From an uncultured Acidobacteriota bacterium (GTDB taxonomy: Bacteria > Acidobacteriota > Thermoanaerobaculia > Multivoradales > UBA5704): a DNA stretch of 64,000 nucleotides. Positions 1-64,000 of the stretch are shown one piece after another; the first letter of the stretch is position 1, and the number at the start of each line of letters is the position of its first letter. The notes beneath the pieces are model-generated. The model was given only the letters and a program-made list of their open reading frames with translations. It had not been told where the DNA came from and did no database searches. Where the stretch lies: the NCBI GenBank assembly GCA_963698025.1, contig OY969112.1, positions 1,861,200 through 1,925,199 on the forward strand, written 5' to 3'. A program made the translations under genes and the position numbers.

Positions 1-43
1 GTCCTTGGCCTCGGGCCACGAGGGAGCGCCGGGATCCACCGGA

Positions 44-802
44 TCAGCCATGCCCCCTCCTCTTCTTCCTCTTTTTCTGATTCCCAGTCTCCGCCCCGTC
101 CCCCATCTCCTCCCCCGCGACGTCCGCGGCGTCCTTGTCGTCCTTTTCGTCCTCTCCCATCAACGGAGCCGCGTCGAGCACCGCCTGGCGCATTCCCGCG
201 TAGGTTCCGCAGCGGCAGAAGTTGCCGGAGAGCCCGTGATGAACATCCTTGATCGTGGGGCTGGGCGTGCGGTCGAGCAGGGCCTTGGCGGCCATCACGA
301 AGCCGGGGGTGCAGAAGCCGCACTGCTGGGCGTCGTGCTCCACGAAGGCGGCCTGCAGGGGGTGGAGCCTGGCCGGCCGGCCGAGGCTCTCGATGGTCCA
401 GATCGGCCGGTGCTGGACGTCGATGGCGAGCTGGCTGCAGGCGTAGACGGCCTTGCCGTCGAGGATCACGGTGCAGGCGCCGCAGGTGCCGCGGTCGCAG
501 ACGCGCTTGGCGCCGGTCAGCTCGAGCTCGTCGCGCAGGGCGTCGAGCAGGGTGGTGCGGGGCTCGAGCTTGAGGTCGTAGGCCTTGTCGTTGATCCGCA
601 GCCGCATCGGGACCGGCCCCGGCCCCCAGACCTCCATGCCATCTGGAGCCGGAGGTTGATTTTTCCTCGCCGCCTCCGCGATCTCGCCGGCGAGCAGCCC
701 GGCCGAGCCGAGCGCCCCGGCGACCGCGCCGCCGCGCAGAAAGGCGCGCCGGGAGATGCCGCCCGGCGGGGGGGAACCGTCCTCTTTGCCGTCCTTGGCC
801 AT
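44..802 (-). CDS. (2Fe-2S)-binding small subunit of a molybdopterin-dependent dehydrogenase (xanthine dehydrogenase / CO dehydrogenase CoxS-like family), Tat-exported
   Basis: There is a twin-arginine motif SRRAFLRGG. The two Cys clusters of the CoxS/XdhA Fe-S subunit are present (C-x-G-x-C-G-A-C ... C-G-F-C-T-P-G, C-R-C-G-T-Y). The C-terminus has an unusual charged low-complexity tail (DEKDDKD...KKRKKRRGHG). Confidence 0.8.
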   Translation of the reverse strand: MAKDGKEDGSPPPGGISRRAFLRGGAVAGALGSAGLLAGEIAEAARKNQPPAPDGMEVWGPGPVPMRLRINDKAYDLKLEPRTTLLDALRDELELTGAKRVCDRGTCGACTVILDGKAVYACSQLAIDVQHRPIWTIESLGRPARLHPLQAAFVEHDAQQCGFCTPGFVMAAKALLDRTPSPTIKDVHHGLSGNFCRCGTYAGMRQAVLDAAPLMGEDEKDDKDAADVAGEEMGDGAETGNQKKRKKRRGHG

Positions 803-939
803 CCGGAAGCTCCTGAAATCCGTCCGCTCGCCTCGAAGGTACCACAGACCCCCGGCCCCGAAAGGCAGGAAAAGGACGGGGCTCCGGCCAAGGCGCCGCG
901 AGCCCCGTCAACCGCCCGGGACCTGTGTGGGATTCAGTT

Positions 940-1370
940 GTCAAAGAGCCCGAAACCGTTCCGCGGGCTTCATTCCCCATCGCTCGAGCCTCATTCCCCA
1001 GGCCCCGAGCCCATTCCCCAGCGCCGGCACCCCATTCCCTGCGGGGAACGGAGCGCGAACGCCCCGCCGTATCGCATTCCCCACCCTTCGCCTCCCGCGA
1101 ACGCCGGGGAACGCTTCATTCCCCCGGCAAACGGGATCCTGGCAACGGGGAACGCCTCGCGCTCGCTCATTTGTATCATGCACATTACAGGGAACGGCTC
1201 ATTCCCCCTGGGGAATGTTCCGTGAACGCCGGGGAATGGGTCATTCACTCGCTCTTCCTTCTCGTTCCCCGGGGGGAAAGCGGCCCGACTCCCGGGGAAT
1301 GCGTCACGCAAACCACTCCGGAAGCCCCAGGCGCCCCCTCCAGGCGTCCTCCAAGACACCGCGGACCCGC
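940..1370. repeat. Array of at least 12 CATTCCCC / GGGGAA(T/C)G half-site repeats, several arranged as inverted repeats (GGGGAA-N7-TTCCCC, TTCCCCGGGGGGAA)
   Basis: Read directly in the sequence. The region is non-coding and lies upstream of the minus-strand Fe-S subunit gene and of a strong promoter at 1382. Confidence 0.55.
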
Positions 1371-1381
1371 GCTGAAGAGGC

Positions 1382-1410
1382 TTGACAACTCGTTCCCTGG
1401 TCTCTATTAT
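1382..1410 (+). promoter_or_regulatory. Near-consensus sigma-70 promoter (TTGACA, 17 nt spacer, TATTAT)
   Basis: TTGACA is at 1382-1387, a 17-nt spacer follows, and TATTAT is at 1405-1410. No convincing ORF lies downstream before the terminator. Confidence 0.4.
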
Positions 1411-1416
1411 ATGTAC

Positions 1417-1614
1417 ATCATCGTCATCTGTCCAGAGGCCTCCCACGAGGCGCTCCGCGGGCGGCGAAAGGGCCGGGGATGACCACGGATCGAAGGACTC
1501 CGCCGTCGTCGAGACCGCGGTCCGGCGATTCTCCCGAGGAACGGCCCGAGCTCTTGAACAATCGAAGCACCTTGCCGGGGGAACGGGAGCGGGGCCGTTC
1601 CCTCCGGCTTTTTC
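1417..1614 (+). ncRNA. Candidate ~200-nt small RNA bounded by a consensus promoter and an intrinsic terminator
   Basis: The transcript is predicted from the 1382 promoter to the GC hairpin plus U-tract at 1577-1614. The overlapping ORFs read through the terminator and are low-complexity. Confidence 0.3.
1577..1614 (+). terminator. Rho-independent terminator-like hairpin (GGGGGAACGG ... CCGTTCCCTCC followed by GGCTTTTT)
   Basis: A perfect 8-bp GC-rich stem with an 8-nt loop is followed by a T5 tract. Confidence 0.45.
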
Positions 1615-2255
1615 GTCGGGGTTCGCAGACCAAGGCTGGCCCGGTCGGACCGGTGCACCTAACGGAAACGGCCGGAGTTCCGAGGATGCCTGGAAAGTAG
1701 AGGTAGCCCTGCAGGAGCGGCGGTTGAGCAGCCTGGACTTCAAACCCAAGGTAGGGCCCAGCCCGATCCCCTCAAGCTTCCCAAGAGGGTGGCTTATCGC
1801 GGAGGATCGATTGCCCTTCGGGCCTGAATGATTCTGCGACTGGGCGATTGCTACGGACCGAGTTACGCCTCCGCTAGGCCAGGCGTTGGGGCCGTCTCCA
1901 AGGCTTCCCAAGCAAGGGTCGAGATCTTTGACAAGCGAAGTCCCTGGGCTGGTGAACAGGTGGGGCGTTACTTCTGCCCTCCCTCTGTCCACTACATATT
2001 ACAAGGCGACTACCCCGCATTCCTGCTTATTGACGGGTAGCGCTACAGGCTGTAACATTGTTTCTTCCATAAGAGAAACGCGTTGTGTTGACCTCGCTTA
2101 CCACCATATCTCTGCCTTACGGCGAGATGCAGTTATAGCGGAAGCTGCCTAACAGACAACCCAAGCGGTCGGCTTAACGTCAGTCATAAGATTATCCGTA
2201 CGAGAGGGCACACTCTTTGCACAAACCACGCATTCGCCACTCTGAAAGGAAATTA

Positions 2256-5200
2256 TTGATCCCGCATATCAAACTTTATGCGGCGATTCTGCTACTCGCT
2301 CTTCCAGCATTGGCACAAACGAGCGGCCTCCCTACATTTCCCAAGCGCTCTGGATATTGGATGAAGCCTATCTCAGAGCAGCTCGGCGTGTGCGATGGCG
2401 GCTCAGTGGCTTGGGCGCAAAGATCGGGGGATCAATATTCAAAGGAACTCGAACTCGTCGACAACGTCGGACGAGTGGTTAACCGATGGACTTTCCCCCT
2501 CTCAATTCGGGATTTTTATCGCACATCTAATTGCACCACTTCATGGGTTCTTTCACGAGATCGTCGCCATATCTTCATTGTAAACAGCTTAACCGATCGG
2601 GAACCCATACCTCTCGCCAATGGGAATGGGATAGATGAAGTACGGCGACTCATTCCAGCTGACGACGGGAGCTTCGCCTGGGTCTATTTCGAAACCCGCA
2701 AACCAGACATCGCTATTGCCATTCGGAGCCCTCAGGGAATCGTATTGCAGGAGATATCAGGGATTCCACCCGACCTGGAGAGTCAAGATTATTCCGCCAT
2801 AGCACAAGGTAAACGACTCCTGGCTATACCCGTCAGAGGAGTAGGGATCTACTTCATAGAGGCGTCGGGTGCCCACAACATTAGCAAGAAAGATCTTTCT
2901 AATGTTTATAGTACTAACACAGGAGAATTGGCTTGGCTTATACCCAGGCTCGATAAGGGCGTATATCTCGTCGATGGCACCGGTCGCCCTCTTAATCAGG
3001 GCGCGCCTTTACTGAAAGATGAGGACGTAGTCCAGGTCTACTCGCGTTTCCGCGAGAGAGACTCGTATGCCTGGGTGCGAACCCAGAGCGATAGACTGTA
3101 CGCATTTGCGCCGATAGAAACTCCTCAAGGTTGGGCGATTCGGCCTCTCAACCATGGACATCCGGTGGCAATCGGCGCACAAACTCTCGCGGTAGATCTC
3201 GCCAGAGTAATTGGTTCAGGGCGAGTGGCTTGGGTGACTTCACAAAGCCGCTTTGCTCCGCCAGGTGCATGGGGAGATATTTATCGTGTCGAGGTCCAAG
3301 GAGACGACATAGCAGTGTCTTCGGTGCCGCGTCAGTACTTTGAAGGTAAGTCCGTCAACACTCTTTTTTGGGACCTTGAAAACCCTTGGCGCTTCTGGGC
3401 CAGGAGCCCAGACCTGTGCCTCTATGAAGTAAGACTACATCCCCAGGGAAAGTCTGAACCTGGTACGGAAGCAGAGCCTGCAAAGGTCTTTGACCACCAC
3501 TCTTCCTGTGTGCTTGTGGAGCAAATTATACCGAGCGGAATTCCTAGTCGATATTGGATCAATGCGACCCCCTCATATTATCTCATGGGGCCAGCCAACG
3601 ACATAACTGAAGCCATAGTCAGCCTGGGGCATGCCAGATTGAGCCTCAAGACCCCCAGAGGGCATCGACTACGCTTCGCAATGCGTGAAGGCTCTTCAAT
3701 CCATGCCAGCCTGAACTGGCCTACCCGTGATGACCATCTAATGGACATGAACCCTGAGACGTCTCGGGAGCGTCCGCGGATCCATATAACGTTCCTTGAC
3801 CCTAGGGATCATCAATCCACTCCTCGAGCCGAAGGTGAAGGGTTCGCAGACAAGGGAGAAGCCAGCATCCTTCTACACACGAACGGAAGCTCACATTGGA
3901 ATGAGACCTATGATATTCAACTTGAATATCACGATCCGCAGACACTGACCAACTTTCGGATACTTTGGCCTGGAGTGACTCTCGCTCCAACATTATACGA
4001 GTTGGTTACTGCGAGCCCTTACTGGAAAGCCCTGTGGCTCCTCGCTCTTCCCATCTTTGCACTACTGCTCGCCATTAATAAGAGTTGGCGGGTTCGACGC
4101 TGGATTCCAGTAGCCGTATCAGCAATTGAGGTACTTATAGCTAGCCGACTCCCAGAACCGATCAAGACAACCCCCTTAGAATTACTTAGCGTCGCAGCAT
4201 GCTGCTCCCTTACAATGCTCCTAGCAGGCCTAGCCTCTCCAGCTTTATTCCGTGAGCTTGCATTGATTCAGCCGTTCCGTCTTCTAGTACCTGCCGCGCT
4301 TCAGTTGCCGCGCTTGCGGCGCCGGGTATGGAAGTCCTACGTAAAAAATGTCCGCATGCTTCTGCAAATTTTTCGAGAAGACGCAAGTAACGAGACCTAC
4401 GTCCCTCTGGCCACTTCGGTAGTTGGCAGCCGACCACCACAAGGATCTTCGGTCGGCTCACAAGCTGACGTGAAAAGCATCGTAACTGTTCTCTCCGCTA
4501 AAGATCCACAACACAGAGCTACTATCCTGATAGAGGCTCCAGGTGGCCGTGGTAAGAGTGCACTCTGGAACGAGCTTTTGGCACGCTGCCTGGATGCTTT
4601 TGAGAATGATCCGCTATGCCCTCTTCCAGTGATTGGTGACCCTCGATGCAGTACTGTAGAGTCGATGGTTGAGTCTGGACTTGGCCGTTTTGGCATCTCG
4701 CCGGACATAACTGCGGCGCAACTAAAGTCCGGCGAGTTCGTTGTCTTCATTGACAATTTGAGCAGCTGTGACCTAGCACCAGCTGATCTTGAGACCTTCT
4801 TTAGAGCTGGCGGGGATAAAACTCGGCTCTGCTTAACCAACCGACCTGATAAAGAATGGCGCGGGCCCGTACGCAGGGCTGACACGTGGATCATTGTTGA
4901 ACCGGAACGACTATCTGATTCTTCTATTTGGGGCTTCGTCGACAATTATGCAATTACTGATGCCATACGAATGAATCGAGATGCAGAGTCCTATACCAAA
5001 CTGGTCAGAGAGAAAGTGGAGAAGTTCCTACCCATCTGCCGCTCAGAGGATGGTTCTTACCTACCACTCTTGGTTCGGCTTTGCACATTGGCCATCGAGC
5101 GTGATATTAGTTCTATTGATGATATTTATCTGAGCGCATTAAGGCGCTTATTAACCCGAAAAGATGCCATGAGCAATCTCGATGTCGAGCGGGTTCTCGT

Positions 5201-5843
5201 CGAAGCAGAGCAAATTGGCATTGAAACCTACTGGCACGAGCACGATCGGCTCTTCCGGTTCGAGCGCACAACACCGGAGCGTACGCAAATAATGCGAGAA
5301 CTGCTCCAAGCAGGCGTAGTAGTGGGGGCAGATCGCACCAAGAGGCTAAACGAGGAGCCCAAACAAGTTCGTTTCTTTCACGACTCTGTTCAGTCCTATC
5401 TTGTTGCACGAGGTCTCCACCGGGCGGGCGATTGGGAATGCTTTCTCCAAGCCGCTGGCGATCCATTCTTCTGCCGAGCGGCTTCGGATTTTATCGGTGG
5501 CACAGGGTCAGAATTATTTCAGATGTGTCTTTATGTTTTTGAAGCAAGCCGTGTTCGCCGACATCTGATCGAAGATTTGCTGAGTTGGGCGGGATGCTAT
5601 TGGGCCACCCTTTCGATTGATGATGTACTCGTCGGATTAACCGAGGAATCGCAAGCCGCAGTTGAAAGGCGTATCTCCACCCTAGTCGGAGCAGGTGAGT
5701 ACCTGCGGATTGCCGTGGAGGTGGTTGCTGCAGAGGACATGCAAGAAGACGGCACTGTTCGACTTGGTCGACTTTATGCAAAGCTTGCCCCAAAAGTGTG
5801 GCAACGAACTTGCGTTGAGGAGAATCGCAACGAAGTTGCTTAA
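2256..5843 (+). CDS. Large membrane-anchored STAND-class (NACHT/NB-ARC-like) P-loop NTPase with an N-terminal periplasmic domain; low-GC, probably horizontally acquired
   Basis: The most plausible start is TTG 2256, with an AGGA ribosome-binding site 5 nt upstream. Alternative starts are TTG 2217 and ATG 2359. A signal peptide (IPHIKLYAAILLLALPALA-QTSG) leads into roughly 560 aa of periplasmic sequence. Two to three transmembrane helices follow (WLLALPIFALLLAI ... SVAACCSLTMLLAGLA). The cytoplasmic part has a Walker A motif APGGRGKSAL, a Walker B motif FVVFIDNL and a TRLCLTNR sensor-like motif, then about 500 aa of helical sequence. GC content is markedly lower than the flanking DNA. Confidence 0.8.
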   Translation: MIPHIKLYAAILLLALPALAQTSGLPTFPKRSGYWMKPISEQLGVCDGGSVAWAQRSGDQYSKELELVDNVGRVVNRWTFPLSIRDFYRTSNCTTSWVLSRDRRHIFIVNSLTDREPIPLANGNGIDEVRRLIPADDGSFAWVYFETRKPDIAIAIRSPQGIVLQEISGIPPDLESQDYSAIAQGKRLLAIPVRGVGIYFIEASGAHNISKKDLSNVYSTNTGELAWLIPRLDKGVYLVDGTGRPLNQGAPLLKDEDVVQVYSRFRERDSYAWVRTQSDRLYAFAPIETPQGWAIRPLNHGHPVAIGAQTLAVDLARVIGSGRVAWVTSQSRFAPPGAWGDIYRVEVQGDDIAVSSVPRQYFEGKSVNTLFWDLENPWRFWARSPDLCLYEVRLHPQGKSEPGTEAEPAKVFDHHSSCVLVEQIIPSGIPSRYWINATPSYYLMGPANDITEAIVSLGHARLSLKTPRGHRLRFAMREGSSIHASLNWPTRDDHLMDMNPETSRERPRIHITFLDPRDHQSTPRAEGEGFADKGEASILLHTNGSSHWNETYDIQLEYHDPQTLTNFRILWPGVTLAPTLYELVTASPYWKALWLLALPIFALLLAINKSWRVRRWIPVAVSAIEVLIASRLPEPIKTTPLELLSVAACCSLTMLLAGLASPALFRELALIQPFRLLVPAALQLPRLRRRVWKSYVKNVRMLLQIFREDASNETYVPLATSVVGSRPPQGSSVGSQADVKSIVTVLSAKDPQHRATILIEAPGGRGKSALWNELLARCLDAFENDPLCPLPVIGDPRCSTVESMVESGLGRFGISPDITAAQLKSGEFVVFIDNLSSCDLAPADLETFFRAGGDKTRLCLTNRPDKEWRGPVRRADTWIIVEPERLSDSSIWGFVDNYAITDAIRMNRDAESYTKLVREKVEKFLPICRSEDGSYLPLLVRLCTLAIERDISSIDDIYLSALRRLLTRKDAMSNLDVERVLVEAEQIGIETYWHEHDRLFRFERTTPERTQIMRELLQAGVVVGADRTKRLNEEPKQVRFFHDSVQSYLVARGLHRAGDWECFLQAAGDPFFCRAASDFIGGTGSELFQMCLYVFEASRVRRHLIEDLLSWAGCYWATLSIDDVLVGLTEESQAAVERRISTLVGAGEYLRIAVEVVAAEDMQEDGTVRLGRLYAKLAPKVWQRTCVEENRNEVA

Positions 5844-6133
5844 ATCACTCCGGCACCCGGGGCAGAAAGATCCAGTGTGAAGGCTCATGGGAAGCCAATC
5901 ATGGATTCCGGTCCTGCTCCAGCTCTCAGCCTGCCAGGTTCCGTGGTGGCTCAAGGGCCAACACCGTGCGGGCAAGGGTACATTGTCGCATTGAACCAGG
6001 GAGTACGTAACGCTACAGACGCGGCGGGAGGACACCCCAACGCTGAACGGCAGAAGAACGGTCAGCCAAAGGGAGTCCTCCTGAGCGCGATCAGATTATT
6101 TTCACTCATCACGATCATAGGCTCGGTGAGTGA

Positions 6134-6250
6134 CAGAGCCTGCAGCATGTGACCGACGGTAGCTATGTTAATAGCCATCTTGACGACACGGTTTATCGTC
6201 CCGGCCCAACAGAGTATCATTGTGCGACCTACGACTGCGGGAACGCCTGA
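6134..6250 (+). pseudogene. Decayed paralog of the RiPP precursor at 9211: the core peptide is retained and the leader is degraded
   Basis: It encodes ...VTDGSYVNSHLDDTVYRPGPTEYHCATYDCGNA. Precursor A encodes ...VTGGAVNSYINDTVYRPAPTEYRCATDGCGYA. There is an in-frame stop immediately upstream and no leader or start codon. A conserved downstream module of about 90 bp is shared with the 9377-9470 region. Confidence 0.45.
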
Positions 6251-6399
6251 TCCTCCTGCCGGGAGTGGACCGGTGACCCACGAATAGCTCCCTTCCGATC
6301 CGGCGAAGGTCGTGGATCGGCGAAACGCCCCTCCTCCGACCTTCGCCTCTGTCACGAATTCGATCCCTGCAAGGATTAGAGCGTCCCTGCCGTCGCGGC

Positions 6400-7560
6400 T
6401 CAGTCGACCTTCTTGCCCGCTTCGAGCTGCTGGATCAGATCTTTCAGGTTGTTGCGGCTGGCGTCGTTCGGGGCCTGGGGCAGGGCGAGCCGGGCCTCGG
6501 CCAGGGCTTCCTTGCTGCGTCCCAGCGCGGCGTAGCCGCGGGCGAGCCCGACGTGCACCGGCCAGGCGTCGGGATGGCGCCTGGCGTTGAGCTGGAAGAT
6601 CTTCAGCGCCTCCTCGGGCTTCTTGTCGGCCAGGAGCTGGCGGCCGTAGAGATGGAGGTCCATGGCCTGGGCGGTGGGATGGTTGAGCGCCCGGTCCATG
6701 GTTTTGGCACCCTCGGCGGCGTGGCCGTTGAGGGTCTGGAGCTGCGCGAGCAGGGTGAGGGTGGTGAAGTTCTCCTGGCCGCTCTGGGCCGGATCGGTCG
6801 CGTTCCGGGCCCAGGTCTGGGCCTCTTCCAGGTCGATCTTGTTCTGCCGGCAGAAGTCCGCGGCGGCGACCCAGTTCTGCCAGGAGAAGCCGGCGCTGGA
6901 ACGCAGCTCGCGGCGCAGATTGTCGACGTAGAGCTGGTTGGCGTTGTCGACGGTGATCGCGATGGGGACCGCCAGGTTCTCCCACTTCAGCGCCACCGTG
7001 GCCTTGTCGTTCCGCCGCTCGGGGAACTCATAGGCCAGGACCTCGTGGTAGTCGCTCGGCTCGGGCTTCACCTTGACCCGCAGCGCATCCTCTTTGGCGT
7101 CGTAGAAGAAGCTCCCCCAGGACGTGGAGTTGCGGGAGAAGATGACCGTCCACTCGTCCTTGCCGGGAAGGAAGTGGAGCCCGTAGGAGCCGGCCGGCAG
7201 CGGCTGACCCTCGACCTTGATGTCGTGGGAGGTGGTGAAGACGGTGTTCTCGTTGGCGCCACCCCGCCAGGGGCACTGGTCGCCGCAGGTTCCGAAGCCG
7301 AGGCTGGCCATCCCGTAGGGGACGAGCTGCCCCCAGATCTTCCCCTTCCGGTCCTCGCCGAGCGGGCTGTGGACGTGGGGGCTGCTGTAATCGACGCTGA
7401 CGTGGACGAGGCCGATCTGCTGGATGACGGTCTGCCGCTCGTTGCCGCCGCTGGGAGGCAGCGTGACGCCGGGGGACTGGGCCGCGGCGGAGCCGGCGAG
7501 GCCGAGGGCGGCGACGACGGCGAGGGCCGTGGTGAGGCGAGACAGGGGGAAGCGGATCAT
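6400..7560 (-). CDS. Secreted DUF2911-like protein with C-terminal TPR repeats
   Basis: The start is ATG 7560, giving the signal peptide MIRFPLSRLTTALAVVAALGLAGSAAA. The ORF upstream of that Met is not part of the gene. The C-terminus has TPR-like helical repeats (EEALKIFQL..., GRSKEALAEARLAL). Confidence 0.75.
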   Translation of the reverse strand: MIRFPLSRLTTALAVVAALGLAGSAAAQSPGVTLPPSGGNERQTVIQQIGLVHVSVDYSSPHVHSPLGEDRKGKIWGQLVPYGMASLGFGTCGDQCPWRGGANENTVFTTSHDIKVEGQPLPAGSYGLHFLPGKDEWTVIFSRNSTSWGSFFYDAKEDALRVKVKPEPSDYHEVLAYEFPERRNDKATVALKWENLAVPIAITVDNANQLYVDNLRRELRSSAGFSWQNWVAAADFCRQNKIDLEEAQTWARNATDPAQSGQENFTTLTLLAQLQTLNGHAAEGAKTMDRALNHPTAQAMDLHLYGRQLLADKKPEEALKIFQLNARRHPDAWPVHVGLARGYAALGRSKEALAEARLALPQAPNDASRNNLKDLIQQLEAGKKVD

Positions 7561-7633
7561 GGGGCTCTCCTTGGAACGGTTGAGTTGCTTCCGGCAGCTA
7601 CGCAGGACGGCGTCGAAAGTTCGCGGGGACAGG

Positions 7634-8016
7634 CATGGCCGCGCGGCGAGATCTCGAGCGTCGGGTCGACGGCCGAAGCGCTGGAGCTGTTCGGCGAGCG
7701 AACGGGAGCGTTCGAAGCGAGCTATCGGCAGGCGATCACGCCGGTGCTTCGCCTCGGCCGGTGGACGGCGGTTTGCACCATCTATAACGGGAACCTTCCG
7801 GACCCGCGGCAGGCACGGACCGCCCGGGTGGCCCTGATGTTCAACGATGTGATCTTCAGGGTCGCGCTCGAGCATCGGCTCCCGGTCATCGACCTGCGAC
7901 TCGTCTGCACAGAGCCCGAGGATTACGCCAATCCCATCGAGCCCTCTGGACGTGGAGGCGCGAAGATCTCCCGCGCCATCGCTCAGGCGACAGGCATCTC
8001 GAGCTCTCCGGTCTGA
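7634..8016 (+). pseudogene. Possible 3' remnant of an SGNH/GDSL-type hydrolase gene
   Basis: A C-terminal-like segment (...VIDLRLVCTEPEDYANPIEPSGRGGAKISRAIAQ) resembles the D-x-x-H block region of SGNH hydrolases, but the His is replaced. There is no N-terminal part, and the upstream region is occupied by the start of the DUF2911 gene. Confidence 0.25.
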
Positions 8017-8441
8017 AGCCGTCCACGACCGCCGACGGGGCGGGGTGGTGGCGGTCCTCTCGGAGGACGGAAAGTCGCTCCGCAACATCGGCTTCAAAGA
8101 GGTCTCGATAGACACCGAAGAGGCGTGGCGCGAGTACCCCGTCGACTCGCCGGTGCCGTCGCCGAGGCCGCCAGGCTCCGCGAGCCGATCATCGTCACTA
8201 CGGTCGAGGAGCGCCGGAGGTAACCCCTTCCATCCATGCCCCTATCTCTCTATTTCGCTGCTTCCTTAGCATGCTAGCGAATGATGTACCTGATCAGGTA
8301 TTTGTTATAGACTTAGCGGCTGCCAAGAAATCAAAGCAAAGGAGCCAGGGGAGTCTCCCCAGCTTGCGAATCTCCTGAGCTCGGGATGAGGCCGAGAAGG
8401 CTACACAATCGATATAAATAAGAGAGGTTGGGGGCAAAATC

Positions 8442-9097
8442 ATGCGCTCACGATTACCGCAAGATGGACGCTTTACCGCCTATCCTTCGGCTTTTCTGGC
8501 CATCTTCCTGCTGACCCTGGCGCTGCCCGCGGCCGCGGCCGAGACGTGGTTGCCGGGACCGAACCCGCGGGCAGCGCGGCGATCTTGAGCGGCGGCGCCA
8601 CCCCGACGCCGAGCTTTCTCGCCGACCGGCCAGGCGCCTACATCGCCGAGCTCGTGGTGACCGATGAAGACGGCCAGGCCAGCAATGTCGATCAGGTTAC
8701 GGTGTCCGGCAACGGAGCCCCGACGGCGGGAGCGCAGGCGAGCGACACCCAGGTCAAAGTGGGGACCTCCATCGTGCTCGACGCGACGAGCAGCGCCGAT
8801 CCCGAGAACGATTCGCTGACGTATCAGTGGACGCTCTCCAAGGCGCCACCCGGCAGCGCGGCGATCCTCACCCAGGCCGGGACCGCGCTGGCAACCCTGG
8901 TCCCCGACGTCCCGGGCGACTACGAGGTGACCCTCACCGTCAGCGATTTCCTGGGTGCCGGCACCCCCGTGCGCCTGGCGATCACCGCAGCCCCTATCCT
9001 CGCCGCGGAGATCTCGGTCACCTCGAAGGAGGGAGCCCTGCTTTTTGCCACGCTCCTGACGATCGCGGCTCTGGGCCTGCTGCGCCGCGCGGGCTGA
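8442..9097 (+). pseudogene. Frameshifted secreted PKD/Ig-like repeat protein
   Basis: A signal peptide (MRSRLPQDGRFTAYPSAFLAIFLLTLALPAAAAE) is read in one frame and stops at about 8588. PKD-like repeats (DSLTYQWTL...PGDYEVTLTVSD) run in another frame from 8546 to 9097 and end in a hydrophobic tail (LLFATLLTIAALGLLRRAG). Confidence 0.45.
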
Positions 9098-9210
9098 AGG
9101 ATCGACACGCGCACAGGCCGCGAGCCCCTCATTTCGCGGGAGACTCACCGCTTCTCGCGTGTTACAGTTTTGCTTGCGCCGATGGACGGCGTTCAAGAAG
9201 GAGGTTCGAC

Positions 9211-9375
9211 TTGAAGAAGCAGACGAAGATCCAGAAGCTCGTGCTCAAGAAGGAAACGATGGTCAGCTTGCAGGATGTGACCGGCGGCGCTGTTAATAGC
9301 TATATCAACGACACGGTTTATCGTCCCGCCCCGACAGAGTATCGGTGTGCGACCGACGGCTGCGGGTACGCCTGA
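9211..9375 (+). CDS. RiPP / bacteriocin-like precursor peptide A with a double-glycine leader (54 aa)
   Basis: The ribosome-binding site AAGGAGG is 7 nt upstream of a TTG start. The leader is LKKQTKIQKLVLKKETMVSLQDVTGG and the core is AVNSYINDTVYRPAPTEYRCATDGCGYA. The leader motif is shared with the peptides at 54515 and 57872. Confidence 0.6.
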   Translation: MKKQTKIQKLVLKKETMVSLQDVTGGAVNSYINDTVYRPAPTEYRCATDGCGYA

Positions 9376-9501
9376 TCCTTCAGGTGGCCGCCTCCGGATA
9401 GTTCCTTCCGATCCGGCGAAGGTCGTGGCAAGAGCCGGCGAATCGCCCCCTCCGACCTTCGCCTTTATCCACCCTTCCGAACGGCAGGCCGCGAGGGGCC
9501 G

Positions 9502-10017
9502 CTAGGGCCGGGATCTGGCGAGCAGCCGCCCGAGATCCTCCAGCGTCGCGCGCTTTCCCGTCACGCCGGCCGCCGCCGCGCTCGCCTTGACCCAGGCCAC
9601 CGGACCGGTCACATGCTGGTTGTCGGTGCAGCCGAGCGTGTTGAGGTCGATGGTGCCGTCGATCCGCGTGGGAGTGAGGCTGTTCGCCGTGCCGTCGCCG
9701 GTCAGCGATCCGCACCCGCCGCCCACCACATGCCAGGAGACCCGGCGGGAGGCGTCCGCCGCCCCTTCCACGTCGAACGTGGCGCTCAGCAGCGAGAACG
9801 TGCCGGCGATCGCGCTGCCGCTCTGCGTCAGGACCAGCCGGGTGGTGAGCCCGACGCCGGCCACCGTCCAGGAACCGTTCCACGTCCCCGCCACCTGCGC
9901 GGTGCCCGCAGGCTCCGTGGGTCCGCCGTTGCCGCCCCCTCCACCGCCGCCGCACCCCAGCAACAGGGCTCCGGATAACAGGGCTCCCAACGACAAGAAC
10001 GCCAGCTTCCTGCTCAT
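9502..10017 (-). CDS. Lipoprotein of unknown function
   Basis: It has a signal peptide plus the lipobox LLLGC, followed by a Gly-rich linker. Confidence 0.7.
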   Translation of the reverse strand: MSRKLAFLSLGALLSGALLLGCGGGGGGGNGGPTEPAGTAQVAGTWNGSWTVAGVGLTTRLVLTQSGSAIAGTFSLLSATFDVEGAADASRRVSWHVVGGGCGSLTGDGTANSLTPTRIDGTIDLNTLGCTDNQHVTGPVAWVKASAAAAGVTGKRATLEDLGRLLARSRP

Positions 10018-10171
10018 GGTTCTCCTCCCATGGGGTTGATATCAGGGCATTTTACCATCGTTGCCGCAGAGCGGCCGGGCGCGCTTGACAGGCGAGCCCG
10101 TGGCCTCATATAACCTCATGGTTACGTAACCTGCCGGTTCAACCGGTAAGAGACGGGCAAAGGAGATCGAC

Positions 10172-10552
10172 ATGCTGGGAAACAGAGACGCGGTCGCGAC
10201 CGTCGCGGTGAAGGACCTCGGAACGGCGAGGCGGTTCTATGAGGACAAGCTCGGCCTGAAGCCGGCCCAGGACGAAAGCCACGGCGTGATCACCTACAAG
10301 AGCGGCGGCACCTCGCTCGTCGTCTACGCGTCGCAGTTCGCGGGGACGAACCAGGCCACGAGCGTCACCTGGAACGTCGGCGGCGATTTCGACGACATCC
10401 TGCAGTCCCTCCGCTCCAAGGGTGTGACCTTCGAGCACTACGACGGCCTGCCGGGCCTCACCCGCGAGGGGGACGTTCACAGGGCTGGCGACCTCAAGCT
10501 CGCCTGGTTCAAGGACCCGGACGGCAACATCCACCATCTGATCAGCGTCTAG
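10172..10552 (+). CDS. VOC (glyoxalase / bleomycin-resistance) family protein
   Basis: The fold signature is VOC-like: AVATVAVKDLGTARRFYEDKLGL ... DPDGNIHHL. Confidence 0.85.
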   Translation: MLGNRDAVATVAVKDLGTARRFYEDKLGLKPAQDESHGVITYKSGGTSLVVYASQFAGTNQATSVTWNVGGDFDDILQSLRSKGVTFEHYDGLPGLTREGDVHRAGDLKLAWFKDPDGNIHHLISV

Positions 10553-10562
10553 GAGGCCGTCG

Positions 10563-10967
10563 ATGAACATGAATCGAGCCTTGGAGGCCACGTACTTCCT
10601 GCTTCGCGTCGTGGCGGGTTTGCTGTTTTTCCAGGCGGGCGGCTTGATCCTGTTCGGCTGGTTCGGCGGCATGCCCGGCTCGGCGGGCGCCGCACCGCCC
10701 CTGATGTCCCAGACGGGTATCGGCGGGGTGCTGGAATTCTTTGGCGGCCTCGCGATCCTGCTCGGTCTCTTCACCCGGCCGGTGGCGTTCATCCTGTCCG
10801 GCATGATGGCGGTCGCGTACTGGCAGTTCCACGCGCCCAATGGCGGCTGGCCGGTTCAGAACCAGGGCGTGCCAGCCGTCCTGTTCTGTTTCATCTTCCT
10901 GTACATGGCAGCACGGGGCGCCGGCGACTGGAGCCTCGACGCATGGCTCCGGCACAAGCGGGATTGA
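10563..10967 (+). CDS. DoxX family membrane protein
   Basis: It has four hydrophobic helices and DoxX-like motifs (RVVAGLLFFQAG, FFGGLAILLGL). Confidence 0.85.
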   Translation: MNMNRALEATYFLLRVVAGLLFFQAGGLILFGWFGGMPGSAGAAPPLMSQTGIGGVLEFFGGLAILLGLFTRPVAFILSGMMAVAYWQFHAPNGGWPVQNQGVPAVLFCFIFLYMAARGAGDWSLDAWLRHKRD

Positions 10968-10986
10968 CCCAAGAGGAGGACGAGCG

Positions 10987-12195
10987 ATGAGCACCGGAGG
11001 ACTCTCCAAGGCGCGGCTCGCCCGCATGCACGACGTCATGGCCGGCCATGTCGAACGCGGCGGAGTGCCCGGTCTCGTCACGCTGGTCAGCCGGCGGGGC
11101 GAGGTGCACGTCGATGCGATCGGCAGGATGACGGTGGACGGCGGCGATCTCATGCGCCGCGACACGATCTTCCGGATCGCCTCGCTGACCAAGCCGGTCA
11201 CGGCCGTGGCGGCGATGATCCTGGTGGAGGAATGCAGGCTGCGGCTGGACGAGCCGGTGGACCGGCTGCTGCCCGAGCTGGCCGGCCGCAGGGTCCTCAA
11301 GCGGCTCGACGGGCCGCTGGACGACACCGTGCCCGCGAAGCGGCCGATCAGCCTGCGCGACCTGCTGACCCTCCGCATGGGCATCGGCCACATCATGGCG
11401 CCGTCGAGCGCCTATCCCATCCGGAAGGCCCTCGACGAGCTGCGGCTCCTTCCGGGCCCCCCGCAGCCGCAGTCTTTACCGGGGCCGGACGAGTGGATCC
11501 GCGGCGTCGGGACGCTGCCGCTGATGCACCAGCCGGGCGAGAGGTGGATGTATGACCTGGGGCTGGACGTGCTGGGCGTCCTGATCGCGCGCGCCGCGGG
11601 CCAGCCGCTGGAGACATTCCTGCGCGAACGCCTCTTCGAGCCGCTCGGCATGAAGGACACGGGGTTTTATGTGCCGGCGGAGAAACTCGACCGGTTCCCG
11701 GACTGCTACCGGGGCCATCCCGCGACCGGGGCGCTCGAAATCTACGACGCCGCCGCCGACAGCCAGTGGAGCCGCCCGCCCGCCTTCCCGGCCGGCAGCG
11801 GCGGCCTGGTCTCGACCGTCGACGACTACCTGGCCTTCTGCCGGATGATGCTGGCGAAGGGAAGGCATGGCGAGCGCGAGCGCATCCTGTCCCGCCCGTC
11901 GGTCGAGCTGATGACCGCCGACCATCTCACCCCGGAGCAGAAGGAAGGGATGGACATCTTCTTCGGAGACGGCAGCGGCTGGGGATTCGGCATGGGCGTC
12001 GTCACCCGGCGCGACGATCTGGCGGCGGCTCCCGGACGGTTCGGCTGGACCGGCGGCCTCGGCACGTCCGGCTATTCGGACCCCCGGGAAGAGATGATCG
12101 GGATCCTGATGACCCAGCGCCTGATGGATTCCCCGCAGCCGCCGCCCGTCTTCCTCGACTTCTGGACCTCGGTCTACCAGGCGATCGACGACTGA
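10987..12195 (+). CDS. Serine hydrolase of the beta-lactamase / class C family
   Basis: The start is ATG 10987, with a GAGGAGG ribosome-binding site. The S-x-x-K motif is present in IASLTKPVTAVAAMILVEE. Confidence 0.85.
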   Translation: MSTGGLSKARLARMHDVMAGHVERGGVPGLVTLVSRRGEVHVDAIGRMTVDGGDLMRRDTIFRIASLTKPVTAVAAMILVEECRLRLDEPVDRLLPELAGRRVLKRLDGPLDDTVPAKRPISLRDLLTLRMGIGHIMAPSSAYPIRKALDELRLLPGPPQPQSLPGPDEWIRGVGTLPLMHQPGERWMYDLGLDVLGVLIARAAGQPLETFLRERLFEPLGMKDTGFYVPAEKLDRFPDCYRGHPATGALEIYDAAADSQWSRPPAFPAGSGGLVSTVDDYLAFCRMMLAKGRHGERERILSRPSVELMTADHLTPEQKEGMDIFFGDGSGWGFGMGVVTRRDDLAAAPGRFGWTGGLGTSGYSDPREEMIGILMTQRLMDSPQPPPVFLDFWTSVYQAIDD

Positions 12196-12206
12196 TCGAC
12201 GGACGG

Positions 12207-13646
12207 CTAAGGGCGGTCGCCGACCGGCAGGCTGACGAGGAAGCGGGTGTCGCCGGGGCGCGATTCCAGTCTCATCTCGCCGCCGTGCCGGCCGACCACG
12301 ATGCGGCGGGCGATGTCGAGGCCCAGCCCCGAGCCCTCCCCCATCGGCTTGGTGGTGAAGAAGGGCTCCCAGATCCTCCCCAGCAGCTCGGGGGGAATGC
12401 CGGGGCCGTCGTCGCCGATGACCACCTCGACCTGGTGGTCGACGCGGCGGGTGCGGACGGTCACCCGCCCTCCCGGCGCGACGGCGTCGAGAGCGTTGTC
12501 GAGCAGGTTGGTCCAGACCTGGTTGAGCTCGCCGGCGAAAGCCGGGACGGCGGGCAGGTCCGGATCGTACTCGCGGATCACCTTCACGGCTTTGGCCTTC
12601 GCCTTGTGGCCCAGCATGGTGAGAGTGCTGTCGAGAGCGCGGTGGAGGTCGGTCTCCGCTTTCTCGGTCAGCTCGCGGTCCATGTGGGAGTACTCCTTGA
12701 CCGAGCCGACCAGGTCGGAGATCCGGCGCGCCGCGTTCTCCATCTCGCCCAGCAGCAGGTGGAGGGCGGCGCCCGACTCCACCCACGGAATCGCCGCCGG
12801 CAGGACGGCGGCGGGCACCCCCGCCGCGAAGCGCTCGAGGTCGCCGGCGGTCATCCCCGTGGCCACGAAGGTGGGGGCGAGACGCCAGGCGCCGGCCACC
12901 TGCCGTTCCTCCAGCCAGTCGCCGAGCTCGCTCTCGCGATCCGCCTGGGCCAGCGGATCGAGCGCCGCCGTAACCTCCAGGCTCGCGCCCTGCCCCGAGG
13001 TTTCGTGCAGCCGGCAGAGAGCGTCCATCTGGGCGGGCTCGACCCCCTGGCGGATCAGCGCGGCGGTCAGCGACGGCAGGGCGGCGAGGCGCTGACGGAG
13101 CTCGGCCACCGCGCGGCCCATCGCCGAGGCGGGGTTGTTAAGCTCGTGCGCCAGTCCGGCGGACAGCTTGCCGAGCGCCAGCAGCTTCTCGTTCTGCTGC
13201 TCGGCGCGGGTGGTCTCGCGCGCCCGGTCGGTCATCACGCCGATCAGCCGCGGCTCCAGCACGGGGATGCGCTCCAGCATCTCGCCGAACAGCGTCGAGG
13301 GGATCGTGGCGACCCGGGTGGGACCGGCGGCGCGGATGGTGGCACCCCACTGCCGCAGGCGCGAGAAGGGGAGCAGGCCGGTGATCTCGCCGGTCCGGGC
13401 GATGAAGGTGCGGGTGGCCGCGGAGCCCTTCTCGCCCCGCCCCCGCAACTCGCCCGAGAGGACGATGGACATGCGTTCCGCGGGCTCGCCTTCGCGCGAG
13501 ATCACGTCGCCGTCGGCCAGATGGAGCTCTTCGGCGTGCTCGGCGAGCCAGTCGATCTCCTCGTCCGCCAGGTCGGCCAGCAGCGGCACGCCGCGCAGCG
13601 CCTGCCGCAGCGGCGCCTCGCCGATGCTCCCGGTCACGGCTGCCAC
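12207..13646 (-). CDS. Sensor histidine kinase with an N-terminal cyclic-nucleotide-binding domain
   Basis: A cNMP-binding-like N-terminus is followed by the H-box HELNNPASAMGRAV and a C-terminal HATPase motif (GSGLGLDIARRIVVGRHGGEM). Confidence 0.85.
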   Translation of the reverse strand: MAAVTGSIGEAPLRQALRGVPLLADLADEEIDWLAEHAEELHLADGDVISREGEPAERMSIVLSGELRGRGEKGSAATRTFIARTGEITGLLPFSRLRQWGATIRAAGPTRVATIPSTLFGEMLERIPVLEPRLIGVMTDRARETTRAEQQNEKLLALGKLSAGLAHELNNPASAMGRAVAELRQRLAALPSLTAALIRQGVEPAQMDALCRLHETSGQGASLEVTAALDPLAQADRESELGDWLEERQVAGAWRLAPTFVATGMTAGDLERFAAGVPAAVLPAAIPWVESGAALHLLLGEMENAARRISDLVGSVKEYSHMDRELTEKAETDLHRALDSTLTMLGHKAKAKAVKVIREYDPDLPAVPAFAGELNQVWTNLLDNALDAVAPGGRVTVRTRRVDHQVEVVIGDDGPGIPPELLGRIWEPFFTTKPMGEGSGLGLDIARRIVVGRHGGEMRLESRPGDTRFLVSLPVGDRP

Positions 13647-15934
13647 CGCGAGGTGTTGCCGGTTTCGAAGCCGTCCGCGAAGATCAGGTTGGGCGGGGCC
13701 GCCGGGAGCTGGACGCGGGCCAGCGTGGCGCTTCGCGCGGGCAGGGTGGCGGCGAAGCCCGAGGACGTGCCCGCCAGCGTGCCGGCGGCGGCGAGGCCGC
13801 CGACGTCGAGGCGCCAGAGGTCGACGCTGCCGGTGACGCCGCCGTTCACCGTCACCGTGACGTCGCGGGAGACGGTGTCCTTGTTGAAGAGCAGCACGAA
13901 CAGCTTGCCGCTGGCCGCGCGCACGGCGTAGCTGCCCACCCCGTCGACGTCGCTCGACACCGCCCGCACGCTGTCGCCGCTCACCTTGGCGCCGGCGCCG
14001 TCGTAGTCGCGGTAGAGGCGGAAGGCGTCTTCCGTCAGGCTGCCGGACTGCGGCGCCACCCAGCGCAGCGCCATGTCGAGCCCCTCGCGGCCGAAGATGG
14101 CGAGCGCCTCGGCCTGCGCCAGCGCGCCGGAAAGGGTGTCGTCGCGCCCCCAGTTGTATTCGGCCAGGGCGAGCTTCATCTCCGGGCAGTAGGTGTCGCG
14201 CCAGGCGCGCATCCGCGGAATCAGCTGCACCACCTTGGTGGCGCCGTCGGCGATCCAGGACTCCGACACCCAGGCCGGATCATAGAGCTCCTTGAGCGAA
14301 CGCAGGCGCGCCGCGACGGTCGCCGCGTCGTCTTCCTGCGACGGATTTCCAGACGTGCCGGCCACCCCGTTGCCCTGCGGGTAGAAGTGGATGTCGAGCC
14401 AGTCGACCGGCAGCCGGCCGGCCGCCGGGTGCCCCGCGGGGAGCCGGTGGGCGCAGGACTGCTGCATGTACCAGGCGGGCCAGGGCAGGTCGCCGTGGGC
14501 GGCGCGGTCGGGGCCGGTGAGACAGCCGCCGCCAGCGGCGTCCTTGGCCGAGGTCCAGAAGTCGCACCACCCCCAGGTCTCGGGTCCGAGGATTTCGGCG
14601 CCGGCATCGCGGCGCTTGATCTCCGTGGCCGCCGCCAGCCCCTTGGTCCAGACCTCGTCGTAGCCGGGAGCCGTGGGGTGGACGTCGCGGTGCGTGCTGT
14701 TCCAGAGCATCGGCTCGTTGTCGAGGTTGTAGAAGCGCACGCCGGTGGTCGCGGCCGGACCGAAGCTGGTGGCCAGATGGCTGACGAAGTCCCCCACGTG
14801 GGCGCTGAGGTCGACCGGCACCGAGGTGTCGGCCGCGCTGTTGCCGGCGATGTACCGCAATCCCGGCGCACCGGGCACCGCCGGTCCGGCCGGGTTGCAG
14901 CAGCGCACGCCCCCCGGGCAGAGGGTGGCGTTGGCGTTGGGGTCGCAGAGGCCGTTGCCGTTGTTCGCGCAGCCCGGCAGACCCGGGTTGGGGCTGCACT
15001 CGGTGACGGTCTGGGGGCCGTACTTGGTGGTCGAGAAACCGGGGAGGCGCCCCGCCGACTTCGCCACCTGATCGATCGGCAGGGTCATCACCACCGCGGC
15101 GCCCGCGGCGAGGGTGGGCGCGACGAAGCTGTCGGCCGCGGCGCCGTTCGAGCCCCCCTCGTTGATGTTGAGGAAGAAGTAGTCGAAAGCGCGGTTGGAG
15201 GTGTCGAAGATCCAGTTGTAGCGCGTGGTGCCGTTGCCACCGCGCCGGTTGGCGGTGTAGAGGCCGGTGGCGAGCTGCCCCGCCCCCGCCCAGTTGACGC
15301 CGTAGATCAGGGGGTTGACGGCGCGCCGGTCGAGGCCGGGATCGACGGCGACGGCGACCGGGCCGCCGGGCGGTGGGCCGGTCCCGCCCCCGGCCTGGAC
15401 CAGCTCGAGATCGTCGACGTAGGCGGTCGCCTGGTCCGCGGGCGCGTTGGTCTGGAAGATGATGCCGTCGAAGGTGGACGCCGCGACGCCGAGATCCGCC
15501 CAGGTCACGGTCCTCTGGGTCCAGCTCGCGGGGAGCGGCGTCAGGTCCTTGCTCCCGATCTCCGCGCCGTTCTGATAGATCACCAGCCGCACCGCCTGGC
15601 CGCCGCCGGCGCCCTTGATCCAGAAACGCACCGCCGTGAAGTCGGCGACGGCGGGGGGCGCGGCCCCGGTGTTGCTGTGGAAGTAGATCCCTTTCCAATC
15701 GCCGCCGACGGCGTCCGGCTCCCAGGAGATGGCGCTGGGCGGGCTCTGGTAGATCGCGGACTGCGACAGGTTGTGGACCGCCCAGCTCCAGTCCTGCCAG
15801 CCGTTGCGGAGCGCGTTGTCGTAGACGACCTGGACCGCCGCGCCGAGCGGCGCGCCGGCCAGCACGGCGCCGGCGGCCGTCATTGCCACGGCAGCAGTCA
15901 CGGCCAGGGTGGAGCGCCGGCGGGGCTCGGGCAC
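13634..15934 (-). CDS. Secreted glycoside hydrolase, GH44-like
   Basis: It has a signal peptide. The block TRYNWIFDTSNRAFDYFF resembles the GH44 motif RYNWE(T/N)NASNAG..DW. An N-terminal CBM-like beta domain is present. Confidence 0.7.
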   Translation of the reverse strand: MPEPRRRSTLAVTAAVAMTAAGAVLAGAPLGAAVQVVYDNALRNGWQDWSWAVHNLSQSAIYQSPPSAISWEPDAVGGDWKGIYFHSNTGAAPPAVADFTAVRFWIKGAGGGQAVRLVIYQNGAEIGSKDLTPLPASWTQRTVTWADLGVAASTFDGIIFQTNAPADQATAYVDDLELVQAGGGTGPPPGGPVAVAVDPGLDRRAVNPLIYGVNWAGAGQLATGLYTANRRGGNGTTRYNWIFDTSNRAFDYFFLNINEGGSNGAAADSFVAPTLAAGAAVVMTLPIDQVAKSAGRLPGFSTTKYGPQTVTECSPNPGLPGCANNGNGLCDPNANATLCPGGVRCCNPAGPAVPGAPGLRYIAGNSAADTSVPVDLSAHVGDFVSHLATSFGPAATTGVRFYNLDNEPMLWNSTHRDVHPTAPGYDEVWTKGLAAATEIKRRDAGAEILGPETWGWCDFWTSAKDAAGGGCLTGPDRAAHGDLPWPAWYMQQSCAHRLPAGHPAAGRLPVDWLDIHFYPQGNGVAGTSGNPSQEDDAATVAARLRSLKELYDPAWVSESWIADGATKVVQLIPRMRAWRDTYCPEMKLALAEYNWGRDDTLSGALAQAEALAIFGREGLDMALRWVAPQSGSLTEDAFRLYRDYDGAGAKVSGDSVRAVSSDVDGVGSYAVRAASGKLFVLLFNKDTVSRDVTVTVNGGVTGSVDLWRLDVGGLAAAGTLAGTSSGFAATLPARSATLARVQLPAAPPNLIFADGFETGNTSRWQP

Positions 15935-15937
15935 GAT

Positions 15938-16312
15938 CTAGCCTCCCGCGGTGACCGTCAGTTTCCTCGTCATCCCCTTCGCTTCGTGGCTGCCGATCGG
16001 GCAGTAGACCTTGTAGTCGCCGGGCTTGAGCGTGACCGTGAGGTTTTCGGTCGCCTGGGGCGGCACGGGCTTGGAGAGGATTTCGTCCGTCCCCGGCCCC
16101 TCGATCTTGAAGCTGTGGGTCTTGCCGCCGTCGTTGTGGACGACGAAGGTGGTCGGCCCGGCGGCGAGGGTCTCTGGCATCTGGATGGCGTACTCGCTCA
16201 GGTGGACCTCCACCATGGCGGCGGGAGGCGTGCCGGCCTGCGCCCAGGCGATTCCCGCGCTCAGCAGGAATGCCAGGAACAGGGCTCCAAGAGAAGACCT
16301 ATTTCTGATCAT
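15938..16312 (-). CDS. Cupredoxin (type-1 copper) family protein
   Basis: A signal peptide is followed by copper ligands in a His ... Cys-x-x-x-x-His-x-x-x-x-Met arrangement (YCPIGSHEAKGM). Confidence 0.85.
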   Translation of the reverse strand: MIRNRSSLGALFLAFLLSAGIAWAQAGTPPAAMVEVHLSEYAIQMPETLAAGPTTFVVHNDGGKTHSFKIEGPGTDEILSKPVPPQATENLTVTLKPGDYKVYCPIGSHEAKGMTRKLTVTAGG

Positions 16313-16426
16313 ATTGATCTAATCGTATCACTCTTTGCGCCTGCCCTTACCCGCCCGAGCTGTCCGTGGCTGGACCTTGCGAGACTCGGATGCGATACTG
16401 AATTCGTCGTCCACTGGAGAAATCCC

Positions 16427-16969
16427 ATGAGCCCTGATCCGCAAACCGATGCGCACCCCACGGCGGCCTCGACGCTGCTGGCGGCCGGCACGCCGGCTCC
16501 CGATTTCACGCTCCCGCAGAATCCCGACGCCCCCCTGCGGCTCTCGTACCTGCGCGGCCGGCCGGTGATCCTCCTCTTCTACCCCGCCGACTGGAGCCCG
16601 GTCTGCGGCGACGAGGTGGCGCTCTTCAACGAGGTGCTGCCCGAGTTCCAGCGCCACGGCGCCGAGCTCATCGGCATTTCGGTGGATGGCGTCTGGTGCC
16701 ACCGGGCCTTCAAGGAGGCGCGGCATCTGCGCTTCCCGCTGCTCGCCGACTTCGAGCCGAAGGGCGCGGTGTCGCGCGCCTACGGCGTCTACCGCGCGCA
16801 GGACGGCATCTCCGAGCGGGCGCTGTTCGTCATCGACGCGGACGGGATCATCCGCTGGAGCTACCTGTCGCCGATCGGCGTCAACCCGGGCGCCGACGGC
16901 GTCCTCACCGCGCTCGAGGCGCTCCCGAACCCGAACCCGACCGCGGCAGCCACGGAGGTGAAGTCATGA
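16427..16969 (+). CDS. Peroxiredoxin (AhpC/TSA, Bcp / PrxQ-like)
   Basis: The motifs PAPDFTLP ... FYPADWSPVCGDE are present. The start is ATG 16427. Confidence 0.9.
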   Translation: MSPDPQTDAHPTAASTLLAAGTPAPDFTLPQNPDAPLRLSYLRGRPVILLFYPADWSPVCGDEVALFNEVLPEFQRHGAELIGISVDGVWCHRAFKEARHLRFPLLADFEPKGAVSRAYGVYRAQDGISERALFVIDADGIIRWSYLSPIGVNPGADGVLTALEALPNPNPTAAATEVKS

Positions 16970-17496
16970 GCTCTCTGGCCCCACCCGTCGGACCCGACGA
17001 CCACGCGCACGGCCCGGCGGACGCGCCCGTCACCCTCGTCGAGTACGGCGACTACGAGTGCCCGCACTGCGGCATGGCCCATCCCATCGTCAAAGCGGTG
17101 CAGAGCCGCCTGGGGGACCGGCTGCGGCTCGTCTTCCGGCACTTCCCGATCGCCAGCAATCATCCGCACGCCGAGCACGCCGCCGAGATGACGGAGGCCG
17201 CGGCCGACCGGGGGAAGTTCTGGGAGATGCACGACCTGCTGTACGAGAACCAGGACGCGCTGGAGGATGCGGACCTCGCCGGCTATGCCGGGAGCCTCGG
17301 GATCGATCCGGCCTGGGCCGCGTCGGCGCTGCAATCCGGCACCTTCGCCGAGCGGGTGCGGGCGAATTTCCTGAGCGGGGTGCGCAGCGGGGTGAACGGC
17401 ACGCCGACCTTCTTCATCAACGGCGTCCGCCACGAAGGCTCGTGGGATGAGGCGTCGCTGCTCCAGGCACTGACGACGGCTGCCGCTCAGCGATGA
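16966..17496 (+). CDS. DsbA-like thioredoxin-fold protein
   Basis: The active site is CPHC (EYGDYECPHCGMAH). The start overlaps the stop of the upstream gene in an ATGA arrangement. Confidence 0.85.
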   Translation: MSSLAPPVGPDDHAHGPADAPVTLVEYGDYECPHCGMAHPIVKAVQSRLGDRLRLVFRHFPIASNHPHAEHAAEMTEAAADRGKFWEMHDLLYENQDALEDADLAGYAGSLGIDPAWAASALQSGTFAERVRANFLSGVRSGVNGTPTFFINGVRHEGSWDEASLLQALTTAAAQR

Positions 17497-17513
17497 TCGC
17501 TGGGCAGTTCGGG

Positions 17514-17897
17514 TCAGGCGAGATCGAGATCGGTCTGGGCGAAGTCGTTGCCGATGCAGAGCAGAGGCTGACCCGCGACCCTGGCCGTCGCGTAGGTCAT
17601 GCAGTCGCCGAAATTGAGCGCGGCGGGGTGGCGGCCTTTACCGAAGCGTAAGAAGGCCCTCGCCGCTTCCTGCCAGTGCGGCTCGCCGAATGGGATCGTC
17701 GCTACCTCGAACTCTCGTAGAAACTCGGTCAACAGGAGCTCTGAGTCCTTGGATCGGCCAGCGAATACCATCGAACACTCCACCAGGTTCGTGGTACTCA
17801 CGGAGCGGGATCTCGCCTGATTGAGCTTGGTCAGCAGTATCCCAAGGTCAGGCTCCTCGAGGAGGATGGCGAGGATGGCAGAGGTGTCTAGAATCAC
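17514..17897 (-). CDS. vapC: Type II toxin VapC (PIN domain)
   Basis: A GTG start gives VILDTSAILAIL, with acidic PIN residues. It overlaps the antitoxin stop by 4 nt (GTGA). Confidence 0.8.
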   Translation of the reverse strand: MILDTSAILAILLEEPDLGILLTKLNQARSRSVSTTNLVECSMVFAGRSKDSELLLTEFLREFEVATIPFGEPHWQEAARAFLRFGKGRHPAALNFGDCMTYATARVAGQPLLCIGNDFAQTDLDLA

Positions 17898-18163
17898 ACT
17901 CCGTCCGGCCCATAACCCAGAATCTCTTCGATCTCCTCCTTGGAGATCCGCTTCCCTCGAAACTCCGGCAGGATATTCGGCCACACCTCTTTCTCCAGGA
18001 AAAGTCGCCATCGCTCGATGCGATCCTCAGGTTCAGGAGGAGCAAGCCGCTGCTTCCGCTCTTGCAAGGCCTTGCGAACTGCTTCCTCCTGACTTTCGCC
18101 AGCCATCTCGGCGACCTCGGCGGCGAGCCGCTCGGCTTCGGGATTCTCGATCGTCAGTGCCAT
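17894..18163 (-). CDS. vapB: Type II antitoxin (VapB / FitA-like)
   Basis: It is an 89-aa protein (MALTIENPEAERLAAEVAEMAGESQEEAVRKALQERK) translationally coupled to the PIN toxin. The pair has lower GC than the surrounding DNA. Confidence 0.75.
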   Translation of the reverse strand: MALTIENPEAERLAAEVAEMAGESQEEAVRKALQERKQRLAPPEPEDRIERWRLFLEKEVWPNILPEFRGKRISKEEIEEILGYGPDGV

Positions 18164-18243
18164 ACCGTCATGGTCCCAACCTCGGAGGGAGAAGTCAATC
18201 AGGCGGACAGGGGCGGGGACGAGCCCCGCCCCTGCTCAGCCCT

Positions 18244-20118
18244 TCACCATCCGCACTTCTGGCCCTGGTTCTGCTGGTCGAGCCAGGTCTTCAGGGGGGC
18301 GAAGTAGTCGCTGATCGCGCTGGCGTCCATCTGCCGCTGGCCGGTGACGACTTCGAGGGCGTCGGGCCAGGGGTGGCTGGCGCCCATCTCCAGCATCTTG
18401 GCGAGGCGGGCTCCCGCCTCCTTGTTGCCGTAGATCGAGCAGCGGTGCAGCGGGCCCTTGTAGCCGGCCGCCTGGCAGAGCCCGCGGTGGAGCTGGAACT
18501 GGAGGATGTCGGCCAGGAAGTAGCGCATGTACGGCGTGTTGGCCGGCACGTGGTACTTCGCGCCCGGATCGAAGTCGGCCTCCGAGCGGGCGACCGGCGG
18601 CCGGACCCCCTGGTACTTCAGCCGCAGGTCCCACCAGGCCTGGTTGTAATCGGCGGGCGTGACCTCGCCGGAAAAGACCTTCCAGCGCCACTGGTCGATC
18701 AGCAGGCCGAAGGGGAGGAAGGCCACCTTCTCGAGCGCCTTCTTCATCAGCAGGCCGATGTCCTTGGACTCGTCGGGCACCTGGTCGATCAGCCCGATCT
18801 GCTTCAGGTACTCCGGCGTGATCGACAGCGCGATGGTGTCCCCCACCGCCTCGTGGAAGCCGTCGTTGGCGCTGTCCTGGTAGAGGAACGGCAGGGTGTC
18901 GTAGGCGCGCTGGTAGAAGTTGTGCCCGAGCTCGTGGTGGACGGTGCGGAAGTCCTCGTCGTTGATCTTGACGCAGACCTTGATCCGCAGGTCGTCCTTG
19001 TAGTCGATGTCCCAGGCGCTGGCGTGGCAGACGACGTCGCGGTCCTGCGGCTTCTTGAACAGCGAGCGCTCCCAGAAGGTCTTGGGGAGCGGCGCGAAGC
19101 CCAGCGAGACGAAGAACTTCTCGCCGTACTTGACCATCCCGACCTCGTCCACCTTCTTCTCCTGCAGCACCTTGGTCAGGTCGTAGCCGGGGTCGGCGCT
19201 GGGGGGCGCGACCACGTCGTAGATCTGGTCCCACTCCTGCGCCCACATGTTTCCCAGCACGTGGGCCGGGATCGGCTGGTCGAGCGGCACGACGGCGTCG
19301 CCGTACTTCTGGTTGAGCCGGGCCCGCACGTAGCAGTGGAGGGAGTCGTAGAGCGGCTTGAGCTGACCCCAGAGGCGGTCGAGCTCGGGGCCGAAGGCCT
19401 CGGGCGCCATGTCGTACTTGGCGCGCCAGAGGACGCCGGTGTCCTTGTAGCCCAGCTCGCGGGCCCCCTGGTTGGCGATCTCGACCAGCCGGGCGTAGTC
19501 GGCGCGCATCGGCGGCGAGATCTTGTGCCAGCCGACCCAGGTGTCCAGCAGCTCCTTGGGGTCGCGGCTGTTGCGCATGATGTCCTCGACGTCGGGCAGG
19601 CTCTTGCACTCGCCGCCCCCCGGCGGGCAGTACTTGCCGGCGCCGTACTGGGCGTCGAGCGAGGCGGCGAGGCGGGAGAGCTCGGCGTTCTTTTGGGGAT
19701 CGGCGGGCGCCGGCAGCACCAGAGTGCGCTTGAGCAGCTCCATCTGGCGACGCAGGTCGGCAGGGAGCTCGACGCCGTCGAAGCGGGTCGCCTGCTTGGC
19801 GAGGTCGACGGACACGCCGGTGAGCACCTCGTTGCGCGCGGCGGCGAGGATCTGGGTGTCGTCGGTGATGAAGTTCTCCTGCACCCACCCGGCCCGGCCG
19901 GCCTCGACCGCGAGATCGAACAGGCGCTTCTGCGCGCCGTCGAGGAACTTCCTGGCCTCTTCGGCGGTCGGCTTCGCGCTCGCCCTCGATGCGGCCGGCC
20001 TGGCGGCGGTTTTCTTCTTTGGCGCGGCCGCCGCGGGACCGGCCGCGAAGGCCAGGAGCAGCCCGGCACCGGCGAGGAGCGCGGCGGTACGGCGGAAGGA
20101 AAGGAACGAATTCTTCAT
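18244..20118 (-). CDS. Peptidase M2 (angiotensin-converting-enzyme-like peptidyl-dipeptidase), secreted
   Basis: The start is ATG 20118, giving the signal peptide MKNSFLSFRRTAALLAGAGLLLAFAAGPAAAA. A HEXXH zinc motif (HHELGHNFY) and ACE-like downstream blocks are present. The remainder of the 1684-aa ORF is an artefact. Confidence 0.9.
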   Translation of the reverse strand: MKNSFLSFRRTAALLAGAGLLLAFAAGPAAAAPKKKTAARPAASRASAKPTAEEARKFLDGAQKRLFDLAVEAGRAGWVQENFITDDTQILAAARNEVLTGVSVDLAKQATRFDGVELPADLRRQMELLKRTLVLPAPADPQKNAELSRLAASLDAQYGAGKYCPPGGGECKSLPDVEDIMRNSRDPKELLDTWVGWHKISPPMRADYARLVEIANQGARELGYKDTGVLWRAKYDMAPEAFGPELDRLWGQLKPLYDSLHCYVRARLNQKYGDAVVPLDQPIPAHVLGNMWAQEWDQIYDVVAPPSADPGYDLTKVLQEKKVDEVGMVKYGEKFFVSLGFAPLPKTFWERSLFKKPQDRDVVCHASAWDIDYKDDLRIKVCVKINDEDFRTVHHELGHNFYQRAYDTLPFLYQDSANDGFHEAVGDTIALSITPEYLKQIGLIDQVPDESKDIGLLMKKALEKVAFLPFGLLIDQWRWKVFSGEVTPADYNQAWWDLRLKYQGVRPPVARSEADFDPGAKYHVPANTPYMRYFLADILQFQLHRGLCQAAGYKGPLHRCSIYGNKEAGARLAKMLEMGASHPWPDALEVVTGQRQMDASAISDYFAPLKTWLDQQNQGQKCGW

Positions 20119-20183
20119 CGAAATTCTCCGCAAAAGGTCATGGATCGCGCCGCGAGTATACCGGACCGGGCCGGCGGTGCCGT

Positions 20184-21371
20184 CTAGCGCGCCAGCGCGG
20201 TGGCGATCCGTGCCAGCCCCTCGGCGAGGGTGGCGCGCGAGCAGGCGAAGGAGAGACGGATGTGGTCGTCGGCGCCGAAGGCGGCGCCGGGCACCACCGC
20301 CACGGCCGCCTCCTCGAGGAGGTACTCGGCGATCTCGACCGAGCTCGCCCGCCCGGGACGGAAGCAGGCGGAGACCTGGGGGAAGGCGTAGAAGGCGCCG
20401 TGGGGCGGGCGGCAGCGGAAGCCGGGGATGGCGTTGAGGGCGTCGGCGACGATCGCGCGCCGCGCCCGGTACTCGGCGATCATCACCTCCACCTCGGGCT
20501 CGGCGTGGCGTAGCGCCGCGAGGGCCCCCACCATGGCGAAGGAGGTGGGGTTCGACGTGGCATGGCTCTGGATCTTCTCGACCGCGCCGATGACCGGCGC
20601 CGGCCCCAGCACGTAGCCGATCCGCCAGCCGGTCATCGCATAGGTCTTCGAGAACGATCCAACCATCACCACGGTCTCGGGAAACTCGGCGGCGAGCGCG
20701 GCGGCGCTGGCGGGGGGCTCGTCGTAGACGAAGCGCTCGTAGGTCTCGTCCGAGATCACGATCAAGCCGTGCTCGGCAGCGAAGGCGACCACCCGCCGCA
20801 GATCCTCGGCGCCGATCACGCCGCCGGTCGGGTTGCAGGGGGAGTTGAGGAGGATCGCCCGGGTGCGGCCGGTCACCGCCTCGAGCAGCGGACCGGCATG
20901 GATGCGGAAGCCGTCCTCGACCGCGGTGGGCACGGTGACGGGGCGGGCGCCGGCGAAGAGGATCTGCTCGGGGAAGCTCACCCAGCAGGGGGAGGGGAGG
21001 ACGACCTCGTCCCCCGCCTCGAACAGGGCGAGCGCCAGCTGGAAGAGCGCCGCCTTGCCACCGACGGTGACCACCGAGTCGGCCCCCTTCCAGGGGGAGC
21101 CCCAGCGGTCGCGGCAGGAGTCGGCGATCGCCGCCCGCAGCTCGGGCAGGCCGCTGCCGGGGGTATAACGGGTGAAGCCGTCGGCGAGGGCCTGCCGCGC
21201 CGCCTCCACCGCTACTTTGGGCGAGGAGAAGTCGGGCTCGCCGGCCCCGAGGTCCATCAGGTCGACACCTTGGGCTTTGAGCTCCGCGGCACGGCGGGTC
21301 ACGCGCAGGGTGGCGGATTCGCCGATCGCGGCGGCACGGGCGGATAGTTTCACGGGGGTGGATCGTATCAT
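20184..21371 (-). CDS. Class I/II pyridoxal-phosphate aminotransferase (aspartate aminotransferase-like)
   Basis: The start is ATG 21371 (MIRSTPVKLS). The PLP lysine region is SFSKTYAMTGWRIGY. Confidence 0.9.
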   Translation of the reverse strand: MIRSTPVKLSARAAAIGESATLRVTRRAAELKAQGVDLMDLGAGEPDFSSPKVAVEAARQALADGFTRYTPGSGLPELRAAIADSCRDRWGSPWKGADSVVTVGGKAALFQLALALFEAGDEVVLPSPCWVSFPEQILFAGARPVTVPTAVEDGFRIHAGPLLEAVTGRTRAILLNSPCNPTGGVIGAEDLRRVVAFAAEHGLIVISDETYERFVYDEPPASAAALAAEFPETVVMVGSFSKTYAMTGWRIGYVLGPAPVIGAVEKIQSHATSNPTSFAMVGALAALRHAEPEVEVMIAEYRARRAIVADALNAIPGFRCRPPHGAFYAFPQVSACFRPGRASSVEIAEYLLEEAAVAVVPGAAFGADDHIRLSFACSRATLAEGLARIATALAR

Positions 21372-21486
21372 CGGGATCCCCGTGGACTGGAAGCCCCCCC
21401 GCCGGGTGAATATCGATCGCGAATATCGATCGCGAATAAAAGCAGGCCGATGGCTGTTTCCCGGGGGTGGAGATCCAGACACGATC

Positions 21487-23397
21487 ATGAGGACGACGAT
21501 GATGAAACGGCACGGCAAGGCCCGCTCTCTCCTGCTGCTCCTCGGTCTGCTCGCTCTGCTGGCCCTCGCCGGACCGGCCGGGGCGCAGATCCGGGCGCCG
21601 CAGAAGGCGACGTTCGTCCTCAGCTCCGACCGCACCGCCTACGATGCCGGTACCCCGGCCCGCGTCGCCGCCCTGGTGACGATCGAGCATGGATGGCACG
21701 TCAACAGCCACCAGCCGACCTTCGAATACCTGATCCCGACGGTCCTCGACCTCGAGCTGCCGGCCGGATGGCCACAGGAGACGGTCCAGTATCCGGCGGC
21801 GAAGATGAAGACCTTCTCCTTCGAGCCCCACCCGCTGGCCGTCTACGACGGCGACGTGGTGATGCTGGCCTCGCTGCAGGTGCCGAAGGGGGTGAAGAAG
21901 GGGAGCTACCCCGTCCACGCCTCCCTGCGCTACCAGGCCTGCAACGACTCGCAGTGCCTGCCGCCGGTGACCGCCGAGGCGCGGATCCAGCTCACCGTCG
22001 GGCCGGGCGGCCAGGCACAACGCGGCGAGGTCTTCTCGAAGGGAGTCGCTTCGAAGGGAGCTGCCGGAGGTGAAACGGCGATCGTTCCCGAGGCGCCGGC
22101 AGCGGCCGCTCCGGCGAAGCCCGCCGGAGGCCTGGGCGTCACGCTGCTGCTCGCCCTGCTCGGCGGGCTGATCCTCAACGCCATGCCCTGCGTGCTGCCG
22201 GTGCTCTCGCTCAAGGTCTTCGGCCTGGTGCGCAGCGCCGGCCACGGCCGCGCCGAGGTGGTGCGGGGGGCGCTCGCCACCTCGGCGGGCATCATCGTCT
22301 CGTTCCTGGCGCTGGCGGCGGCGGCGGTGGTGGCGCACGCGGCCGGAGCCGCGGTGGGCTGGGGGGTGCAGTTCCAGCACCCGGGCTTCGTCGCCTTCCT
22401 CGCCGTGGTGGTGGTGCTCTTCTGCCTTAATCTCTGGGGATTGTTCGAGATCCCCCTGCCGCAGCGGCTGGCCCGGATGGGCGGCGCGGCACACCGCGAG
22501 GGGATCGCCGGCCACTTCTTCTCCGGCCTCTTCGCCACCCTGATGGCCACCCCCTGCTCGGCGCCGTTCCTCGGCACGGCGATCGGCTTCGCCCTCGCCC
22601 AGAAGGCGCCGGTGGTGTTCGCGATCTTCGCCGCCCTCGGGCTCGGCATGGCGCTCCCCTACCTGCTGGTGGCGGCGGTACCGGGCATCGCCCGCCTCCT
22701 TCCGCGGCCGGGAGCCTGGATGGAGACGGTGCGCGGGGTGATGGGCTTCCTGCTGGCCGCGGCCGCGGTCTGGCTGTTCTACGTGCTCTCCTCGCAGGTG
22801 GCGCCGGAGCAGCTCGCCGCGATCCAGCTCGGCCTGCTGGGGATCGGCCTCTTCACCTGGATCCGCCACCGGGTGGCGAGCGGCCGCGCGATGCGCGGCA
22901 TGGCGGCAGCGGGGATCGTGGCCGCCATCGCGATCACGCTGCTGACCGCCACGAGCGCCGCCGGCACCCGCGGCGAGGCCGGGCAGAGCCTGACCACCTC
23001 CCGGACCGCCGGCCTGATCCCCTGGGTGCGGTTCGACCGCGCCCGGGCCGAATCGCTCGCCCGCGGCGGCCAGCTGGTCTTCGTGGACGTGACCGCCGAC
23101 TGGTGCTTCACCTGCAAGGTCAACGAGCGGCTGGTGCTCGACACCCCCGAGGTCGCCAGGGTCTTCGAGGAGCACAACGTGGTGCCGATGCGGGCCGACT
23201 GGACGAACCAGAACGGCGAGATCGGCAGGTTCCTCGCCGATCACGGCCGCTACGGCATCCCGTTCTATCTCCTCTACCGCCCGGGCCGCGAGCCGCACGT
23301 CTTCAGCGAGGTGCCGAACAAGGCCGGGGTGGTCGCCGCCGTCGAGTCGGCGGCCGGCGGCCCTCCTACCCCCCCGGCGGCAGGTGCCGGCTCTTGA
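21487..23397 (+). CDS. dsbD: Thiol:disulfide interchange protein DsbD family (protein-disulfide reductase)
   Basis: It has a signal peptide. The transmembrane Cys motifs are NAMPCVLPVLSLKV and MATPCSAPFLG. A C-terminal thioredoxin domain carries CFTC. Confidence 0.9.
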   Translation: MRTTMMKRHGKARSLLLLLGLLALLALAGPAGAQIRAPQKATFVLSSDRTAYDAGTPARVAALVTIEHGWHVNSHQPTFEYLIPTVLDLELPAGWPQETVQYPAAKMKTFSFEPHPLAVYDGDVVMLASLQVPKGVKKGSYPVHASLRYQACNDSQCLPPVTAEARIQLTVGPGGQAQRGEVFSKGVASKGAAGGETAIVPEAPAAAAPAKPAGGLGVTLLLALLGGLILNAMPCVLPVLSLKVFGLVRSAGHGRAEVVRGALATSAGIIVSFLALAAAAVVAHAAGAAVGWGVQFQHPGFVAFLAVVVVLFCLNLWGLFEIPLPQRLARMGGAAHREGIAGHFFSGLFATLMATPCSAPFLGTAIGFALAQKAPVVFAIFAALGLGMALPYLLVAAVPGIARLLPRPGAWMETVRGVMGFLLAAAAVWLFYVLSSQVAPEQLAAIQLGLLGIGLFTWIRHRVASGRAMRGMAAAGIVAAIAITLLTATSAAGTRGEAGQSLTTSRTAGLIPWVRFDRARAESLARGGQLVFVDVTADWCFTCKVNERLVLDTPEVARVFEEHNVVPMRADWTNQNGEIGRFLADHGRYGIPFYLLYRPGREPHVFSEVPNKAGVVAAVESAAGGPPTPPAAGAGS

Positions 23398-24520
23398 GCC
23401 GTCTCGCCCTCTCGTCGTCGCAGTAGCTCACCGGCAGCGTCACCGTCATCACCGCCCCGCCGCCGGGGCGGTTGGCGGCCACCACCTCGCCGCCGTGCTG
23501 CTCGGCGATCCGCTGCACGATCGACAGCCCCAGGCCGGTGCCACCGCGGCGCCGGGTGAAGAACGGCTCGAACAGGCGATCGAGATCCGCGGCGCGGAAG
23601 CCCGGCCCGGAATCCTCCACCACGAACCGCACCAGATCCTCCCCCGCCACCTGCGCCCGGATCACGACACGCCCCCCGGACTGCGAGTGCTGGATGGCGT
23701 TCTCGAGCAGGTTCTGGAAGATCTGCACGATGCGGCCGCGGTCGACCACCAGGCGCGGCAGGCCCGGCTCGGCCGCCTGGGCGATCTCGACGCCGGTCTG
23801 GTCGGCCAGCGGCGCGCAGGCGACGATCGCCGCCGAGATCACCTCCTGGGGGCAGGCCTCGCCGAGGTCGAAGCGCGGCGGCTTGCCGTAGTCGAGCAGC
23901 TGGCGCATCAGCTCGTTGAGCCGCCCGACCCGCTCGCGCAGCACGTCGAGGTAGCGCCGGTACTCGGTCCGCCGCTTGAATTTCGACTCGAAGGCGTCGA
24001 GGGTCGCCGAGATGCCGAACAGGGGGTTGCGCACCTCGTGGGCGACGCCCGCCACCAGAGATCCCATGGCCGACATCGTCTCGCTGCGCCGCAGCCGCTC
24101 CTGGAGGCGGGCGGTGTCGGTGATGTCGAGGATCACGACAACGGCCCAGCGGTCGCGGTCGGGACCGACGACCGGGCTGATCGACACGTCCCAGGTCTGC
24201 CCCTCTTCCCGGTGCGCCTGGGCGCTGGCCCGCCGGTCGCTCTCCGCCACCTCGCCGAGCAGCGAGCGGACCGTCCGCCAGGGCTGCCCGTCGCCGAGCA
24301 CCGCCAAGGGGTGGTGGATCGCCCCCTCGTAGGAGAGGCCGCCGAGCTCCCGCGCCGCCTCGTTCATGCGGATGATGCGGCCGTCCATCTCGAGCAGCAG
24401 CAGGGGGGAGGCGATGGCGTCGAAGGTCAGCCGCCATTCGAGAGCCGAGCGGCTGATCAGCCGCTGAAGCTCCGCCTGACGGTTCTCGCCGCCGTCGCCG
24501 CCGGTGACGTCGATAGGCAT
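23366..24520 (-). CDS. PAS-domain sensor histidine kinase
   Basis: The start is ATG 24520. The H-box is VAHEVRNPLFGI and the HATPase motif is GGTGLGLSIVQRIAEQHGG. Confidence 0.85.
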   Translation of the reverse strand: MPIDVTGGDGGENRQAELQRLISRSALEWRLTFDAIASPLLLLEMDGRIIRMNEAARELGGLSYEGAIHHPLAVLGDGQPWRTVRSLLGEVAESDRRASAQAHREEGQTWDVSISPVVGPDRDRWAVVVILDITDTARLQERLRRSETMSAMGSLVAGVAHEVRNPLFGISATLDAFESKFKRRTEYRRYLDVLRERVGRLNELMRQLLDYGKPPRFDLGEACPQEVISAAIVACAPLADQTGVEIAQAAEPGLPRLVVDRGRIVQIFQNLLENAIQHSQSGGRVVIRAQVAGEDLVRFVVEDSGPGFRAADLDRLFEPFFTRRRGGTGLGLSIVQRIAEQHGGEVVAANRPGGGAVMTVTLPVSYCDDERARRLKSRHLPPGG

Positions 24521-24578
24521 TCCGCCCTCGCTGAAGGATGATCGGTTGACTCGCGTAGTATATCTCCGGGAGGGGTTG

Positions 24579-24893
24579 ATGCGGGACGAGGACGAGGAGG
24601 ACGGCGACGAGGGATTTCCGGGGCTCGAGCCGGTCGAGCTGCCGATCACCGACGTGCTCGACCTGCACAGCTTCCGGCCGGCCGAGGTGCCGGACGTCGT
24701 GCGCGAATATCTCGAAGCGGCCGCGGCGAAGGGGTTCCGCGAGCTGCGCATCATCCATGGCAAGGGGATCGGGGTGCAGCGCCAGACCGTGCGCACGCTG
24801 CTCTCCCGGGACGGCCGGGTGGAGGCCTTCGGCGACGCCCCCATGGAGGCCGGCGGGTGGGGCGCCACCTGGGTGAGGCTGCGCTCCGTCTAG
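24579..24893 (+). CDS. Smr domain-containing protein
   Basis: Smr motifs are present: LDLHSFRPAEV ... LRIIHGKGIGV. Confidence 0.75.
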   Translation: MRDEDEEDGDEGFPGLEPVELPITDVLDLHSFRPAEVPDVVREYLEAAAAKGFRELRIIHGKGIGVQRQTVRTLLSRDGRVEAFGDAPMEAGGWGATWVRLRSV

Positions 24894-24906
24894 GAGGAAG
24901 AACGCC

Positions 24907-26733
24907 ATGCGCTCCGCCATCGCCAAGGCCTGGCGCCGGGGGCGGCGGCGGTTGTCCGGCGCCGCTGGCTTCGCCAGCCGGGCGCGCGTCCAGCTCGTCT
25001 ACGGCCGGCGCTATCAGGTCGATCTCCCCGGGGTCGCCTACGACTTCCAGCGCGGCGAGCGCATCCTCGCCTTCCTGGACGCGGCGGGCCTGCTCGACCG
25101 CGACGACGTCCACTCCGCCGAGCCGATCCCCTTCCGCTACCTGCGCCGGGTCCACACCGACGACTACCTGAGCGACGTCACGCGGCCGGACGCCCTGCTG
25201 CGGATCCTCGGCCTGCAGCTCTCCGAGGAGCTCGCCGAGCGGGTGCTGGAGGCCCAGCGCACCATGGCCGGAGGGACGCTGGCGGCGGCCCGCCTCGCGC
25301 TCGCCTCGCGCCAGATCGCCGTCAGCCTGGGAGGTGGGATGCACCACGCCTTCGCGGCCAAAGGGGAGCGCTTCTGCGTCTACAACGACGTCGCCACCGC
25401 CATCGCCGAGCTGCGCGCCCAGGGGATCGGCTCGCGGGTGCTGGTGGTCGACCTCGACCTCCACGACGGCGACGGCACGCGCTCGATCTTCGCCGCCGAC
25501 CGTTCGGTCCACACCTTCTCGATCCACAACTACACCTCGCCCGGTATCCAGGCGGAGGAGGCGACCACGATCGAGCTGGGGGGCGGCGTGGGGGACGAAG
25601 CCTATCTGGAGGCCGTGCGCGCCAGCCTGCCGCCGGTGATCGAGCGGTTCGCGCCCCAGATCGTCTTCTACCTCGCCGGCAGCGATCCGGCGGCGGACGA
25701 CCAGATCGGCGACTGGAAGATCACCGCCGGAGCGATGCTCGAGCGCGATCGCTTCGTCCTCTCGTCTGTCCGCGAGGGGGCGCGGAAGCTGCCGCTGATC
25801 GTCGTGCTCGCGGGCGGGTATGGGCTCAACGCCTGGCGCTACAGCGCCCGCCTCCTCTCGACCCTCCTCAACCGCGGCCGGGCGATCGAGCCGCCCAGCA
25901 CCGAGGAGCTGCTGCTGACCCGCTACCGCAGCCTCGCCCGCGGGATCGAGGAGCACGAGCTCACCGGCGAGCCCCAGCGGCAGGACGACTGGGGGCTCAC
26001 GGCGGAGGATCTCGCCGGCGCGCTCGGCGGCCCCCGCCGGCCGCGGCGCCTGCTCGGCTTCTACTCGCGGCAGGGGCTGGAGCTCGCGCTCGAACGCGCC
26101 GGCCTCCTCGAGCGGGTGCGGGACCTCGGCTTCGAGCGCCCGACGCTCGAGCTCGACCTCGACAACCCGGCGGGTGACACCGCTCGCCTCTACGGCGACG
26201 CGCAGCGGCTGGAGCTGCTGATCGAGACCCGCCTGCGCGTCGACCGCGGCGCGCTGCCCGGCATGGCCCTGCTGCGCGTCGAGTGGCTCCTGCTCCAGAA
26301 CCCGCGCGGGCGGTTCACCGCCGAGCACCCCCGGCTGCCAGGCCAGACTCATCCAGGGCTCGGCATGCTCCAGGACCTCATCGCCCTCTTCGTCCTCATC
26401 TGCGACCGACTGCAGCTCGACGGGCTCCTCTTCGTGCCGTCGCATTACCATATCGCCGTCCACGGCCGGAAGACGATGCGCTTCTTGAGCCCCGCCGACG
26501 AGGGTCTCTACCGCACGCTGGAGCGAGTGCTCCAGCCGCTCCCCTTCGCCGAGGCGGCCGCGGCGGTGGCCGCCGGCCGGGTGGTCGACGGCGCGACCGG
26601 CCACCCCTTCACCTGGCGGCCGGCCGCCATGGTCTTCCCGGTGAGCGAACGGCTGCGCGAGCAGGTCACCGGCGAGGAGTACGAACGGCAGGTAGCCGAA
26701 GAGGCCGGCCGGCACGCCTTCGCGCTACGGTGA
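24907..26733 (+). CDS. Histone deacetylase-family (HDAC / AcuC-like) protein with a long C-terminal extension
   Basis: The HDAC signatures SLGGGMHHAF and VVDLDLHDGDG are present. The C-terminal ~300 aa are uncharacterised. Confidence 0.85.
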   Translation: MRSAIAKAWRRGRRRLSGAAGFASRARVQLVYGRRYQVDLPGVAYDFQRGERILAFLDAAGLLDRDDVHSAEPIPFRYLRRVHTDDYLSDVTRPDALLRILGLQLSEELAERVLEAQRTMAGGTLAAARLALASRQIAVSLGGGMHHAFAAKGERFCVYNDVATAIAELRAQGIGSRVLVVDLDLHDGDGTRSIFAADRSVHTFSIHNYTSPGIQAEEATTIELGGGVGDEAYLEAVRASLPPVIERFAPQIVFYLAGSDPAADDQIGDWKITAGAMLERDRFVLSSVREGARKLPLIVVLAGGYGLNAWRYSARLLSTLLNRGRAIEPPSTEELLLTRYRSLARGIEEHELTGEPQRQDDWGLTAEDLAGALGGPRRPRRLLGFYSRQGLELALERAGLLERVRDLGFERPTLELDLDNPAGDTARLYGDAQRLELLIETRLRVDRGALPGMALLRVEWLLLQNPRGRFTAEHPRLPGQTHPGLGMLQDLIALFVLICDRLQLDGLLFVPSHYHIAVHGRKTMRFLSPADEGLYRTLERVLQPLPFAEAAAAVAAGRVVDGATGHPFTWRPAAMVFPVSERLREQVTGEEYERQVAEEAGRHAFALR

Positions 26734-27280
26734 GGCTCGTCCCCTGGAGCAGATGGCCTTCCGCCCGGCGGAAAGCCTCTTCGGCTCCCCTGAGGTCGGC
26801 AGCGACCCGCCGGGCGTGGCCGATGACCGTCCAGCATCGCCCCCGCGCGTCGGCGAGCAGCGGCTCGCCGTAGCAGGCGGCGTCGAGCGACTCGACGAGC
26901 GTGAGGGCCAGGGCCGCCAGGCGCTCCCCCTGCCCGGGATCGTCGAAACTGTCGCCGTAGCCCTTGCGGAGGAGCAGCTCGCAGAGGGGAAAATTGCGGA
27001 AGCGCCGGCTGTTGCGCGCCAGCATCTCCCGCCGCCCTGGCGGATGGCGCAGCAGCTCGGCGAACAGCGCGGGCGCCTCGTCCCTCTCCCGCGCCGCGGC
27101 CTGGATGAAAGGGAGGAGACCCGCCAGCACGCCGTCCACGGTGCGGCCAATCTCCATCTCCGACGGCTGCCAGGTGAGCAACCGGGCCTCCAGCTCCGGG
27201 GAGGCGTTTTGCTTCGAGATCTCGGGCTCGGAATCGAGTGTCGACATCATCACGACCTGTTCTTCGTTTCGTAGAATCAA
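26666..27280 (-). CDS. Hypothetical protein, paralogous to the N-terminal domain of the zf-HC2/TPR protein at 58492
   Basis: LLRHPPGRREMLARNSRRFRNFPLCELLLRKG aligns with LARHSHERRLALVRTTRRFASWGLCELLCRES, and GAEEAFRRAE aligns with GAEEAFSMSD. The 3' end overlaps the convergent HDAC gene by 68 nt. The start is TTG 27280 or ATG 27250. Confidence 0.5.
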   Translation of the reverse strand: MILRNEEQVVMMSTLDSEPEISKQNASPELEARLLTWQPSEMEIGRTVDGVLAGLLPFIQAAARERDEAPALFAELLRHPPGRREMLARNSRRFRNFPLCELLLRKGYGDSFDDPGQGERLAALALTLVESLDAACYGEPLLADARGRCWTVIGHARRVAADLRGAEEAFRRAEGHLLQGTSLTVARRRAGRPLRLPAVRTPRR

Positions 27281-27375
27281 TCTCGCAATCGGTCCCCTTC
27301 AATAGAGAGTTGCCGGCGCGGGCTTCCGCGTGACAACAAATCCTGATTTCGATAAAAAGCCGGAGCCCCCCTGCT

Positions 27376-28833
27376 ATGATCGTCGGGGAAGTCCTACCCC
27401 TCCCAACCCTGATGACCCGCCTGATCAGCCTTCCGCTCTGGCTGGCGGCCGTGATTTTCCTGCTCGCCGCCTGGGCGGCTCTCGATCGCCTGCTGGTCCC
27501 CGGCGTCCGCTGGTACCTGCGGCGGCGGGTCAACCGCGCCATCGACGAGCTGAACACCCGGCTGCGGCTGAAGATCCCCCCCTTCCACCGCACCCGGCGG
27601 CGGGTGCTGATCGACCGCCTGGTCTACGACCCCCAGGTGGTCGAGGCGGTCGACCTGCACGCCCGCGAGCAGGGGATTCCGCGCCAGGTCCTGGTCTCGC
27701 GGGTGGAGCGCTACGCCCGCGAGATCGTGCCGGCCTTCAACGCCTACTTCTACTTCCGGATCGGCTACTGGCTTTCCAAGCGGGTGGCCCAGCTCCTCTA
27801 CCGGGTGCGGCTCGGCTTCTCGGACGAAGCCGGCCTCGCCGCCCTCTCCCCCGGCTCGACCGTGGTCTTCCTGATGAACCACCGCAGCAACATGGACTAC
27901 GTCCTGGTGGGCTATCTGGCCGCGGACCGCACCGCCCTTTCCTACGCCGTCGGCGAGTGGGCGCGGATCTGGCCGCTGCAGACCCTGATCCGCTCGACCG
28001 GGGCCTACTTCGTGCGGCGCGACTCGGGGGACCTCCTCTATCGCCGGGTCCTCGAACGCTACATCCACATGGCGACCGCGGCGGGCGTGCCCCAGGCTCT
28101 CTATCCGGAAGGGGGACTGTCGCGCGACGGCCTGCTGCGCGCGCCGAAGCTCGGTATCCTCGACTACATGCTGCGCTCCTTCGACCCTCTCCATGGCGAG
28201 CGCGACCTCGTGTTCATCCCGGTAGGGATCAACTACGACCGGGTGCTGGAGGACCGCACCCTTCTGCTCGACCGGCAGCCGGGGCGGCGGCGGAGCCCCC
28301 TCTTCGCCGTCCGGACCGGGCTGCGCTTCGCCGGCCGCAATCTCTCGCTCATGCTGCGCAGCCGCTGGCACCGCTTCGGCTACGCCTGTGTAAACTTCGG
28401 TACCCCGATCTCGATGCGCCGCTACCTCGGCGAGCGCGGCCTCGACTTCCGGCACCTCTCGCGGGAGGAGCGCGCCGTCCACCTCGAGCATCTGGGGGGC
28501 GAGCTGATGGCGGCGATCGGCGGCGTGATCCCCGCCCTGCCCGTGCCGCTGGTGGCGACCGTCCTGGTCCGCAGCGCCAGCGAGCCGCTCTCCGAGCTGG
28601 AGCTCAAGGCACGGACCTTCCGCCTGATGACCGAGCTGGAAACAGCCGGGGCCCACGTCTACATCCCCCGCCGGGACCAGGACTACGCCATCGTCGCCGG
28701 CCTGCGCATGCTCACCCTGCGCCATCTCGTCGAGGAGAAGGACGGCCTGTACCTGGCGAAAGCGGGCGAGATGCCCCTGCTGCGCTACTACGCGGGCTCG
28801 ATCTCCCACCTGTTCACCCCGGCAGCGGTTTAA
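27376..28833 (+). CDS. Glycerol-3-phosphate / lysophospholipid acyltransferase (PlsB-like GPAT family)
   Basis: The H-x4-D motif is NHRSNMD. The FVRR and YPEGGLSRDG acyltransferase blocks are present. There is an N-terminal transmembrane helix. Confidence 0.85.
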   Translation: MIVGEVLPLPTLMTRLISLPLWLAAVIFLLAAWAALDRLLVPGVRWYLRRRVNRAIDELNTRLRLKIPPFHRTRRRVLIDRLVYDPQVVEAVDLHAREQGIPRQVLVSRVERYAREIVPAFNAYFYFRIGYWLSKRVAQLLYRVRLGFSDEAGLAALSPGSTVVFLMNHRSNMDYVLVGYLAADRTALSYAVGEWARIWPLQTLIRSTGAYFVRRDSGDLLYRRVLERYIHMATAAGVPQALYPEGGLSRDGLLRAPKLGILDYMLRSFDPLHGERDLVFIPVGINYDRVLEDRTLLLDRQPGRRRSPLFAVRTGLRFAGRNLSLMLRSRWHRFGYACVNFGTPISMRRYLGERGLDFRHLSREERAVHLEHLGGELMAAIGGVIPALPVPLVATVLVRSASEPLSELELKARTFRLMTELETAGAHVYIPRRDQDYAIVAGLRMLTLRHLVEEKDGLYLAKAGEMPLLRYYAGSISHLFTPAAV

Positions 28834-28866
28834 ACTCCCGAGGCCGCGTTTCGTATACGACCCGAG

Positions 28867-30048
28867 ATGAGCCGCCGCCGACGCACCCCAGGGACCGTCC
28901 AACGCCTCCAGGGCTTCTTCCGGGAGTACACCGAGGGGCTCGAATCGCGCGACGTCAAGCGCCTGTTCGACCGCGACGCGGCCCGGGCCTACGCCGTGCT
29001 CACCCGCGAGCACAACCAGGAGCCCGAGCCGGCGAAGGGCCTGGGGCGGTTCTTCTTCCGGGCGAAGCTCGCCTTCCTCGGCCTCTCCTACAAGCTCTCG
29101 CCGCCGCGGCGCCTGCTGTTCGGGTTCTCGCTGCTGGCGTTCGTCCTCGGCCTGCTCAGCGACTCGCGCACCCTCTACAGCACCAAGACCCTCAGGATCA
29201 CCGTCCAGTTCTCCCCCTTCTGGTTCGCCCTCAGCGTCGGCGGCCTGATCTTCCTCCTCGCCCTCGAGCTGGTGGACCGCGTCCGCGTGCGCGACGAGCT
29301 GGAGGTCGCCCGCGAGCTGCAGTCGGAGTTGCTGCCGCACGACCTGCCGGCCGTGTCCGGCTATCTGTTCGCCCACTCCTACCGCACCGCCAACGAGGTG
29401 GGTGGGGATTTCTACGACCTGATCCGGCTCCCCGACGGGCGTCTGGCGATGGTGGTGGCCGACGCCAGCGGCCACGGCATGGCGGCCGGCCTGGTGATGG
29501 CGATCGCCAACGCCACCCTGCGCACCGCCCTCGACCTCGACCCCAGCCCGGAGCGGGCGATGGCGATGCTCAACCGCACCCTCTGCCGCACCGGCACCAC
29601 GCGGACGTTCATGAGCGCGTTCTACGGCCTGCTGACCCCGGAGACCGGCGAGATGGAGTTCGTCTGCGCCGGCCACCCCTTTCCGCTGCTGCGGCGCGCC
29701 GGCGGCCAGACCGAGGAGCTCGGCAACGGCGGCTTTCCGCTCGGCCTGCGCGACCCCCTGCCGATGAGCCGCGGCACGGTGACGATCGAGCCCGGCGACC
29801 ACCTCCTCCTCTACACCGACGGCCTGCCCGAAGCCCTGGACCCACTGGGGAAGGCGGCGTTCGGCTACGAGCGCATCCAGGCCGCCCTCCAGCTCGGCGG
29901 CTCGCCGCAGCAGGTGCACGACAACATCCTCCACAGCTTCGACGCCCACGTCGGCGACGAGCCGCTGCGGGACGACCTGACGCTGCTGGTCATCGCCCGC
30001 GGGGCCGGCGCCCGCACCCTTCCGCCGTCTGAGCCCGGGATCAGTTAG
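28867..30048 (+). CDS. PP2C-type phosphatase (SpoIIE family) with an N-terminal membrane segment
   Basis: The SpoIIE/PP2C motifs GGDFYD and VVADASGHG are present. Confidence 0.85.
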   Translation: MSRRRRTPGTVQRLQGFFREYTEGLESRDVKRLFDRDAARAYAVLTREHNQEPEPAKGLGRFFFRAKLAFLGLSYKLSPPRRLLFGFSLLAFVLGLLSDSRTLYSTKTLRITVQFSPFWFALSVGGLIFLLALELVDRVRVRDELEVARELQSELLPHDLPAVSGYLFAHSYRTANEVGGDFYDLIRLPDGRLAMVVADASGHGMAAGLVMAIANATLRTALDLDPSPERAMAMLNRTLCRTGTTRTFMSAFYGLLTPETGEMEFVCAGHPFPLLRRAGGQTEELGNGGFPLGLRDPLPMSRGTVTIEPGDHLLLYTDGLPEALDPLGKAAFGYERIQAALQLGGSPQQVHDNILHSFDAHVGDEPLRDDLTLLVIARGAGARTLPPSEPGIS

Positions 30049-30476
30049 GCCGGCAGGATGTCCTGCCAGTTTGCGAGGGCTACGATGCGCCCCAGAGGTT
30101 GCGCCTTCCGCACGTAGCGGCCATCCGCGCTCACGAGCGTCCCACCATGTTCGATGGCAGTCGCGTGGTAGAGCGTATCGAAGAGATGGTGGTTCAGGTC
30201 GCGGGCGATCTGACTGGCTCTTTTGAGGGTGACCAAATCGTCCGCTACGGGAAATTCCATCGCAGCCAGGAGGTCGAGCGCCGCATCGGCGCTCGCCGGA
30301 CGAAGCCGGGTCACGACCGCGGCCACTTCCGCCAGCCAGTGCGGGGGTTGAAGCAGGTCGATGGTCCCCGTCCTGATCGCGGCGAGCAGCGTCAACGCTT
30401 CCGCAGCGTTTTCTTCCGCTGCGGATTCAGGAAACACCCACTTCACCACCACGCTGGCATCAACAACCATCCTCAT
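30045..30476 (-). CDS. vapC: Type II toxin VapC (PIN domain)
   Basis: MRMVVDASVVVKWV is a PIN N-terminus. An ATGA overlap couples it to the upstream ribbon-helix-helix gene. Confidence 0.8.
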   Translation of the reverse strand: MRMVVDASVVVKWVFPESAAEENAAEALTLLAAIRTGTIDLLQPPHWLAEVAAVVTRLRPASADAALDLLAAMEFPVADDLVTLKRASQIARDLNHHLFDTLYHATAIEHGGTLVSADGRYVRKAQPLGRIVALANWQDILPA

Positions 30477-30706
30477 GGACGATCTGCCTCTCGCGCCCTC
30501 GCGATTTCGGCGCCGGAAACCGGGCTCTGCCGGCGGCGGAAGTCGAGCAGCGCGTCGACGGCGGCGGCGCGGCGCTGCTGCCGCTTCTTCTCCTCGACGG
30601 CCTGCTGCATGAGGCGGGCGATGACGGCACTTTTGTTGTCGTTCGCGAAAGCCTCCTGGAAAGCCTGCTTGACGTCCTCTGGAACGCTGAAGTTGACGGT
30701 AGCCAT
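30473..30706 (-). CDS. Ribbon-helix-helix (CopG-like) antitoxin
   Basis: It is a 77-aa protein (MATVNFSVPEDVKQAFQEAF) translationally coupled to the PIN toxin. Confidence 0.75.
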   Translation of the reverse strand: MATVNFSVPEDVKQAFQEAFANDNKSAVIARLMQQAVEEKKRQQRRAAAVDALLDFRRRQSPVSGAEIARAREADRP

Positions 30707-30864
30707 GGCAAGACCTCGTTGTTGAAATGTTCAACAACATTGTAGCACTGGAGGGATCGGGTGCGGCTGGAGGAGGTCCAGGGTAAAATCTCCCCATCTT
30801 TGAAGAGGAGAGCTTCCTGACCGAAGAGAAGCGGCCGACGCCGCCGTGGTCCCCGCTGCCGCTG

Positions 30865-31623
30865 GTGCGGGCGCTGGTCCTCAACGCCGTCCCGATCTAC
30901 GGCGTCTTCGTGGCCGGCTGGTCGTGGGGCACGATCCTGGCGCTCTACTGGTTCGAGAGCTTCCTGGGCGGGCTCTTCATCCTCCTGCGGATGATGATCC
31001 ACCGCAGCCTCACCCGGAAGCGCGGCTACTGGCGCGGTCAGCTCGGTCTCACGGTGTCGACCAAGGACTCGGAGCCGCGCGGCTTCAAGTCCTTCATCGC
31101 CGAGTTCCTCACCGCTACCCTGGCCTTCAACCTGGCCCACGGCCTCTTCCTGGCGCTGCTCCTGGGCTTGGCGCGGAGCGGAGATCCCGGCGCCGTCATC
31201 CACGCCGTGGACCTGAAGCGTGGAGCGATCGTCATCGCCCTTCTGCTGCTCGGGTCCTTCGTCCTCGACCTCCAGGGTATCCGCGACCGCCCCTTCGCCT
31301 GGATCCGCGCGACCGCCAGGTTCGCCATGGGCCGGACGACGGTGGTCCACATCACGATCATCTTCGGCATGTTCGCGACCTTCTTTCTCCAGACTCCCCA
31401 TGCCGTGTTCAAGATCTTCGCCCTCTTCAAGCTCCTTCTGGAGATCGGCGGCGCTCTGCCTGCGTTCCAGACCCCCGCCGAGGCCCCCGCCTGGGTCGCC
31501 TGGCTCGCGAGCAAAGGCAGGCCCGGCGTGGATTTCCAGGCCGAGTGGCGGAAGGACGTGAAAAAGGAGGCCCGGCAGATCGAACAGGACGAGCAGGTGA
31601 GGACGGAGCGCCGGAGGCGGTAG
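30865..31623 (+). CDS. Integral membrane protein of unknown function
   Basis: It has at least six hydrophobic helices. The start is uncertain, and a TTG/GTG start upstream is possible. Confidence 0.65.
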   Translation: MRALVLNAVPIYGVFVAGWSWGTILALYWFESFLGGLFILLRMMIHRSLTRKRGYWRGQLGLTVSTKDSEPRGFKSFIAEFLTATLAFNLAHGLFLALLLGLARSGDPGAVIHAVDLKRGAIVIALLLLGSFVLDLQGIRDRPFAWIRATARFAMGRTTVVHITIIFGMFATFFLQTPHAVFKIFALFKLLLEIGGALPAFQTPAEAPAWVAWLASKGRPGVDFQAEWRKDVKKEARQIEQDEQVRTERRRR

Positions 31624-31643
31624 GATTTCGGAGCTCCGTCGCG

Positions 31644-32288
31644 TCAGGACCCCAGCCGCTTCCGGAAGTGCTCCCGCCACCCCTCCGCCAGGGCCTCGAC
31701 GCTCGCGGCCCGTCGCAGCAGGCCCGGATCGCTCTTCCCCTTGCGGTCGAGATAGAGGCGGATGACGTCCACCACGGTCACCCTGTTCTCGTCCTCGTGG
31801 ACGCGCTCCATGGCGTCGCCGGCGCCGATCTCCCCCTCCTCGACGATCGCGAAATAGATCCCCGGGCGCTCGCTCTCCAGGAAACGCTCGACGATGTCGT
31901 CGCGGCCGAAGCGGAGGGCCAGCTTGAAGCAGGGCATGCGCGGCTGGGTGACGACCAGCTCCGCCGTGCCGGCGCGGAAGCGGTCGCCGACGTGGACCTG
32001 GTCCTCCCACCACCCCTCGGTGGTGAGGTTCTCGCCGAAGGCGCCCCAGGGCAGGGTCTCCAGCTCCAGCTCGCGCCGCCAGAACGGGTAGTGCTCGGAC
32101 GGATAGGCGTAGACCGCCTTCTCCGGCCCGCCGTGGACGGAGAGGTCGGCCTGGCCGTCCCCTTCCAGGTTGTACCGGCACAGGCCCACCCGCCCCTCGA
32201 CCGGGTCCTTGAAGATGCCGGTCATGATCCGCCGCCCCTTCCAGGCCACGGGCCGGGGGAGCCCTACGTTCACGGAGATGATCTTCAT
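31644..32288 (-). CDS. MOSC domain-containing protein (YiiM-like)
   Basis: The MOSC core motifs GDGQADLSVHGG and ...PCFKL are present. Confidence 0.9.
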   Translation of the reverse strand: MKIISVNVGLPRPVAWKGRRIMTGIFKDPVEGRVGLCRYNLEGDGQADLSVHGGPEKAVYAYPSEHYPFWRRELELETLPWGAFGENLTTEGWWEDQVHVGDRFRAGTAELVVTQPRMPCFKLALRFGRDDIVERFLESERPGIYFAIVEEGEIGAGDAMERVHEDENRVTVVDVIRLYLDRKGKSDPGLLRRAASVEALAEGWREHFRKRLGS

Positions 32289-32444
32289 GCCTTATCCGCC
32301 TGACGGGGGATCGTACCTCTCCTGGGATCTCGATGCGACCGTCTTGCGGCCGGCGCCGGACGATCGAGAGGGCGCGGACCGGACGCAGGCTGTATTCGGG
32401 CTCTGGAGACCGGAGCTCTGTAATCCGTCCACCTTCCTTTCGCC

Positions 32445-32533
32445 GGAGGTTGTAGGGGCGACCTGCGGTCGCCCTCGGCCCGGATACACCGTCGCGATGT
32501 TGAGGGCGACCGCAGGTCGCCCCTACAACCTCC
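32445..32533. repeat. REP family B, inverted pair (GGAGGTTGTAGGGGCGACCTGCGGTCGCCCTC and its reverse complement)
   Basis: It is a perfect 32-nt palindromic unit duplicated in inverted orientation with a 25-nt spacer. The same unit recurs at 48560, 50928, 53040 and 61711. Confidence 0.85.
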
Positions 32534-32615
32534 GGCGGAAGGTCTGCCAATCCCGGCCCGCAACCCCCCGCCCTCCGATCTCGTACAGGTATACTCGGAG
32601 GGTCCTGACGGACCT

Positions 32616-33536
32616 TTGCAGCTCTCCGGGAGGGTCAAGCCTTTGACGAAGGATCGCGCGACGGGCCGGGACATCGTGCTCGCCATCGGCGAGAACATGC
32701 GCCAGAGCCTCGAGCCGCTGGTGACGAAGACGATCGCCCCCAGCCTCTACCAGGTGTATCTCCACGCCGACGACTACGATCGTCTGCGCAGCCTCTTCGG
32801 CGAGCTCGAGGAGGAGTCGAAGAAGCTCCTCGACGGCGAGCTGGCGCGGCTCAACCGCGGCTCGGCGCCGGCGTTCCCCCGCATCCTGCGCAAGAAGAAG
32901 GGCGAGGCGCCGGCCGCGCCGCAGTACGTCAGCGCCGAGGGGCGGTGGACGGTGCGCTTCCAGGAGGACCCCAACGGAACTTTGAGCCCCGGCGACGTCG
33001 AGGTGGTCTCGGAGTTCGCCCGCCCGCCCGAGGCGGGCTACGGCGCCGGCTCGAAGACCCACCGCATCTCCACCACCCGGCGCCTGGGCCAGATGACCAC
33101 CCACCGGGAGAACGCCCAGACAGGACAGGCGGGGCCCTCGGGGACGGTCGCGATGGAGCCCGCGGGGCTGGCGCGGATCGTCTACAAGGACGACCGCGGC
33201 ATCCACACCTTCGTGGTGACCAAGGACGAGATCGTCATCGGCCGCCAGGCGCCGGACGTCTGGGCCGACCTGTCGATCGACACCTCGCTCGACGTCTCCC
33301 GCGAGCACGCTCGCCTCCAGCGCACCCCCGAGGGGGTGTTCCGGATCAAGGATCTCTCGAAGCTGGGGACCACGGTCAACGGCGTTCCCATCCCGCGCAG
33401 CCTGGAGGCCGCGGATGGCGGCGTCAAGGATCTCGACCGCTGGGAATCGCTGCCGGACAAGGCCCGCATCGGACTCGCCGGCGTGATCTATCTGGACTTC
33501 GAGCGTCTGGATTTCGAAAAGGTCGCCCAGCCGTGA
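32616..33536 (+). CDS. FHA domain-containing protein
   Basis: The FHA core is TFVVTKDEIVIGRQ ... SREHARLQ ... TTVNGVPI. The start is TTG. Confidence 0.85.
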   Translation: MQLSGRVKPLTKDRATGRDIVLAIGENMRQSLEPLVTKTIAPSLYQVYLHADDYDRLRSLFGELEEESKKLLDGELARLNRGSAPAFPRILRKKKGEAPAAPQYVSAEGRWTVRFQEDPNGTLSPGDVEVVSEFARPPEAGYGAGSKTHRISTTRRLGQMTTHRENAQTGQAGPSGTVAMEPAGLARIVYKDDRGIHTFVVTKDEIVIGRQAPDVWADLSIDTSLDVSREHARLQRTPEGVFRIKDLSKLGTTVNGVPIPRSLEAADGGVKDLDRWESLPDKARIGLAGVIYLDFERLDFEKVAQP

Positions 33537-33629
33537 CCGGCCTCTTCTACGCCCGCATCGCCTTCCTGGCCGTCCTGGTGATCCTCGCCGCCACGCTGCT
33601 GGCGCTCGCCGTCCGGGAGAGGAAGTAGG

Positions 33630-35369
33630 TTGGCCGCGCTCGGCGCGAAACGCTCCCTGGCGGCGGCCGGCAGCGACCCCGGCCGCGTGCGGGAGAACAA
33701 CGAGGACCGCACCCTCTGCGATCCCGAGCTGGGGATCTATGCCGTGGTCGACGGCGTCGGCGGCGAATCCGGCGGCGAGATCGCGGCGCAGACGGCGGTC
33801 GAGATCCTGCGCGCCCGCCTCTCCCGGCGGACGACCGACACGCCGCGCCTGATCCGCGAGGCGATCGCGCTGGCCAACAAGCAGATCTGGGAGAAGGCGC
33901 AGGCCGATCCCACCCTCGCCGGCATGGCAGCCGTGCTCACCGTCGCCGTGGTCGACGGCGCGCAGGCCACCATCGGCCACGTCGGCGACAGCCGCCTCTA
34001 CCTGCTGCGGCCCGGCGAGATCCGGAAGATCACCCGCGACCACTCCCCCGTCGGCGCCCGCGAGGACGTGGGCGAGATCTCGGAGGCGGAGGCGATGAGC
34101 CACCCGCGGCGCAACGAGATCTTCCGCGACGTCGGCTCGGCGCCCCACGAGCCGGACGAGGAGGGGTTCATCGACGTCACACAGATCCGCTTCGAGCCGG
34201 ACTCGGCCCTGCTGATCTGCAGCGACGGCCTGTCGGACCTGGTGACCTCGCAGTCGATCCTCTCCCTGGTCGAGAGCAACGCGGCGAACCCCAAAGCAGC
34301 CGTCCAGGCGCTGATCGACGCCGCCAATCAGGCGGGGGGGAAGGACAACGTCTCGGTGGTGCTGGTCGAGGGGGAGCGCTTCGCCGCCGCCGCCCGCAAG
34401 AGCCGGCCGGAGACCGCCACGGCGTCTCCCCCGCGGACGGCGGCGCGCGGCGCCGGGGTGGCCCGCTCGGGTGCCGGCTCCAGGATCCTCGGCGGTCTCT
34501 TCGGGATCCTGGCCAGCCGGCCGGCGGTCCTCCTCTACGGCGCGATCCTCGGCGCCTTCGCGTTCGCCGCCTTCGGCCAGGGGCTCGGGCTGCACCTTTT
34601 CGAGTCCGGGCCACGTCCGGCCCCCGCCGGCGTGCTGCGGGTGGGCGCCGGGGACGGCGGGACGGCCACGATCGCCGAGGCGCTGGCGCAGGCCCGGCCG
34701 GGGTCTACGATCGAAGTGGCGCCCGGCACCTACCGCGAGGCCCTCCAGCTGCGCTCCGGCGTCGCCCTGGTTAGCCGCGTGCCGCGCGGGGCGGTGATCC
34801 TGCCGCCGGCGGGGAGCGGCGTGCCGGCGATCGCCGCCCAGGGGGTCGAGGACGCCCGCGTCGCCGGCTTCCGGATCGCCGGGGACGCCCAGGCGCCGCT
34901 CCAGGTGGGGATCCGGCTCGCCGATTCGGCCGTCGAGGTGGAGGGGGTCGAGATCACCGGCGCCCAGACGGCGGGGATCGACATCGCCGGCGCCGACCGC
35001 TCGGCGGTGCGCCACAGCTTCGTCCACGACAACCCGGGCGACGGCGTGCTCGTCGAGGCGGGCGCCGCGCCGCGGCTGCTCTCCAACCTGATCTCCGGCA
35101 ACGGCCGGGCGCCGGGAGCCTTGCGGCCGGGCGTCGAGGTGCAGTCCGGGGCGCAGGCCGAGCTGATCGAGAACCGCTTCCTGGGCAACGGCGGCGGCGG
35201 CGTGCTGCTCGCCTCCCCACAGCGCGGCGACGAGGTCTTCGCCTGGAACTCCTTCCCGGGGCTGGGACGCGCCGAGGCGGTCCGCTCGCCGGCCCCCGTG
35301 GCGCCGCAGCCGGCGGCCCTCCCGGCTCCGGCACCGGCCCGGCCGGCCCCCCGGAGACCGGGGCGTTGA
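33630..35369 (+). CDS. PP2C-family Ser/Thr phosphatase fused through a membrane helix to a right-handed parallel beta-helix (PbH1) domain
   Basis: The PP2C motifs are AVVDGVGGESGG, ICSDGLSDLV and GGKDNVSVVLVE. A transmembrane segment LGGLFGILASRPAVLLYGAILGAFAFAAF follows. The beta-helix repeats (NLISGNGRAPG, ENRFLGNGGGGVLL) come last. Confidence 0.85.
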   Translation: MAALGAKRSLAAAGSDPGRVRENNEDRTLCDPELGIYAVVDGVGGESGGEIAAQTAVEILRARLSRRTTDTPRLIREAIALANKQIWEKAQADPTLAGMAAVLTVAVVDGAQATIGHVGDSRLYLLRPGEIRKITRDHSPVGAREDVGEISEAEAMSHPRRNEIFRDVGSAPHEPDEEGFIDVTQIRFEPDSALLICSDGLSDLVTSQSILSLVESNAANPKAAVQALIDAANQAGGKDNVSVVLVEGERFAAAARKSRPETATASPPRTAARGAGVARSGAGSRILGGLFGILASRPAVLLYGAILGAFAFAAFGQGLGLHLFESGPRPAPAGVLRVGAGDGGTATIAEALAQARPGSTIEVAPGTYREALQLRSGVALVSRVPRGAVILPPAGSGVPAIAAQGVEDARVAGFRIAGDAQAPLQVGIRLADSAVEVEGVEITGAQTAGIDIAGADRSAVRHSFVHDNPGDGVLVEAGAAPRLLSNLISGNGRAPGALRPGVEVQSGAQAELIENRFLGNGGGGVLLASPQRGDEVFAWNSFPGLGRAEAVRSPAPVAPQPAALPAPAPARPAPRRPGR

Positions 35370-37342
35370 TGCTGACCTCGCAGCAGGTGGGGCGCTTCGA
35401 GCTCCGCGACTTTCTCGGCCGCGGCGCCATCGGCGATGTCTACCTCGCCTGGGACCCGGCCACGCAGCGCGAGGTGGCGCTCAAGGTGGTGCGCACCCAC
35501 CGCGCCGACCCGGAGATGCTGGAGGCCGAGAAGAACGGCGTCGCGCTCCAGGAGCAGCTCTCGCGCGTGGCGCCGCAGGTGGCGGCGGTCTACGAGTGGG
35601 GGGAGGACGCCGGCTTCTTCTGGGTCGACATGGAGTACGTGGCCGGCGACGACCTCTCGCAGCGGCTCGCCCGCGGCCCGCTCCCCGAGGACAAGGCGGC
35701 CTCGATCGCCTGCCAGCTCTGCGACATGCTGGAGGCCTGCCACAACTTCTCGGCCGAGATCGGCGGCCGCAAGGTCTACGGCATCATCCACGGCGACATC
35801 AAACCGGAGAACATCCGCCTCCAGGACGACGACCACGTGCGGGTGCTCGACTTCGGCATCGCCAAGCACCTGTCGCAGACCCGCAAGTTCACCGTCAACC
35901 TCTTCGGCAGCCTCCCCTACACCCCGCCCGAGCGGCTCGACCGCGGCGGCGTCGACCGCCACTCGGACCTCTGGGCCGTCGGGGTCGTCCTCTACATCAT
36001 GGTCGCGGGCTACTCGCCGTTCGACGGCGAGGACCCCGAGGCGGTCGAGGGGAAGATTCGCCGCGGCGATCCCGCGGCGCCGCTGCCGGCGAGCATCTCC
36101 CCGGCCTTGAGCCGGATCATCGGCCGCAGCCTGGAGTTCCAGGTCGCCCGCCGCTACCAGACGGCGGCCGGCATGAAGGCCGACCTCGAGGCCTGGATGG
36201 CGGGGGAGCCGCTGCCGGGCGAGCAGGCGCGGGCGGCAAATCCGGGCGAGGATCTGAGCGCCACGCGCCGCACGTCCCGGCCGCTCGACGATTCAGGCTC
36301 CTTCCGCGGCTCGGAGACGCGGCGCACGGACGGCTGGGCCGGGCCCCGGGACGCGGCGCTGGACGCCACCCGGCGCACGGGGGAGCTGCCGGTGACGGCT
36401 CCCCCGGCGGCGTTCCCTCAACCGGCCGCCGCCGCGGCGCTGCCGGCCGAGCCGCCGCCCGCTCCACCGCCCACGCGGCGCCGTCGCTTCGCGCTCCGCG
36501 GCGCCGGGCTCCTCTTCCTGCTCGTCGGGTCGCTGCTCCTCGCCTCGCAGGTCTGGGTGCGCAGTGAGGCGGCGGCGATGCAGCACGACCTCGCCACCCA
36601 GACCGCGCCCGACCTCGACGGCCTCTGGAGCCGCTACCGCAAGCTGGCGCCGCTCAGCCTGCCCGGCTCGGGGCTGGGGGACGTGCGCGAGGAGCTGCGG
36701 GGGGCCCTGCTGAAGTCGGCCGACCGCGTGCTCAACAGCTACCGCGGGGACTCGCCGACCACCACCCAGAAGGGTTGGCAGAAGGCGCACGACCGGCTGC
36801 AGGCGGCGGTCGACCTCAACTACCGGGACCGCGCGACGCGGGCGAAGATGCTCTACACCCAGGGTCACGTCGACCGCATCGACGCCCAGGCGATGAAATC
36901 GCGCGGCCAGAAGGACCCGGCGCGGCAGAAGCTCCGCGATGCCGTCGACGAGTTCCAGGACGCGGCGAAGCTCGCCCCCGACTGGCCGGACCCCTACCTG
37001 GGCCTGGCGCGGGTCTACGCCTACGAGCAGCCCGATCTCAAGCAGCTCGAAACGGCCCTCAACGAGCTCGAGCGCCGCGGCTACCCCATGGGGCGCCGCG
37101 AGAAGGCGATGCTCGCCGACGGCTACCACGCCCAGGCCGAGCAGCTCCTGGCGCAGTCACAGGCAGCGCGCGGCTCGGACGAGGAGACGGAGCTGCTCGA
37201 GAGGTCCCGCGATACCTTCACCCAGACGATCGGCCTCTACCGCGACGCCGGCAACTTCGCCGGCGCCAAGGCCAACATGGCGGCCGCCGCGCAAGAGCTC
37301 CGCGGCATCCTCAGCCGCCTGGAAGAGCTGGGGGTCAAGTGA
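35366..37342 (+). CDS. Hanks-type Ser/Thr protein kinase with a transmembrane segment and an extracytoplasmic helical/TPR-like domain
   Basis: The kinase motifs are GRGAIGDVY, VALKVV, HGDIKPENI and DFGIAKH. A transmembrane segment lies around residue 370. Confidence 0.9.
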   Translation: MMLTSQQVGRFELRDFLGRGAIGDVYLAWDPATQREVALKVVRTHRADPEMLEAEKNGVALQEQLSRVAPQVAAVYEWGEDAGFFWVDMEYVAGDDLSQRLARGPLPEDKAASIACQLCDMLEACHNFSAEIGGRKVYGIIHGDIKPENIRLQDDDHVRVLDFGIAKHLSQTRKFTVNLFGSLPYTPPERLDRGGVDRHSDLWAVGVVLYIMVAGYSPFDGEDPEAVEGKIRRGDPAAPLPASISPALSRIIGRSLEFQVARRYQTAAGMKADLEAWMAGEPLPGEQARAANPGEDLSATRRTSRPLDDSGSFRGSETRRTDGWAGPRDAALDATRRTGELPVTAPPAAFPQPAAAAALPAEPPPAPPPTRRRRFALRGAGLLFLLVGSLLLASQVWVRSEAAAMQHDLATQTAPDLDGLWSRYRKLAPLSLPGSGLGDVREELRGALLKSADRVLNSYRGDSPTTTQKGWQKAHDRLQAAVDLNYRDRATRAKMLYTQGHVDRIDAQAMKSRGQKDPARQKLRDAVDEFQDAAKLAPDWPDPYLGLARVYAYEQPDLKQLETALNELERRGYPMGRREKAMLADGYHAQAEQLLAQSQAARGSDEETELLERSRDTFTQTIGLYRDAGNFAGAKANMAAAAQELRGILSRLEELGVK

Positions 37343-37367
37343 TCTCCTCACCCGGAAAAAACCCGCC

Positions 37368-40300
37368 ATGGCCGTGACCCGCAGCACCGCCGCCGACCGC
37401 CGGCAGCAGGAGACCCCCGCGCGCCGCCAGCCGGGTTTCCCCGTCCAGGGCCTCCCCGGCGCCCCTGCCCCCAAGGCCCGCAATACCGAGGCGATCCTGC
37501 TCGCCGCCGCCGCGGTCGTCGTCCTCCTCGGCCTGACGCTGGCCTACCTGGCGATGGCCAAGCCGCTCGCCGACGACGAGACGCAGATCGCCGCCGGCCA
37601 GATCGTGAATCTGAACGACCTCCGGGGGGCGGACCAGCTCACCCCCGTGCTCGACGTCTTCGACGGCGCGGCCGAGCGGGCGTTCGTCGCCCAGCAGATC
37701 TGGAAGCGCGCGCACGAGGGGGATCTGCCCAACGTCGGCGAGATCGAGCGCATCCGCGTCCCCGCGTCCGCCATCGAAGGGGACCGCCGCCTCGCCAGCC
37801 TGCGCGAACGGCTGGAGGCCAGGCGCCAGGCGGGCGCGCAGGGGGACGTCTCGATCCCCCTCCTCTCCGCCCAGCAGTTCCGGACGGTCAAGCCGCGGCT
37901 CGTGGTGCGCGTCCCGGGGCAGTTCCGCTCCTCGTTCTGGCTCTGGACGGCCGTCTTCCTGCTCGCCTTCCTCGCCGTCCACGCCGTCTGGCGGTTCAGG
38001 CGGTTCGGCGGCGACGAGCTGATCCTGCCGGCGCTGCTGCTGCTGACCGGCATCGGCCTCGCCATGATGCTCACCGTCCGCGATCCGCTGCGCGACCTGC
38101 CGCTCTACCGCGGCTTCGCCGAGGGGGTGCTGTTCGGCGCCGCCCTGCTGCTGGCCGCCAGCCTGATCGACTACGAGCGCTCGCCGCTCAAGCGGATGAG
38201 CTTCGTCCCCCTGTTCGTGGCCTTCCTGCTCTCGGGGGTGCTGATCCTTTTCGGCAGCGGCCCGGGGGGGAGCGACGCCAAGGTGAACCTGTTCGGCTGG
38301 CAGCCGGTGGAGGCGATCAAGATCCTGGTCGTGCTCTTCCTGGCCGGCTACTTCTTCGACCGCTGGGAGTTCCTGCGCGAGATCGCCGAGACCCGCGCCG
38401 GCCTGCCGCGCGGGCTGCAGATCCCCAAGCTCGAATACCTGCTGCCGCCGCTCGTCGCCATCGGCCTGGTGCTCGTCTTCTTCTTCCTGCAGAAGGACCT
38501 GGGGCCGGCGCTGATCCTCTCGTTCCTCTTCCTCACCCTCTACTGCGTCGCCCGCGGCAAGCCGTGGATGGCGCTGGTGGGCACCCTCCTGCTGGTCGCC
38601 GCCTTCGCGGTGGCCTACAAGATCGGCTACCCCGCCACGGTGAGCGGCCGCCTCAACATGTGGCTCTCCCCCTGGGACAACGCCTTCCGCGGCGGCGACC
38701 ACCTGGCGCAGGGGCTCTGGTCGCTGGCGGGCGGCGCGCTGACCGGCACCGGCCTGGGACTGGGGCAGCCGCAGCGGGTGCCCGAGATCCACACCGATCT
38801 GGTGCTCGCGGCGGTCGGCGAGCAGCTCGGCTTCCTCGGCCTGCTCGCCGTCGTCACTCTCTACGCGCTGCTCGTCTGGCGCGGCTTCCGGGCGGCGTTC
38901 CGCTCCGGCGCCACCTACAGCTTCTTCCTGGCTCTCGGGCTCTCGGTCCTGATCGCCATCCAGATCCTGCTGATCGGCGGCGGCGTGCTCGGCGTGCTCC
39001 CCCTCTCGGGCGTGGTGTCGCCGTTCCTCAGCTCCGGCCGCACGGCGATGCTCGCCAACTTCCTGATCCTGGGGGCGATCCTCGGCATCTCGGCCCGGGC
39101 TGGAAACGCCGACTCGCTTGCCGCCACCCGCCGCTTCCAAGGGGCCGCCCGCTGGGCCGCCGTGGCGCTCGGCGTGGTCCTCGCCGCGATCGTCCTCAAG
39201 GCGGCGCAGGTGCAGGTCTTCCAGGCCGACCGCTTCCTCGCCCGCGGTGCGCTGACCCTCCAGGGGGACGGCTTCCGGCGCTTCCTCTACAACCCGCGCC
39301 TGGTCGACATCGCCCAGGGGATCCCGCGCGGCGACGTCGTCGACCGCAACGGCGTGCTGCTCGCCACCAGCGATCCGGCCCAGCTGGAGAAGAACCGCGC
39401 CGTGCTGGAGCGTCTGGGAGCGACGCTGCCGGCGGCGGGGGACCGGCCGCGGCGCGGCGAGCGGTTCTACCCGTTCGGCGGCCGCACCTTCCACCTGCTG
39501 GGGGACCTCAACACGCGGACCAACTGGGCGGCGAAGAACACCTCCTACGCCGAGCGCGACTCCAGCGTCCTGCTCCAGGGGTACGACGACTTCGCGGGGG
39601 TAGCCGAGGTCGCGCAGCCGAACGGCAAGACCACCCGCGAGCTCCAGCGCGACTACGGCGCGCTCATCCCCCTGCTGCGCCACCGCTGGCAGCCGGACCA
39701 TCCGGCCGTGCGGCGGCTCCTCGACAACCCGCGCACCCTGCGGATGACGATCGACGTGCGCCTGCAGCTCAAGGCGGCCGACGTGCTGGCGAAATACGCC
39801 GCCCAGGCCGGCTTCGGCGGCGCCGCCGTGGTGCTCGACCCGGCCACCGGCGAGCTCCTCGCCTCGGCCAGCTATCCGTGGCCCGAGTTGCCCATCCAGA
39901 CCGCCGGGGCGGACGACGGATCTGGCGGCGGCTCCGGCGGCGGAAAAACGCCAACGCTGATCGACCGCGCCCGCTACGGGATCTACCCCCCCGGCTCGAC
40001 CTTCAAGATGGTCACCGCGACCGCCGCCCTGCGCAAGAGCCCGCAGCTGGCGAGCCAGGCCTTCACCTGCAAGCTCCTCCCCGACGGGCGCGTGGGCAAC
40101 TTCGTCAAGGGGTGGGGACGGCCGGTCCGGGACGACCCCACGGACCGCTCGCCGCACGGCGACGTCTCCCTCGAAAAGGGGATCGTGGTCTCCTGCAACG
40201 CCTACTTCGCGCAGCTCGGCACCTACGCGGTGGGTCCGGAGGCGCTGCTGGAGACGGCGAAGGCCTTCGGCATCTCGGTGGCGCGGCCGAACACCGTCAA

Positions 40301-40814
40301 GCAGCTCAAGGACGCCCTGCCCCAGGCCTCCTACGGCCAGGGGCAGGTGGTGGCGACCCCCTTCCAGATGGCCCGCGTGGCGGCGACGATCGCCGCCGGC
40401 GGCACCACTCCCGAGGGGCGCTGGGTGATCGGCGGCGGGAACACCCGGCAGGGTTCCTCGGCGCGCGTGCTGGAGCCGCCGATGGCGATCTTCCTCGGCC
40501 GCGCCATGCGCCGCGTGGTGACCGAGGGGACCGGCGCCCGCTACCTCGCCGGCGTCACCCCCGCCATCGCCGGCAAGACCGGCACCGCCGAGGTGCAGGA
40601 CAAGGGGTCGCACTCCTGGTTCATCGGCTACGCTCCCTACGAGACGCCGGCGGGGCGGAAGATCGCCTTCGGCGTCATCGTCGAGCACGGCGGCTACGGC
40701 GGCCGGCTCGCCGCGCCGGCCGCCGGCGAGATCGTGCAGGCCGCCGCCCAGCTGGGCATCATTGGTGGCTCTGGCAGCCCTGACGCGAAGATTCCGCCGC
40801 GAGGAAAACCATGA
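37368..40814 (+). CDS. Fusion protein: FtsW/RodA-type SEDS glycosyltransferase plus class-B penicillin-binding protein transpeptidase
   Basis: It is a single ORF of 1148 aa. The SEDS polytopic region (FLAGYFFDRWEFLREI, multiple transmembrane helices) is followed by a transmembrane anchor and a PBP dimerisation region (PRGDVVDRNGVLLA). The transpeptidase motifs are STFK, SCN and KTGTAE. The long minus-strand ORF across this region is an artefact. Confidence 0.85.
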   Translation: MAVTRSTAADRRQQETPARRQPGFPVQGLPGAPAPKARNTEAILLAAAAVVVLLGLTLAYLAMAKPLADDETQIAAGQIVNLNDLRGADQLTPVLDVFDGAAERAFVAQQIWKRAHEGDLPNVGEIERIRVPASAIEGDRRLASLRERLEARRQAGAQGDVSIPLLSAQQFRTVKPRLVVRVPGQFRSSFWLWTAVFLLAFLAVHAVWRFRRFGGDELILPALLLLTGIGLAMMLTVRDPLRDLPLYRGFAEGVLFGAALLLAASLIDYERSPLKRMSFVPLFVAFLLSGVLILFGSGPGGSDAKVNLFGWQPVEAIKILVVLFLAGYFFDRWEFLREIAETRAGLPRGLQIPKLEYLLPPLVAIGLVLVFFFLQKDLGPALILSFLFLTLYCVARGKPWMALVGTLLLVAAFAVAYKIGYPATVSGRLNMWLSPWDNAFRGGDHLAQGLWSLAGGALTGTGLGLGQPQRVPEIHTDLVLAAVGEQLGFLGLLAVVTLYALLVWRGFRAAFRSGATYSFFLALGLSVLIAIQILLIGGGVLGVLPLSGVVSPFLSSGRTAMLANFLILGAILGISARAGNADSLAATRRFQGAARWAAVALGVVLAAIVLKAAQVQVFQADRFLARGALTLQGDGFRRFLYNPRLVDIAQGIPRGDVVDRNGVLLATSDPAQLEKNRAVLERLGATLPAAGDRPRRGERFYPFGGRTFHLLGDLNTRTNWAAKNTSYAERDSSVLLQGYDDFAGVAEVAQPNGKTTRELQRDYGALIPLLRHRWQPDHPAVRRLLDNPRTLRMTIDVRLQLKAADVLAKYAAQAGFGGAAVVLDPATGELLASASYPWPELPIQTAGADDGSGGGSGGGKTPTLIDRARYGIYPPGSTFKMVTATAALRKSPQLASQAFTCKLLPDGRVGNFVKGWGRPVRDDPTDRSPHGDVSLEKGIVVSCNAYFAQLGTYAVGPEALLETAKAFGISVARPNTVKQLKDALPQASYGQGQVVATPFQMARVAATIAAGGTTPEGRWVIGGGNTRQGSSARVLEPPMAIFLGRAMRRVVTEGTGARYLAGVTPAIAGKTGTAEVQDKGSHSWFIGYAPYETPAGRKIAFGVIVEHGGYGGRLAAPAAGEIVQAAAQLGIIGGSGSPDAKIPPRGKP

Positions 40815-41620
40815 ACGACATGATGGGCAAGATGCGCGACCTGTTGAAGCCCTGGATGAAGGGGACCTCGCCGCTGGAGATCCGCCGCGCCATCCTCGAC
40901 GACGTCGAGGGGCACGTCATCGCCGTGGGCGAGGGGAAGCGGATCTTCCCGCACAACCTCCTGCGCGTCCACCTGCGGGTCGCGGATGCGGACGAGCGCG
41001 TCCGCTTCGAGGCCGTCGTCCACGAGGGGTGGGATCTGAAGCGGGAGATCTCCGAGCGCCTCGCCGGCCGCGGCTGTCCGCTCCCCGCCGGCTTCGACTT
41101 GGAGGTCACTTTTGACGAGGAGACCCACCCCCGCTTCGCCGACCGCCGCTTCTACGTCGAATATCTCAAGCAGGAGTCCCCCGCCGCCGCGGTCCCCGGG
41201 GAGGCGAGTGCCGGGGTCGCCGCGGCCGGCCCTGCCACCGCGCGCCCCCTTCTCGAGCTGACGGTGCTCAAGGGGACGGCGACGCAGCGGGTCTACGAGA
41301 TCGAGGGGCCGCGCGCCTTCATCGGCCGGCTCGCGGAGGTCGTCGATCCCGACGGCCGGGTCCGCCGCCGCAACGACGTCGCCTTCCTGGAGGTGGGCGA
41401 GATCAACTCCACCGTCTCGCGCGAGCACGCCCGCATCTCCTGGGACGCCGAGAGCGGCGGCTACTGGCTGCGCGCCGAGCAGAACGCCTCCGGCACCCGC
41501 ATCTACCGCGGCGGGCGCACCATCGACGTCAGCTCCCACGACCGCCGGGGGGTCCGCCTCCAGCCGGGAGACGAGATCCACCTCGGCCGGGCCGCCGTCA
41601 AGGTCGGAATGCGGGATTGA
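40811..41620 (+). CDS. FhaA-like protein (DUF3662-like N-terminus plus C-terminal FHA domain)
   Basis: The C-terminal FHA core is FIGR ... SREHARISW ... TRIYRGG. An ATGA overlap couples it to the PBP gene. Confidence 0.85.
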   Translation: MNDMMGKMRDLLKPWMKGTSPLEIRRAILDDVEGHVIAVGEGKRIFPHNLLRVHLRVADADERVRFEAVVHEGWDLKREISERLAGRGCPLPAGFDLEVTFDEETHPRFADRRFYVEYLKQESPAAAVPGEASAGVAAAGPATARPLLELTVLKGTATQRVYEIEGPRAFIGRLAEVVDPDGRVRRRNDVAFLEVGEINSTVSREHARISWDAESGGYWLRAEQNASGTRIYRGGRTIDVSSHDRRGVRLQPGDEIHLGRAAVKVGMRD

Positions 41621-41687
41621 ACCCTCACCCCCGGCCCCTCTCCCGACCCGGGAGAGGGGAGAAAGGCAAAGACAAACCTGCGTTCTC

Positions 41688-41740
41688 CCTCTTCTCCCGA
41701 GTCGGGAGAAGAGGGCCGGGGTGATGAGGGCCAACGCCGG
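41688..41740. repeat. Repeat element D (GGGAGAAGAGGGC(C)GGGGTGATGAGGGCCA..GCCGGGCC), second copy at 55836-55880
   Basis: A module of about 45 nt is found at two distant intergenic sites. Each copy is preceded by a local hairpin. Confidence 0.6.
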
Positions 41741-41971
41741 GCCTGAGGGATCCTGACGAGGTGGAACGAGACCGCGAGAATAAAAAGAGGGCCCGGGGAA
41801 CTTGAGGTAGCGGACGATGGAGTTCCCGCGGGCCCGATGTCTCGGTTGCCCTGTCAGAATAGGCGCTGAAGAGGTAAACGTCCTCAACGCGCCGTAAAAC
41901 CTCGCAAATCCCGTAACCAATTTGTAAACTATGAATGGACCTCCGGCGGCCTGCTCTAGACTCCCGCCGGC

Positions 41972-43639
41972 ATGAAACTGGCGACTTTGGGAAAACGAAA
42001 CACTCTATGGCTCGGATTCGTGGCGGTGCTGGTGCCGTTGACGGTCCTGCTCGCCTTCCAGTACCGCTGGCTGCGTGAGCTCGACCACTTCTCCGAGCGG
42101 GCCCAGAAGGCGCAGGTCGAGAGCCTCCTCGAAGCCGTCTCCAAGAACGTCGAATACTTCTACACCGACGCCGGCCAGGCGCTCGACCTGCAGCCCGTGA
42201 TCTTCACCCAGAAGCATCTCGACCGGGCGGCCCACCAGTTCAAGAAGAAGGGGGTAGTGGGGGTCAAGCGGCTGTTCGTGATGGACCTGCGCGACGGCGA
42301 CGAGCCGACTTACTTCTCCCCCTCCTGCGCGGCGTTCGAGCAGCCCGACACGTCGCCGGAGGCGCGGGCGATCGCGGTGGCCGTCGCCCCCTGGAAGGCG
42401 CTCTACCACAAGGACGGCATCCTCGAGAGCGTCCGCCTCTTCGTCGAGGAGAAGGACCCCGCCTACCGCATCCTCCTCTACCCGGTCACCGACGACTCCT
42501 CGCGGCTGGTCGGCCTCGCCGGCATGGTCCTCGACGAGGGGTACTTCCGCAAGAAGGTGCTGCCGAAAGCCATCCGTGACGCGCTCTCCGAGTTCGGGGA
42601 CAGCGACGCCGACTACAAGCCGATCATCTCGGTCGAGGACGGCCAGGAGCGGGTCGTCTACGCCACCGAGCCGATCAGCGACGACTTCCCCTGGCGGACC
42701 GAGGCCAAGCGGCCGTTCCGCTTCGTCTTCACCGACTGGAACGTCGAGCTGGCCACCCGCCACGCCACCGCGGCCCAGATCGCGCGCCGCAACTTCCTGG
42801 TCAACATCGGCCTGTCGGCGGCGCTCGCCACCGTGCTCCTCGGTGGCCTCATGCTCGCCCTGCGCATCGCCGCGCGCGAGATGAAGCTGTCGCAGATGAA
42901 AAACGAGTTCGTCTCCAACGTCTCCCACGAGCTGCGCACGCCGCTCGCCTCGATCCGGGTCTTCGGCGAGTTCCTGCGCCTCGGGCGCTTCGGCGGCCCC
43001 GACAAGGCCCGCGAGTACGGCGACTACATCGAGACCGAGAGCCGCCGCCTGACCCAGCTGGTCGACAACATCCTCGACTTCGCCAGCATCGAGTCCGGGC
43101 GCAAGACCTACCGCTTCGAGCGCTGCGACGTGCGCGAGGTCGTCGATGCCACCCTCAGGACCTTCGAGGTGCGGCTGCGGCAGGAAGGCTTCAGCATCCG
43201 CGTCGAGGGCGCCGACAGCCCGCTCCCGCCGGCGCGGATCGACCGGGGGGCGATCGCGCAGTCGCTCTCCAACCTGCTCGACAACGCGGTCAAGTACTCC
43301 GGGGGGTCCCGGGACGTTCTCGTCTCGCTCCGGCGCGAGGAGGACTTCATCGTCATCTCCGTCCACGACCAGGGGATCGGCATCCCGCGCGCCGAGCAGC
43401 GCAAGATCTTCGACCGCTTCCACCGCGTCAGCACCGGCCTGGTGCACGACGTCAAGGGGAGCGGCCTGGGGCTCGCCATCGTCCGCCACATCGTGCGAGC
43501 GCACCGCGGCAAGGTGACCGTCGAGAGCCGTCCGGACGAGGGGAGCACCTTCTCCATCCACCTGCCGATCGAGCCCCCCTCGGCGCTGGCGGCCGCGACC
43601 TCCGCGGCGGCCGGATCGGCGGAGCCCTCCGAGGCCTGA
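41972..43639 (+). CDS. Sensor histidine kinase (periplasmic sensor, HisKA, HATPase)
   Basis: The H-box is [13 protein letters not shown]. The N and G boxes are present. There are two transmembrane segments. Confidence 0.9.
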
Positions 43640-43642
43640 GCC

Positions 43643-44332
43643 ATGACCGCGCACGTCCTGATCGTCGAAGACGACGAAGCCATGTCCATCGCCCTGCGCG
43701 ACGGTTTCCAGTACGAGGGGTACTCGGTGACCGTGGCCAAGGACGGCGAGGCCGGCCTGCAGCTCGCCACCTCCGGGTCGCCGGACCTCATCCTGCTCGA
43801 CGTGATGCTGCCGAAGATGACCGGCCTCGACATCTGCAGGCACCTGCGCGGCGGCGGCAGCGCCGTGCCGATCATCATGCTCACCGCGCGCGGCCAGGAG
43901 ATCGACAAGGTGCTGGGGCTCAAGCTCGGGGCGGACGACTACATCACCAAGCCGTTCGGCTTCATGGAGCTGCTCGCCCGCGCCGAGGCCGTGCTGCGCC
44001 GCTCCCACCCGGCCGCGGCGCCGGCGGCGCTGGAGATCTACCGCTTCGGCGAGGTGAGCGTCGACTTCCGGCGCCACGAGGCGCACCGGGCGGACGAGCC
44101 GATCGACCTCTCGCCGCGCGAGTTCCAGCTCCTCGCCTTCTTCATCCAGCACCGCGGCGAGGTGATCACCCGCGAGAAGCTGCTCGACACCGTCTGGGAC
44201 TACAACTCCATCCCCTTCACCCGCACTGTCGACATGCACATCGCCAAGCTGCGCAAGAAGATCGAGGACAACCCTTCCGACCCCCGCCACATCGTCACCG
44301 TCCACCGGCTGGGCTACAAGTTCACCGGCTGA
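43643..44332 (+). CDS. OmpR-family response regulator
   Basis: The receiver domain (LIVEDDEAM ... [12 protein letters not shown]) is followed by a winged-helix domain (TVHRLGYKF). Confidence 0.95.
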
Positions 44333-44356
44333 GCCTGAACAGAATCCAATAAAACC

Positions 44357-44400
44357 CAGGGCGATGCCCTGAGCTGAGGGAGAACGGCCCGTTGGGCCTC
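44357..44400. repeat. Repeat element C: two adjacent small palindromes (CAGGGCGATGCCCTG ... GGCCCGTTGGGCC); second copy at 61502-61545
   Basis: A near-identical 44-nt module occurs after the response-regulator gene and again at 61.5 kb. GGCCCGGGCTTCCTCAGCCC is also shared nearby, at 44440 and 61340. Confidence 0.6.
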
Positions 44401-44545
44401 TGGATTCGTGGTGGAATGTCCTTCCTCCGGGCCAAAGGTCCGGGCTTCCTCAGCCCGGTCCATCGGGCCGGGCCAGGCTGAACCTGCCCTCCTTCCTTGC
44501 CTCCCCCCGCCGAACCGCATACCTTAACGGCTGGGGGGACACCGG

Positions 44546-44886
44546 ATGGCGCAGCCGTGGGACGACGATTTCGAGCGCGACGAGGAGCTCTCCCTCGAGG
44601 AGCGGCGCAAGCCCAGGCACCCGCGCAAGTGGAAGGTGCTGCTCCACAACGACGACTTCACCTCCATGGAGTTCGTCACCCACGTCCTGATGACCCACTT
44701 CCACAAGGCCCCGGCGGAGGCCACCCAGATCATGCTGCAGGTGCACAGGAAGGGAGTGGGGCTCGCCGGTGTTTACTCCAGGGAGGTGGCCGAGACCAAG
44801 GTGGCCGAGGTCACCGACGAGGCCCGGGCCGAGGGCATGCCGCTCAAGCTGACCGCCGAGCCCGCGGAAGAAGGAAGAGACGAAGA

Positions 44887-44890
<4 letters not shown>
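44546..44890 (+). CDS. clpS: ATP-dependent Clp protease adaptor ClpS
   Basis: The ClpS core is conserved: KVLLHNDDFTSMEFVTHVL. Confidence 0.9.
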
Positions 44891-47184
<2,294 letters not shown>

Positions 47185-47213
47185 GACCGGAGCGGCCCTG
47201 AGACCAGACCCGT

Positions 47214-48228
47214 GTGTAGGGGCGCAGCATGCTGCGCCCTTTTGCTGCGCCCTTTTGCTGCGCCCTTTTTGCTGCGCCCTTTTGCTGCGCCCTTTTGCTG
47301 CGCCTTTCAACGGTCCGGTCCAGGAAAAAGGGCGCAGCATGCTGCGCCCCTACATACGGAATAGAGAAAGCAGACCTGCATGAGGGCGGACAGAGCGGAG
47401 ATGAGGATCTTGCCGGCGGGCCGGGTCCGGCATTCGATCCGTTGGCAGGGGTACGATTACACGAGCGCGGGTTGGTACTTCGTCACCCTGTGCGCCCAGG
47501 GAAGGGAGTGCCTGTTCGGCGAAGTGCGGGATGGAGCGGTCTTCCCGAGCGAGAGCGGACGGCTCGTGCAATCCTGCTGGGAGGCGATTCCCTCCCATTT
47601 TTCCCAAGCCGAGCTCGATGCCTGGGTCCTGATGCCCAATCACCTGCACGGCATCCTGGCGATCCGTCGCAACTCCCAAGGTGTAGGGGCGCAGCATGCT
47701 GCGCCCTCTCCTCCGGCACGCCGCCCGCCCTTCGTAAACTCTGGAGCCTTCCTCCCCCGCTCCTCACCGCTTCCATCGAACGTCTCTCCGGGTTCCCTGA
47801 GCGCGATCATCCGATCGTTCAAATCGGCGAGCACCCGGGAAGCCAACAAGGTGCGAGGAACGGCCGGCGTGACGATCTGGCAGCGCAACTACTTCGAGCA
47901 CGTGATCCGGGACGACAACGAGTTGGAGAGGATCCGCGCCTACATTCAGGAGAACCCATCCCGCTGGGAGGATGACCAGGAGAACCCTGCCAAGGCTTTG
48001 AAGCCTCCTACCGATCCTTTCCCCAAGGCGTAGGGGCGCAGCATGCTGCGCCCGCTCAACGGTCCGGCCCATGTAGGGGCGCAGCATGCTGCGCCCTTTT
48101 ACTGCGCCCTTTTGCTGCGCCCTTTTGCTGCGCCCTTTTGCTGCGCCCTTTTGCTGCGCCCCTTTTCCTGCGCCCTTTTTCCTGGACCGGACCGTTGAAA
48201 GGGCGCAGCATGCTGCGCCCCTACGCCT
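47214..48228 (+). mobile_element. RAYT (REP-associated tyrosine transposase, IS200/IS605-like Y1 HuH) unit flanked by REP family A palindromes containing tandem 13-mers
   Basis: The left structure (47214-47356) and the right structures (48031-48228) are built from GTAGGGGCGCAGCATGCTGCGCCCCTAC palindromes. Each encloses 6-7 tandem copies of TGCTGCGCCCTTT. The RAYT CDS lies between them. Confidence 0.8.
47380..48033 (+). CDS. REP-associated tyrosine transposase (RAYT, IS200/IS605 TnpA-like)
   Basis: The RAYT motifs are IRWQGYDYTSAGWYFVT, the HuH motif LMPNHLHGIL, and the catalytic Tyr region TIWQRNYFEHVIRD. A REP copy (47686-47711) sits in-frame inside the gene and encodes ...GVGAQHAAP... Confidence 0.85.
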   Translation: MRADRAEMRILPAGRVRHSIRWQGYDYTSAGWYFVTLCAQGRECLFGEVRDGAVFPSESGRLVQSCWEAIPSHFSQAELDAWVLMPNHLHGILAIRRNSQGVGAQHAAPSPPARRPPFVNSGAFLPRSSPLPSNVSPGSLSAIIRSFKSASTREANKVRGTAGVTIWQRNYFEHVIRDDNELERIRAYIQENPSRWEDDQENPAKALKPPTDPFPKA

Positions 48229-48559
48229 GGTGTCCCGACAGTCCCCCACCCTTGCTAAACTACCTCCTCAGGTCGACTCGAAAAGGAGCGGCCCGTTCGA
48301 TCTCCCTCCGGACGGCGGCTTTCCCGATCTCGCGCCCGATCTGCCGGGCCTCGCCCGCGCTGGCGGCTTCGGCACGGTGGACGCCGCCGCGCACGGCGTC
48401 CGGGCGGCGAGCGGAGCCGCGTGCCCGATCAGCTCCCGCTCTGGCTGACCAACCACTACCACCCCTGGCTCTATCGCCCCGCCGACGTCAACCGGGGTAC
48501 GACCCCGGGTGAGGTGATCGATCCTTGAGGCCATGAGGCGGGCGGGGTAAGGCGGCACT

Positions 48560-48630
48560 GAGGGCGACCGCAGGTCGCCCCTACAACCTCCGTTGAAATC
48601 TGTTGTAGGGGCGACCTGCGGTCGCCCTCA
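48560..48630. repeat. REP family B inverted pair
   Basis: The unit has the same 29-32 nt sequence as at 32445. Confidence 0.85.
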
Positions 48631-48687
48631 GCGCCCCCTCCCTGCTCTACAATCCTCCCCACGACATCCGTTCCGAGGAGGATTCCC

Positions 48688-50475
48688 GTGCCCGCGCAAG
48701 CCCGCTCCGCCGTGCTGTTCGCCGTTCTTCTGCTCTCTCTGTCCGCCGCGTCATTCGCGGCGGATTCCCAGGACGTGGACCTCCAGTGGGGAGTCCGCAT
48801 CCCCATGCGCGATGGCGTCGAGCTGGCGGCCACGGTCTTCCGGCCGTCGGGCCAGAAGGAGCCGCTTCCCGTCATCTTCACCCTCACCCCCTATATCGCG
48901 GACAGCTACGAGGACCGCGCGATCTACTTCGCCCGCCATGGCTACGTCTACGCGCTGGTGGACGTCCGCGGGCGGGGCAACTCGGGGGGCGCGTTCACCC
49001 CCTTCGCCCAGGAGGCGCACGACGGCTACGACGCCGTCGAGTGGCTCGCCCGCCAGCCGTGGTCCAACGGCAAGGTGGCGATGTGGGGTGGCTCCTACGC
49101 GGGATACGACCAGTGGGCCACCGCCAAAGAGCGCCCGCCCCACCTGGCCACCATCGTCCCCGCGGCCGCGGTCCACCCCGGGGTCGACTTCCCGCTCTTC
49201 CGCAACGTCTTCTACACCTACGACATGCAGTGGCTGACCTACACCAGCGGCCGGACCAAGAACACCCTCCTGTTCGGCGAAGGTCTCTTCTGGACCCAGA
49301 AGTTCCGCGAGCTCTATCTCTCCCATCGCCCCTTCCGCGAGCTCGACCGCATCGTCGGCAACCCGAGCCCCACGTTCCAGCAGTGGCTCTCCCACCCCAC
49401 CTACGACGACTACTGGCGGGCCATGAACCCCACGCCGGAGCAGCTCGCGAAGATCGACCTGCCCATCCTCACCATCACCGGCCATTACGACGGCGATCAG
49501 CTCGGCGCGCTGACTTTCTACCGCGACCACCTGCGCCTCGCCTCCCCGGCGGCCCGCGATCGCCACTACCTGATCGTCGGCCCCTGGGATCACGCCGGCA
49601 CCCGCACGCCGAACGCCAAAGTGGGGGGCCTGACCTTCGACGACGCGAGCGTCCTCGACCTCAACGCGCTGCACAAGGAGTGGTACGACTGGACGATGAA
49701 GGACGGCCCCCGCCCCGCTTTCCTCGAGAAGAAGGTGGCCTATTACGTGGCCGGCGCCGGGACCGAGACGTGGAAGCGCGCCGACTCCCTGGAGGAGATC
49801 GGCTCCGATCGGCGCACCCTCTATCTCGGTGCCAGCTCTTCATCCGATACGGGCCAGGCCGCGGACGCCTTCCACTCCGGCCGCCTCGCGGCCGCCAGAC
49901 CCGCGGCGACGGCCCCGCCCGGCCGCTACGTCTACGATCCGCTCGACGTCCACTCGGCCGACGACCTCGAGAATTTCACCCCGGGGGCCCTCGTCGATCA
50001 GAGCGACGCCCTCGGCAAGCTCGGCAACGGCGCCGTCTATCACAGCGAGCCGTTCCCCGAGGCGACCGAGATCTCCGGGCAGGTGAAGCTCACCCTCTGG
50101 ATGGCCCTCGACGTCCCCGACACCGACTTCGAGGCCGACCTCTACGAGATCCTGCCGTACGGCGGCAGCGTCCGCCTCGCCTCGGACTTCCTGCGCGCCC
50201 GCTACCGCGGCTCGCTGGAGAAGGAGACGCCGGTGCCCAGGGGGGAGATCGTGCGCTACGACTTCACCGCCTTCTCCTGGTTCTCCCGCCGGGTCGCCAA
50301 GGGGAGCCGGCTGCGCCTGGTGGTCTCCTGCCCCAACTCGATCGACTTCGAGAAGAACTACAACTCGGGCGGCGTGGTGGCCGGCGAGACGGCCAAGGAC
50401 GCCCGTACGGCCCACGTCGCCATCTACCACGACGCCAGGCATCCGAGCGCTCTGGAGATCCCTATCGTGCACTGA
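48688..50475 (+). CDS. CocE/NonD family hydrolase (S15 X-Pro dipeptidyl-peptidase-like), secreted
   Basis: It has a signal peptide and the nucleophile elbow GGSYAG. The family block FTLTPYIADSYEDRAIYFARHGYVYALVDVRGRGNSGG is present. The start is GTG. Confidence 0.9.
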   Translation: MPAQARSAVLFAVLLLSLSAASFAADSQDVDLQWGVRIPMRDGVELAATVFRPSGQKEPLPVIFTLTPYIADSYEDRAIYFARHGYVYALVDVRGRGNSGGAFTPFAQEAHDGYDAVEWLARQPWSNGKVAMWGGSYAGYDQWATAKERPPHLATIVPAAAVHPGVDFPLFRNVFYTYDMQWLTYTSGRTKNTLLFGEGLFWTQKFRELYLSHRPFRELDRIVGNPSPTFQQWLSHPTYDDYWRAMNPTPEQLAKIDLPILTITGHYDGDQLGALTFYRDHLRLASPAARDRHYLIVGPWDHAGTRTPNAKVGGLTFDDASVLDLNALHKEWYDWTMKDGPRPAFLEKKVAYYVAGAGTETWKRADSLEEIGSDRRTLYLGASSSSDTGQAADAFHSGRLAAARPAATAPPGRYVYDPLDVHSADDLENFTPGALVDQSDALGKLGNGAVYHSEPFPEATEISGQVKLTLWMALDVPDTDFEADLYEILPYGGSVRLASDFLRARYRGSLEKETPVPRGEIVRYDFTAFSWFSRRVAKGSRLRLVVSCPNSIDFEKNYNSGGVVAGETAKDARTAHVAIYHDARHPSALEIPIVH

Positions 50476-50581
50476 GCCGTCTTGGGGTAGGATTCCTTCA
50501 GCGTTTCTGGAATGACACTTCCGCCGGCGGAACCGGGGCCCTGAGGCCCGGCGGTTCCGTCCGGTTGAAAGGAGAGCGAGC

Positions 50582-50917
50582 ATGGCTGGAAAGTTCGAGC
50601 TGAAGAAGTCGAGCGACGGGCAGTTCCGCTTCAATCTCAAGGCGGGCAACGGACAGGTGATCCTCACGAGCGAGCTCTACACCGAGAAGCGGGGCGCGCT
50701 CAGCGGCATCGAGTCGGTCAAGCGCAACGCGCCGATCGACGAGCGCTACGAGCGCAAGGAGACCAAGAAGGGGGACCCCTACTTCGTCCTCAAGGCCTCC
50801 AACGGCCAGGTGGTCGGCCAGAGCGAGAGCTACTCCTCCGCTTCCGCCATGGAAGGCGGCATCGAGTCGGTGAAGAAGAGCGCGCCGGACGCCGAGACGG
50901 ACGACCAGACGGCCTGA
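50582..50917 (+). CDS. YegP / DUF1508 (UPF0339) family protein, tandem-domain form
   Basis: There are two DUF1508 repeats: KFELKKSSDGQFRFNLKAGNGQVILTSE and YFVLKASNGQVVGQSE. Confidence 0.9.
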   Translation: MAGKFELKKSSDGQFRFNLKAGNGQVILTSELYTEKRGALSGIESVKRNAPIDERYERKETKKGDPYFVLKASNGQVVGQSESYSSASAMEGGIESVKKSAPDAETDDQTA

Positions 50918-50927
50918 ACCCCTGCCC

Positions 50928-50995
50928 CCAGGGCGACCGCAGGTCGCCCCTACAACCTCCGTCGCGATCCGTTGTAGGGGCGACCTGCGGTCGCC
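50928..50995. repeat. REP family B inverted pair
   Basis: Same unit as at 32445. It lies directly downstream of the helicase gene. Confidence 0.85.
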
Positions 50996-51025
50996 CGGCG
51001 CCGCTGGTTTCTTGCAGGCCCGCCC

Positions 51026-53002
51026 CTACCGCCCCCCATACCAGACCCGCCGGAAGGTTTCGTAGCCCAGCGGCGGCCGGTCGCCGCGGAAGTTGTCCTC
51101 GCAGTCGATCACCACGCAGGTCTCGGTGCCGCCGAACTTCGGACCGCGCAGGCCGCGGCCGACGATCTGCTCGTAGAGAACCCGGCTCACCGTCGGCCGC
51201 GCCATCACCACGTGCGTCACCCGCGGGGCGTCGAAGCCGGTGGTCAGCACCTCGCAGTTGCACAGCACGCGCAGCTCCCCCTGCTTGAAGTCGTTCACCA
51301 CCTGCCTGCGGGTGACGTCGCGGGTGACGCCGCTCAGCACCGCCGCCGGTGCTCCGGCCTGCCGCAGCAGGAAGGCCATGCACTCGGCGTCGCGGACGCT
51401 GGGCCCGAAGTAGAGAATGGAATTGGCCGGATCGCCGGCCAGCGGCAGCAGGTGCTGCAGGATCACCAGCCGCCGGGGGGTGTTGTCGGTGCGGATGGCC
51501 AGGATGCGGTCCAGACGCTCCAGCTCCTGCTCGGAGAGGAGCGGCGAGGTGGGCGGGTCCGGCAGGCGGATCGTCGTCGGCGTCCGGATCGTCTCGAAGA
51601 CCGGCCGCGCCAGCACTCCCATCTCCTGGAGGGTGATCCGGGGGCTCTCGCCGAGCGTGCGAACGGGCTCCACCAGACGGTGGAAGATCTCTTTCAGCTC
51701 GCGCGTCCCCTCCTCGGGATCGTCCCCCAGGTACTCCATGCGGAACGGCGTCGCGGTGAGCCCCACGACCGAGACCCGCCGGTCCGGCGGCGCCAGCGCC
51801 TCCAGGATTCGCCTATAGGAGGGTGCCGCCGCGCGGTGCGCCTCGTCGATGACCACCAGCCCGAGCGCGCCCCTCAGGTCCGCCAGCACGGCTTCGCTCC
51901 CCTGGGCGCGCCCCTCCAGCAGGCCGACCAGCCGGTGCGGCGTCGTCACCAGCACGCTCGGCCGCTGGAGGGAGCGCCGCAGGGTCTGGTGGTGGGCGTG
52001 GAGATCCGACGTGTGGGAACCCCAGAAACGGATCATCGTGGTGGGGACCACGTCCTCCTGGGATTCCCAGACCTGCTTGCAACAGGCGCAGGCCTGCTCG
52101 CACAGCTCCTCGGTATGGGCCAGCCAGAGGACGGTGCCGCGATCGGCCAGATCGCGCTCGCGGTCGTAGCGGTCGAACATCCACCAGGCGATGCTCTCCA
52201 CCGCCACCCGCGTCTTGCCGCTCCCCGTGGGCAGGGCCACCAGACAGCGCCGGCCGAGCGGCTCCTGGAGAGTTTCGAGCACGCCGCGCTGCACCTCCCG
52301 CTGGAACGGCTGCAAGGGGCGCAGACGGAACCGCCCCTCCAGATATTCGAGATCGGGCGGCACCTCCGGGGCCGGCACGCCGGCGAGCTCCGGCGGGAAC
52401 TCCACCTGGGCCACGAACTCGCTCGCCGACGGCTTGCCCGGATGCCAGCGCCGCGGCGCCGGCCGGCCCGTGACGCGCGCCACCGCCTCCCGCGTCTTGA
52501 GATCGCCGAACAGGTCCACCCCGTGCTGAAGCGCCAGGGCGGTGGCCAGCTCCCGCTTGGTGCCCCGGCGGTCCACCCCCTCGAACTCCCGGCGCGCCTG
52601 GCGAAGGGTATAGAGGAGAGAGCCCAGCAGCTCCTCCAGCTCGGCATGCTGGAGCAGCTCGGCCAGCCGCTCGACCGTCCGCGCCTCCCAATCCGCCCGC
52701 AGCAGGATCGGCCGGGCCGTCTCCTCGTCGGGGAGGCGCCCGCGGCGCCGCCGGGCCTCGAATCCTCCCTTGCCGGGAGGTCCGGGCTCGATCTCGGGAT
52801 TCCGCGCCAGGACCCGCTGGAGCTCCCGGTACTCCTCCTCCCCCAACCCCCAGGCCTCGAGGATCTCCTCCTTGCTCAAGCCGCCGGTGTCGAGGACGGA
52901 GCGGGCGATTTCAGAAGAGGCGTAGGATTCCACAGTGGCGGCAAGCGATAATTTTTTCCATCTTATCGCGAGATCGGCGTGCGTGCCTGCGACCGCCGGC
53001 AA
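51026..53002 (-). CDS. SF2 DEAD/DEAH-box helicase family protein (ResIII-like helicase core) with a ~200-aa N-terminal extension
   Basis: Motif I is LPTGSGKTRVA and motif II is VVIDEAHRAA. The C-terminal helicase block is LTTGFDAPRVTHVVMARP ... QIVGRGLRG. The start is uncertain. Confidence 0.85.
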   Translation of the reverse strand: MPAVAGTHADLAIRWKKLSLAATVESYASSEIARSVLDTGGLSKEEILEAWGLGEEEYRELQRVLARNPEIEPGPPGKGGFEARRRRGRLPDEETARPILLRADWEARTVERLAELLQHAELEELLGSLLYTLRQARREFEGVDRRGTKRELATALALQHGVDLFGDLKTREAVARVTGRPAPRRWHPGKPSASEFVAQVEFPPELAGVPAPEVPPDLEYLEGRFRLRPLQPFQREVQRGVLETLQEPLGRRCLVALPTGSGKTRVAVESIAWWMFDRYDRERDLADRGTVLWLAHTEELCEQACACCKQVWESQEDVVPTTMIRFWGSHTSDLHAHHQTLRRSLQRPSVLVTTPHRLVGLLEGRAQGSEAVLADLRGALGLVVIDEAHRAAAPSYRRILEALAPPDRRVSVVGLTATPFRMEYLGDDPEEGTRELKEIFHRLVEPVRTLGESPRITLQEMGVLARPVFETIRTPTTIRLPDPPTSPLLSEQELERLDRILAIRTDNTPRRLVILQHLLPLAGDPANSILYFGPSVRDAECMAFLLRQAGAPAAVLSGVTRDVTRRQVVNDFKQGELRVLCNCEVLTTGFDAPRVTHVVMARPTVSRVLYEQIVGRGLRGPKFGGTETCVVIDCEDNFRGDRPPLGYETFRRVWYGGR

Positions 53003-53039
53003 GGTTTGCCAGTCCGCCCCATCCGGACGACGCGCCGTT

Positions 53040-53110
53040 GAGGGCGACCGCAGGTCGCCCCTACAACCGCGGCCGGGATCTGTTGTAGGGGCGACCTGCG
53101 GTCGCCCTCA
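53040..53110. repeat. REP family B inverted pair
   Basis: Same unit as at 32445. It lies directly upstream of the helicase gene. Confidence 0.85.
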
Positions 53111-53196
53111 ACGGCGCCGTTACCGGATCGTCCCGCTCCACGAACGCTCAACCAAATGGTTGACAATACCCTCTCACCGACCCTATCCTCAACCAC

Positions 53197-53535
53197 ATGG
53201 TTGAGCAAACGTCCGAGCACCTCGACTCCGTCTTCCACGCCCTGGCCGATCCCACGCGCCGGGAGATGCTGCGCAGTCTCGCCGTGCGGGAACGTACCGT
53301 CAGCGAGCTGGCGGGGCCGTTCCGGATGTCGCTGGCGGCCGCCTCCAAGCACGTCAAGACCCTGGAGCGCGCCGGCCTGGTGCGGCGCACGGTCCAGGGG
53401 CGCACACACGTCTGCCGCCTCGATCCCCAGCCCTTGGCCGGCGCCCACGAATGGCTCAATTTCTACGAGCGCTTCTGGAGCGAGCGGCTGGATGCCCTCG
53501 AAGCCCTGTTCCACCATCCCGACAAGGAGACATGA
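53197..53535 (+). CDS. ArsR/SmtB family transcriptional regulator
   Basis: The HTH_ArsR core is ALADPTRREMLRSLAVRERTVSELAG ... SKHVKTLERAGLV. Confidence 0.9.
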   Translation: MVEQTSEHLDSVFHALADPTRREMLRSLAVRERTVSELAGPFRMSLAAASKHVKTLERAGLVRRTVQGRTHVCRLDPQPLAGAHEWLNFYERFWSERLDALEALFHHPDKET

Positions 53536-53538
53536 CCC

Positions 53539-54006
53539 ATGGACACGCCCGCGCCTTCGGCCACCTTCGTTCGCACCGTCAAAGCCCCAGCCCGGGAGGT
53601 CTTCGCGGCCTGGATCGACCCCCAGCTCCTCCTGCGCTGGCTGGCGCCCAGCCCCTTCGGCGCGGGGACCGCGGAGGTCGACGCGCGCGTCGGCGGCCGG
53701 TATCGCATCGAAACGCCGGGCCAGGACGGCGAGCTGCACGTCACCACCGGCGAGTACCGGGAGCTGGTGCCGGGCCGGCGCCTGGTGCAGACCTGGGTCT
53801 ACGAAGGCCCGATGGCCGTGGCGAGGGGGTTCGAGACGCTGCTGACCGTGGAGCTGCGGGAGCTCGCGCCGGACCTCACCGAGCTGACCCTCCGCCACGA
53901 GCGCCTCCCGAACGCCGAGTACGGCGATCTCCTCCAGAAGGGGTGGACCGCCTGCCTGGACCGGCTGGAAGCGCTCTACGTGGAGGATCGCGTCACGCCG
54001 GCGTGA
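53539..54006 (+). CDS. SRPBCC (AHSA1 / activator-of-Hsp90-ATPase-like) domain protein
   Basis: This domain architecture is typical of genes paired with ArsR regulators. The motif VKAPAREVFAAWIDPQLLLRW is present. Confidence 0.9.
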   Translation: MDTPAPSATFVRTVKAPAREVFAAWIDPQLLLRWLAPSPFGAGTAEVDARVGGRYRIETPGQDGELHVTTGEYRELVPGRRLVQTWVYEGPMAVARGFETLLTVELRELAPDLTELTLRHERLPNAEYGDLLQKGWTACLDRLEALYVEDRVTPA

Positions 54007-54159
54007 GCGTCGCCGCCGGTCGAAAAAAGAGGGGGCTCCGGCACGCGGGCGCGGAGCCCCGTCAATCCGCCCAGGACTGCTTTGGGTCGTGCCCTAACCC
54101 GGTGTGGATGATCCGGGAGGCGGGATTATCGGCCCCACTGGTCTGACTGCATCCCATCA

Positions 54160-54320
54160 GGGATTAGCAGGCTCCGCTGTTGCAGGTAGTAAAAGTCCCG
54201 CAACCGATGACGGTGGCCCTCCCGCGACCTGTTCGAGGCCGCTTTCGAGATTGATCAGGGTCTCCTCCTTCCCCAGTACCAGCTTCTGTCCCCGGCGGTA
54301 CAACGAGCAACATGCGGCCC
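54160..54320 (-). pseudogene. Relic of a fourth GG-leader precursor peptide, disrupted by frameshifts
   Basis: On the minus strand, one frame reads QKLVLGKEETLINLESGLEQVAGG, which is leader-like. A second frame, shifted +2, continues as ATVIGCGTFTTCNSGAC followed by a stop, which is core-like. The only ATG is in the core frame. Confidence 0.35.
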
Positions 54321-54514
54321 CACCGGTGCTCGGGCACCCCCAGGTGCCCCCGCCAAGGTTGGAGACAAGCGCGGCGGCCGGTGCGGGGACCGGTGTTCGG
54401 GGATCAGCCTGGCCTCGCCTGGAGAGGGATTCGAGCAGCGCCGGCAGCGCTTCAGGATGCACTAGAATCCCTGGGCCGGGGATTCCTCCCCGGCGCTACC
54501 AGGAAGGACGAGCC

Positions 54515-54652
54515 ATGAAGAAGGCGAGCGTGAAGAAGATGGTGCTGAACAAGGAGACGCTACGGGGCCTGGAGCCCTCCTCGCTTGAGCAGATCTTAGG
54601 CGGGATGGATGACTCCGGCGCGCAAACCTGCCTGAACGCTGGCTGCTTATAA
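54515..54652 (+). CDS. RiPP / bacteriocin-like precursor peptide B with a double-glycine leader (45 aa)
   Basis: The ribosome-binding site AGGAAGGA precedes the ATG. The leader is MKKASVKKMVLNKETLRGLEPSSLEQILGG and the core is MDDSGAQTCLNAGCL. Confidence 0.6.
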   Translation: MKKASVKKMVLNKETLRGLEPSSLEQILGGMDDSGAQTCLNAGCL

Positions 54653-54800
54653 ACAACCAGGAGGAGACGCGCTCCCCCGAGCGCGGGGGGAGCGCTACCG
54701 CAGGTCCTGAGCTACCACAGGCCTTCCCTTTAGCCCTGCCACCCGCACCACCCACATTGAGTTAGGACACCACCGACGCGGCTCAACCAAGGAGAGATCG

Positions 54801-55007
54801 ATGAAGAGAAAGATGCTCGCCCTCGCCATCCTGCTCGGAGCCACCGTTTTCGCCTCCTCGGTCCCCCGTGCCGAGGCTACGTTCTCTTCCGAATGCGGTG
54901 CCCCCTTTTGCAGGTACACGAGCACCGTGTGCTACTGCTCGGCGAGCAGCGAGCACCCGGGCTGGGGAACCACCTGCGGCCAGTGGAAGATCGTGTGTTA
55001 CCAGTAA
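54801..55007 (+). CDS. Small secreted Cys-rich protein (68 aa, Sec signal peptide, 8 Cys)
   Basis: The ribosome-binding site is AAGGAGAG. The signal peptide MKRKMLALAILLGATVFASSVPRAEA is followed by the mature part TFSSECGAPFCRYTSTVCYCSASSEHPGWGTTCGQWKIVCYQ. The 3' tail is duplicated out of frame at 55008-55060 (AATCGGWKIACR). Confidence 0.6.
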   Translation: MKRKMLALAILLGATVFASSVPRAEATFSSECGAPFCRYTSTVCYCSASSEHPGWGTTCGQWKIVCYQ

Positions 55008-55130
55008 GCACCCGTCCGGGCAGCCACCTGCGGCGGTTGGAAGATCGCCTGTCGGTAAAGCCCCGCCTGAACCCTTTCCCGGAGTGACTGGCACTCGACC
55101 GATGGCACCTCACCCCGATCGGAGGCAACC

Positions 55131-55700
55131 ATGACTGTGAATCGACGTTCCCTTCCGTGCGCCCTCGCCCTGGCTGCCGCCGTCACCCTGACACCGGCGG
55201 CGGTGCGAGCCGATGCCGCCGCCACGGCTTCCAAGGTGCCGGCAACCGGCACGGCCGCCCCGGACTTCAGTCTCACCACCAACGAGGGCAAGCCCGCCAG
55301 CCTGAAGGACTATCGGGGGCAGTGGGTGGTGCTCTACTTCTATCCCAAGGATTTCACCGGGGGCTGCACGCTCGAGGCGCACAACTTCCAGCGCGATCTG
55401 GCGAAGTACGAGAAGGCTCACGCGGTCATCCTCGGCGTCAGCGTCGACACCGCCGACTCCCACAAGAGCTTCTGCGCCAAGGAGGGCTTGAGCTTCAAGC
55501 TCCTGTCCGACCCCGACGCGCAGGTCTCGACCCAGTACGGCTCGGTGATGGCGTACAACGGAGCCAAGCTCTCGGCGCGGAACACCTTCCTCGTCGACCC
55601 CGAGGGGAAGATCGTGAAGGAGTTCGTCGGCGTCCACCCGGGCAGCCACAGCGAAGAGGTCCTCGCCGCCCTGGCCACCCTGCAGCGCCACGGATCCTGA
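55131..55700 (+). CDS. Secreted peroxiredoxin (Bcp / PrxQ-type, AhpC/TSA family)
   Basis: A signal peptide is followed by FYPKDFTGGCTLEAHNF, which carries the peroxidatic Cys. Confidence 0.9.
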   Translation: MTVNRRSLPCALALAAAVTLTPAAVRADAAATASKVPATGTAAPDFSLTTNEGKPASLKDYRGQWVVLYFYPKDFTGGCTLEAHNFQRDLAKYEKAHAVILGVSVDTADSHKSFCAKEGLSFKLLSDPDAQVSTQYGSVMAYNGAKLSARNTFLVDPEGKIVKEFVGVHPGSHSEEVLAALATLQRHGS

Positions 55701-55924
55701 TTCCACGTTTTCAGATTGCCAGCCCCAGAGTATCGCCCCTTCGGGGCTGGCCCCACTCCCCCAACCCCCTCTCACCCATCCTCCCCCCCCACCCACTGGG
55801 AGAGAGGGGGCTCGAAGAAGCTCTCTCAGACTAAAATGGGAGAAGAGGGCGGGGTGATGAGGGCCAGTGCCGGGCCGCCGCCGCCGCCGTGCCCTGGCCT
55901 CGTCGCACGACGGACCGCGAAACA

Positions 55925-56385
55925 GGCCTTAGAAGGCGTTCATATATACACTTCGTCGATTTTTATATACGCGAGCCTCACCTGGGCATCGGCGGAGGTC
56001 TTCTCTATATACGAATTGCTCCTGGATATATACAAAACACCGCCAATGAGGGCGGCAACCCCGATTTTTGGCGAATCAGCCTCTCCGGAAAGCTCTCCAA
56101 GGTCTCTGGATATATATAAAGCGCACAAAAATAGTGTTCCCGGAGGCTTGCCGACCTTTTTTTGAGGCATCTCTATATATTCGGAGCAGATTTGTATATA
56201 GGATTGGCTGCTTGGACCCCTTCGAGGGGGACTCTGTATATATTTTTTTCCGTTTTATATATAAAAAGAGGCGCCGGAATCCCTGCGAGCCCCTCAAAAG
56301 GCCGAGTCAGGGCTGCCGGAGCTCTCTCCAGGACAACTCCGTATATATTTTCCTGAGCTTTATATATAAAAAAGGCTCGTGGAAT
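55925..56385. repeat. AT-rich TATATA-box array (at least 11 copies), including two ~45-nt palindromic units (GTATATATTTTT..CC...TTTATATATAAAAA)
   Basis: TATATA(C/T) cores occur at about 55933, 55962, 56010, 56027, 56107, 56175, 56198, 56237, 56262, 56344 and 56366. The surrounding genome is about 70 % GC. No credible ORF is present. Confidence 0.7.
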
Positions 56386-56659
56386 GCTCGCGACGCCCCA
56401 TGCGAGCCTCCGAGTGCCGCCTCACCGCCTTCGGCTTCGCCGAATGAGTGCCCGGCCCCTCTTCCCCCGGGAACTGACCGAGGAGATGGCGGAGATCTTC
56501 CGGGCCCGGGACGTCCACCGCGAGACCCTGGCCGCCCTCGCCGTCTTCCAGGCCGCCGCCGCCCTCGACGTCGCCACCGCCGACCTGGCCCGCGATCTCG
56601 CGGCCTACCTCACCCGCGCCCGTCTGGACCCCGAACTGCGCTTCGAGCGGGAGCGCTGA
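56384..56659 (+). pseudogene. C-terminal fragment (about 70 aa) of the zf-HC2/TPR gene family
   Basis: LTEEMAEIFRARDVHRETLAALAVFQAAAALDVATADLARDLAAYLTRARLDPELRFERER is nearly identical to the C-termini of the proteins at 58492 and 60191. The preceding 19 aa are unrelated. Confidence 0.5.
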
Positions 56660-57195
56660 GCCCGCCCGGCTCGGGGAGCCACGTTTCGGTCCCCGACGGC
56701 TCGGCACCGCTGCCGGTTCGACCGGGGTGTCCGTGGCCCGCCGCGACCTCATCCCTATCCCCTTCTCCTAAAAGGAGAAGGGACGTCTCCGAAGCGTGTG
56801 GCCCGTAGGGTGCGCTGTGCGCACCCCGCTCCCCGCCCCCGCCCTGCAAGGGCGGACGTTGCCCAGCCTGGGTGGCAACCCACCCTCTTACATACAAGTC
56901 GCTGATCTTTGGATTCGGCTGCTCAAGGCAGGAATTCCGGACGCCCGCCCGCAGGGCGGATTTATCCAGCCTGGGGTGTCAACCCCAGGAAGGCGGCCCC
57001 AAGATCGACAAGCCCCGCAGGGCCGGCATGTCTTTGCCGATCGAAGCTCCCGTCGGGGTGTCGGCCCTGCGGGGCTTCCAGGGATGGGAGGGCACCCAGT
57101 CCTGGGGTTCGCTGTTCCTCAGGTTCGGTCAGCAGCCTGCTGACCAAGCCGGAGCGGCTAGCGGTCTCTGCCGGCTGGGCCAGGGCACCTTCCGC

Positions 57196-57540
57196 ATGCC
57201 GGTGACGGACAGCTACCAGCGTCGTTGCGCGGTCACGGGAGAGAAGGCCCTGCCGGTCCTCGACGCCGCCCACATCCTGCCGGTCGGCAAGGGGGGCCAG
57301 CACCGCCTCGACAACAGCCTCCTCCTCCGCACCGACGTCCACCGCCTCTACGACAAGGGCTACGTCACCGTCACCCCGGACGGCCACTTCCTCGTCAGCC
57401 GCCGCCTCAAGGACGACTTCGACAACGGCGAGCCCTACATGCCCTTCCATGGCCAGCGGATCTGGATGCCTGGAGACCCGGGGAGCCAGCCGAACCGGGA
57501 GACGCTGGAGTGGCATGCGGAGGGGGTGTTTTGGGGGTGA
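57196..57540 (+). CDS. HNH nuclease family protein (HNH_2 / restriction-endonuclease-like)
   Basis: The motifs are RRCAVTGEKALPVLDAAHILPV ... LLLRTDVHRLYDKGYVTV. The start is ATG 57196 (MPVTDSYQ). The upstream part of the listed ORF is repeat DNA. Confidence 0.7.
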   Translation: MPVTDSYQRRCAVTGEKALPVLDAAHILPVGKGGQHRLDNSLLLRTDVHRLYDKGYVTVTPDGHFLVSRRLKDDFDNGEPYMPFHGQRIWMPGDPGSQPNRETLEWHAEGVFWG

Positions 57541-57671
57541 GGGGCGCTGATCGGCACTGAATCTCAGACTAGCCGCACGACTCGCCTGGCACCTAATCCC
57601 CCCCCCCGCGGCGGCGAAGCGCCGGGGACCTCTGATGGCGGGTCCAGCCGGCCAATCTCGCATGCCAACAA

Positions 57672-57872
57672 TCAGCAGTTGCAGTTCGTGAATCCGTCGC
57701 ACGACGGACACGTTGCCCAGTCACAATAGGTATAGCCACAGCTATTACAGCCACTCGCTCCAGGGCAACCAGACGTGCCGGGAGGGTTACCACCCTCAAT
57801 CCCACGCAGAGTAGAATCTGTCAAGTTTCGCAATGTCTCTTTGCTTAGAATGAGCTTTCTTACTTTTCGCAT
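57672..57872 (-). CDS. RiPP precursor peptide C: double-glycine leader plus a Cys-rich (10 Cys) Ser/Thr-containing core, lanthipeptide-like (66 aa)
   Basis: The ribosome-binding site GGAG lies 8 nt upstream of the ATG. The leader is MRKVRKLILSKETLRNLTDSTLRGIEGG and the core is NPPGTSGCPGASGCNSCGYTYCDWATCPSCDGFTNCNC. The gene is AT-rich relative to its surroundings. Confidence 0.65.
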   Translation of the reverse strand: MRKVRKLILSKETLRNLTDSTLRGIEGGNPPGTSGCPGASGCNSCGYTYCDWATCPSCDGFTNCNC

Positions 57873-58089
57873 ACCTATCTCCTCTGTGAGCAGGTTAACT
57901 CTTCGGGCGATCGGACCGCGATTCGAGTGGCACCTCGCCTCGCCACTGAATCCGGACTGCAATCCCCGCGGGATTGTGTCGTGCACCCCTCATGCCCGAT
58001 CGGACGATCTCCTGCACCCTTTCTGATGACGGCCCGCTCGCGGCCAGGATGGCTGGCGGGACGCGGCCGTCCGAAAGGAGCCGTGCGCC

Positions 58090-58377
58090 ATGCGCCTTCG
58101 CCGTACCCTCGTGGTCCTCGTCCTGGCCGCCCTGACCTCCCTCTCTCCCGCGCTCGCCCACACCCGTCCAGCACGGGCGGAGCGAACCGTCGCCGCCCCC
58201 GGCCTCGTCGATCTCCTCCTCGACCAGCTCGCCCGGATCGAGGCGAAGGTCCTGGGAACAGAGGCCGGGGCCAGGCTCGACCCGAGCGGTGCCAAGAGCG
58301 ATATCGGATCGAGCCTCGAACCGGATGGCACTCGGAACGACAGCGGATCCAGCCTCGATCCGGACGGCGCGAAGTAG
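58090..58377 (+). CDS. Small secreted repeat protein (hypothetical)
   Basis: The ribosome-binding site is AAGGAG. A signal peptide is followed by tandem SSLEPDG / SSLDPDG repeats. Confidence 0.5.
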   Translation: MRLRRTLVVLVLAALTSLSPALAHTRPARAERTVAAPGLVDLLLDQLARIEAKVLGTEAGARLDPSGAKSDIGSSLEPDGTRNDSGSSLDPDGAK

Positions 58378-58491
58378 GAACGGCCCTCCGGGCCGGACGA
58401 GGCCGGCTCCGACCCGGACTTTTTTCTCTTCCCTGCCACGTTTCGGCGGGTTCGGGAGACTCTTCTCTTTAAGAGAAGGGAGAACCCAAGC

Positions 58492-59817
58492 TTGGAACAC
58501 CACCACCTGAACCGGGCCGTACTGGAACGCCTCCTGGCCGAGGACCGCACCGAGGACGAGAACCGCAGCCTCCTCCACCTGATCGCCGTCTGCCCGGAGT
58601 GCCGCAAGGCCGGCGGCTACCTACTCGATCTCCACCGGGCCGGCGCCCTGCCGCTCCACTTCGGTCCGGTGGACGTGGCCCTCGCTCTCTCGCGGGCCGA
58701 GGCGCCGCGCCTCTGGGAACGCCTCGCGCGCCACTCCCACGAGCGCCGCCTCGCCCTCGTCCGCACCACCCGGCGCTTCGCGAGTTGGGGACTCTGTGAG
58801 CTGCTCTGCCGGGAGAGCCGGAAAGCCGCCACGGACGATCCGATCCAGACAGCCCAATTGGCGGAGCTCGCCGTGCTCGTCGCCGACGCCCTCGAGGAGG
58901 GCTCGCCCTACGAGGCCGGCTGGGTCTACCAGCTCCGCGCCTTCGCCTGGGCCCATTTCGGTCACGCCCGCAGGATCGGAGGAGATTTTCAGGGAGCGGA
59001 GGAGGCGTTTTCGATGTCTGATCCCTGGTGGGAAGCGGGCGACGAATCCGTGGGAGACGCCCTCGGTTATGGCTTGGACATCCTTGCCTTGAAGGCCTCG
59101 CTTCGCACCGACCAACGCCGCTTCCCTGAAGCCCTGGCCCTACTCGACCGTGCATTCGCCGGATACCTCCACGGCGATCCCGAGTATCGTGACCGGCATC
59201 TGGCAGGTCGGATTCTCGTCAAGAAGGCACATGTCCTCACCCAGTTAACGGAGCCCGTACGAGCGATCCTTGCCCTCCAGGAAGCCGGGAAGCTCGTGGA
59301 CCCCGACCGCGATCCCCGCCTGCGCCTCTGCCTCCGGCACAACCTGCTGGACAACCTGGCGACGGCGGGACGGTTCGCGGAAGCGCGGGATCTGCTGCCT
59401 GAGGTGAAGGCGCTCTGCGGATCGGCCGGGAGCCGTCTCGACGAGATCCGCCTCCTCTGGGTGGAAGGCCGGATCGCGGCCGGACTGGGCGACCGGAGCA
59501 TGGCCCGGCAAGCCTTCGGCGACGCGCGGCGGGAGTTCGCCACCCGCGGAATGAGCTATGACGCGGCGCTGATCTCCCTCGAGCTGGCCGTCCTCCTGAT
59601 CGACGAAGGGGAGACGGCGGAGGTGCGGGAGCTGGCCGAAGAGATGACGGAGATCTTCCGGGCTCGGGACGTCCATCGCGAGACCCTGGCCGCCCTCGCC
59701 GTCTTCCAGGCCGCCGCCGCTCTCGACGCCGCCACCGTCGACCTGGCCCGCGACCTCGCCGCCTACCTCACCCGCGCCCGCCTGGACCCCGAGCTGCGCT
59801 TCGAGCGGGAGCGCTGA
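58492..59817 (+). CDS. Putative regulator with an N-terminal zf-HC2 motif (anti-sigma-factor-like) and a C-terminal TPR-like helical domain
   Basis: The start is TTG. H-x3-C-x2-C is present (HLIAVCPEC). TPR-like repeats occupy the C-terminus. The N-terminal domain is paralogous to the 26666 ORF, and the C-terminal domain is paralogous to the 60191 ORF and the 56384 fragment. Confidence 0.75.
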   Translation: MEHHHLNRAVLERLLAEDRTEDENRSLLHLIAVCPECRKAGGYLLDLHRAGALPLHFGPVDVALALSRAEAPRLWERLARHSHERRLALVRTTRRFASWGLCELLCRESRKAATDDPIQTAQLAELAVLVADALEEGSPYEAGWVYQLRAFAWAHFGHARRIGGDFQGAEEAFSMSDPWWEAGDESVGDALGYGLDILALKASLRTDQRRFPEALALLDRAFAGYLHGDPEYRDRHLAGRILVKKAHVLTQLTEPVRAILALQEAGKLVDPDRDPRLRLCLRHNLLDNLATAGRFAEARDLLPEVKALCGSAGSRLDEIRLLWVEGRIAAGLGDRSMARQAFGDARREFATRGMSYDAALISLELAVLLIDEGETAEVRELAEEMTEIFRARDVHRETLAALAVFQAAAALDAATVDLARDLAAYLTRARLDPELRFERER

Positions 59818-59962
59818 GCTAGCCGCACGACTTGCCTGGCACCTCGTCCCCCAGCACCTCGTCCCAGCGAGCTTCCGCCGTACCACACGGCGAACGCCGC
59901 TCTCCACTTGCCATCCAGTCTTTCTATATATATAATCAAATAAACTACAGGAGGACTTCAAA

Positions 59963-60169
59963 ATGAAACGTCGCGCCATGCTGATCTTCGGAATTCTCGC
60001 CGTGACCTCGATGACCTGGGCGGCAGCGCCTTCCCCGGCGATGGGCGATGCCAGCAAGCGCCAGCCCCTGTGCAACTGTAATGACGACTCGGATTGCCCG
60101 GCTGGCCAAGTTTGCAGCCCGGTGCGTTGTTCGGAATCAGGGGGTTTCTTCTCGGGAGTCTGCCGGTAA
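59963..60169 (+). CDS. Small secreted Cys-rich protein (68 aa, Sec signal peptide)
   Basis: The ribosome-binding site is AGGAGGA. The signal peptide MKRRAMLIFGILAVTSMTWAAAPSPA is followed by the mature part MGDASKRQPLCNCNDDSDCPAGQVCSPVRCSESGGFFSGVCR. The gene is AT-rich. Confidence 0.6.
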   Translation: MKRRAMLIFGILAVTSMTWAAAPSPAMGDASKRQPLCNCNDDSDCPAGQVCSPVRCSESGGFFSGVCR

Positions 60170-60190
60170 GTAGCCCGCGTCGTCGATTGG

Positions 60191-61165
60191 GTGCCGGCAA
60201 GCGCCCTCCCTTACCTGCCTAACACCCCCGGCGGGCAGCGCGGCGGGCGGCCCCTGGCCCTCCGCCGCGACCCGGTGATCGCCCCGCCGTTGCGAGTCAC
60301 CTGGCACCTGGTTTCTGGGCGAGTCGGAGGAGATATCAGGGGATCGGAGGAGACATTCTCCATGTCCGATCCCTGGTGGGAAGCGGGCGAAGAATTCGTC
60401 GGAGATGCCCTCGGGTATGGCCTCGACATCCTGGCTTTGAAGGCGCCGCTTCGCAGCGACCAGAGCCGCTTTCCCGAGGCTCTTGCGCTGCTCGACCACG
60501 CCCTCGCCGGATACTTCCACGGCGATCCCGAATACCGCGACCGGCATCTGGCAGGACGGGTCCTCATCAAGAAGGCCTATGTCTTTATCCGTATGGCGGA
60601 GCCCGAACAGGCGCTCCTCATTCTCCGGGAAGCCGAGGGGCTCGTGGTCCCCGACCGCGAGCCCCGTCTACTTCTCTGCCTCCGGCACAACCTGCCGGAC
60701 AACCTGGCGTCGGCGGGACGGTTCACGGAGGCGCGGGAGCTGCTGCCCGAGGTAAAGGCGCTCTGCGGATCGGCCGGGAGCCGTCTTGACGAGATCCGCC
60801 TCCGCTGGGTGGAAGGCCGGATCGCGGCCGGACTAGGCGACCGGAACATGGCCCGGCAGGCCTTCGGCGACGCGCGGCGGGAGTTCGCCACCCGCGGAAT
60901 GGGCTATGACGCGGCGCTGATCTCCCTGGAGCTGGCCGTCCTCCTGATCGACGAAGGGGAGACGGCGGAGGTGCGGGAGCTGGCCGAAGAGATGACGGAG
61001 ATCTTCCGGGCCCGGGACGTCCACCGCGAGACCCTGGCCGCCCTCGCCGTCTTCCAGGCCGCCGCCGCCCTCGACGCCGCCACCGCCGACCTGGCCCGCG
61101 ACCTCGCCGCCTACCTCACCCGCGCCCGTCTGGACCCCGAGCTGCGCTTCGAGCGGGAGCGCTGA
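60191..61165 (+). CDS. N-terminally truncated paralog of the zf-HC2/TPR protein (TPR-like domain only)
   Basis: It is homologous to 58492 from the GGD(F/I)(Q/R)G(A/S)EE(A/T)FSMSDPWW block onward. The GTG start and the first ~50 aa are unrelated. It may be a pseudogene. Confidence 0.55.
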   Translation: MPASALPYLPNTPGGQRGGRPLALRRDPVIAPPLRVTWHLVSGRVGGDIRGSEETFSMSDPWWEAGEEFVGDALGYGLDILALKAPLRSDQSRFPEALALLDHALAGYFHGDPEYRDRHLAGRVLIKKAYVFIRMAEPEQALLILREAEGLVVPDREPRLLLCLRHNLPDNLASAGRFTEARELLPEVKALCGSAGSRLDEIRLRWVEGRIAAGLGDRNMARQAFGDARREFATRGMGYDAALISLELAVLLIDEGETAEVRELAEEMTEIFRARDVHRETLAALAVFQAAAALDAATADLARDLAAYLTRARLDPELRFERER

Positions 61166-61501
61166 GCCCGCCCGGCCCGGGGAACCATGTCTCGACCCTC
61201 GACGACTCGGCGCCGCTGCCGATTCGATCGCGGCGTCCGTGGCCTGCCTCATCCCCTATCCTCTTCTCCTGAGGAGAAGGGGGACGATTCCGAGGCGCGG
61301 CCCGATGTCGCCGCCCCCGCGACCTCACCACATGACCGGGCCAACGGCCCGGGCTTCCTCAGCCCAGGGCACCGTCCTGGGTTCCGAGGGGACCCTGGAA
61401 GGCGATGCGGCCTGAAGGGCCGCGGCTACCCGGAGGTCGGATCACCCAACCGATAGCGCGACCCTTCAGGCCGCATCAGGTCATGAGGCGATGGCCGATC
61501 C

Positions 61502-61545
61502 CAGGGCGATGCCCTGGGCTGAGGGAAAACGGCCCGTTGGGCCTC
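61502..61545. repeat. Repeat element C, second copy
   Basis: See 44357-44400. Confidence 0.6.
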
Positions 61546-61710
61546 GGGGTGGCGCGTACTGGGGTTGACGCCCAGCCTCTTCTATACATCTCGCCGGCCG
61601 GGTACGTCCTGCCCTCCGAATCCTCACCCTCGGTCGCTCTCCCACAGGGAGAGGGAGGGCCCTGTTCCGAGCGACCTCGTGAAGAGGGAGGTTCCGGTAA
61701 CCGTGCCGCC

Positions 61711-61779
61711 GAGGGCGACCACAGGTCGCCCTACACCCGAGGTCGAGATCTGGTGTAGGGGCGACCTGCGGTCGCCCTC
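61711..61779. repeat. REP family B inverted pair (slightly diverged)
   Basis: GAGGGCGACCACAGGTCGCCCTACAC ... GGTGTAGGGGCGACCTGCGGTCGCCCTC. Confidence 0.8.
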
Positions 61780-62027
61780 GACGGCACGGTGTCCGGATGA
61801 ATCCAGCTTGGCAGCCCTGCCCGCGGGCGCCCTCCCTCTCCTCTGTGCCGGGACCGAGGGTGAGGATTCGAAGGGCAGCCGGCCCCGAGCGTCAGGCCGG
61901 GAGCGAAATTTCAACATCTACCCATGGAGTAATGAGCGGGATCGCTGTTCCTCAGGTTCGGTCAGCAGCCTGCTGACCAAGCCGGAGCGGCTAGCAGTCT
62001 CTGCCGGCTGGGCCAGGCACCTTCCAC

Positions 62028-62376
62028 ATGCCGGTGACGGACAGCTACCAGCGTCGTTGCGCGGCACGGGAGGGAAGGCCCTGCCGGTCCTGGACGCCGA
62101 CCACATCCCGCCGGTCGGCAAAGGGGGGCCAGCACCGCCTCGACAACAGCCTCCTCCTCCGCACCGACGTCCACCGCCTCTACGACAAGTCACCCGGACG
62201 GCCGCTTCCTCGTCAGCCGCCGCCTCAAGGACGACTTCGACAACGGCGAGCCCTACATGCCCTTCCACGGCCAGCGCATCTGGATGCCCGGAGACCCCCT
62301 GAGCCAGCCGAACCGGGAGGCGCTGGAGTGGCATGCGGAGGGGGGCTTTTGGGGTGAGGGACGCTTTGTCTTCTGA
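62028..62376 (+). pseudogene. Frameshifted duplicate of the HNH nuclease gene
   Basis: It is about 90 % identical to 57196-57540, but a 13-nt deletion at about 62190 and an earlier indel break the frame. The homology block starts at 61937. Confidence 0.55.
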
Positions 62377-62543
62377 GTCCACTCCGAACCGCATGGCACT
62401 TCGCTCTTCCCGCTCCCTCTCCCGCCCCCGTCCCTTCTGGTTCCTGTGGCTTGGGCACCTCCTTGCTTGCCGCTTCTCTATAGGCTAGGATTAAGAAACC
62501 GTTAGATAATTGCTGTTTAGGACAAGTTTCCCAAGCGGGGTTC

Positions 62544-63716
62544 ATGCTGGGGTATCGATTGGACGTTCATAGCACTGTGGTCGAGACTAGATCCGAGGAA
62601 AGAGCGGAGCGTGCTATCGCAGCTCTCGCAGCCGACTGGGAACGCCAAGAAGGCGTGCTGCGGAGATCTCAAGTCGAGAGATTAATCTTGAAGCGTTGTC
62701 TCTCGGTTGAGGAGGGAGTATACGTCTTTAAAGGCTTAGCCCGGCGGGGTATCGAGCTGGAAAACCCGGCCCGCAGCGATTCCACGAACGATGACAAGGC
62801 AACGTATCAAGGGTCCGAACAGAAGGGCGGAATTCTTGCAGAAGAGTTCTTGCCTTATTATTTCTCGCAACGCCTCTTATCTGCTCAAGAGGAGATCGAC
62901 CTCGGTCGAACAATACAGCTTGGTATCCTCGCACGGGCCGACCTCGAATCCGGCTTCGACAGCGACGAGCTTCGTAGCTTCGTCGCTCTAGGTGAGCGCG
63001 CACGGAACCGCCTCATCGAGGCTAATTTGAGGCTTGTCTTTTCAATGGCCCAAAAGTTCAAAGGGCAGACTGGCCTCGACTTAGGAGATCTCGTCCAAGA
63101 AGGCACTCTTGGACTACTCCGTGCAGCAGAACTCTTCGACCCTGACCTTGGCCTTAGGTTCTCGACGTATGCAACGCATTGGATTCGCCAAGGAATATGC
63201 AGGGGCGCGGATAGCTTCGGAGAGACTATTAGGCTACCAGTCCATCGAATGGATAGCATTCGCAAACTTAGACGCGCAAAACGAATCATTTCCATTGAGC
63301 TTGGCCGCCAGGCCACTATTCGAGAGATCGCCGAGGCCCTCGACTGGACACCTGAAAGAGTCGCCTACATTCAGTACTTATCCTCCGAACGGATCGTCTC
63401 GCTAGAGACACCCCTAGATAGCGAGAATAACTTGGTCTGGGGCGATACGATCGAAAGCCCAATACCCAACCCAGAGCAGCTATACATAGAGTCCGAACTC
63501 AGATACTTGATAGGCAACCTTCTCGACACCCTTACACCTCGTCAGCGAGCGGTTCTAATACGTCGATTTGGCCTGAGCAATGGCCACGAAGAGACGCTGC
63601 AAAGGATCGGCGATGACTTTTGTGTCTCTCGGGAGCGGATACGGCAGATCGAGACCAAGGCCCTGAAACGCGCGGCACCGCGAGCCAGATCAATGGGCAT
63701 CGAGCAGTTTCTTTAA
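62544..63716 (+). CDS. Sigma-70 family RNA polymerase sigma factor (regions 2, 3 and 4) with a ~110-aa N-terminal extension; lower GC than surroundings
   Basis: Region 2 is [13 protein letters not shown] ... [19 protein letters not shown], with [10 protein letters not shown] nearby. Region 4 is [23 protein letters not shown]. Confidence 0.85.
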
Positions 63717-63737
63717 CTTGGCAAGGCGGAGGACGGA

Positions 63738-64000
63738 ATGAGCGATAGTGAATATCATGCGACCGTGCGCTTCCTGGATTGGCTCGAGTCTCGCGTTATC
63801 GCCGCCGGCCGAGGCGATAACATTTTAACCTCCGATAATGACCCTTCGGGACGCTTCTGGCTCGGCCGGCTCGCGTCCGAGGAAAAGGTCGCCCGCATGG
63901 CGAGCGGCGACCGTGGCGAACGACTGGAACCATGTGCTGTTGGAATTAGGATTCAACCTGCCGGAATTGATCCCTGGAAGTTTGAAGTCAGAGTATTGGC
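63738..64000 (+). CDS. Hypothetical protein (5' partial at window end), low GC
   Basis: The ribosome-binding site is AGGCGGAGGA. It reads MSDSEYHATVRFLDWLESRV and runs off the end of the window. Confidence 0.4.
   Translation, partial: MSDSEYHATVRFLDWLESRVIAAGRGDNILTSDNDPSGRFWLGRLASEEKVARMASGDRGERLEPCAVGIRIQPAGIDPWKFEVRVL

Follow-up and report, generated by a model that had tools for sequence, protein, structure and literature searches.

The question raised by this locus is how a single long gene of atypical composition comes to lie within the GC-rich DNA of the window (meaning here the whole stretch of 64,000 nucleotides that was analysed), and what kind of protein it might encode. The answer favoured here, to which a rough probability of 0.55 may be attached, is that the locus is a horizontally acquired island carrying one functional gene, and that this gene encodes a receptor of the NLR/STAND type, a single chain spanning the membrane, that would act as an outside-in switch.

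Between positions 1830 and 6150 the GC content is 52.4%, as against 68.8% for the remainder of the 64-kb window (z = -7.3), and every other 4.3-kb stretch of the window reaches at least 63.7%, so that the sharp fall over some 4.3 kb described in an earlier note on this DNA is fully borne out. The comparison of GC and tetranucleotide usage with the flanks, which that note had proposed, also sets the island apart: in tetranucleotides it correlates with the remaining window at 0.55, where host segments give 0.83 ± 0.06. A maximum-likelihood analysis puts the change points at 1920 and 6220, at most about 90 bp away from the earlier limits, and the island may be given as 1920–6220 (no strand; about 52% GC against 69% for the host), 1830–6150 being equally defensible. 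Low GC arising simply from amino-acid composition can be rejected, because the drop is greatest at third codon positions, where GC is 0.49 in the island gene and roughly 0.85–0.95 in host genes. On its atypical composition and codon usage, the island is horizontally acquired DNA. It resembles other genomic islands in this sharply atypical composition and in the occurrence of its gene in unrelated contexts elsewhere, relatives of which adjoin a relaxase or sit between integrases (one copy lies next to NikA/MobC and a relaxase, another is flanked by two tyrosine recombinases). It differs from them in comprising only about 4.3 kb with a single intact gene, as had been supposed from the sequence, and in lacking the usual accessories: no tRNA or Rfam match was found in the window, no integrase-like ORF adjoining the island, and no repeats (hence no direct repeats) flanking it, in keeping with the earlier remark that neither integrase nor tRNA was visible.

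The right-hand limit abuts a truncated peptide-precursor gene (6134–6250, + strand), which had been taken for a remnant of a paralogue of the gene starting at 9211. This proves correct: positions 6137–6370 are about 85% identical to 9265–9480, a segment that takes in the core peptide (85% identity over 98 nt) and a downstream hairpin. The reference for the comparison is the intact 54-aa precursor gene at 9211–9375 (+ strand), whose GG-type leader resembles the class I lanthipeptide leader NF038153 at E 6e-4, short of the curated cut-off. The remnant encodes the core peptide only, without a leader peptide and without the GG cleavage motif (GG having become DG), and there is an in-frame TGA upstream at 6131–6133; the homology begins at SLQ(H/D)VT and does not extend beyond the interior of the leader-coding part. 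There are just two precursor copies in the window. Insertion of the island, or recombination accompanying it, would have removed the 5' part of the paralogue, and for the host genome this would represent a recently acquired single-gene island that destroyed one of two precursor copies on arrival. Simple insertion with target duplication was considered as a mechanism and rejected, since nothing of the precursor paralogue is present on the left side and flanking repeats are absent.

How common the gene appears to be depends strongly on how it is sought. A word-indexed protein search, using either the single protein or a 30-sequence alignment, returned only the protein itself and one relative at 66% identity; this badly understates the family, so that exhaustive HMMER searching was needed, which yielded at least 249 cluster representatives (at 50% identity) sharing the architecture described below, distributed among Archangiaceae, Acidobacteriota and metagenome contigs. 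The database records of eleven members call them simply “hypothetical protein”, and a scan of 30 full-length members gave no Pfam match over the ectodomain; with at least 249 clusters involved, this amounts to an annotation gap. A trough in GC content confined to the gene is seen in six high-GC hosts, with different neighbours each time (trough against host GC: L001, 52 vs 65%; L002, 66.5 vs 73–75%; L023, 61 vs 72–73%; L024, 60 vs 74–75%; L025, 60 vs 71–77%), and in the window the low GC is not shared by neighbouring genes. Similarity to L001 and L002 is limited to the gene itself, in the case of L001 stopping at the stop codon. Copies with a GC content matching that of their host sit in contigs of 43–56% GC, which are plausible donors.

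The gene (2256–5843, + strand) encodes 1195 amino acids from a TTG with GAAAGGA upstream of it; the long open reading frame spans 2217–5843, and an alternative TTG start at 2217, which is where the database copy P0001 begins, would give 1208. A weak sigma-70-like promoter match lies within the island at 2030–2058 (+ strand; TTGACG-17-TAACAT, 9/12, a match to the consensus only). It might be supposed that such a gene is simply carried along by this genome, a foreign sequence in decay on an island without current function, and the foreign codon usage, the weakness of the promoter match, the loss of a Walker B glutamate (see below) and the splitting of the L002 copy over several reading frames could all be read in that way. 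This is nevertheless thought very improbable. The reading frame runs for 1195 codons without interruption, and comparison with the 66%-identical copy (L001) gives a dN of 0.18–0.31, far under a dS that is saturated; the Glu-to-Ser change is found also in the intact L001 copy and is therefore older than the split between the two, and errors of metagenome assembly may explain the disrupted frames of L002. The intact reading frame, and a dN so well below dS, indicate that the island gene is functional.

Turning to the product, the N terminus (residues 1–21; 2256–2318, + strand) has by hydropathy the character of a signal peptide, ...LLLALPALA followed by QTSG, and of 70 full-length relatives 44 likewise start with a hydrophobic segment. 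The signal peptide suggested earlier, with ALA before Q at its end, agrees with this. The beta-rich N-terminal region of about 560 aa is also supported: an AlphaFold model of the first ~570 residues (pLDDT 87) gives a beta-propeller of nine blades and, after it, an Ig-like beta-sandwich. The propeller (residues ~30–446; 2343–3593, + strand) carries nine G..AW-type blade motifs and is predicted to be extracytoplasmic; the Ig-like domain (residues ~452–577; 3609–3986, + strand) has the propeller on one side and the membrane on the other, both domains (predicted to be exported) sitting directly N-terminal of the transmembrane segment. The best structural matches to this ectodomain model are non-enzymatic scaffolding propellers, weaker ones including DPP4 and virginiamycin B lyase, and the propeller sensor of BT4673 (PDB 3OTT, 3VA6) is among the top Foldseek matches.

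The membrane region (residues 589–665; 4020–4250, + strand), located by hydropathy, begins with TM1 at 589–607, followed by RVRRW, continues with a weak hydrophobic segment at 617–631, and ends with a third hydrophobic segment at 643–665, directly after which comes a conserved Arg-rich juxtamembrane stretch. The earlier estimate of two to three transmembrane helices agrees with this, there being about three segments of which the middle one is weak. Arg/Lys-rich stretches thus lie C-terminal of the first and last hydrophobic segments (589–607 and 643–665), and these features are common to the family. Judged by hydropathy and the positive-inside rule, which form the whole basis of the topology given here, the signal peptide would export the propeller and Ig domain, and approximately three helices would cross the membrane, leaving the module that follows in the cytoplasm.

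That module (residues 690–1195; 4323–5840, + strand) comprises a juxtamembrane helix, NBD, HD1, a winged helix and HD2, the last being the C-terminal end of the protein with no effector domain or repeat sensor attached. The AlphaFold2 model of the cytoplasmic half (pLDDT 91.2, pTM 0.88) has the NBD-HD1-WHD-HD2 fold, and a Foldseek search of the PDB with this model ranks NLRC4, NOD2 and NLRP3 highest (E 3e-11 to 1e-8 over 430–550 aligned columns). The motifs from which a STAND/NACHT protein had originally been proposed (GGRGKSAL, FVVFIDNL and TRLCLTNR) are all present, and conservation among 132 relatives is striking. Walker A (4536–4559, + strand; APGGRGKS, residues 761–768) has G764, G766 and K767 invariant in 132/132, and the aspartate of Walker B (4737–4766, + strand; FVVFID833NLSS837) is equally invariant (132/132); the arginine of the sensor-1 strand (4827–4847, + strand; LCLTNR863P) is found in 131/132, and the histidine of the winged-helix motif (5370–5408, + strand; RFFH1042DSVQSYLVA) in 130/132. 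The profile searches that the earlier note recommended gave a divided result. The window protein itself passes none of the curated family models of Pfam, NCBIfam or PADLOC (in Pfam there is no hit even at E ≤ 1), and a PDB sequence search with it alone produced nothing useful; the cytoplasmic domains of its relatives, on the other hand, match Pfam NACHT (PF05729) in 17 of 34 cases (best 2.6e-9), with weak matches to nSTAND_NTPase5 (PF25199) in 19/34 (best E 5.9e-06) and NB-ARC matches in 3/34, and a family profile run against the PDB finds the NB-ARC domain of MLA13 at E 0.005. The modelled fold, together with the conserved motifs and the relatives' Pfam matches, indicates that the cytoplasmic half is a NACHT-clade STAND NTPase, which upholds the earlier assignment; the structure prediction suggested as a check for a P-loop fold gives a complete NACHT module (pLDDT 91). 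From fold and motifs together a nucleotide-dependent oligomerising switch would therefore be predicted. One feature is unusual: the family Walker B consensus is DG[LV][ST]E, with Glu at +4 in 119/132 relatives, and the second acidic residue that follows the Walker B Asp in the DGxDE-type motif of NACHT proteins is missing from the window protein, which has Ser837 at that position (DNLSS), as does its closest relative, P0002. These two proteins may bind nucleotide yet hydrolyse it poorly.

Set beside known systems, the protein shares with NLRC4, NOD2 and NLRP3 and with bacterial bNACHT proteins the NBD-HD1-WHD-HD2 arrangement, Walker A, the Walker B Asp, the sensor-1 Arg and the winged-helix His. 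It differs from them in falling under every curated HMM threshold, in having Ser and not Glu at Walker B +4, in carrying a propeller, an Ig domain and a membrane bundle N-terminal of the NOD where these have CARD, PYD, TIR or nuclease domains, and in having no LRR, TPR, WD40 or FGS sensor after HD2. PF25199 (“Novel STAND NTPase 5”), despite its weak matches in 19/34 relatives, does not match the window protein; among the relatives NACHT gives the stronger best hits, and the structure search favours NACHT. No paper describing PF25199/nSTAND5 was found in the literature searched, which returned irrelevant results only. With the BT4673 hybrid two-component system of Bacteroides there is a likeness of layout, a propeller ectodomain outside the membrane preceding a cytoplasmic signalling part. 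However, BT4673 has two seven-bladed propellers and the window protein one with nine blades, neither it nor 30 relatives gives the Reg_prop or Y_Y_Y Pfam matches of that type of system, and a NACHT switch takes the place of histidine kinase and response regulator.

The nearest parallel in overall plan is with membrane-embedded bacterial NACHT proteins. A class of these with “TM regions”, following Kaur et al. 2020 and 2021, has been suggested to respond to signals within the membrane or in the periplasm (Kibby et al., bioRxiv 10.1101/2022.07.19.500537); in that account the TM segments are listed among C-terminal sensor types or as inserted in the NACHT domain, and a large folded ectodomain goes unmentioned. 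The order signal peptide, 550-aa ectodomain, TM helices, NACHT distinguishes the window protein from that class as described, though some overlap may exist. The claim that this architecture lies outside described families accordingly survives in part: an exported propeller joined to a transmembrane NACHT module was not found described in the literature searched, but with at least 249 clusters sharing it the layout is far from unique.

Evidence as to what the separate parts might do comes from syntenic Archangium orthologues, in which identity is 55–84% for the ectodomain, 87–97% for the NACHT module and 82–95% for the membrane segment, the corresponding dN/dS ranges being 0.24–0.67, 0.08–0.31 and 0.09–0.36. 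Of all parts of the protein the ectodomain is thus the least conserved, and it is also the only large domain outside the NOD. Its faster evolution fits a sensor role, although, since dN/dS over the whole domain is below 1, it could reflect relaxed constraint and not diversifying selection; the conservation of the membrane segment suggests a role beyond anchoring. In the transmembrane receptor favoured here, the ectodomain would be a sensor that binds some variable ligand in the periplasm or outside the cell, the conserved segment in and beside the membrane would relay the resulting change to the NACHT module, and the latter would exchange nucleotide and then oligomerise, which is how other STAND proteins behave. 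As to output, it is more probable that the conserved transmembrane bundle would perturb the membrane on clustering, the alternative being that the oligomer might recruit an unlinked partner; this step is a guess, because neither an effector domain nor a conserved neighbour was found. It counts against the sensor reading that, in STAND proteins of the canonical kind, what lies N-terminal of the NOD is the effector and not the sensor.

Were the sensor reading right, the family would combine a fast-evolving propeller sensing the outside with an NLR-type nucleotide-gated oligomerisation switch, carried as a mobile single-gene cassette among soil bacteria. That this constitutes a new class of receptor is put forward tentatively, at somewhat less than even odds. 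NLR/STAND switches have been studied as intracellular sensors in animals, plants, fungi and bacteria, and to our knowledge the NLR-type oligomerisation switch has so far been known only as an intracytoplasmic sensor. A family with its sole candidate sensor outside the cytoplasmic membrane would extend the NLR/STAND principle to transmembrane signalling; it would be a transmembrane NLR reporting extracellular events, with a logic like that of surface pattern-recognition receptors, and would offer a tractable model, made up of one protein, in which to study how a conformational change close to the membrane lifts the autoinhibition of NACHT.

A more specific role can be imagined from the distribution. 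In a species-level GTDB scan using the winged-helix motif, 18 of 21 matches were to Archangiaceae, some of these genomes having two copies (a scan with ectodomain patterns gave no matches), and synteny there is conserved. Coupled with the reported enrichment of STAND proteins among multicellular prokaryotes (Kaur et al. 2020, PMC7159879), this might point to a receptor for cell-cell or kin recognition, or for development, in social soil bacteria, whose polymorphic ectodomain would read a surface molecule of neighbouring cells while the NACHT module set a threshold; in the ectodomain of the Archangium orthologues both dN and dS are raised, a pattern that a polymorphic receptor locus with old alleles or recombination would be expected to show. 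However, the taxonomic picture is biased, the genome scan having used one exact peptide pattern, there is no linked partner or ligand gene, and transfer as a foreign cassette into Acidobacteriota-like genomes better fits a portable, self-contained function, so that this proposal must be considered distinctly doubtful.

A connection with phage defence, at which the earlier note hinted, overlaps with the transmembrane receptor already described and differs from it in naming a phage trigger and cell death as the output. The protein would then be an abortive-infection NLR of the bNACHT/Avs type, in which a phage cue, sensed either at the envelope or within the cytoplasm, causes the NACHT module to oligomerise and the N-terminal TM helices to breach the membrane as the effector. 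Bacterial NACHT proteins, some with TM regions, are known to protect against phage (Kibby et al., bioRxiv 10.1101/2022.07.19.500537), the gene behaves like a mobile cassette of its own, its ectodomain evolves fast, and there are a few neighbours from conflict systems (Imm26 in L003, an RHS protein in L026). Against this, the window protein matches no PADLOC-DB family at E ≤ 1, and it lacks both a recognised enzymatic N-terminal effector and the C-terminal repeat or FGS sensor of antiphage bNACHT and Avs proteins; no relatives were found in the plasmid, phage and IMG/VR collections. Gene context also fails to support the hint, as none of some 25 neighbourhoods (a small sample, inspected without statistics) is recognisable as a defence island, their content being housekeeping, envelope or mobility genes, and the Archangiaceae copies occupy a conserved housekeeping neighbourhood (PAS histidine kinase, 5'-3' exonuclease, globin, YaiI, S9 peptidase). 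An anti-phage function is for these reasons rated unlikely, though less so than the other alternatives.

The same neighbourhoods bear on the idea that signalling runs from inside to outside, the cytoplasmic NTPase driving or gating the exported propeller as an envelope machine, for instance in the binding or processing of an envelope polymer. Propellers of this kind do occur in peptidases and lyases, as the weaker matches to DPP4 and virginiamycin B lyase recall, and some copies lie near envelope genes (KdtA, LpxK, a lipid A acyltransferase and PMT_2 in L024, PAP2 in L002, an HtrA-like protease in L021). Yet no catalytic family was found to match the ectodomain, whose best structural matches are to scaffolds, and for an enzyme it would be unusual that this is the least conserved part; STAND modules, moreover, are switches and not motors, as Leipe et al. 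in 2004 reportedly argued. The neighbourhoods have nothing in common, and the search for a conserved partner gene turned up synteny only within the Archangium group. The envelope machine must accordingly be rated a long shot, and the outside-in receptor is retained. At the other loci, the unannotated neighbours of the gene show no kinship to one another or to the family, and one of them resembles a spurious antisense ORF.

The low-GC island contains only one long open reading frame, at 2217-5843, which bears out the earlier note's description of it as a single-gene island. The database copy of the product (P0001, 1208 aa, from a contig of 7.05 Mb) starts at 2217, a TTG codon at 2256 is preceded by a Shine-Dalgarno-like GAAAGGA, and a signal-like N-terminus results from either start. 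Searched as a single sequence, this protein has no match in Pfam, PADLOC, NCBIfam or the PDB, and a word-indexed search returned only the protein itself and one relative of 66% identity (P0002, on a 4.7-kb contig). Exhaustive searching with HMMER yielded 249 cluster representatives at E <= 1e-3 (151 of them at E <= 1e-30), mostly 1100-1350 aa in length; the part common to all these matches begins near residue 545 and extends to the C-terminus, and the N-terminal 550 residues were covered only for roughly the dozen nearest relatives, or for 84 when a broader profile was used. The database records of eleven members were looked up, and all either gave no name or read "hypothetical protein".

An AlphaFold2 model of the cytoplasmic half, made from an alignment of 34 cytoplasmic domains, has a pLDDT of 91.2 and a pTM of 0.88, and its top Foldseek matches among PDB entries are without exception NACHT modules, namely those of NLRC4 (E 3e-11), NOD2 and NLRP3. 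Because these alignments span essentially all 506 residues of the half, the protein ends with HD2, with neither a repeat sensor nor an enzymatic domain after it. Among the 34 relatives, Pfam recognises NACHT in 17 (best 2.6e-9), nSTAND_NTPase5 in 19 and NB-ARC in 3, and a PDB search with the family profile brings up the NB-ARC domain of MLA13 (E 0.005). The motif residues are likewise conserved across 132 relatives: G764, G766 and K767 of Walker A and D833 of Walker B in every one, the sensor-1 arginine R863 in 131 and the winged-helix histidine H1042 in 130. The assignment to the STAND/NACHT proteins, originally made from short motifs, is supported. The sole departure among the key residues concerns the glutamate four residues after the Walker B aspartate, which is kept in 119 of the 132 relatives and is Ser837 (4764-4766) in the window protein; P0002 also has Ser, and judging from this substitution the subclade formed by the two may bind nucleotide but hydrolyse it inefficiently.

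In the N-terminal half, a separate Ig-like sandwich (residues ~452-577) follows the nine-bladed propeller. The ectodomain that these two make up also matches 1L0Q, a YVTN-propeller-plus-PKD S-layer protein (by Foldseek and by sequence profile, the latter with E 4e-4), and the extracellular domain of BT4673, a Bacteroides hybrid two-component system (Foldseek / profile search). Hydropathy places a first transmembrane helix at 589-607, with RVRRW after it; a weaker hydrophobic segment lies at 617-631, and a third, with an arginine-rich stretch after it, at 643-665. Given a cleaved signal peptide, hydropathy and the positive-inside rule predict three helices with the N-terminus outside and the C-terminus inside, and this is the only arrangement that puts the NTPase in the cytoplasm; export of the ectodomain, too, is inferred. 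Among 70 full-length relatives, whose ectodomains have a median length of 610 residues, an N-terminal hydrophobic segment is present in 44, and between the ectodomain and Walker A two or more hydrophobic segments occur in every one of the 70.

By fold and motifs the window protein belongs in the NACHT clade, and it may be expected to work like an NLR. It does not fit the layout known for the antiphage bNACHT and Avs proteins, in which the effector is N-terminal and the sensor C-terminal. Among the classes of bacterial NACHT protein listed by Kibby et al. (bioRxiv 10.1101/2022.07.19.500537) is one with "TM regions", and for some of its members sensing of signals in the membrane or periplasm has been suggested; that paper places these regions either with the C-terminal sensor types or within the NACHT module, as insertions. 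The order signal peptide-propeller-Ig-TM-NACHT was not found in the main text of that paper, nor in the main text of Kaur et al. 2020/2021 or of the 2026 STAND survey (PMC13581612). In its arrangement the ectodomain resembles that of the Bacteroides hybrid two-component sensors, but without any sequence relationship to them.

Evidence as to which end senses comes from syntenic orthologues in Archangium, which are 87-97% identical in the NACHT module and 82-95% in the membrane region, as against 55-84% in the ectodomain. The selection analysis consisted of pairwise counting only (Nei-Gojobori dN/dS by domain), and gave 0.24-0.67 for the propeller, 0.24-0.56 for the Ig-like domain, 0.09-0.36 for the membrane region and 0.08-0.31 for the NACHT module, with dN reaching or exceeding dS in some 60-codon windows. 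A ligand-binding surface that tracks a variable target would be expected to diverge in this way; the pattern falls short of proving positive selection. In most of nine orthologue pairs (from the Archangium loci L010-L019) dS itself is higher in the ectodomain than in the NACHT part, in some pairs about twofold (e.g. 0.39 vs 0.16), which suggests recombination or long-lived alleles there; the recombination would possibly be between ectodomain alleles.

Computation establishes the domain architecture, the family, the intact nucleotide-binding motifs, the foreign origin of the gene and the faster evolution of the ectodomain. Outside-in signalling is the favoured direction, because the ectodomain both evolves fast and is the sole globular part of the protein outside the NOD. 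By analogy with STAND proteins, a ligand bound by the ectodomain would release autoinhibition, and the NACHT module would exchange nucleotide and oligomerise. As to output, one speculative proposal is that oligomerisation clusters the transmembrane bundles and so perturbs the membrane, and another, also speculative, is that the oligomer recruits an unlinked partner. Membrane perturbation is favoured since neither an effector domain nor a conserved partner gene was found and since conservation is strong across the membrane and juxtamembrane part.

Turning to the origin of the gene, the window island is foreign. The sharp fall in GC reported over some 4.3 kb, from about 69% to about 52%, holds on measurement (52.4% in 1830-6150 vs 68.8% elsewhere in the window, z = -7.3), the lowest value among all other 4.3-kb stretches of the window being 63.7%. 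Third-position GC is 0.49 in the island gene and 0.82-0.97 in host genes, and comparison of tetranucleotides with the rest of the window, which the earlier note had called for, also sets the island apart, with a correlation of 0.55, where host segments give 0.83 +/- 0.06. When two change points are fitted by likelihood, the borders fall at 1920 and 6220. No repeats were found flanking the island, no small ORF at its edges has a family match, and the 64-kb window contains no tRNA or Rfam match. One such ORF, of 91 aa, occupies 5877-6152 in the low-GC tail between the stop codon of the gene and the precursor remnant; it lacks a family match, L001 (the locus of the 66%-identical copy) shows no counterpart after its gene, and it is probably non-coding island filler. 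A second low-GC patch (62250-63750, GC 53-56%) may be another small foreign island; its one ORF (62544-63716, + strand, 390 aa) looks by eye like a sigma-70-family factor. More modest dips, to 0.58-0.60, occur at 55250-56500 and 8200-8600.

The same GC trough, limited to the gene, in a high-GC host and with a different neighbourhood each time, is seen in the closest relatives: gene and flanks have 52% vs 69% GC in the window, 52% vs 65% in L001, 66.5% vs 73-75% in L002 (a 59%-identical copy), and 61% vs 72-73%, 60% vs 74-75% and 60% vs 71-77% at the further loci L023, L024 and L025. Contigs of 43-56% GC carry family members of near-host GC and are plausible donors. Similarity of the window to L001 and L002 is limited to the gene, and in L001 stops at the stop codon. 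Between the window and L001 dN is 0.18-0.31 and synonymous sites are saturated, which implies that the gene is under purifying selection and that these two copies are not recent offspring of one insertion. The simplest reading is that a self-contained gene has been acquired repeatedly and independently. The L002 copy (10058-13472) is broken over several reading frames, reflecting either a pseudogene or indel errors of metagenome assembly.

A pattern scan of species-representative genomes gave 21 loci, including the Acidobacteriota MAG with L002 (59% identity) and one Thermoanaerobaculia MAG. Eighteen are in Archangiaceae (Archangium, Cystobacter, Hyalangium and Vitiosangium, some genomes having two copies), where the gene has host-like composition (third-position GC ~0.9) and lies in a syntenic housekeeping block with a PAS histidine kinase, 5'-3' exonuclease, globin, YaiI, a DUF4184-like membrane protein and an S9 peptidase. 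Outside the Archangiaceae the loci inspected, a small sample taken from exact-pattern scans, have no common neighbour: they variously adjoin, among others, a He_PIG/ice-binding surface protein, an SH3_3 protein, Imm26, an MFS transporter, an HtrA-like protease, PAP2, formate-dehydrogenase/Nuo-like genes, lipid A and Kdo genes, an RHS protein and MacB, and in the window a 2Fe-2S subunit, a DUF2911-TPR protein and a beta-lactamase-family protein. Co-occurrence with phage-defence islands, raised as a possibility beforehand, was not borne out, there being no recognised defence system in any inspected neighbourhood. Plasmid, phage and IMG/VR collections yielded no relatives. In L025 (7089-14598) genes for NikA/MobC, a 1277-aa relaxase and an S26 peptidase come directly after the family member, and the locus resembles a piece of a conjugative or mobilisable element; in L033 (4279-11569) another member lies between two tyrosine-recombinase genes.

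At the right edge, 6137-6370 is homologous to 9265-9480, with a 98-nt core of 85% identity and then a common hairpin region downstream. The peptide encoded by the intact gene at 9211-9375 (+ strand) is 54 aa long and has a Lys-rich leader with VTGG at its end; this leader resembles the class I lanthipeptide leader NF038153 of NCBIfam below its cut-off (E 6e-4; 19.9 bits, cut-off 22). The leaderless remnant noted at the island edge is real: homology begins at SLQHVTDG (GG having become DG), directly downstream of an in-frame TGA (6131-6133), and the 9211 gene, the only other copy in the window, provides the intact reference. Simple insertion of the island into a precursor paralogue is ruled out, for no left-hand fragment of the paralogue is present; a deletion or an illegitimate recombination accompanied the event. 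No maturation enzyme or transporter for the 9211 peptide was recognised among the adjacent ORFs. Upstream of that gene, a 183-aa ORF (8546-9097) is like the C-terminal repeat region of sortase-dependent M36 metallopeptidases, and has a hydrophobic, sorting-like C-terminal tail.

The non-coding stretch upstream of the island (940-1620) holds nine of the ten CATTCCCC motifs in the window (2.2 expected by chance for the whole of it), clustered at 971-1301 on both strands and partly spaced by 20-21 bp. Beyond this cluster lie two overlapping, divergent, near-perfect sigma-70 promoters, at 1382-1410 (+, TTGACA-17-TATTAT) and 1434-1406 (-), and a terminator-like hairpin with a T-run at 1577-1612. 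A structured RNA of ~200 nt, without an Rfam match, is predicted from the region (fold z = -2.4), and the CATTCCCC cluster may be a regulator-binding array driving this putative sRNA.

Follow-up and report, generated by a model that had tools for sequence, protein, structure and literature searches.

The peptide A gene, judged by its conservation and its translation signals, is a genuine, conserved small-peptide gene, and its product consists of a Gly-Gly leader (LKKQTKIQKLVLKKETMVSLQDVTGG) of the known class I lanthipeptide type and a core (AVNSYINDTVYRPAPTEYRCATDGCGYA) from a family that appears to be uncharacterised. It lies in the 64-kb window, i.e., the whole stretch of 64,000 nucleotides analysed here (Table 1). 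The best explanation, to which we assign a probability of about 0.45, is that peptide A is a lanthipeptide precursor that would be matured by LanB/LanC-type enzymes encoded in trans and exported by a C39-peptidase ABC exporter (PCAT). Leaders of this type are well known, as are Gly-Gly processing and terminator hairpins. What appears to be uncharacterised is the core family attached to this known leader, which comprises about 30–40 sequence clusters, and the unclustered arrangement of its genes is unusual for a class I-type leader. Acidobacteriota are abundant in soil and rarely cultured, and the characterisation of their peptide natural products has only recently begun.

Table 1. Positions of the peptide genes, relics, and associated elements within the window.
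Feature	Position	Strand	Description
Insertion	958..6136		~5.2 kb; no counterpart in related contigs
A-type relic	6134..6250	+	5'-truncated pseudogene: QSLQHVTDG (last leader codons) + core SYVNSHLDDTVYRPGPTEYHCATYDCGNA
3' stem-loop of the relic	6302..6347	+	lies 53 nt past the DUF2911/TPR stop (convergent gene)
Extended -10-like element	9160..9168	+	TGtTACAGT; putative; lies in a block that relatives also keep, ~45 nt 5' of the start
5'-UTR stem-loop	9176..9192	+	GCGCCG-ATGGA-CGGCGT; directly 5' of the RBS; predicted to fold in A and relatives at the same position
Peptide A RBS	9198..9204	+	AAGGAGG, 6 nt 5' of the start codon; read from the sequence
Peptide A CDS	9211..9375	+	54 aa plus stop; TTG start; stop TGA at 9373-9375
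Peptide A leader	9211-9288	+	26 aa, ends in GG
Peptide A core	9289-9372	+	28 aa, two Cys
3' stem-loop of A	9415..9463	+	11-bp perfect GC-rich stem, 40 nt after the stop, then UUUAUCC
Peptide D relic	54164..54300	-	leader YRRGQKLVLGKEETLINLESGLEQVAGG; Cys-rich core ATVIGCGTFTTCNSGAC (to the stop) in a different frame
Peptide B	54515..54652	+	leader MKKASVKKMVLNKETLRGLEPSSLEQILGG + core MDDSGAQTCLNAGCL; RBS GGAAGGA; NF038153 26.0 bits
Peptide C	57672..57872	-	leader MRKVRKLILSKETLRNLTDSTLRGIEGG + 38-aa core; RBS GAGGAG; NF038153 23.9 bits

The ribosome-binding site, TTG start, and 54-aa frame proposed in the earlier note were confirmed at the positions given in Table 1, and its wider claim, that the gene encodes a precursor-type peptide with a Gly-Gly leader and has paralogs in the window, is supported. 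The public record holds a protein identical to peptide A over 54 aa (P0001). A word-based search returned nine homologues with 67–89% identity, a profile search of 1.84 billion representatives recovered 32 clusters of the family at E <= 0.001 (lengths of 49–84 aa), and a metagenome scan with the peptide A alignment yielded a single weak locus (L006). The taxonomically labelled relatives are Thermoanaerobaculia (Acidobacteriota) MAGs. The leader-like segments are not parts of longer proteins, a possibility that the earlier note had set against its own reading; in all of the ~40 relatives, the leader stands at or near the N-terminus of a protein of 49–84 aa. High-GC DNA gives rise to many spurious ORFs, and the frame remains open for 128 codons upstream of the TTG, as would suit a chance frame that is never translated. 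Such an origin is very improbable given the behaviour of the family. For most pairs, dN/dS lies between 0.12 and 0.57, i.e., below 1, and all length differences are whole codons, confined to the first few core residues, so that the reading frame is kept. The strong AAGGAGG is retained upstream of the start in the aligned relatives, and the start position is itself kept, as ATG in L001 and L002 and as TTG in close relatives. The match to a leader HMM (see below) and the recurrence of the leader motif also argue against a chance frame: a leader regular expression applied to the six-frame translation of the window found three intact copies, far above the mean of 0.02–0.09 copies in second-order Markov simulations, in which three copies were reached in 0 of 200 runs.

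The leader of peptide A is, on the basis of its motif and profile matches, a member of the known class I lanthipeptide-type (L1a) family. The model NF038153 (lant_leader_L1a, "class I lanthipeptide") scores peptide A at 19.9 bits (E 6e-4), just below its cutoff of 22 bits, which peptides B and C exceed, and it matches 32 of the 41 peptide A family members at E <= 0.01. No other NCBIfam model matched peptides A–D at E <= 10. Class I LanA leaders of Bacteroidetes carry an LxLxKx5L motif and often end in Gly-Gly, with a C39 protease often present in the cluster (PMC7268733). Both the motif and the Gly-Gly end are found in the peptide A leader (LVLKKETMVSL ... V-T-G-G), in which K2, K3, K9, L10, E15, T16, L20, V23, G25, and G26 are near-invariant across the 41 members. 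In L005, a Chitinophagaceae locus from a genome scan, two LanB and two LanC genes flank a tandem array of three precursors that share this leader, with 58% identity to residues 6–26 of peptide A. Since the leader matches both a curated model and a published motif, peptide A is not the founding member of its leader family, as had been proposed in the earlier note. The suggested kinship with rSAM-modified Bacteroidetes peptides is likewise not supported, with NF038153 as the sole NCBIfam match for peptides A–D and with an rSAM/SPASM neighbour in L012 that does not recur. The leader also has the form of a double-glycine secretion leader. Such leaders are 15–30 aa long and carry GG at -2/-1, preceded by a hydrophobic residue at both -4 and -7; the 26-aa leader of peptide A ends in GG and has V at -4 and L at -7.

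The core family is small, its placed members come from Thermoanaerobaculia, and it appears to be uncharacterised. Across 41 members, a variable start of ~2 to 21 residues is followed by (N/D)(D/N)TVY(R/H/Y)P and, in most members, by a C-terminal part of the form (S/T)xx(x)C(A)Tx(x)GC or SD(Y/F)CTRGCP; the final residue is Ala, Ser, or Thr in 38 of them. T35 and V36 are kept in at least 90% of the members, above any Cys, T[VL][YFIL] occurs in 40 of the 41, and one member (P0070) has the NDTVYR motif twice. In the core of this family, DTVY(R/H/Y)P is usually followed by two Ser/Thr-x2-4-Cys pairs in the pattern (T/S)xx(x)C-A-T-x(x)-G-C-G-(Y/N)-A, which peptide A itself fills with T-E-Y-R-C and T-D-G-C; the G-C-G is invariant among the nine closest relatives (alignment A2). 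Exactly two Cys are present in 26 members, and in these a Ser/Thr stands 2–5 residues upstream of every Cys. Read from sequence, the two Ser/Thr...Cys pairs would fit two small thioether rings. A plain lanthionine model does not explain the Cys-free members (five of 41, with four others having a single Cys) or why TVY is the best-conserved element of the core. The C-terminal pattern resembles the lipid II-binding motif of nisin and gallidermin, SxxxCTP(G/S)C (PMC7268733), but an assignment to this motif was rejected: the TEYRC-A-TDGC of peptide A includes an additional Ala, lacks the Pro, and lies at the C-terminal rather than the N-terminal end. The SDYCTRGC of relatives comes close to this motif and is one residue short.

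Peptide A shares its leader pattern with other genes in the window, and all the further leader loci listed in the earlier note are present, with B and C intact, D frameshifted, and the copy at 6134 leaderless. The cores of B, C, and D are rich in Ser/Thr and Cys; that of C has 8 Cys and 8 Ser/Thr among its 38 residues, and no homologues of peptide C were returned by the word-based search. A 10-bp hairpin follows the stop of peptide B. In peptide D, the leader frame and the core frame share 1 nt within a G-run at 54217, so the split could be either a -1 frameshift or a homopolymer error.

The genes that would be expected to process such precursors do not adjoin them. In Pfam searches that covered essentially all long ORFs, the 64-kb window yielded no LanB, LanC, LanM, radical SAM, YcaO, or C39-peptidase ABC gene. 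The window has no GMC oxidoreductase gene either. Its Pfam content is ordinary chromosomal, including a Fer2 subunit, DUF2911/TPR, PKD, glyoxalase, DoxX, beta-lactamase, GH44, kinases, an FtsW-PBP fusion, ClpB, two-component systems, and others. A tblastn search with the LanB and LanC of L005 against the window and all loci (264 kb) gave only chance-level matches outside L005 and nothing in the window. The earlier statement that the window holds no maturation or export gene thus stands. Eighteen related peptide genes were located (two copies each in L001 and L003, and others in L002, L004, L006–L012, and L017–L020), and their contexts vary, with toxin-antitoxin pairs, a transposase, TMEM175, GDSL lipase, and hypothetical genes as neighbours. 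The adjacent LanB and LanC that mark a class I lanthipeptide cluster were found neither in the window nor in any A-family locus fetched, which covered +/-10 kb around the gene in L001, L017, L018, and L019 and less in the shorter contigs. The varied contexts, together with the lack of LanB/LanC near any A-family locus fetched, indicate that the precursors are systematically unclustered. Peptide genes arranged in this way will be missed by cluster-based genome-mining tools. Lanthipeptide machinery, C39 peptidases among it, is known from Thermoanaerobaculia (PMC13083261).

In L012, a radical SAM/SPASM gene ends ~220 nt upstream of the closest relative of peptide A. Full-length homologues of this enzyme in L013, L014, and L016 have no A-like peptide nearby, and no rSAM gene occurs in the other A-family loci fetched. 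Its adjacency in L012 is therefore probably coincidental, in a rearrangement-prone locus, and we rejected it as the maturase. The rSAM/SPASM-modified GG-leader class is recognised by an adjacent maturase together with a matching leader model, a combination that the peptide A family does not show.

In the mechanism that we prefer, peptide A would be a Gly-Gly-leader precursor whose leader guides maturation as in the Bacteroidota class I lanthipeptides. LanB/LanC-type enzymes encoded in trans would dehydrate Ser/Thr residues and close two small C-terminal thioether rings, and a PCAT would cut after the GG during export. The same trans-acting machinery would serve A, B, C, and, if intact, D, which have a common leader and unrelated Ser/Thr/Cys-rich cores. 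Peptide A resembles the Bacteroidota class I lanthipeptides (NF038153; pinensin-related) in its Lys-rich N-terminus, LxLxKETLxxL motif, Gly-Gly end, and short core with a Ser/Thr upstream of each Cys, and the likeness extends to peptides B and C, which pass the HMM cutoff, and to the LanB/LanC-linked leader in L005. It differs from them in its host, an Acidobacteriota bacterium (Thermoanaerobaculia), in its score just below the cutoff, and in the A-family core, whose DTVY.P motif is unknown there and some of whose members lack Cys; moreover, A-family precursors are never beside LanB/LanC in the window or the A-family loci fetched. Prochlorosins, the class II lanthipeptides of marine cyanobacteria, offer a parallel for such an arrangement, as many dispersed precursors are modified by one promiscuous enzyme, ProcM. 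Both systems have scattered precursor genes with a common GG-ending leader and unrelated cores, away from the enzyme. In contrast to the prochlorosins, the leaders in the window are of the class I L1a type, not Nif11/NHLP, and three intact and two decayed copies lie within 64 kb.

Two other chemistries compete with the trans-matured lanthipeptide. Peptide A may be an unmodified or disulfide-only Gly-Gly-leader peptide, i.e., a class II microcin/bacteriocin-like toxin or a secreted signal, for which a C39-peptidase ABC exporter encoded elsewhere would suffice and whose two core Cys would form a disulfide. The lack of a modifying enzyme in the neighbourhood of the gene, both in the window and in every A-family locus fetched, fits this idea, as do the GG and the hydrophobic -4 and -7 residues typical of double-glycine secretion leaders, a weak match of two family members to the BlpC pheromone model, and the purifying selection on the core across species, which would suit a signal or a fixed-target toxin. 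The 26-aa leader, the 28-aa mature part with two Cys, and the Gram-negative (diderm) host phylum are likewise shared with PCAT-exported double-glycine bacteriocins and class II microcins. However, the best and almost only match of the leader is to a lanthipeptide leader model, and the same leader is linked to LanB and LanC in L005. Unlike in those bacteriocins and microcins, the Cys residues are consistently paired with an upstream Ser/Thr, as seen for every Cys of the two-Cys members, and neither an exporter nor an immunity gene adjoins peptide A. The Cys-free members could not form a disulfide at all. We thus regard an unmodified peptide as rather unlikely.

A different RiPP class, in which an enzyme such as a radical SAM/SPASM cross-linker recognises or modifies DTVY(R/H/Y)P and the leader serves mainly for export, would account for what the lanthionine model leaves aside: the conservation of T35 and V36 above any Cys, the near-universal T[VL][YFIL], the five Cys-free members, and the doubled motif of P0070, which recalls multi-core RiPP precursors. 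The radical SAM/SPASM gene in L012 points the same way, and so does the invariant G-C-G of the peptide A subfamily, as G-C-G is the local motif required for thiazole formation by TheO, the step that converts it in TheA by means of a GMC oxidoreductase (PMC13083261). ThaA and TheA are lanthipeptide-thiazole precursors of Thermoanaerobaculia, processed by LanM and a GMC oxidoreductase (PMC13083261), and thus come from the same bacterial class as peptide A. The leader of TheA is nevertheless mersacidin-like and class II, with its motif at the leader-core junction, and peptide A has no detectable similarity to TheA. The window encodes no GMC oxidoreductase or LanM. Against a radical SAM enzyme stand the homologues of the L012 gene in three other contexts with no A-like peptide nearby, the other A-family loci with no rSAM gene, and the failure of any rSAM-target leader model to match. 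We consider a distinct DTVY-directed class unlikely. Elements of these readings could also be combined: A–D might form a dispersed, prochlorosin-like library served by one promiscuous trans system, with an additional, undescribed modification or processing step at DTVY(R/H/Y)P, a motif that Cys-free members also carry and that one of them has twice. This step could possibly be a second proteolytic trim that exposes a dehydrated Thr, or a Tyr/Thr cross-link. We consider the combined scheme speculative and unlikely as a whole. The trans-matured lanthipeptide remains the reading that we prefer. If its trans-acting enzymes were identified, they would make candidate catalysts for substrate-tolerant peptide modification; the core family has a modest chance of hiding new chemistry, and the conserved DTVY.P motif provides a concrete target for mass spectrometry.

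The sequences around the gene suggest that peptide A is expressed on its own. The block that holds the extended -10-like element reads GTTACAG in L012 and L007 and GCTAAAT in L001 and L002. The consensus promoter scan did not call TGtTACAGT, and for this reason the element is best described as a putative promoter. The arms of the 5'-UTR stem are CGCGCC/GGCGCG in L007/L019 and CGAGCC/GGCTCG in L001/L002, which amounts to one in-register compensatory change; the fold energy z-scores of this stem-loop are unremarkable. Taken together with the 3' hairpin, the 5'-UTR stem and the -10-like element weakly suggest a compact transcription unit of ~290 nt. With its own promoter-like element and terminator-like hairpin, peptide A is probably monocistronic.

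The 3' stem-loop of peptide A has a fold energy of -41 kcal/mol (z -2.7), similar to that of the relic copy. Exact matches to the inverted repeat GGCGAAGGTCG...CGACCTTCGCC are limited to 9415-9463 and 6302-6347 (chance expectation 0), and the ~90 nt downstream of the stops at 9375 and 6250 align. Across five independent hairpin copies, identity is 95–100% in the arms, 75% in the loop, 59% in the spacer between stop and stem, and 46% beyond the hairpin. No covariation was found among eight copies aligned together with L019, and the stem changes in L011, L012, and L019 are one-sided and pair-breaking; the support for the structure thus comes from the conservation of its arms. The hairpin combines a perfect 11-bp stem with a short tail (UUUAUCC), and it was not called by the terminator scanner, whose limit is exceeded by the 27-nt loop. 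Given the weak U-tract, termination at this site is presumed. Most simply, the hairpin was inherited along with the gene and would serve as a terminator or to stabilise the 3' end of the mRNA. It is possible to see in it an independent element instead, such as a small RNA, a mobile repeat, or a regulatory site, since its arms are far better conserved than the flanks (~50%) and the promoterless relic at 6134 still has it. Yet the hairpin is not dispersed: this type is confined to one gene lineage (the window, L007–L012, and L019), where it lies directly behind the peptide gene. More distant members of the A family, as well as peptide B, have different, unrelated GC-rich hairpins just after the stop, and Rfam gave no match anywhere in the window. 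Its retention by the relic can be explained by a recent duplication or by its location just past the stop of the convergent DUF2911/TPR gene. An independent element is accordingly improbable. The hairpin shared by A and the 6134 copy, as described in the earlier note, is real, but it behaves as the gene's own 3' stem-loop rather than as a special module. In the mechanism preferred here, it would act as a transcript terminator or 3' stabiliser that was duplicated along with the gene.

The relic at 6134 records the history of this locus. The related contigs begin this region with Fer2 and a 578-aa gene, continue with a first peptide gene (P0004) and its hairpin, TMEM175, and GDSL lipase, and end with a second peptide gene (P0003/P0002), its hairpin, and the convergent DUF2911/TPR gene. 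In the window, Fer2 at 44-907 is followed by a match to the region upstream of the L007 peptide gene (870-958) and then by the insertion, which has a low GC content over ~2000-6100 (0.50–0.53 vs 0.68). The insertion carries an ORF of 1208 aa (2217-5843) with no match in Pfam, NCBIfam, or PADLOC. From 6137, a point within the leader, homology to the intact L011 and L012 genes resumes and extends across the core and the hairpin into DUF2911/TPR. An in-frame TGA lies just upstream of the relic (6131-6133), which has neither a leader nor a ribosome-binding site. As the insertion replaces the 5' part and homology resumes within the leader, the 6134 copy is a paralog that lost its promoter and leader to the low-GC insertion. 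The description of this copy as decayed, leaderless, and sharing the 3' hairpin with A was therefore borne out, with intact L011/L012 genes at the orthologous position. That the locus has been rearranged more than once is indicated by a 3' piece of the GDSL lipase gene that sits at 7659-8016, 1.2 kb upstream of peptide A.

The tripeptide G-C-G is invariant across the nine closest relatives of peptide A, the Gly-Gly-leader precursor, in the alignment that holds them, and in peptide A itself it lies within D-G-C-G-Y-A. A GMC oxidoreductase from Thermoanaerobaculia forms a thiazole at Cys with Gly on both sides (PMC13083261). No GMC oxidoreductase gene is present within the window, and peptide A is unrelated to TheA, the lanthipeptide-thiazole precursor from the same study. 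In the related locus L012, the closest relative of peptide A lies ~220 nt downstream of the end of a radical SAM/SPASM gene, with a long palindrome between the two. Homologues of this enzyme elsewhere are paired with a second radical SAM gene and PatA_N/DegV genes, and an A-like peptide is absent near them in these other loci.

Features of the window and of the related locus L012 (positions are those of the window unless stated)
Feature	Position	Strand	Remarks
Radical SAM/SPASM enzyme, C-terminal half	L012 1-647		
1208-aa ORF	2217-5843		inside the 5.2-kb stretch
GDSL-lipase gene, 3' fragment	7659-8016	+	95% identity to intact L011 gene
D-G-C-G-Y-A of peptide A	9360-9372		
68-aa ORF	54801-55007	+	RBS AAGGAG, Sec-type signal peptide, 6 Cys
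91-aa ORF	56384-56659	+	duplicates almost exactly the last ~55 residues of the TPR-like regulator
HNH endonuclease	56872-57540		
441-aa TPR-like regulator	58492-59817	+	

The intact GDSL-lipase gene precedes the peptide gene in the related contig L011, and because a 3' fragment of this gene occurs in the window, a rearrangement or duplication around peptide A is indicated. Comparison with related contigs also reveals 5.2 kb without counterpart (958-6136), with a GC content of 0.50-0.53 over about 2000-6100 versus 0.68; this stretch looks like an insertion gained by horizontal transfer. Its 1208-aa ORF has no match in Pfam, NCBIfam or PADLOC, but membrane segments are predicted in it and the sequence APGGRGKS resembles a Walker A motif.

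In peptide D (54164-54300, minus strand) the leader is read in one frame and the Cys-rich core in another, with a 1-nt overlap where a G-run occurs (54217), and a single added G would restore ...EQVAGG-ATVIGCGTFTTCNSGAC; instead of being a true pseudogene, this copy may owe its frame break to a homopolymer error in the assembly. Directly 3' of peptide B is the 68-aa ORF, which has no family match; its product could act in immunity or be another secreted peptide. The 91-aa ORF is a gene-fragment duplication from the TPR-like regulator, in a region that also contains peptides B, C and D and the HNH endonuclease. An intergenic AT-rich array (55930-56375) carries ~11 TATATA boxes at 20-50 nt spacing, as well as imperfect inverted repeats, in a genome that is otherwise 68% GC; it might be origin-like, iteron-like or a promoter cluster.

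Elsewhere in the window, next to a PIN-domain gene, 18247-20187 (minus strand) encodes a bacterial angiotensin-converting enzyme homologue (Peptidase_M2, E 6e-227). The end of the window is again low in GC (about 0.54-0.61), and this second such segment contains a sigma-70 family gene (62484-63716, plus strand).

Follow-up and report, generated by a model that had tools for sequence, protein, structure and literature searches.

The locus analyzed here raises the question of how a REP came to be translated in frame inside the gene of a RAYT whose flanks carry the same REP, and whether it is the DNA or the encoded peptide that is conserved at that site. An earlier note on this DNA had described an unusual self-targeting of a single RAYT by its cognate REP. 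We examined the locus within its window (the whole stretch of 64,000 nucleotides, or 64 kb, to which all positions refer) and compared it with homologous genes from many phyla. The reading that we favor, with a probability of roughly 0.85, is that of a Thermoanaerobaculia REPtron comprising a subclass 2.4 (Group 4) RAYT, REPIN-like inverted pairs of a REP named here REP-A around the gene, and one in-frame REP in a disordered loop of the protein.

The RAYT and its flanking REPs

The open reading frame at 47380-48033 is predicted from its sequence to encode a Y1/HuH RAYT, a domesticated hairpin-cutting transposase, in agreement with the earlier identification of the protein. The protein passes the cut-off of Pfam Y1_Tnp (26.8 bits against 23) and scores 66.7 bits with NCBIfam REP_Tyr_transpos, which is under the cut-off of 80, in a match that falls into two pieces with a loop between them. 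When a profile of 25 RAYT homologs was searched against PDB sequences, the sole match was 4ER8, the E. coli TnpAREP. The same structure was the top PDB fold match (4ER8_A; E 2.7e-6, rmsd 2.5 Å) to the AlphaFold model of the RAYT, which has a pLDDT of 80.6, and the fold matches ranked after it are IS200/IS605 transposases. Database entry P0001 is the window RAYT beginning seven codons later, at an ATG, and is 210 residues long. The window contains one RAYT and no tnpB, and the GC3 of the RAYT gene is 0.78, compared with 0.93-0.95 for the neighboring genes.

All columns that are invariant in the alignment of 25 homologs are found in the window RAYT. Its HuH motif, MPNHLHG, aligns to PEHMH of 4ER8, and Y188 and N192 of RAYIQENP fall on the catalytic Y115 and the metal ligand N119; among the 25 aligned sequences H88, H90, and N192 are invariant and Y188 nearly so. 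Residues W167, Q168, F172, E173, H174, and R177 align to E. coli W94, Q95, W99, E100, H101, and R104, which are given as GTAG-guide binding in Fig. S11 of Quentin et al. 2018 (PMC6006769). The catalytic tyrosine had previously been placed in WQRNYFEH, but by this alignment it is predicted to be Y188 of RAYIQENP, and WQRNYFEH belongs to the putative GTAG-binding motif. Structure prediction had been proposed as a way of seeing whether the insertion is a surface loop, and in the AlphaFold model residues 96-139, which surround the in-gene REP, are without secondary structure and have a pLDDT of about 51-56.

REP-A is built on a 20-nt perfect palindrome, GGGCGCAGCATGCTGCGCCC, with a GGG...CCC stem base. 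It occurs six times in the 64 kb, at 47220, 47330, 47687, 48034, 48077, and 48201, with no copy outside 47220-48220 in the rest of the window and none in 100 shuffles. A GTAG foot precedes the palindrome on the plus strand at 47216, 47683, 48030, and 48073, and CTAC closes the copies at 47353 and 48224. Five of these GTAG-footed copies flank the gene in inverted pairs, which bears out the earlier description of a RAYT bracketed by REPs. The 28-nt palindrome GTAGGGGCGCAGCATGCTGCGCCCCTAC that had been given as the repeated unit has no full copy in the window, where every REP-A copy is single-footed. The TAG stop codon of the RAYT (48031-48033) is itself supplied by the GTAG foot of copy c (Table 1).

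On single-stranded DNA, copies a and b form a 28-bp stem, and the left element (47216-47353) folded as a single strand has an energy of -47.4 kcal/mol (z -7.0); the corresponding values for the right element (48026-48228) are -81.2 kcal/mol and z -11.9. Both flanking elements are REPIN-like long hairpins that hold tandem 13-mer arrays in their loops. No REP was flagged in a promoter and terminator scan, and we therefore make no terminator claim for the REPs. An Rfam scan gave sub-threshold matches only, to miRNA-precursor models that fit any long hairpin.

Table 1 Features of the RAYT locus, in window positions
Feature	Position	Strand	Remarks
REP-A copy a	47216..47239	+	GTAG foot and 20-nt perfect palindrome; 32 nt past the clpA stop
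Tandem 13-mer TGCTGCGCCCTTT array, 5.7 copies	47230..47304	+	TRF; first unit is the 3' arm of REP-A copy a
REPIN spacer TTTCAACGGTCCGGTCCAGGAAAAA	47305..47329	+	25 nt; exact reverse complement of 48176-48200
REP-A copy b, inverted	47330..47353	-	CTAC at 47350-47353
RAYT / TnpAREP gene	47380..48033	+	217 aa; alternative start 47401
HuH residues H88, H90 of RAYT	47641-47649	+	Motif MPNHLHG
Variable β3/αC loop, RAYT residues 96-139	47665..47796	+	Structure model; legend of Fig. S7 in Quentin et al. 2018
In-gene REP-A copy GTAGGGGCGCAGCATGCTGCGCCC	47683..47706	+	GTAG foot, without 3' CTAC; reads VGAQHAAP, residues 102-109
Putative GTAG-binding motif WQRNYFEHVIR of RAYT	starts 47878	+	Alignment to 4ER8
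Predicted catalytic residue Y188 of RAYT, then N192	Y188 codon 47941-47943	+	Alignment to 4ER8
REP-A copy c	48030..48053	+	GTAG foot and palindrome
Partial spacer GCTCAACGGTCCGGCCCAT	48054..48072	+	Pairs with 48183-48200
REP-A copy d	48073..48096	+	GTAG foot and palindrome
Tandem 13-mer TGCTGCGCCCTTT array, 7.1 copies	48087..48179	+	TRF; variant units TACTGCGCCC, TCCTGCGCCC
Inverted spacer TTTTTCCTGGACCGGACCGTTGAAA	48176..48200	+	Exact reverse complement of 47305-47329
REP-A copy e, inverted	48201..48224	-	CTAC end; with copy c closes a hairpin over 48026-48228

Inheritance and conservation of the in-gene palindrome

The earlier note had placed the in-gene REP at 47686-47711; it is indeed in frame and between the HuH and tyrosine motifs, but those coordinates are off by 3-5 nt. 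All 24 of its nucleotides are equal to those of the five flanking copies, and genes with inserted REPs have been described before (Di Nocera et al. 2013), as would be expected if the RAYT's own REP had transposed into the gene in a private, recent event, landing in frame by chance and adding about 35 residues. Homologs P0002 and P0016, which are among the closest relatives, are without a clean VGAQHAAP, so there has been turnover at the site, and this too would suit a private event. We nevertheless consider such an event improbable, as the same REP occupies the same place in relatives. Locus L081 carries homolog P0007 (57% amino acid identity to the window RAYT) in the gene order clpA-RAYT-PepX; in the window the RAYT likewise has clpA on one side and the gene of a PepX-like hydrolase on the other, and the downstream neighbor in L081 is a PepX_C fragment. 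The 24 nt are found unchanged at the aligned place in the L081 RAYT, which has REP-A copies on its flanks. The in-gene copy was thus inherited rather than recently acquired, which contradicts a private insertion. The REP is found at this position also in P0003 (64% identity), P0004, and P0006.

Nor does the REP account for the length of the linker. The 24 nt supply about eight residues at most, and the remainder of the long linker (PSPPARRPPFVNSGAFLPRSSP..., …PPFVNSGAFLPR…) is homologous as protein in the closest relatives P0003-P0007, so that the lengthening by about 35 residues previously attributed to the REP does not stand. The linker from HuH to WQRN spans 76 residues in the window RAYT, compared with a family median of 61 (range 49-114 among 110 homologs).

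Judged by its ClpA relatives, the host belongs to Thermoanaerobaculia, Acidobacteriota. In three ClpA relatives closer than that of L081 (96%, 90%, and 87%) there is no RAYT after clpA and other genes are found there instead; the locus is therefore not stably syntenic.

We examined the DNA that separates the HuH motif from WQRN in 80 RAYT homolog loci from many phyla, of which 74 genes were counted; in the scan of genome contigs for homologs, the best match had 49% identity. In 58 of the 74 genes the linker holds a perfect stem of 8 bp or more, most often as a 28-nt GTAGGGGC...GCCCCTAC palindrome, compared with one of 74 N-terminal segments, one of 74 C-terminal segments, and none of 74 shuffled linkers. 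This prevalence, together with the 24 nt shared with L081, removes the grounds for regarding the window RAYT as a singular case of self-targeting. The inner bases of the palindrome vary by locus yet stay complementary (GCGCAGCATGCTGCGC, GCACGGCATGCCGTGC, GCGGTTCGCGAACCGC, GCGAAAAATTTTTCGC), and double-foot 28-mers occur at 29 homolog linker sites. For a covariation analysis we used the 31 distinct 28-mers in linkers that start with GTAGGGG, with 29-nt or shorter registers excluded. Double-sided changes were found in 7 of the 14 base pairs; the double-sided cells numbered 69, compared with 19.9 ± 3.8 after shuffling (reached in none of 500 shuffles), and the covariation score was 0.415, compared with 0.07-0.16 for slid partners.

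Of 120 homologous proteins, 26 have VGAQHAAP at this point of the alignment, and in the 25-homolog alignment (43-70% identity) many sequences have it at the same place and others have GRGTACRAPT there. Taken at face value, the alignment with orthologs that had been proposed as a check thus returns the same peptide, as though VGAQHAAP were a conserved functional motif and the palindrome a by-product of its codons. Palindromes elsewhere in the family, however, encode RGGSRTAPT, GRGTACRAPT, VGAKNFSPL, and VGAGLKPAPT, each from a different perfect palindrome and in two reading frames between them. GTAGGGG sites in the homolog linkers (n = 63) are read 42 times in frame a (V-G-...) and 21 times in frame c (R-G-...), with none in the TAG frame, the last by construction because open linkers were required. 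Moreover, the window and L081 do not differ at any of the eight third-codon positions of the REP, and the region is modeled as disordered. The frame and covariation data contradict a peptide motif, and we regard that explanation as very improbable. Since the palindrome is read in two frames and its changes are compensatory, it is the DNA palindrome, rather than the peptide, that is conserved in the RAYT loop.

How the palindrome is kept so exact bears on a further reading, in which selection maintains the in-gene REP as a cis-acting element, either a self-operator or mRNA hairpin, or a protected "seed" master copy from which REPs are re-seeded. Outside the REP the window and L081 genes are 58% identical in nucleotide sequence and 41% identical at third positions, so that synonymous sites are saturated while the REP itself is unchanged (24/24). 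Likewise, an identical 28-mer in a single frame is found in nine genes on eight contigs, which are annotated as Nitrospirae, Chloroflexi/Chloroflexota, Calditrichaeota, Dehalococcoidia, Anaerolineaceae, and a filamentous cyanobacterium. Its offset from HuH is 39-46 nt, with one at 70, and the conserved core flanking it in this subclade is 62% identical overall and 42% identical at third positions. Such identity in diverged genes implies that the hairpin is either selected directly or continually homogenized from dispersed copies. Most of the nine genes lack a copy of the core in the surrounding ±3 kb, which, like the strong compensatory covariation, favors a cis-acting element. Homogenization from dispersed genomic copies could nonetheless maintain the identity, and the in-gene REP is decayed or absent in the otherwise intact genes L001, L007, L025, L026, L037, P0002, P0005, and P0016. 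Across the family it also lies anywhere between 30 and 244 nt from HuH, in one to three copies. We therefore hold a selected cis-acting role to be possible but doubtful.

Tandem arrays and dispersed REPs

The 13-mer unit of the arrays consists of the 3' arm of REP-A followed by TTT, and TRF identified no third TGCTGCGCCCTTT array in the 64-kb window. The earlier note had counted six to seven repeats between inverted REPs and had called the arrangement unusual; the arrays are present (Table 1), but their like recurs at other loci. In L009 an 11-mer is repeated seven times immediately 3' of a REP, on the upstream side of the RAYT gene. An 18-mer is repeated 4.8 times in L020, with a full REP at the end, and 6.2 times in L044. 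The half-REP array of L042 sits within the RAYT gene, and L059 has 15 complete REPs in tandem. Half-REP arrays also occur at dispersed REP-A sites, in L163 and, weakly, in L165. They were found at 5 of 82 RAYT loci and at 2-3 of 120 dispersed REP-A loci, a difference that is not significant (Fisher p = 0.12-0.27), and on these values we no longer read the arrays as footprints of a RAYT acting in cis. The lack of significant enrichment favors hairpin-promoted slippage over a RAYT-specific process, and the 13-mer arrays, in which a single REP arm and its TTT are duplicated in tandem, most likely arose by hairpin-promoted slipped-strand mispairing.

At least 120 stretches of metagenome DNA contain the exact REP-A 24-mer, in most cases far from a RAYT; of 127 such sites, 90 lie away from any RAYT motif and 66 are double-footed. 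In the contig of a 99% ClpA relative, the sequence ends exactly at REP-A and TTTT behind clpA. Away from the RAYT gene, the 64-kb window has no copy of REP-A; its dispersed REP is REP-B, GTAGGGGCGACCTGCGGTCGCCC, with nine copies at five places. The two REPs have in common only the foot and five basal pairs, and no REP-B was found in any of the 200 loci examined.

These distributions also bear on whether the locus could be an autonomous IS200/IS605 insertion sequence, with the palindromes serving as the hairpins of its left and right ends. Such an element would show a Y1 HuH fold and sub-terminal hairpins on both sides, as this locus does. The protein, however, scores only 16.5 bits with NCBIfam IS200, for which the cut-off is 55, and its best matches are TnpAREP rather than IS200 transposases. 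The hairpin is identical on both flanks and within the gene, and the frequency of the 24-mer at sites without a nearby RAYT is REP-like and unlike that of IS ends. Given also the single copy in the window and the missing tnpB, an insertion sequence seems to us a very remote prospect.

Relation to known systems and proposed mechanism

In its passages on TnpA-Y1 subclass 2.4, Quentin et al. 2018 (BMC Genomics 19:475, PMC6006769) describes an in-frame REP between HuH and Y. Because this arrangement was published in 2018 as a hallmark of the subclass, the window locus is an ordinary new example of a subclass 2.4 REPtron. As set out in those passages, the subclass takes in all 100 Group 4 RAYTs of Bertels 2017 and is characterized by NH[IFV]H, WQ, and YIxNNP motifs, by a β3/αC insertion that is highly variable, and by long, "double foot" REPs whose stem base has three G-C pairs and whose feet read GT[AG]G...C[TC]AC. 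The authors suggest there that in-gene REPs affect the protein little.

The window RAYT and its homologs resemble this description in the NHxH form of HuH, the WQ and YIxxNP pattern, the variable β3/αC insertion, and their scatter across phyla. Its REPs are GTAG-footed with three basal G-C pairs, one lies in frame between HuH and Y, and double-foot forms occur in relatives. The motif match is approximate, as the window RAYT has NHLH and YIQENP where the subclass has NH[IFV]H and YIxNNP; many homologs also have NHLH. Unlike the double-foot REPs of the subclass, the REP-A copies of the window have a single foot only. Both flanks in the window carry tandem half-REP arrays, whereas the word "tandem" is absent from the main text of Quentin et al. 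2018, where the short repeats mentioned are only in-gene ones (Fig. S6). Thermoanaerobaculia is not named as a host class in the passages on subclass 2.4, and the nucleotide conservation measured against saturated synonymous sites comes from the present analysis rather than from those passages.

E. coli TnpAREP (Ton-Hoang et al. 2012; Messing et al. 2012, PDB 4ER8) is similar in fold, in HuH, in Y115/N119, in its GTAG-binding residues, and in the REPs with a 5' GTAG that flank its gene, at a sequence identity of about 17%. It differs in having no in-gene REP, a short linker, and a C-terminal extension that the window RAYT is without. The E. coli REPs are imperfect hairpins whose bulge is needed for binding, whereas those of the window are perfect palindromes. 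The REPIN-RAYT system of Pseudomonas (Bertels & Rainey 2011) likewise has an inverted REP pair with a short spacer that forms one long hairpin and flanks a single RAYT. That RAYT, however, is of group 2/3, there are hundreds of REPINs per genome, and there is no in-gene copy, whereas REP-A of the window is confined to the gene within the 64 kb. A GTAG REP translated in frame within an intact gene has also been described by Di Nocera et al. 2013. Those cases are sporadic and concern unrelated genes, of which many serve replication or genome repair, such as recB; here the host gene is that of the cognate transposase and the insertion is family-wide.

By homology to E. coli TnpAREP, the window RAYT would bind the folded REP on single-stranded DNA, with W167, Q168, E173, H174, and R177 reading the GTAG foot and H88, H90, and N192 holding the metal. 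Y188 would then cut and rejoin the DNA, such that REPs would be moved or copied. The in-gene REP would descend together with the gene, its presence being tolerated by a permissive loop in either of the two stop-free frames, which give VGAQHAAP or a peptide of the RG... type. It would stay nucleotide-perfect either because the hairpin is selected or because it is continually homogenized against other copies. Slippage would have duplicated a REP arm together with TTT to give the 13-mer arrays.

The locus adds one more subclass 2.4 REPtron, in a Thermoanaerobaculia genome. The RAYT-linked REP-A differs from the REP-B dispersed in the same 64 kb, which raises the question of which REP features a RAYT reads. 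The in-gene REP is perfect although the gene around it has diverged to saturation, and the published view of a tolerated insertion does not explain this. If the in-gene REP does act in cis, the gene and its substrate would be inherited together as a single unit, and the REP would be more than a harmless passenger.

Composition and neighborhood of the RAYT gene

The gene for the REP-associated tyrosine transposase (RAYT) in the window has a third-position GC content (GC3) of 0.78, compared with 0.95 for clpA and 0.93 for the PepX-like gene. This atypical codon composition occurs despite a location that is kept in the syntenic ortholog L081. The mechanically called clpA ORF opens about 130 codons ahead of the conserved MKISADL start; the 765-aa form (database entry P0121) is the true product, and clpS precedes clpA in relatives. 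The region after clpA differs among close relatives. In the 99% relative, the contig end falls exactly at a copy of REP-A (the REP linked to the window's RAYT) plus TTTT, whereas neither REP nor RAYT was found after clpA in the 96%, 90%, and 87% relatives, where protein kinases, a phage-type integrase, and a penicillin amidase, respectively, are located instead.

A second REP family in the window

Nine copies of a second REP family, REP-B (GTAGGGGCGACCTGCGGTCGCCC), were identified across the window. REP-B and REP-A have the same foot (GTAG) and the same stem base (GGGCG/CGCCC) but differ in the upper stem. A search of 200 other fetched loci for REP-B found it in none.

Coordinates of features in the window and in fetched loci
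Feature	Locus	Positions	Remark
RAYT gene	window	47380-48033
clpA	window	44889-47184
clpA, mechanical ORF	window	44497-47184
PepX-like gene	window	48688-50475
REP-B copies	window	32452-32526, 48550-48639, 50945-51029, 53056-53093, 61755-61777	mostly inverted pairs, dispersed
Post-clpA region	L202 (99%)	5647-5692
Post-clpA region	L203 (96%)	6334-6420
Post-clpA region	L204 (90%)	6358-6640
Post-clpA region	L205 (87%)	6337-6440
Tandem and in-gene REPs	L059	2545-2958, 3205-3555
36-nt repeat	L036	1501-2394
Paired paralogs	L070	2462-2650, 3205-3372	in-gene palindromes of different types
Paired paralogs	L071	3253-3435, 4240-4500	in-gene palindromes of different types
Paired paralogs	L048	218-508, 3205-3393	palindrome in one paralog only
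Paired paralogs	L030	1734-1922, 3220-3408	same palindrome type in both

REP types among RAYT homologs

Just upstream of the RAYT in the Poribacteria locus L059 are 15 whole REPs (28-mers) in tandem. Its linker, between the HuH and WQRN motifs, contains three further REP copies, with an 81-nt in-gene repeat, and the HuH-to-WQRN stretch therefore reaches 122 aa. Another RAYT, on the Calditrichaeota contig L036, lies ~600 nt downstream of a 36-nt repeat (GTTGTGGCTTGATGCAAAATATCGATAACTAACAAT) that recurs roughly ten times at ~65 nt from start to start and looks like a CRISPR array.

Two adjacent RAYT paralogs are present in each of four loci, and their in-gene palindromes are compared in the table. 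An identical 28-nt palindrome, GTAGGGGCGGTTCGCGAACCGCCCCTAC, is found in the RAYT linkers of L020, L021, L030, L036, L039, L064, L070, and L077. The annotations of these contigs name Nitrospirae, Chloroflexi/Chloroflexota, Calditrichaeota, Dehalococcoidia, Anaerolineaceae, and a filamentous cyanobacterium. The type of REP tracks the RAYT subclade, not host taxonomy.

What the first reader, a model, noticed from the sequence alone, without database searches (positions are those of the whole stretch)
54157..54652. Precursor peptide B next to a frameshifted relic of a fourth precursor on the opposite strand
The plus-strand gene 54515-54652 encodes the leader MKKASVKKMVLNKETLRGLEPSSLEQILGG and the core MDDSGAQTCLNAGCL. 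Reading the minus strand of 54160-54320 gives the leader-like QKLVLGKEETLINLESGLEQVAGG in one frame. A Cys/Thr-rich core-like ATVIGCGTFTTCNSGAC followed by a stop lies in a second frame, and the only ATG is in that second frame. Two frameshifts are needed to join them, so this is a decayed family member. Its core resembles that of peptide C (SGCNSCGYTYC). Convergent precursor genes and a relic suggest a locus that has repeatedly gained and lost peptide genes.
Basis: seen in the sequence. Interest (0 to 1): 0.55.

Follow-up and report, generated by a model that had tools for sequence, protein, structure and literature searches.

The report
Dead lanthipeptide-type precursor gene beside a live one
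Next to an intact small gene for a lanthipeptide-type peptide precursor lies the broken remnant of a second one, whose intact counterpart survives in a related soil bacterium; this is ordinary gene decay in a stretch of genome that differs between close relatives.

Summary
Peptide B (54515-54652, +) is intact. On the minus strand of 54164-54290 a leader-like frame and a Cys/Thr-rich core-like frame are offset by one base.

It is not chance. A leader profile built from 110 unrelated family members picks out four sites in all six frames of the window: B, C, A and this one (20.8 bits, E 1.6e-5; next best 5.7 bits). An intact 45-aa homologue exists in a JGI metagenome contig: P0132, MKKQVKKLVLAKETLIDLEASLEHVAGGATVIGCGTYTTCNSRAC. 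It is 87% identical in DNA over 175 nt, and 15 of 17 core residues match.

Against that gene the relic has three lesions:
- one G lost from a GGGG run exactly at the leader/core junction;
- an in-frame GAG insertion that breaks the LxLxKx5L leader motif;
- loss of the first six codons, the ribosome-binding site and the family's conserved promoter/5'UTR.

So there is one frameshift plus a 5' truncation, not two frameshifts. The genes are divergent, not convergent. The likeness to peptide C is not significant.

Four contigs from three close relatives (90-97% nt identity) all lack the relic, and each of the three has different gene content here. This supports a gain-and-loss hotspot. No lanthipeptide enzymes lie in the window. 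Low interest: a new member of a known kind.

The parts
54515..54652 (+). Intact precursor gene B: 30-aa leader ending GG plus 15-aa core MDDSGAQTCLNAGCL
   Evidence: Translation. NCBIfam NF038153 lant_leader_L1a 26.0 bits against a cutoff of 22. Leader HMM 35.8 bits. Orthologues with the same core are found in L014, L016 and L017. dN/dS against L014 is about 0.29.
54334..54514 (+). Conserved upstream element of B-type precursor genes. It holds a -10-like TAGAAT at 54463-54468, a 5'UTR hairpin at 54475-54494 and the SD GGAAGGA at 54502-54508.
   Evidence: An nhmmer profile built from 7 relatives' genes hits the window only at 54390-54523, E 2.8e-25, and hits 44 sites in the fetched loci. The hairpin is 97% paired in 34 sequences but shows no two-sided covariation. 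The far-upstream part, 54334-54400, matches L016, L026 and L040.
54653..54780 (+). 3' region of the B module, ending with the family 3' motif ACATTGAGTTAGGACAC (54754-54770)
   Evidence: The motif occurs once in the window, with 0 expected by chance. TGAGTTAGGNCAC occurs 26 times in 12 family loci. Homology to L014, L012 and L017 ends at 54770-54780.
54217..54287 (-). Relic, leader part (KLVLGKEETLINLESGLEQVAGG), homologous to codons 7-28 of the intact gene
   Evidence: 89.7% nt identity to L015. Codon-position GC is 0.70/0.37/0.80, which looks coding. Leader HMM 20.8 bits, E 1.6e-5.
54262..54267 (-). GAGGAG where the intact gene has GAG: an in-frame 3-nt insertion turning KETL into KEETL and breaking the LxLxKx5L spacing
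   Evidence: Alignment A2. The motif definition is from PMC7268733. NF038153 falls from 19.2 bits for P0132 to 9.7 bits for the relic, even with an idealised N-terminus.
54217..54219 (-). GGG run where the intact gene has GGGG: a 1-nt deletion at the leader/core junction that puts the core out of frame
   Evidence: Alignment A2. Coordinates.
54164..54216 (-). Relic, core part (A)TVIGCGTFTTCNSGAC plus TAA, in the frame shifted relative to the leader
   Evidence: 88.7% nt identity to L015. 15 of 17 residues match P0132's core ATVIGCGTYTTCNSRAC.
54081..54163 (-). 3' flank of the relic, still homologous to the 3' flank of the intact gene. It includes a diverged copy of the family 3' motif (54081-54110).
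   Evidence: 81.6% identity to L015. 54081-54110 matches 3'-motif regions of L023, L025, L027 and L028 at 87-89%.
54288..54333 (.). Spacer between the relic's breakpoint and the B module, with no homologue found. It replaces the relic's first six codons, SD, 5'UTR and promoter, and contains the incidental ATG at 54313-54311.
   Evidence: No BLAST match in any fetched locus. Upstream identity to L015 is not above shuffles: 25 matches against 21.3 +/- 3.7. No hit of the upstream-element profile on the minus strand.
54004..54777 (.). Segment holding the relic and B that is present here but absent from relatives L012/L013. L011 lacks 54008-55114 and L016 lacks 53653-54374.
   Evidence: blastn of the loci against the window. 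Junction sequences.

Best explanation
54081-54287 (minus strand) is the non-functional remnant of a stand-alone precursor-peptide gene. I call it D. It belongs to the LxLxKx5L...GG leader family that NCBI names class I lanthipeptide, and it sits head-to-head with the intact paralogue B.

Shown: the ancestor encoded roughly MKKxxKKLVLxKETLIxLExxLExVAGG-ATVIGCGT(F/Y)TTCNSxAC, as the intact homologue P0132 still does. The copy in this window has lost its promoter/5'UTR element, its ribosome-binding site, its start codon and its first six codons. It has gained an extra Glu codon inside the most conserved leader motif. It has lost one G from a G4 run exactly at the leader/core junction. As a result the leader frame runs into 19 unrelated codons and the core is read in another frame.

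Inferred: the relic is neither transcribed from a family promoter nor translated into a usable substrate. B probably still works as family members do. Its leader would dock the peptide on the modifying enzymes. Ser/Thr in the core would be dehydrated and Cys added to form thioether rings. The leader would then be removed after GG. The enzymes for this must be encoded elsewhere in the roughly 7 Mb genome, because none is in the window.

The relic and B lie in a 774-bp segment that close relatives lack, in a spot where every relative examined has different content. Turnover of these small gene modules by insertion and deletion is therefore the process that created the relic and is now eroding it.
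For: - Intact homologue: P0132 is 45 aa and is encoded in L015. The DNA alignment gives 87.4% identity, E 7e-54, and locates the G4-to-G3 deletion, the GAG insertion and the breakpoint at codon 7.
- Family membership of the leader frame: a custom leader HMM gives 20.8 bits, E 1.6e-5, with the best fragment outside the four precursor sites at 5.7 bits. Codon-position GC in that frame looks coding, at 0.70/0.37/0.80.
- Loss of the 5' end: upstream identity to L015 is not above shuffles. The profile of the family's upstream element hits only B in the whole window. No SD lies before either the TTG or the ATG.
- Leader decay: NF038153 scores 19.2 bits for P0132 but 9.7 bits for the relic, even with a restored frame and an idealised N-terminus. 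Leader dN/dS against L015 is about 3.7, but on very few sites.
- Absence from relatives: L011, L012/L013 and L016 lack it. A metagenome scan found no other D-type core.
- Family function: B and C pass the NF038153 cutoff. The homologue P0225 is named class I lanthipeptide and lies between two LANC_like genes in L046. LxLxKx5L plus GG leaders are described for class I LanAs in PMC7268733.
- A second relic, of peptide A type, at 6134-6247 shows that this kind of decay recurs in the genome.
Against: - The single-base deletion lies in a homopolymer and could not be checked against reads or against a second assembly of the same strain.
- A TTG in the leader frame (54303-54301) could in principle start translation, and peptide A uses TTG.
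- The core frame is still open from an ATG (49 aa), and the core is well conserved (15 of 17). The decay is therefore recent, or residual function is not strictly excluded.
- dN/dS rests on about 13 substitutions and proves nothing alone.
- No LanB, LanC or C39 transporter is in the window. No LanB was seen next to any family member examined. The lanthipeptide chemistry is therefore inferred from the leader model and from one LanC-flanked homologue.
Confidence: 0.85

Rival explanations
1. The relic never functioned at this site. A fragment of a D-type module (codon 7 to the 3' motif) was brought in already truncated, by illegitimate recombination or together with the insertion of the B module. 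It did not decay in place from a complete divergent D/B gene pair.
For: Homology ends abruptly at 54287/54288, and 46 bp with no homologue follow. The spacing between the relic and B is about 211 bp, against about 315 bp in the intact divergent pairs of L017. The B module occurs in unrelated contexts in L014 and L017, with sharp ends of homology.
Against: No relative shows either state (an intact D/B pair, or D alone at this site), so the order of events is unknown. A simple deletion of about 100-180 bp explains the same picture. The frameshift and the codon insertion are extra lesions that fit decay in place.
Confidence: 0.3
2. The frameshift is a sequencing or assembly error in a G homopolymer. 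The window really encodes an intact 46-aa precursor that starts at the TTG at 54303.
For: The lesion is one base in a G4 run. TTG starts are used in this family here, in peptide A. With one G added the ORF reads MYRRGQKLVLGKEETLINLESGLEQVAGGATVIGCGTFTTCNSGAC.
Against: The flanking coding regions align to L011 and L016 over about 2.5 kb without frame-breaking gaps, so the assembly looks clean here. The repaired ORF would still lack an SD, the conserved MKK N-terminus and the family promoter/5'UTR. It would still carry the KEETL insertion, and it scores only 9.7 bits on NF038153 even with an idealised N-terminus.
Confidence: 0.07
3. A product is still made. It could be the 49-aa ATG ORF in the core frame (54313-54164, MLLVV...GRGRATVIGCGTFTTCNSGAC), which would be the old core behind a new N-terminal sequence. 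It could be the 101-aa GTG ORF (54462-54160). Or the full precursor could be made by ribosomal or transcriptional slippage on the G run.
For: Both ORFs are open. The core is conserved and in frame with the only ATG. GGTGGGG lies 6 nt before that ATG.
Against: In the leader region the core frame has GC3 of 0.34, against about 0.8-0.9 for genes here. 54307-54462 has no codon periodicity in any frame. The 101-aa ORF has no credible homologue among 1.84 billion representatives: three weak, multi-stretch hits to long proteins. There is no promoter-like site and no family upstream element. A core without the recognised leader would not be a substrate in any known lanthipeptide pathway (established knowledge).
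Confidence: 0.03
4. The family resemblance is a chance product of translating GC-rich non-coding DNA.
For: Gly/Ala/Cys/Thr-rich strings are common in six-frame translations of 68% GC DNA. The upstream string LVSNLGGGTWGCPSTGGAACC looks core-like and is probably exactly that.
Against: DNA homology to an intact gene at E 7e-54. Leader HMM E 1.6e-5, with a clear gap to the noise.
Confidence: 0.01

Closest known systems
Class I lanthipeptide precursors with LxLxKx5L...GG leaders (NCBIfam NF038153 lant_leader_L1a; pinensin-type LanAs of Bacteroidetes, Walker et al. 2020, PMC7268733)
   Same: B and C pass the curated NF038153 cutoff. They have the LxLxKx5L motif, a GG leader end and a Ser/Thr/Cys-rich core. 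A homologue in a Thermoanaerobaculia MAG lies between two LanC-like genes.
   Different: These genes stand alone, with their own conserved promoter/5'UTR, far from any LanB, LanC or C39 transporter (none in 64 kb). The host appears to be an acidobacterium rather than a Bacteroidetes (inferred). The relic itself fails the model and the motif spacing.
Prochlorosin (ProcA) precursor families of marine picocyanobacteria
   Same: Both have many paralogous precursor genes with a conserved leader and hypervariable cores, scattered in the genome away from the modifying enzyme. PMC7268733 notes the distant location. That ProcA genes sit in variable regions with frequent gain and loss is from my own knowledge of the ProcA literature and was not checked here.
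   Different: Prochlorosins have Nif11/NHLP-type leaders and a class II LanM enzyme. Here the leader is the L1a type and the enzyme set is unknown.
TIGR04149 GG_sam_targ_CFB (radical-SAM-modified GG-leader peptides of Bacteroidetes)
   Same: The leader architecture is similar (KKLxLxKETIxxL...GG). Some family members give sub-threshold or threshold hits: P0143 34.5 bits against a cutoff of 25.
   Different: B, C, A and the relic give no hit at E<=1. No radical-SAM gene is in the window. NF038153 always scores higher.
Ordinary bacterial pseudogenes formed by homopolymer frameshift and 5' deletion
   Same: A one-base loss in a G run, loss of start signals, absence from close relatives, and substitution rates (dN/dS) that appear relaxed.
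   Different: Nothing essential. The only special point is that the gene is so short (45 codons) that it would be invisible without the intact homologue.

Membership tests
Class I lanthipeptide precursor, L1a leader type (NF038153) | Leader scores above the curated cutoff (22 bits) of NF038153 | tested here: not met
   For the relic: no hit at E<=1 as MYRRGQ..., and 9.7 bits with an idealised MKKQVKK N-terminus. For comparison, B scores 26.0, C 23.9, A 16.8 and the intact homologue P0132 19.2 bits. B and C are members by this test; the relic is not.
Class I lanthipeptide precursor, L1a leader type (NF038153) | LxLxKx5L motif followed by a leader ending in Gly-Gly (PMC7268733) | tested here: not met
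   The relic reads LVLGKEETLINL, so the spacing is x6 because of the extra GAG. Its GG is present. B (MVLNKETLRGL...GG) and C (LILSKETLRNL...GG) meet the motif, with M in place of the first L in B.
Class I lanthipeptide precursor, L1a leader type (NF038153) | Core with Ser/Thr and Cys in the same reading frame as the leader | tested here: not met
   The relic's core ATVIGCGTFTTCNSGAC (4 Thr, 1 Ser, 3 Cys) is in a different frame from its leader. B's core MDDSGAQTCLNAGCL (1 Ser, 1 Thr, 2 Cys) is in frame.
Class I lanthipeptide precursor, L1a leader type (NF038153) | LanB dehydratase and LanC cyclase (and often a C39 protease/transporter) encoded nearby | tested here: not met
   Pfam scans of 40 ORFs covering the large ORFs of the window found no Lant_dehydr, LANC_like or Peptidase_C39 domain. 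In L046 a homologue is flanked by two LANC_like genes, but no LanB lies within the 7-10 kb read on each side. The rest of the source genome could not be read.
Class I lanthipeptide precursor, L1a leader type (NF038153) | Dehydrated residues and (methyl)lanthionine rings in the mature product | not testable with these tools
   Needs mass spectrometry or NMR of the peptide.
Pseudogene of a precursor-peptide gene | An intact homologue exists, and the copy here is disrupted relative to it | tested here: met
   P0132/L015 is intact. The window copy has a 1-nt deletion, a 3-nt insertion and a 5' truncation.
Pseudogene of a precursor-peptide gene | Loss of expression signals | tested here: met
   The family upstream-element profile hits only B. 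There is no SD and no sigma-70-like site. Actual transcription was not measured.
Pseudogene of a precursor-peptide gene | Relaxed selective constraint | tested here: inconclusive
   dN/dS against L015 is about 1.4 overall and about 3.7 in the leader, but it rests on only about 13 substitutions.
TIGR04149 rSAM-modified GG-leader RiPP | Score above the model cutoff, and a radical-SAM maturase nearby | tested here: not met
   No TIGR04149 hit for B, C, A or the relic at E<=1. No radical-SAM domain in the window.

The most novel reading that the evidence does not exclude
These stand-alone precursor genes may be discrete cassettes of about 400 bp. Each has a conserved promoter/5'UTR-hairpin element at one end and a conserved TGAGTTAGGNCAC motif at the other. 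The cassettes may be moved, duplicated, inverted and deleted as units in soil Acidobacteriota. That would be a dedicated mechanism for diversifying a RiPP precursor repertoire, served by enzymes encoded elsewhere. On this reading the relic is the footprint of one such cassette exchange rather than of random decay.
Probability: 0.15. Interest if true: 0.6.

Novelty: new member of a known kind. Interest (0 to 1): 0.27.

Why it matters
The relic is a routine pseudogene, and calling it correctly only tidies the annotation. It is one dead gene, with one frameshift and a 5' truncation, and there is no convergent pair.

Its wider value is as a marker. It shows that short precursor genes of the L1a-leader family turn over quickly at a single chromosomal spot among near-identical soil bacteria. 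It also shows that family members far from any modifying enzyme carry their own strongly conserved promoter/5'UTR and a 3' motif.

If the source genome and its relatives encode one promiscuous enzyme set that serves dozens of such scattered precursors, this would be an acidobacterial, class-I-type counterpart of the prochlorosin system. That would matter for genome mining, because cluster-based tools miss precursors that lie far from their enzymes.

Tried and rejected
- Exact look-ups of the window's AHSA1 protein, peptide B and the peroxiredoxin found no recorded gene, although peptide B's sequence is in the protein collection (P0145, on a 7.05 Mb contig).
- A search with the repaired relic peptide alone found no candidate. 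The intact homologue appeared only when the six-peptide alignment was used.
- A scan of GTDB species genomes with the AHSA1 protein found nothing closer than 57% identity, so there is no orthologous locus among reference genomes.
- A metagenome scan with the D-type alignment returned 28 family loci but no second D-type core.
- The idea of a fifth, fused precursor in the upstream string LVSNLGGGTWGCPSTGGAACC is rejected. The string has no leader-HMM domain, no codon periodicity and no homologues.
- The ATG at 54313 as the ancestral start is rejected as unsupported.
- An alternative 5'UTR hairpin that would sequester the SD (TCCCTGG with CCAGGGA) was dropped. My own reading of the aligned sequences suggests its pairs are not kept where the sequence varies, but I did not count this pairing. 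The upstream hairpin is kept in 97% of cells, without two-sided covariation.
- Rfam has no family for the B upstream element.
- Pfam has no model for these peptides in the copy searched.

Full report
**What is in the sequence**

The window is 67.7% GC.

On the minus strand, one frame reads ...SLYRRGQKLVLGKEETLINLESGLEQVAGG and then runs on through PPSSVAGLLLPATAEPANP to a TGA at 54159-54157. The frame offset by two bases reads ...GRGRATVIGCGTFTTCNSGAC and ends at a TAA at 54166-54164. The only ATG (54313-54311) is in the core frame. A TTG (54303-54301) lies in the leader frame.

Codon-position GC supports the leader frame as once coding: 0.70/0.37/0.80 over 54217-54306, close to peptide B's 0.52/0.39/0.83. 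The 156 nt upstream (54307-54462) show no periodicity in any frame. The 101-aa GTG ORF that the ORF listing reports there is therefore not a gene. It also has no credible homologue among 1.84 billion representative proteins.

The two genes are head-to-head, not convergent. The relic is read leftwards from about 54303 and B rightwards from 54515.

**Is it more than chance?**

I built a leader profile from 110 family members. It excluded the window's own peptides, their orthologues and the intact homologue. I scored all 1354 six-frame fragments of the window against it. Four fragments stand out:

| Fragment | Bits | E-value |
|---|---|---|
| B | 35.8 | 3.3e-10 |
| C (57672-57872, minus) | 35.6 | 3.9e-10 |
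| A (9211-9375, plus) | 26.0 | 3.8e-7 |
| Relic | 20.8 | 1.6e-5 |
| Best of the rest | 5.7 | 0.87 |

The relic aligns to profile positions 5-29 only, so the N-terminus is missing.

**The intact homologue**

A database search with an alignment of six family peptides returned 595 proteins. One of them is P0132 (45 aa, JGI sample 3300062856): MKKQVKKLVLAKETLIDLEASLEHVAGGATVIGCGTYTTCNSRAC. Its core matches the relic's core at 15 of 17 positions.

Its contig (L015) aligns to window 54115-54287 at 87.4% identity over 175 columns, E 7e-54. The pairwise alignment shows three differences that matter:

1. L015 has GTCGCGGGAGGGGCCACC where the window has GTCGCGGGAGGGCCACC. One G is missing from a G4 run (minus-strand run at 54217-54219), exactly between the GG of the leader and the Ala that begins the core.
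2. The window has AAGGAGGAGACC where L015 has AAGGAGACC. This in-frame extra Glu turns KETL into KEETL.
3. Homology stops at codon 7 (54287/54288). Upstream, the two sequences share 25 matches, against 21.3 +/- 3.7 in shuffles.

By segment, identity is 89.7% in the leader part, 88.7% in the core and 81.6% in the 3' flank.

So the ATG, the AAGGAG ribosome-binding site and everything before them are absent, and 46 bp (54288-54333) with no match in any fetched locus stand in their place. One frameshift, not two, separates the relic from an intact gene.

**What the missing 5' end contained**

B-type genes, including the intact D gene in L015, share a strongly conserved upstream element...CTTCAGGATGnGCTAGAATnCCCnGGCCGGGGR-loop-TCCCTGGCRCTACCAGGGAG...ATGAAGAAG.

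A profile of it, built from seven genes of relatives, hits the window once, at 54390-54523 before B, with E 2.8e-25. It does not hit the relic's strand. It hits 44 sites in the fetched soil-metagenome loci.

The element holds a -10-like TAGAAT (54463-54468 in the window) and a hairpin (54475-54494). The hairpin is paired in 97% of cells across 34 sequences. It varies only by one-sided GU/GC/AU changes, so covariation is not demonstrable. Rfam has nothing for it.

The relic does keep the family's 3' flank, including a diverged copy of the 3' motif (54081-54110). The consensus form TGAGTTAGGNCAC occurs 26 times in 12 family loci, and once after B at 54754-54770.

**Decay of the leader**

Walker et al. 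2020 describe class I LanA leaders with LxLxKx5L followed by GG (PMC7268733). B (MVLNKETLRGL) and C (LILSKETLRNL) fit. The relic's LVLGKEETLINL has x6.

On NCBIfam NF038153 (cutoff 22 bits), B scores 26.0, C 23.9 and P0132 19.2. The relic scores 9.7 even with its frame repaired and an idealised N-terminus.

Nei-Gojobori estimates against L015 give dN/dS of about 1.4 overall and about 3.7 in the leader. B against its L014 orthologue gives about 0.29. The counts are tiny, so I treat this only as consistent with decay.

**The locus in relatives**

The adjacent AHSA1 protein has 94% and 85% identical homologues in metagenomes. Their contigs and others compare with the window as follows:

- L011 (95% nt identity) runs ArsR, AHSA1, then directly the peroxiredoxin gene. 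Window 54008-55114 is absent. A B-like gene and another precursor lie further on, beside a transposase-like ORF with no Pfam match; that label is my reading of its sequence.
- L012/L013 (90% nt identity) run AHSA1, then directly the Cys-rich 68-aa gene. Window 54004-54777 (relic plus B) is absent.
- L016 (97% nt identity) joins window 53652 to 54375 across the microhomology GCGGGGACCG. This removes the 3' part of AHSA1 and the whole relic but keeps B.
- L014 carries the B module (54462-54780, 91.6% nt identity) between an MscS channel gene and a glyoxalase gene.
- L017 carries at least nine precursor genes, including two divergent pairs about 315 bp apart.

Thus none of the four contigs from three close relatives has the relic, and each of the three has a different arrangement.

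The window holds a second relic of the same kind at 6134-6247: QSLQHVTDGSYVNSHLDDTVYRPGPTEYHCATYDCGNA*. It is a leaderless paralogue of peptide A, with GG changed to DG.

**What the family does**

This step is inferred. B and C are named class I lanthipeptide by the NCBIfam leader model. One homologue, P0225 (54% identical to B over the aligned leader region), comes from a Thermoanaerobaculia MAG and lies between two LANC_like genes and a methyltransferase gene.

The cores across the family are hypervariable and rich in Cys, Ser and Thr. B's own core, however, is conserved in L014, L016 and L017.

No LanB, LanC, C39 transporter or radical-SAM gene lies in the 64-kb window. No LanB was seen near P0225 either. 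The most likely mechanism for B is:

1. leader-guided dehydration and thioether cyclisation by enzymes encoded elsewhere;
2. cleavage of the leader after GG.

I put roughly 0.6 on lanthionine chemistry specifically. The relic takes no part in this.

**Rivals**

- A sequencing error in the G run cannot be excluded without reads. The flanking genes, though, align to relatives without frame-breaking gaps, and the other lesions would remain.
- Arrival as an already truncated fragment, as against decay in place, cannot be decided. No relative shows an intermediate state.
- Expression of the open 49-aa core-frame ORF is unlikely: GC3 is 0.34 in its first 30 codons, and there is no promoter element.
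- Chance is excluded.

**Source organism**

This is inferred. The best named relatives of the neighbouring proteins and of the peptides are Thermoanaerobaculia MAGs. A sub-threshold Acido-Lenti-1 RNA match lies at 56946-56989. GTDB reference genomes have nothing closer than 57% identity for the AHSA1 protein. Peptides A and B are recorded on a single 7,050,730-bp NCBI/ENA contig.

**Verdict**

The conserved cassette-like architecture of the stand-alone precursor genes is the more interesting by-product.

Noticed in passing
window 54334-54514 (+); 44 sites in L011, L014-L031, L034 and L038-L044: A strongly conserved promoter/5'UTR element lies upstream of B-type stand-alone precursor genes. It has a -10-like GCTAGAAT, then the hairpin GCCGGGGR/TCCCYGGC, then CTACCAGGGAG and the ATG. 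It matches no Rfam family. The hairpin is 97% paired in 34 sequences but has no two-sided covariation.
   Followed up: partly
window 54754-54770 (+); diverged copy at 54081-54110 (-); 26 copies in 12 loci: A conserved 3' motif, TGAGTTAGGNCAC, lies 40-100 nt after the stop of family genes. Homology to relatives ends at or just past it (54770-54780), so each gene looks like a bounded module of about 400 bp.
   Followed up: partly
window 6134-6247 (+): A second relic: a leaderless paralogue of peptide A (about 68% identical over 37 aa), preceded by a stop codon and with GG changed to DG.
   Followed up: partly
window 2217-5843 (+): A 1208-aa ORF with a signal-peptide-like N-terminus and no Pfam match. 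It lies in a low-GC island (about 51% against 68%), directly upstream of the second relic.
   Followed up: no
window 56384-56659 (+): A 91-aa fragment duplicating the C-terminus of the TPR proteins at 58492-59817 and 60191-61165. The same fragment follows the Cys-rich gene in L012/L013. It is another gene remnant in this variable region.
   Followed up: no
window 55900-56370: An AT-rich stretch (45-50% GC) with repeated CTGGATATATAyAAA-like units and inverted repeats, between the peroxiredoxin gene and the TPR fragment.
   Followed up: no
window 56946-56989 (-): A sub-threshold match to the Rfam Acido-Lenti-1 RNA (30.5 bits against a gathering score of 37, E 3.5e-4). It lies inside the doubtful N-terminal part of the HNH-endonuclease ORF 56872-57540.
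   Followed up: no
L016 651-707 against window 53652/54375: A 97%-identical relative has a 722-bp deletion at the microhomology GCGGGGACCG. The deletion fuses the start of the AHSA1 gene to the region upstream of B, and JGI called the fusion as one 131-aa protein clustered with peptide B. It could also be a chimeric assembly.
   Followed up: partly
L046 5823-9917: In a Thermoanaerobaculia MAG, a family precursor lies between two LANC_like genes and a PrmA-like methyltransferase gene, with no LanB dehydratase within the 7-10 kb read on each side. This raises the question of what dehydrates these peptides.
   Followed up: no
L017 2900-6800: A 12.5-kb metagenome contig carries at least nine precursor genes of this family within 4 kb. 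They include two divergent pairs about 315 bp apart, and all have different cores.
   Followed up: partly
window 54801-55007 (+): A secreted 68-aa protein with 8 Cys lies immediately after the B module. It is conserved in L012/L013 and L016 and matches no family model.
   Followed up: no
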